In this document: in pieces, positions 1 through 8,205 of the stretch
How the letters are laid out: every line of letters begins with the position of its first letter
Numbering within the stretch: the stretch's first letter is position 1
Source: Candidatus Diapherotrites archaeon CG08_land_8_20_14_0_20_30_16
Lineage (GTDB): Archaea; Iainarchaeota; Iainarchaeia; Iainarchaeales; 0-14-0-20-30-16
NCBI GenBank assembly: GCA_002779075.1
Contig: PEXK01000004.1
Location: 1-8,205, forward strand
Direction of reading: 5' to 3'
Length of the DNA: 8,205 nucleotides
Notes under the pieces: model-generated
What the model was told of the DNA's origin: nothing
Database searches by the model: none
What the model saw: only the letters and a program-made list of their open reading frames with translations
Program-made: the position numbers and the translations under genes

Positions 1-27
1 TAATGGTCTTGGCTTTTCAATAGGCAT
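1..27 (-). CDS. Possible 5' end of a leftward gene running off the window (only MPIEKPRPL visible)
   Basis: There is a minus-strand ATG at 27-25 and the frame stays open to the window edge. A GTGAT Shine-Dalgarno-like motif lies 3 nt upstream on the minus strand (plus 31-35), and the gene would be divergent from glyS. Only 9 codons are visible, so support is weak. Confidence 0.2.
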
Positions 28-144
28 AATATCACTTTTTAATCCTAAAAAGGAATTTTATAAATATGTTTAGTATAGATACCTCTAAAAATATATCAAT
101 ATATTTAATATATATTATTTCATAATATGTGTTTAACTTAAAAT

Positions 145-149
145 GGTGA
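145..149 (+). promoter_or_regulatory. Shine-Dalgarno-like GGTGA ahead of the glyS start
   Basis: GGTGA at 145-149 lies 4 nt upstream of the ATG at 154 and is complementary to the conserved CCUCC/UCACC 3' end of 16S rRNA. Confidence 0.45.
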
Positions 150-153
150 TTGT

Positions 154-1599
154 ATGTCTGAATTGATTAATTTGGCTTTGAGAAGAAATATATTTTATCC
201 TACTGCTAAAATATATTCTAATAGTCCTGCAGGATTTTTTGATTATGGCCCTATAGGATTGAAGATAAAAAACAATATAGTGGAGTTTTGGAGAAAAGAA
301 TTTGTTGAAGCAAATAATGGATTGGAAATTGATGGCTGCCAGATATTGCCAAAGGCAGTATTTGAAGCATCAGGACATGTTGCTAATTTCGCAGATTCTG
401 TTGTGAAATGCAAGAAATGTGGAGTGTTTTTTAAAGGTGACAAACTTCTGAGTGATTCAGGAATTGATACTAAAGAACAAATAAATCCAGAAGAAATTGA
501 TAAATTAATAAAAGATAAAAATATTGCCTGCCCAAAATGCAAATCCAAAAACTTTGAGCCTTCTTTTAAATTCAATATAATGTTTGGTGTCAATGTTGGA
601 ATCGATAATAAACAGCCAGCATTTTTAAGGGGAGAAGCATGCCAAACAATTTATCTGGATTTCCTGCGTATTTATAAAAATTCAAGACAATCTCTCCCTT
701 TAGTTATTGGGCAGATAGGTAAAGCATTTAGAAATGAAATTGCACCAAAAAATGCTTTAATAAGAACACGAGAATTTACACAAATGGATATTCAAGTTTT
801 CTTTAATCCAAAAAAACAAGAAAAATTTGATTATAATCCGGATGCAAAAATTCCTGTTCTTTTGATTAATGATAAAAAAGAACATCTAACCCCTTTAAAA
901 GAACTAATTAATAAAAAAATTGTAAAATCAAAAGTTGAAGCCTGCTATTTAGAAAAGTATTATAACTTCTTATTAAAGCTAGGGTACAAAGAAACTAGTT
1001 TGAGGTTCAAATATACTCCAGAAGATGAAAGACCATTCTATGCACAAGCTTGCTGGGATTGTGAGACATACGTTGATGATTTAGAATGGATAGAGATAAC
1101 AGGCATACATTCAAGAACAGATCACGATTTGTCAGTGCACCAGAAACATTCACAAACATCATTGGAAATTGTTGAAGATGGTGAAAAGTTTTTGCCCCAT
1201 GTGTTCGAAGTGTCAATTGGGACTGATAGGCTCCTGTATACATTACTCTCAGATTCATTAGAAACCCTCAATGAAAAAAATCTGTTAAAACTAAATGAAT
1301 CTATTATGCCTTATCATATGGGTATTTTTCCTTTAGTCAACAAAGACGATATTGATAAATTAAGCCTAAAACTTTTTGAAGACCTGCATAGAAAGTATAA
1401 GGTGATATATGATGATAAAGGAAGCATAGGTAAAAGGTATGCAAGAATTGATGAAATAGGAGTAAGATACGCTATTACTGTGGATTATCAAACTAAAGAA
1501 GACAACACAGTAACAATAAGGGATTCATGGACAACAAAACAAATCCGTTTGAACATCAAAGAACTGGCTGATTTCTTTAACAAGAAATTAGCACACTAG
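154..1599 (+). CDS. glyS: Glycine--tRNA ligase (class II, alpha2 archaeal/eukaryal-like type)
   Basis: The ORF is 481 aa. The N-terminus has AGFFDYGPIGLKIKNNI. A motif-2-like block reads FRNEIAPKNALIRTREFTQMD and a motif-3-like block reads GTDRLLYTLL. The C-terminus has an anticodon-binding-like block, GSIGKRYARIDEIGVRYAITVD...VTIRD. A CxxC...CxxC insertion is present (VKCKKCG...ACPKCKS). The stop is TAG at 1597-1599. Confidence 0.95.
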   Translation: MSELINLALRRNIFYPTAKIYSNSPAGFFDYGPIGLKIKNNIVEFWRKEFVEANNGLEIDGCQILPKAVFEASGHVANFADSVVKCKKCGVFFKGDKLLSDSGIDTKEQINPEEIDKLIKDKNIACPKCKSKNFEPSFKFNIMFGVNVGIDNKQPAFLRGEACQTIYLDFLRIYKNSRQSLPLVIGQIGKAFRNEIAPKNALIRTREFTQMDIQVFFNPKKQEKFDYNPDAKIPVLLINDKKEHLTPLKELINKKIVKSKVEACYLEKYYNFLLKLGYKETSLRFKYTPEDERPFYAQACWDCETYVDDLEWIEITGIHSRTDHDLSVHQKHSQTSLEIVEDGEKFLPHVFEVSIGTDRLLYTLLSDSLETLNEKNLLKLNESIMPYHMGIFPLVNKDDIDKLSLKLFEDLHRKYKVIYDDKGSIGKRYARIDEIGVRYAITVDYQTKEDNTVTIRDSWTTKQIRLNIKELADFFNKKLAH

Positions 1600-1640
1600 A
1601 CAGCAAAATTTTATATACTGCGAGGATGTAACACTAAACG
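1589..1640 (+). repeat. Copy A of a ~48-bp intergenic repeat family; overlaps the glyS stop codon
   Basis: Positions 1592-1639 align without gaps to 4719-4766 at 39/48 identity, including a perfect 16-mer CGAGGATGTAACACTA. Positions 1589-1625 align to the reverse complement of 4242-4278 at 31/37 identity. Internally it is flanked by 10-mers ACACTAGACA (1593-1602) and ACACTAAACG (1631-1640), 38 bp apart. Confidence 0.85.
1604..1617 (+). promoter_or_regulatory. BRE/TATA-like element (CAAAA-TTTTATATA) inside repeat copy A, reading rightward
   Basis: A purine-rich CAAAA sits directly upstream of TTTATATA and matches the archaeal BRE+TATA pattern. It predicts a start near 1640. No coding gene begins there, so it would drive a non-coding transcript or a long leader. 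Confidence 0.3.
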
Positions 1641-1838
1641 CACAGTTTTGTATAGTGCAAAGGTATAGTTAATTCTCTGAGTTAGTCAATGGGATTTGCA
1701 ACAGAAAGTTTGCTTTAAATGATTAAAAATGTTAATTGTAATTACTGGTTCCTTAAGTTTTCTTATTTTAATATTGGATTGAGTTAAGAAAATTAAATAA
1801 CATTTTTTTAAATAATGTAGGTTTGTAATACTATAAGG

Positions 1839-1863
1839 AAACTCTTATAATTAAAGAGTTTTT
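1839..1863 (+). terminator. Hairpin followed by a T5 run (terminator-like) in ORF-free DNA
   Basis: AAACTCTT (1839-1846) pairs perfectly with AAGAGTTT (1854-1861) around a 7-nt loop, and the stem runs into TTTTT (1859-1863). A T7 run also lies upstream at 1803-1809. Confidence 0.3.
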
Positions 1864-2072
1864 CCCTTCCGACTTAAGAGTACAGAAAGAGGAGCTAAAC
1901 TGTTGCAACAGGTCCCTGGCTCCCAAATATTTACTTCAATCCTCCTGTGTTGCAAATTCTTGTTTGCTACACTATATCTCCATTCTTTTTCTTTTTTTCT
2001 CTTAACCCAACAACATATAAAATTCAAATGTCTAGTGTTAGGCTTTTATTATTTTCTATTTATTCATATCTT

Positions 2073-3101
2073 ATGCCTAATGAACCACGTAAAATACCTT
2101 TTAGAGATAAACTAAAAAAATGGGTTGAAATTCAAGGAAATCGTCTACTGGCTCATTCAGAATGTTTAGGAGCAGAAGATATTTCCAGAATTTTAAATCT
2201 AGTAAAAAGATTCGAAGATCCTGAAGTCAAAATAAAATTGTTTATAACATTAATTGAAAAACTAGAGAAATTTGAAGAAGTCAGCGAATATGTTAGCAGC
2301 TTAGGCAAATTGAAAGAGACTGTTGATTATTTAAAAGGAAATAGAATAATTAGTAGCTATCAATATATTTTATTTCTATGCGATATCGCTAGATTAGAAC
2401 ATAGAGTTACTTTACTGCAAGATTCAAAAGAAACATTAAACAAAGCAATAACAGCAGTAAAAGAATTCAAATTACCTGCAACAAGCGAAGCAATAAGAAA
2501 CTCTATTACTGACACACTTAATCTGAAAGTTTTAGAGCTATGTATTAAACTAGAATTAATTGATTCATCAGTAATTTTTTTATTTCGATTAATTGGAGAA
2601 AATAACACTGATCAAAAAATAATTGGATTGCAATTAGATAAATTAATGAATCATTTTAACGAAAGTATAAAACATTTAAAACCTCAAGATAAATTAAGTT
2701 GTCTAATGAAGCTTTATTCCTTTTTTGATAAAAACCTCGAAATGTTCCCAATTTACAAAGAACCTTTTGTATTACAAGTTGTAAATCTTATTTCAAGAAT
2801 TGATATAAATATTGCAGAGAGATTATTAGAAAGATGCAAAGTAAGTATTAAAAACTATTATGAAGCAAATGATAGCTTTGGAGTGGCTTATATTTCATTT
2901 ATGATAGCAAGAACAGAATTTTCTATGTTAGCTCATTTGGACCCCAAAAAACAAACAGAATATGTCAAAGATTTGAGAGCAAATCTTGCAAGAGCAAAAA
3001 GACAATTTACTGAAAGAAATATGAGAGATAACAGATTCGTTGATTTATCCAAAAATATAGAAAGATTTGGAAAGAAATTAGAAGTATTAAATAGTAACTA
3101 A
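2073..3101 (+). CDS. Hypothetical protein, predicted all-alpha / helical-repeat-like, no recognisable motif
   Basis: The long ORF is open from 1947. I prefer the ATG at 2073 (MPNEPRKIPF...) because a TATA-like TTTTATTA (2044-2051) is centred about -26, as for neighbouring genes. ATGs at 1947 and 2028 lack this and would add a low-complexity hydrophobic N-terminus. The stop is TAA at 3099-3101. No Walker, HUH or other catalytic signature was seen. Confidence 0.75.
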   Translation: MPNEPRKIPFRDKLKKWVEIQGNRLLAHSECLGAEDISRILNLVKRFEDPEVKIKLFITLIEKLEKFEEVSEYVSSLGKLKETVDYLKGNRIISSYQYILFLCDIARLEHRVTLLQDSKETLNKAITAVKEFKLPATSEAIRNSITDTLNLKVLELCIKLELIDSSVIFLFRLIGENNTDQKIIGLQLDKLMNHFNESIKHLKPQDKLSCLMKLYSFFDKNLEMFPIYKEPFVLQVVNLISRIDINIAERLLERCKVSIKNYYEANDSFGVAYISFMIARTEFSMLAHLDPKKQTEYVKDLRANLARAKRQFTERNMRDNRFVDLSKNIERFGKKLEVLNSN

Positions 3102-3107
3102 TCATAA

Positions 3108-3953
3108 TTATAATTTGTCTAAAGGGTTTTTTACTTTCTTTAGGTCTTCTGTGCTTATTTTAGTATATATCTGTGTTGTTGCAATACTAGCGTGTCCTAA
3201 TAAGGTCTGAATTGTTCTTAGGTTTTCACCTTGTTCTAACAGGTGTGTTGCCATCGTATGCCTAAGGCTGTGAGGGCTAATATGTTTTTTTATGCCTGCA
3301 AGCTTTGCAGATTCCTTTACAATCCTTTGAATTGTATCTGAACTAAATGGCTTGCCATTTAACTTGGCAAATACATATTCACTATTGTGTTTCTTGTTAT
3401 ATTTTTCTTTATATTTCTCATATTGGGCTAACCAATTCTTTGAAAGAATAACAATTCTATCTTTGTTTCCTTTGCCGCTTACCACTTTAGCAGTCTCTTC
3501 TGTGACGTTTAAAGAATCTGTTTTTAGACTACATAATTCTGACACCCTCAAACCAGATGAATAAAGAAGCTCCAATATTAATCTGTCTCTTGTGTCTTTG
3601 GTAACATCAAAAAGTGTTTTGACCTCCTCCTTAGTCAAAACATTGGGCAAATATTTCTCCTTTTTGGGCGATTTTAAATCATCAAGTATGTGGCTTTTCA
3701 GATAATCTTCATATAAGAATTTTAATACGAAGTAAATCAAAGACAAAGATGTGTTTTTCAGTGTTTGCTTCTTTTGGGCTAGATATTGAACCAAAAAGTC
3801 GTGAGTCTGCTGATTATCTAATTTCCAGCTTACAGAATTTCTGCTTGCATTGAGAATATAGTCTCTGATGTAAATCAAATATTGATCAATTGTTCTCTGA
3901 GTGTATCCTCTTATAATCAATTCATTTTTTATTTTTTGCAAATCCTCAAGCAT
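3108..3953 (-). CDS. xerA: Tyrosine site-specific recombinase, XerA/XerC/XerD-like
   Basis: The protein is 281 aa and the full catalytic signature is visible. It shows R in SSGLRVSEL, K in GKGNKDR, H-x-x-R in HSLRHT, H in LLGHAS and the nucleophile Y in TTQIYT. The N-terminal ~100 aa looks like a SAM-like core-binding domain. The size is typical of Xer rather than large phage integrases. Confidence 0.9.
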   Translation of the reverse strand: MLEDLQKIKNELIIRGYTQRTIDQYLIYIRDYILNASRNSVSWKLDNQQTHDFLVQYLAQKKQTLKNTSLSLIYFVLKFLYEDYLKSHILDDLKSPKKEKYLPNVLTKEEVKTLFDVTKDTRDRLILELLYSSGLRVSELCSLKTDSLNVTEETAKVVSGKGNKDRIVILSKNWLAQYEKYKEKYNKKHNSEYVFAKLNGKPFSSDTIQRIVKESAKLAGIKKHISPHSLRHTMATHLLEQGENLRTIQTLLGHASIATTQIYTKISTEDLKKVKNPLDKL

Positions 3954-3974
3954 ATTATAGAAATCCTACACAAG

Positions 3975-3982
3975 TTTAAATT
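3975..3982 (-). promoter_or_regulatory. TATA-like box for the recombinase gene (leaderless geometry)
   Basis: The minus strand reads AATTTAAA at -29 to -22 relative to the ATG at 3953. Confidence 0.35.
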
Positions 3983-4006
3983 CCTTTTGATTACTTCTTA
4001 GGTCTA

Positions 4007-4028
4007 CATAAACCAACCATAAACCACC
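4007..4028. repeat. Tandem 11-bp direct repeat, two units (CATAAACCAAC / CATAAACCACC)
   Basis: Read directly from the sequence, 10/11 identical, with a period of one helical turn. It lies 54-75 nt upstream of the recombinase ATG. Confidence 0.8.
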
Positions 4029-4050
4029 CTTAGAACTATAGTTCTTAGGG
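4027..4050. promoter_or_regulatory. 24-bp imperfect palindrome CCCTTAGAAC-TATA-GTTCTTAGGG (candidate protein-binding site)
   Basis: Nine of 10 arm positions are complementary around a palindromic centre. It abuts the 11-bp tandem repeat, and the related motif TCTTAG recurs at 3996, 4043 and 4056. Confidence 0.5.
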
Positions 4051-4115
4051 ATTTGTCTTAGAATGAGCCAATAATTTAACTATAGGCAAAAAACCCGGAA
4101 ATTTCCTTCGTAATC

Positions 4116-4143
4116 TTACGGCATAATCCATATTATGCCGTAA
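4116..4143. other. dif-like Xer recombination site candidate: TTACGGCATAA-TCCATA-TTATGCCGTAA
   Basis: Two perfectly inverted 11-bp arms flank a 6-bp non-palindromic centre, totalling 28 bp. The inner 18 bp match E. coli dif (GGTGCGCATAA-TGTATA-TTATGTTAAAT) at 15/18 positions, including ATAA-N6-TTAT. It lies 163 nt upstream of the Xer-like gene. Confidence 0.55.
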
Positions 4144-4211
4144 ATAACCTTTCCTGCCAGAATTTAAGCCTTAAAGAAGAACATTATGTAGATAGTAAGC
4201 AGAGAATAAGT

Positions 4212-4233
4212 AAAAAAATGAAAAATGAAAAAA
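4212..4233 (-). terminator. Oligo-T termination tract downstream of the 123-aa gene
   Basis: The minus strand reads T6, T5 and T7 runs (plus-strand A runs at 4228-4233, 4221-4225 and 4212-4218), 43-66 nt after the TAG stop at 4278-4276. Archaeal RNA polymerase terminates at oligo-T. Confidence 0.5.
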
Positions 4234-4241
4234 GAATAAAC

Positions 4242-4278
4242 CCTCGCAGTATACAAAGATTTTCTGTCTAATGGGCTA
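4242..4278 (-). repeat. Copy C (partial, inverted) of the repeat family; overlaps the stop codon of the 123-aa gene
   Basis: The reverse complement TAGCCCATTAGACAGAAAATCTTTGTATACTGCGAGG matches 1589-1625 at 31/37 positions, including exact TAGACAG and TATACTGCGAGG. It lacks the right half (ATGTAACACTA) of copies A and B. Confidence 0.75.
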
Positions 4279-4647
4279 TTTTTCGACTTTTATAGATAAT
4301 TCTTTTTTATATTCTTTATCTATGTAATCGTAATCATTGTAGTGTTCGTATACCAAAAGGCGACCAGGATAATCTCTAGGGACTGATTGAGTCTTAGTGT
4401 AAATGTCCAAGTACAACAATTTTGTCTCTTTAGGCTCTATTAAACCAATCTTTTTCTCTAAAACGTTTGCTAAACCAGTTCTTTCAACACTTAGATCTCT
4501 ACTAACCATGAATTTCAATGAAACTTTCTTTGCTTCTTCAGAATTATTTGTTATCTCAGTTCTCAAAGAAATTGGCTTTCTTGAATTAATGGATAACCTA
4601 AAAGGTACTAAAACAGTTTTAATAACCAACATTAAACCACCTTGCAT
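4276..4647 (-). CDS. Hypothetical small protein, beta-rich (Ig/CARDB-like pattern), no recognisable motif
   Basis: The ORF is 123 aa. A TATA-like TTATATTA lies at -24 to -31 (plus 4671-4678). Alternating hydrophobic/polar strand-like segments are visible (ISLRTEITNNSEEAKKVSLKFMV). An alternative start exists at M6 (4632). Confidence 0.7.
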   Translation of the reverse strand: MQGGLMLVIKTVLVPFRLSINSRKPISLRTEITNNSEEAKKVSLKFMVSRDLSVERTGLANVLEKKIGLIEPKETKLLYLDIYTKTQSVPRDYPGRLLVYEHYNDYDYIDKEYKKELSIKVEK

Positions 4648-4718
4648 TATGTATATACTATAATATCTAATAATATAATACTAATAACAAATACATTGCC
4701 AAACATTTTTAAGCTTAT

Positions 4719-4767
4719 CACACTAAACATACTTATTTTATATGCTACGAGGATGTAACACTAGACA
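4719..4767 (+). repeat. Copy B of the ~48-bp repeat family, in the divergent spacer upstream of dtdA
   Basis: It matches copy A at 39/48 positions and shares the 16-mer at 4748-4763. The flanking 10-mers are ACACTAAACA (4720-4729) and ACACTAGACA (4758-4767). A local inverted repeat TATATGCTA / TAGACATATA (4739-4747 / 4762-4771) is also present. Confidence 0.85.
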
Positions 4768-4793
4768 TATATAGAATATTACTAAATACTATT

Positions 4794-4801
4794 ATTTATA
4801 T
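4794..4801 (+). promoter_or_regulatory. TATA-like box for dtdA (leaderless geometry)
   Basis: ATTTATAT lies at -29 to -22 relative to the ATG at 4823. Confidence 0.4.
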
Positions 4802-4822
4802 CTAAATAATTATATTAGATGT

Positions 4823-5728
4823 ATGTTAATTCTGATTTTCTCAAGAAATAATCAATTTAGTAACAATATATTAAATTACCTTTTAAAAAAGTGCTGTTTA
4901 AAGTCTGTTTGGGCTACCCCAAAATACCAAAACCCATTAGAAATCTTTGAGGTGTATGTAGACAACAAAAAAATAGAGAAAGTAAAGGCAATAACAGTAA
5001 ATGATTTTCTTTATTTGACAAATGATGATGTAGACGCTATTGAACAAGAAATAAAAGATAGGTGCACGTTCATAATTATTTCAACACACAAATCAGAAAC
5101 TCAAAAAATAGATACAATATCAATACATTTCTGTGGCAATTTCAATAAAAATGAATTAGGTGGCGAAGAAGAAAATTTTTCAATAGCTTATTTAGATGCT
5201 TTTGAATCCATCTATAAAAATATCTCTAAAGACAATACAAAACCCAAAAAATTAGAATTTTTATTAGAGGCTACTCATCACGGCCCAACATTGGAAAGAG
5301 AAGTATTATATTTTGAAATTGGGCCAGACAATAAAGCATATGATAATCAAGAATATCAAAAATATTATATCAACAAATTAATGCAAGCCATAGAAACTAA
5401 GGAAATAAAACCATCAACACCATATATTCTTATAGGCGCCCCGCATTATCTAGACAACAAATTAATTAATTCTATTAAAGATAAATTAAAAACCAAGTAT
5501 AATATAGAAACTGTTATCTTTTCACACATCCTTCCAAAATACTCTTTAAATGAAATTCTGAAAAAAGAAGACTTACACATAGAAAAAATAATTCGTAAGC
5601 TTATAGATTGTTCAAAAACAGAGAATTTTATAATAAATAAAGATTACATGAAATCATTAATTCGTCTAATCAATATATTAGATAAAATAAAAAAAGATAG
5701 AGAAGGAGTAAACTATAAAATTATATAG
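4823..5728 (+). CDS. dtdA: D-aminoacyl-tRNA deacylase, archaeal DTD2 type
   Basis: The protein is 301 aa. The blocks LEATHHGPT, YFEIGP, IGAPHY and FSHILPKYS line up with the conserved blocks I recall from Pyrococcus DtdA/DTD2 (YEATHHGPT, FIEIGS, GGGHYAPK, FGHILPKYA). Confidence 0.85.
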   Translation: MLILIFSRNNQFSNNILNYLLKKCCLKSVWATPKYQNPLEIFEVYVDNKKIEKVKAITVNDFLYLTNDDVDAIEQEIKDRCTFIIISTHKSETQKIDTISIHFCGNFNKNELGGEEENFSIAYLDAFESIYKNISKDNTKPKKLEFLLEATHHGPTLEREVLYFEIGPDNKAYDNQEYQKYYINKLMQAIETKEIKPSTPYILIGAPHYLDNKLINSIKDKLKTKYNIETVIFSHILPKYSLNEILKKEDLHIEKIIRKLIDCSKTENFIINKDYMKSLIRLINILDKIKKDREGVNYKII

Positions 5729-5747
5729 TTCTTCTTCCCTTCCGATC

Positions 5748-5753
5748 TTTTTT
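5748..5753 (+). terminator. Oligo-T tract after dtdA
   Basis: A T6 run lies 20 nt after the TAG stop (5726-5728), in a 31-bp convergent spacer. Confidence 0.35.
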
Positions 5754-5759
5754 ATTTAT

Positions 5760-6368
5760 TTATCTCTTTTTTTTCTTTGCTGGTTTAGCAGCTTTTTTCT
5801 TTTTCTTTATTTTCTTTTTCTTTACCATGTTAGCTTCACCCTCCTTAGATAAGCATAATAAATCTTCTAATTTTTCTTTGGAATTATCTACATTCACAAT
5901 ATGATTATACAAAACATCATCTGATTTCAACCAATCTTCATCAAACAAGGGCTTCTCAGAATACTTTCCCTTTTTTCCTTTTTCTTTTTTCTCCAAAGAA
6001 GAATCCATTTCTAATTCTCTTAATAAATTCATAATTTCGTCATCATCGACATCAGTAATATATTTTTCTAAAAGCAAGTTGTAAAGCTCTTCTTCCAGCA
6101 AATCGATTCTCTTTTCTAAATATTCAATATGACTCATTGTTGCTAGTTGTTCTTTTTGAAGAGCCATCTTCAAAAAGTTTTCTATTTTTGAGTTTATATT
6201 GTCGTTTACCTGTCCTTTCCTTCGCAAAATAGTCTTAATTAGTTCCTTTGCATGGTCTTTTGTAACAAACTTAGACTCATGTAACTTATTTACGAAATCT
6301 TCAACTTGTTTCTTGCTCATATCGTGAGCTCCCATACCTATTACAATTCCTTTTTTTAATAAATCCAT
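5760..6368 (-). CDS. Hypothetical protein with a phasin-like (COG3937-like) N-terminus, coiled coil, acidic stretch and lysine-rich basic tail
   Basis: The protein is 202 aa. The N-terminus LLKKGIVIGMGAHDMSKKQVEDFVNKLHESKFVTKDHAKELIKTIL resembles the phasin-family helix pattern. The middle is heptad-like (IEYLEKRIDLLEEELYNLLLEK). The C-terminus reads KKKKIKKKKKAAKPAKKKKR. Confidence 0.7.
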   Translation of the reverse strand: MDLLKKGIVIGMGAHDMSKKQVEDFVNKLHESKFVTKDHAKELIKTILRRKGQVNDNINSKIENFLKMALQKEQLATMSHIEYLEKRIDLLEEELYNLLLEKYITDVDDDEIMNLLRELEMDSSLEKKEKGKKGKYSEKPLFDEDWLKSDDVLYNHIVNVDNSKEKLEDLLCLSKEGEANMVKKKKIKKKKKAAKPAKKKKR

Positions 6369-6553
6369 TTTTTATCACATTAAACAGTATATTTTTGTAC
6401 ATTAATAACATACTGTTATTTTTTTTATTAAAATTTTTATATAAAAAATTATATAGTTAACAAACACGATATTTAAATAGTTTTCTATTTTTTTATATAT
6501 TTTAAAACATTTTTTCAAGAATTTTACAAAAAAAATTTCAAAAGAGAATTGAT

Positions 6554-7333
6554 ATGTTAAATTCAAAAAAAATATTCTGTGATGGTTTAGGATTAACAAT
6601 AAATGAAATTAAAAAATCTTATTTGTTGTCTGTTGTCTTTATGTTGATTCTCTTTGGTCTATGTTACTTTTGTTTTATAATTTCCTATGGTTTTTATTTT
6701 CAGATAAATTCAAGCAAAGAAGCAATAATCTGGAGTTTAGTCAATTTAATTTTTCTTCTTTTCCTTCTGATGATTTCCTTCACAATCCTGAATAAAATAA
6801 AGAAGTTATGTTTGCTTAAAGTAATAAACAAAGAACTAAAGAACAAAAATAAAGCGTTTCTATTGTTTATAGATTCTTTTTTAGATAAAGAATTCAAATT
6901 AACCACAAAAGAAAAAACAAAGTGGGTTGTTAGATTTCTTCTCACATTTCTATTTTGTGCATTACTTGTATTCTTCTTAATTGGGATATTAGAAATGATA
7001 AGTAATATTTATTTAAAATCTGTTATAGGGATTATTCTATTCTTCTTATTTGGAGGATTCTTGTTCTTTTCTTTTCTTTGGTCTTTTTTCTCCAAAAACC
7101 TGACAGAACTAGTTTTTAGCTATAAAATCTTCACAAAACACTTTGGCTTGATAATAAGCACATTAATAATTAGTTTAATCTTGTTATTTGTTGTTTTTCT
7201 AATCTTTTATCTGATTCCTGACTTTTACTTGAAGTACATCTTATTTAGTGTTTTGTTTGCCTTTGTATTTATTTGGGTTGTTTATTTTTGCTTTTTTATT
7301 ATTTCACAGTTGTTCTTAGAACAACACAAATGA
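6554..7333 (+). CDS. Hypothetical polytopic membrane protein
   Basis: The protein is 259 aa with about 6-7 long F/L/I-rich hydrophobic segments separated by K-rich loops. It has no recognisable family motif. Confidence 0.7.
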   Translation: MLNSKKIFCDGLGLTINEIKKSYLLSVVFMLILFGLCYFCFIISYGFYFQINSSKEAIIWSLVNLIFLLFLLMISFTILNKIKKLCLLKVINKELKNKNKAFLLFIDSFLDKEFKLTTKEKTKWVVRFLLTFLFCALLVFFLIGILEMISNIYLKSVIGIILFFLFGGFLFFSFLWSFFSKNLTELVFSYKIFTKHFGLIISTLIISLILLFVVFLIFYLIPDFYLKYILFSVLFAFVFIWVVYFCFFIISQLFLEQHK

Positions 7334-7486
7334 TTTATCTGGGCTTTATACTGTAATTGTAAGTTGCCAAATTTAATCCTTGATTTCGAGGCAATCTCAC
7401 TTGTGTTCAAATACATTCAAAGCTCTTCTAACGATGCCATTTGAAGGCAATTGTTGTTTGATTTATCACTTAAAATATTTTGTGCT

Positions 7487-8205
7487 TTACAAACTATTTC
7501 TCTTTAGAAGGTAAACTATAACAACAATAGTCAGCAAGCCAAATACCACTAAAAGATTATTATCTGGTGTTTTCACTATTTTAATGTCATACTTTGGCTT
7601 TAATTTAAAAGATTGGCTAACATTAGTATTACTATATGTTTCTGTTACTTTAAAACTAAATGGTCCTTTAGAATCCAAATTAAATTCTGAAATATCTTTC
7701 ATATAGTTCTTTGACATAACATTGCTTTTTGCAATAATAATGCCAGTTATAGAGTCTGAATACAATTTTTTACCTTCCTTATTGAAAATTTCTATATTCA
7801 GATCTAAAGTTTTACTAGAATTAGAACTGTTATTAATATCAATATTAATATCAAAAATATCATTTAAATCATATTCTGACTGGATATTCTTTAATTCTAA
7901 ATTAATTGCAGATTCTACATAGAGATAAATCAAAGGTGCATAATCAAACAATCCAGAAAGAACTTTAACTTTAGTCTCAGAAACATAATCTTTTACATCA
8001 GGAATTAGACAATCTTTAGTGCAACCAAAAGCAGATTGTTTCTCATAATATAAATTTCCACCATAGCATATGGGAGAATAATTTTGTTTTATAAATTTTT
8101 CATCTGCATCAAAGTAATACATAGGAATTGAAGGTAAAGGAAAATTAAATTTTTTGTATGAAGGTACATTATTTACATCACAAAAATTTGAATTCCCTAT
8201 AGACT
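7487..8205 (-). CDS. Hypothetical secreted/surface protein with a C-terminal transmembrane anchor (5' end outside the window)
   Basis: The frame stays open upstream of the listed ATG (8122) all the way to the window edge (...SIGNSNFCDVNNVPSYKKFNFPLPSIPMYYF...), so the true start probably lies beyond 8205. The C-terminus LLVVFGLLTIVVIVYLLKRNSL is a hydrophobic anchor with a basic tail. The body is Asn/Ser-rich with N-x-S/T sequons. Confidence 0.7.
   Translation of the reverse strand, partial: SIGNSNFCDVNNVPSYKKFNFPLPSIPMYYFDADEKFIKQNYSPICYGGNLYYEKQSAFGCTKDCLIPDVKDYVSETKVKVLSGLFDYAPLIYLYVESAINLELKNIQSEYDLNDIFDINIDINNSSNSSKTLDLNIEIFNKEGKKLYSDSITGIIIAKSNVMSKNYMKDISEFNLDSKGPFSFKVTETYSNTNVSQSFKLKPKYDIKIVKTPDNNLLVVFGLLTIVVIVYLLKRNSL

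Follow-up and report, generated by a model that had tools for sequence, protein, structure and literature searches.

What is a perfect palindrome doing in the gap before a recombinase gene of an archaeon that belongs to the Iainarchaeia (Diapherotrites)? The stretch of DNA that was analysed, hereafter called the window, is 8,205 nucleotides long, and an earlier note on it had claimed a perfect 11-6-11 palindrome at positions 4116-4143, right next to a gene for an Xer-like recombinase. The palindrome is confirmed from the sequence: TTACGGCATAA-TCCATA-TTATGCCGTAA has two 11-bp arms (4116-4126 and 4133-4143) that are exact reverse complements of each other, placed around an asymmetric 6-bp centre (4127-4132), and a reading as a 12-bp stem closed by a loop of 4 nt is possible too. 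No other perfect short-range palindrome in the window is as long, and a scan of both window strands for a second copy of the 28-mer found none with 10 or fewer mismatches over the 28 bases. The site is located in a 322-bp intergenic gap that separates two minus-strand genes. Upstream of the gene for the 281-aa recombinase (3108-3953, minus strand), it leaves 163 bp between its xer-proximal end and the ATG, and it begins 132 nt past the stop codon of an ORF of 123 aa (4276-4647, minus strand).

Symmetry of this kind can arise by chance in AT-rich DNA, and the window has a GC content of only 28%, with three occurrences of ATAA-N6-TTAT and 15 of TAA-N6-TTA. When the window was simulated 400 times with a first-order Markov model, arms of at least 11 bp with a spacer of 6 appeared in 7 of the simulations, and arms of at least 12 bp with any spacer from 0 to 12 in 20. 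The palindrome by itself is in other words modestly unlikely, being matched in about 2-5% of the simulated windows, and the 12-bp stem, which had been put forward as rare, is unusual but only moderately so. For this specific arm, which contains G+C, the chance of meeting its complement is about 0.0025 per window.

The neighbouring gene (3108-3953, minus strand) encodes a tyrosine recombinase with a Pfam Phage_integrase domain (8.5e-48) and an N-terminal SAM-like domain. The protein passes the NCBIfam equivalog NF040815 recomb_XerA_Arch with 233.8 bits against a cut-off of 220, and stays under the NCBIfam cut-offs for XerC, XerD, XerS and integron integrase. Its top solved relatives are the XerA of P. 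abyssi (4a8e, 2e-46) and that of T. acidophilum (5hxy), and R136, K161/K164, H228, R231, H254 and Y263 are all there and invariant in 14 homologues. The nearest database relatives belong to DPANN archaea, namely Candidatus Iainarchaeum and Diapherotrites. Since the equivalog cut-off is passed, the best solved relatives are archaeal XerA proteins and the catalytic residues are intact, the gene beside the palindrome is, as far as its sequence can tell, a true XerA, so that the earlier claim of an Xer-like recombinase holds in a more precise form.

Several archaeal dif sites have been published, and they have the 11-6-11 form with an inner TAA-N6-TTA (PMC8371274, PMC11840125, PMC4640148), which is their most conserved feature (PMC11840125). 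Linked xerA/dif modules have been reported from some archaea (PMC5357621). The dif consensus of the Thermococcales, another archaeal group, is WTKDSMTATAA-TVDDYM-TTATATSHMAA, and its members include perfect palindromes with the centre TGTACC (PMC4640148). One of the Thermococcales sites, TTTTGATATAATGTACCTTATATGACAA of T. kodakarensis, is a XerA site confirmed by ChIP (PMC11840125). Conserved flanks surround the Thermococcales dif, which is not adjacent to xerA (PMC2958812). The site in the window agrees with their consensus at 7 of 11 positions in each arm and 5 of 6 in the centre, which is a partial fit as far as the arms are concerned. Like the XerA/dif systems of P. abyssi, T. kodakarensis and T. 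acidophilum, the locus combines one XerA with a 28-bp 11-6-11 site containing ATAA-N6-TTAT. It shares near-perfect dyad symmetry with the dif of Thermococcus sp. CL1 (TTTGGATATAA-TGTACC-TTATATCCAAA), and a conserved sequence flanking the core with Thermococcales dif in general. The arm is however another one (CGGCATAA here, GATATAA there), the site lies 0.13-2.2 kb from xerA whereas the Thermococcales dif is far from it, and the conserved flank is one-sided and contains G+C, in contrast to surroundings that are AT-rich on both sides in the Thermococcales.

The site has the 11-6-11 geometry of bacterial dif as well. In E. coli dif is GGTGCGCATAA-TGTATA-TTATGTTAAAT, and the count of 15 identical positions among the inner 18, taken with the E. 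coli sequence as the earlier note gave it, is correct. Bacterial dif has two different arms, for XerC and XerD, and is under the control of FtsK, whereas here there is only one recombinase, and the two arms are both similar to the one on the XerC side (GCATAA); archaea are, to our knowledge, without FtsK. That the recombinase gene and the site are neighbours is a likeness to XerS/difSL of streptococci. XerS belongs to a distant family, depends on FtsK and acts on an asymmetric site of 31 bp, unlike the identical arms found here. The linkage between xerA and the site is moreover a loose one, with varying distance and orientation, and it is lost in some related lineages.

For a comparison with related genomes we used contigs that encode the same protein together with stepwise more distant orthologues, and public collections were scanned for the core; the DNA read around each site amounts to 8-21 kb. 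The core CGGCATAA-N6-TTATGCCG, or a close variant of it, is found once per locus in relatives among the Iainarchaeia whose XerA identity goes down to about 49%. It is present in loci L201 and L166 (both 80% XerA identity), L007 (76%), L008 (69%), L199 (57%), L135 with L011 (56%; overlapping contigs that were counted together), L012 (54%) and L096 (51%), the last being a named Ca. Iainarchaeum MAG. Locus L009 (65%) has the core with one mismatch in an arm, and in L014 (49%) it reads CAGCACAA-N6-TTATGCTG, which includes a symmetric change from G-C to A-T. The inner 8-6-8 core is thus conserved in 12 related chromosomal loci and in one viral contig, and because of this conservation in the loci of related genomes a chance palindrome is ruled out. 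Absence of the palindrome near orthologous xer genes had been named beforehand as something that would speak against the dif-like reading; it was found near them in 11 further chromosomal lineages or strains.

The order of the neighbourhood is also kept, with a gene for D-aminoacyl-tRNA deacylase (DTD2), the gene for the small protein p118/p123 (4276-4647 in the window), the site, and xerA, and four of five low-GC metagenome matches to the core sit in p118-site-xerA synteny. A search of 138 kb of related loci, allowing 3-4 mismatches over the 16 arm positions, found no full sites beyond one per locus. The gene and its site were earlier expected to be kept next to each other, and this is true for six lineages with at least 65% XerA identity, where the distance is 130-163 bp, but in five others it is 0.7-2.2 kb, and around three XerA loci at 47-52% identity a search of 10 kb to each side found neither the site nor another candidate of 11-6-11 form. 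The linkage is therefore limited to one clade, since these three more distant loci are without the site.

An alignment of 14 sequences reveals where the site is free to vary. The inner eight bases of either arm, CGGCATAA in the left and TTATGCCG in the right, show no variation or a conservation of at least 90%, the outer three arm bases vary, often symmetrically in both arms, and the centre has no conservation apart from a tendency towards T...A (centres seen in other lineages are TCCTTA, TCATTA, TCTATA, TCTTTA, TGTACC and others). Arms that are symmetric and near-invariant around a free centre are what would be expected of a core bound by a recombinase homodimer, with the two arms as putative XerA half-sites and the centre as the presumed strand-exchange region. 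One of the centres, the TGTACC of L012 and L096, is the same as in the dif of T. kodakarensis and of Thermococcus sp. CL1 (PMC4640148, PMC11840125).

The architecture of the site, its true XerA neighbour and the pattern of variation all fit a dif-type site, and we find it likely that the palindrome is a XerA recombination site of this type, in a linked xerA/dif module of a DPANN archaeon within the Iainarchaeia (Diapherotrites). By homology with XerA/dif of P. abyssi, T. acidophilum and T. kodakarensis, one XerA monomer would bind each of the identical 11-bp arms, two sites on a chromosome dimer would synapse, and Y263 would cleave where the 6-bp centre meets the arms. With both arms the same, the alignment of the two sites would depend on the asymmetric centre alone. 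The presumed outcome is that XerA separates joined chromosome copies at the palindrome, i.e. dimer resolution.

The conservation extends beyond the core, and on one side only. On the side that faces xerA, the motif ACGAAGGAAAT (4101-4111, minus strand) is found 7 nt past the arm, and an exact or near-exact form of it accompanies the core in the viral contig and in nearly all lineages. Away from the cores, the 138 kb of related loci contain only scattered matches to it with 1-2 mismatches, none of them beside a core. An accessory factor probably binds to the flank, or else the flank shapes the DNA. It faces xerA in the lineages with at least 65% XerA identity and in L014, and in the group at 49-57% identity (L199, L135, L012 and L096) the whole unit of core and flank is inverted.

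The centre can also be flipped, independently of the flank motif, and this is seen in two independent comparisons. Read in the orientation of the flank, the centre is GGTACA in L012 (3506-3511) and TGTACC in L096 (2745-2750), which are exact reverse complements, and in the window it is TATGGA, from whose reverse complement the TCCTTA of the strain L001 differs by one change. The strain is 99.5% identical to the window, and the sole differences across the 322-bp intergenic region are the four middle bases of the centre, CCAT at window 4128-4131 and AAGG at L001:4942-4945. Another contig of the same species, L005, terminates at window 4127, precisely at the centre, a hint of a heterogeneous population. 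Template switching at the perfect hairpin may be the origin of the flips. A flip is tolerable for a XerA site because, with identical arms and no FtsK, only the identity of the two recombining copies matters.

Further half-sites are found in the surroundings of some cores. An exact half-site TTATGCCG is located 52 bp upstream of the core in L201 (3110-3117) and L166 (553-560), there are three near half-sites around the core in L045 (2274, 2418 and 2465), and L009 has a second 8-6-8 palindrome, GTAGATAA-TTAACG-TTATCTAC, at 2866-2887, 70 bp upstream of its core. They could be accessory sites, or remnants of a site that has been duplicated. This second L009 palindrome and a CTACATAA motif about 45 bp before the core are kept in some lineages only and are partly coding.

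The small protein encoded on the other side of the site (p123/p118; 4276-4647, minus strand) is syntenic with it in most lineages, its gene nearly always directly upstream of the site. Only 14 homologues of the protein were found, none of them with a Pfam domain, and it is restricted to the clade. The AlphaFold2 model (pLDDT 90.8) is an all-beta, Ig-like beta-sandwich with generic fold matches only. We considered the protein as an accessory DNA-binding factor, and rejected this on the grounds of the generic fold and the lack of any informative match. Between the site and xerA, the 49-57% group has a fast-evolving gene that is co-directional with xerA and whose product has a very basic N-terminus (L199:8354-9052; L012:3691-4922; L096 about 2120-2644, minus strand; L135:65-835, minus strand); such a gene is absent from the group of the window. 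The proteins L012-248 and L096-174 have a common C-terminal G[LI]I.WLSE, and at least these two look, from their sequences, like fast-evolving homologues and not like cargo. The alternative that the intervening genes are an integrated element was discarded, with no second or degenerate site at their far end in the related loci. The basic protein could be an operon partner of XerA, and with a site that precedes a two-gene co-directional unit ending in xerA the 49-57% group resembles the haloarchaea Haloferax and Halobacterium, in which a dif-like element is found upstream of the xerA operon (PMC11840125).

Such an arrangement brings up the possibility, suggested already in the earlier note, that the palindrome is an operator, to which a dimeric regulator or XerA itself binds and thereby controls the transcription of xerA or its operon, recombination not being the main role. 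The site is upstream of xerA in the window and in relatives with at least 65% XerA identity, in the 49-57% group it is upstream of a co-directional gene that abuts xerA and could precede an operon, and conserved arms with a variable spacer would also fit a dimeric DNA-binding protein. A TATA-like TTTAAA (3975-3980, minus strand) is however found 27 nt before the ATG of xerA, as in a proximal promoter of leaderless type, and this likely promoter, which we infer from its position, is about 135 bp away from the palindrome. The site is separated from xerA by anything between 130 bp and 2.2 kb, one sub-clade has the unit in inverted orientation, in L014 opposite-strand genes intervene, and L045 has the core but no xerA inside the 8-kb locus read. 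Core and flank are also found in a virus, beside its packaging genes, and an 11-6-11 site with ATAA-N6-TTAT has a form that is specific to dif. The variable distance and orientation, the intervening opposite-strand genes and the TTTAAA so near the ATG all disfavour autoregulation, and we regard an operator as quite unlikely.

A perfect stem of 12 bp downstream of p123 could also be thought of as an element of RNA, either the terminator hairpin of p123 or a small non-coding RNA made up of the hairpin and the flank. There are T-runs after the flank in several lineages, and the unit acts as a small independent module that can be inverted, which would both agree with this. No Rfam or tRNA match was found, however, and apart from the hairpin the region folds no better than shuffled sequences do (z = -1.29). 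What is kept in the stem is the sequence rather than pairing through compensatory changes, 5 of the 11 pairs never vary, and L009 and L014 have mismatches in mid-stem, while the loop is unconserved and the orientation flips. The site also persists where p118 is missing (L007) and where it is 1.2 kb away (L014). An RNA element is by this reckoning very unlikely, and the dif-type site remains the better reading of the hairpin.

The viral copy comes from a tailed-virus contig in IMG/VR (UViG_3300013137_000046; 38,339 bp, GC 0.23-0.26) that carries both core and flank in the form ATA-CGGCATAA-CTTACA-TTATGCCG-TAATATTACGAAG. The viral core (L216:4370-4391 and L157:538-559, which are the same contig) is about 1.1 kb upstream of the gene for the large terminase subunit, with packaging genes adjoining. 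The contig and several of the host loci were obtained from one sample series, and its centre, CTTACA, is unlike any centre among the hosts sampled. A second scan of viral sequences, with the arm-plus-flank pattern, gave only chance matches besides this contig. In a scan for relatives of Xer the contig, of which 5.7 kb were read, did not appear among the 80 viral loci retained. It could be that the tailed virus exploits or mimics the XerA site of its host, and as mobile elements exploit or mimic host recombination sites, a viral copy of core and flank supports that the palindrome is such a site.

It is tempting to go one step further and see the functional unit in the polar module as a whole, core plus ACGAAGGAAAT flank, which would be recognised in trans and of which a tailed virus would have taken a copy. 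The flips of the centre only and the inversion of the unit would in that case be footprints left in vivo by recombinase activity or by hairpin processing, and directional control, the part of FtsK in bacteria, would come from the one-sided flank. As an extension of the dif-type reading we hold this to be rather unlikely.

The scan of genome contigs for the core gave matches that, among those listed, are mostly bacterial and have the 8-6-8 core beside Xer-like recombinase genes. The bacterial cores, which come from hosts of high GC, are extended to e.g. CGATAT-CGGCATAA-N6-TTATGCCG-TAAGCC, with additional half-sites, and among the matches listed they flank one to three tandem genes for Xer-like tyrosine recombinases. 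In L190, three tandem recombinase genes are found between two inverted cores (135-156 and 3694-3715) that are 3.56 kb apart. These loci look like recombinase-in-trio (RIT) elements. A survey of RIT elements found no convincing repeats for recombinase binding at the ends, except for an inverted repeat of about 28 bp with an overlapping palindrome (PMC3414803). The presence of the 8-6-8 core in RIT-like elements means that CGGCATAA arms are a recognised type of substrate for Xer-like enzymes. The site of the window thus shares with the terminal palindromes of these elements the exact CGGCATAA-N6-TTATGCCG core next to Xer-like genes, and also extra half-sites (cf. L201, L166 and L045).

This likeness has to be weighed together with the suggestion that the palindrome is the site of a small cassette, that is, the attachment or resolution site of an integron-like, RIT-like or integrated element with its own recombinase. 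The identical 8-6-8 core flanks the bacterial RIT-like recombinase trios, a viral copy exists, and the NCBIfam product name of the XerA model mentions integron integrase. RIT elements are however mobile and multi-copy, occur in high-GC bacteria and enclose three recombinases within a pair of inverted sites spaced by about 3.5 kb, and neither the three tandem recombinases nor the two inverted ends are found in the window, where a lone recombinase and a lone site lie in a chromosomal context that is conserved, with no second site at 4 or fewer mismatches of 16 within 8-20 kb. The neighbourhood of GlyRS, DTD2, p118 and xerA is of a housekeeping kind and syntenic over 49-100% XerA identity. As for integrons, the recombinase reaches 183 with the model TIGR02249, whose cut-off is 265, with a match in two pieces, and neither the window nor the loci have attC-like arrays or repeated palindromic sites. 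With a single site that has no flanking partner, housekeeping synteny and a protein that is not an integron integrase, the cassette is a highly improbable explanation, and we return to the palindrome as a probable dif.

The type of system is already known, and the palindrome is a new example of it, unusual in a few details. Work on XerA/dif has concerned a few cultured archaea, and in the literature searched we found no description of it in DPANN archaea and none of an archaeal element that exploits Xer. If the palindrome is the dif of Iainarchaeia, it would be a sequence landmark, in genomes that are available from metagenomes only, for the place where chromosome dimers are resolved and perhaps also for the replication terminus. 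Within 16-20 kb around the sites, the local GC/AT skew tracks the gene strand; L014 has a peak of cumulative skew close to the locus, but a span of 20 kb is too short for the peak to be interpreted. The details of note are the polar flank motif, the recurrent flips of the centre and the viral copy. A perfectly symmetric substrate with a one-sided flank could be a tool for asking how a single-recombinase system without FtsK gets its directionality, and the viral copy is a lead to viruses that possibly use the Xer system of their hosts. If the polar module does turn out to be the functional unit, it would be the first case of an archaeal virus or mobile element that exploits or mimics XerA/dif, in the manner of bacterial IMEX.

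The intergenic DNA around the site has repeats of its own as well. An imperfect palindrome of 24 bp, CCCTTAGAACTA|TAGTTCTTAGGG, with 11 of 12 pairs, is located between the site and the start of xerA (window 4027-4050), and it is not conserved in L007 or L008. There is also a species-specific repeat family, CACACTAGACAG..TTTTATATACTGCGAGGATGTAACACTAAAC, with a core that resembles a TATA box, and it is absent from the same two orthologous loci. Its three copies in the window are at 1588-1639 and 4715-4766 on the plus strand and at 4237-4282 on the minus strand. The first and the last of these overlap the stop codon of the preceding gene, and the copy at 4715-4766 lies 57-108 bp before the start of DTD2. 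The repeat may be a promoter cassette, and its minus-strand copy points at the dif-like site and xerA.
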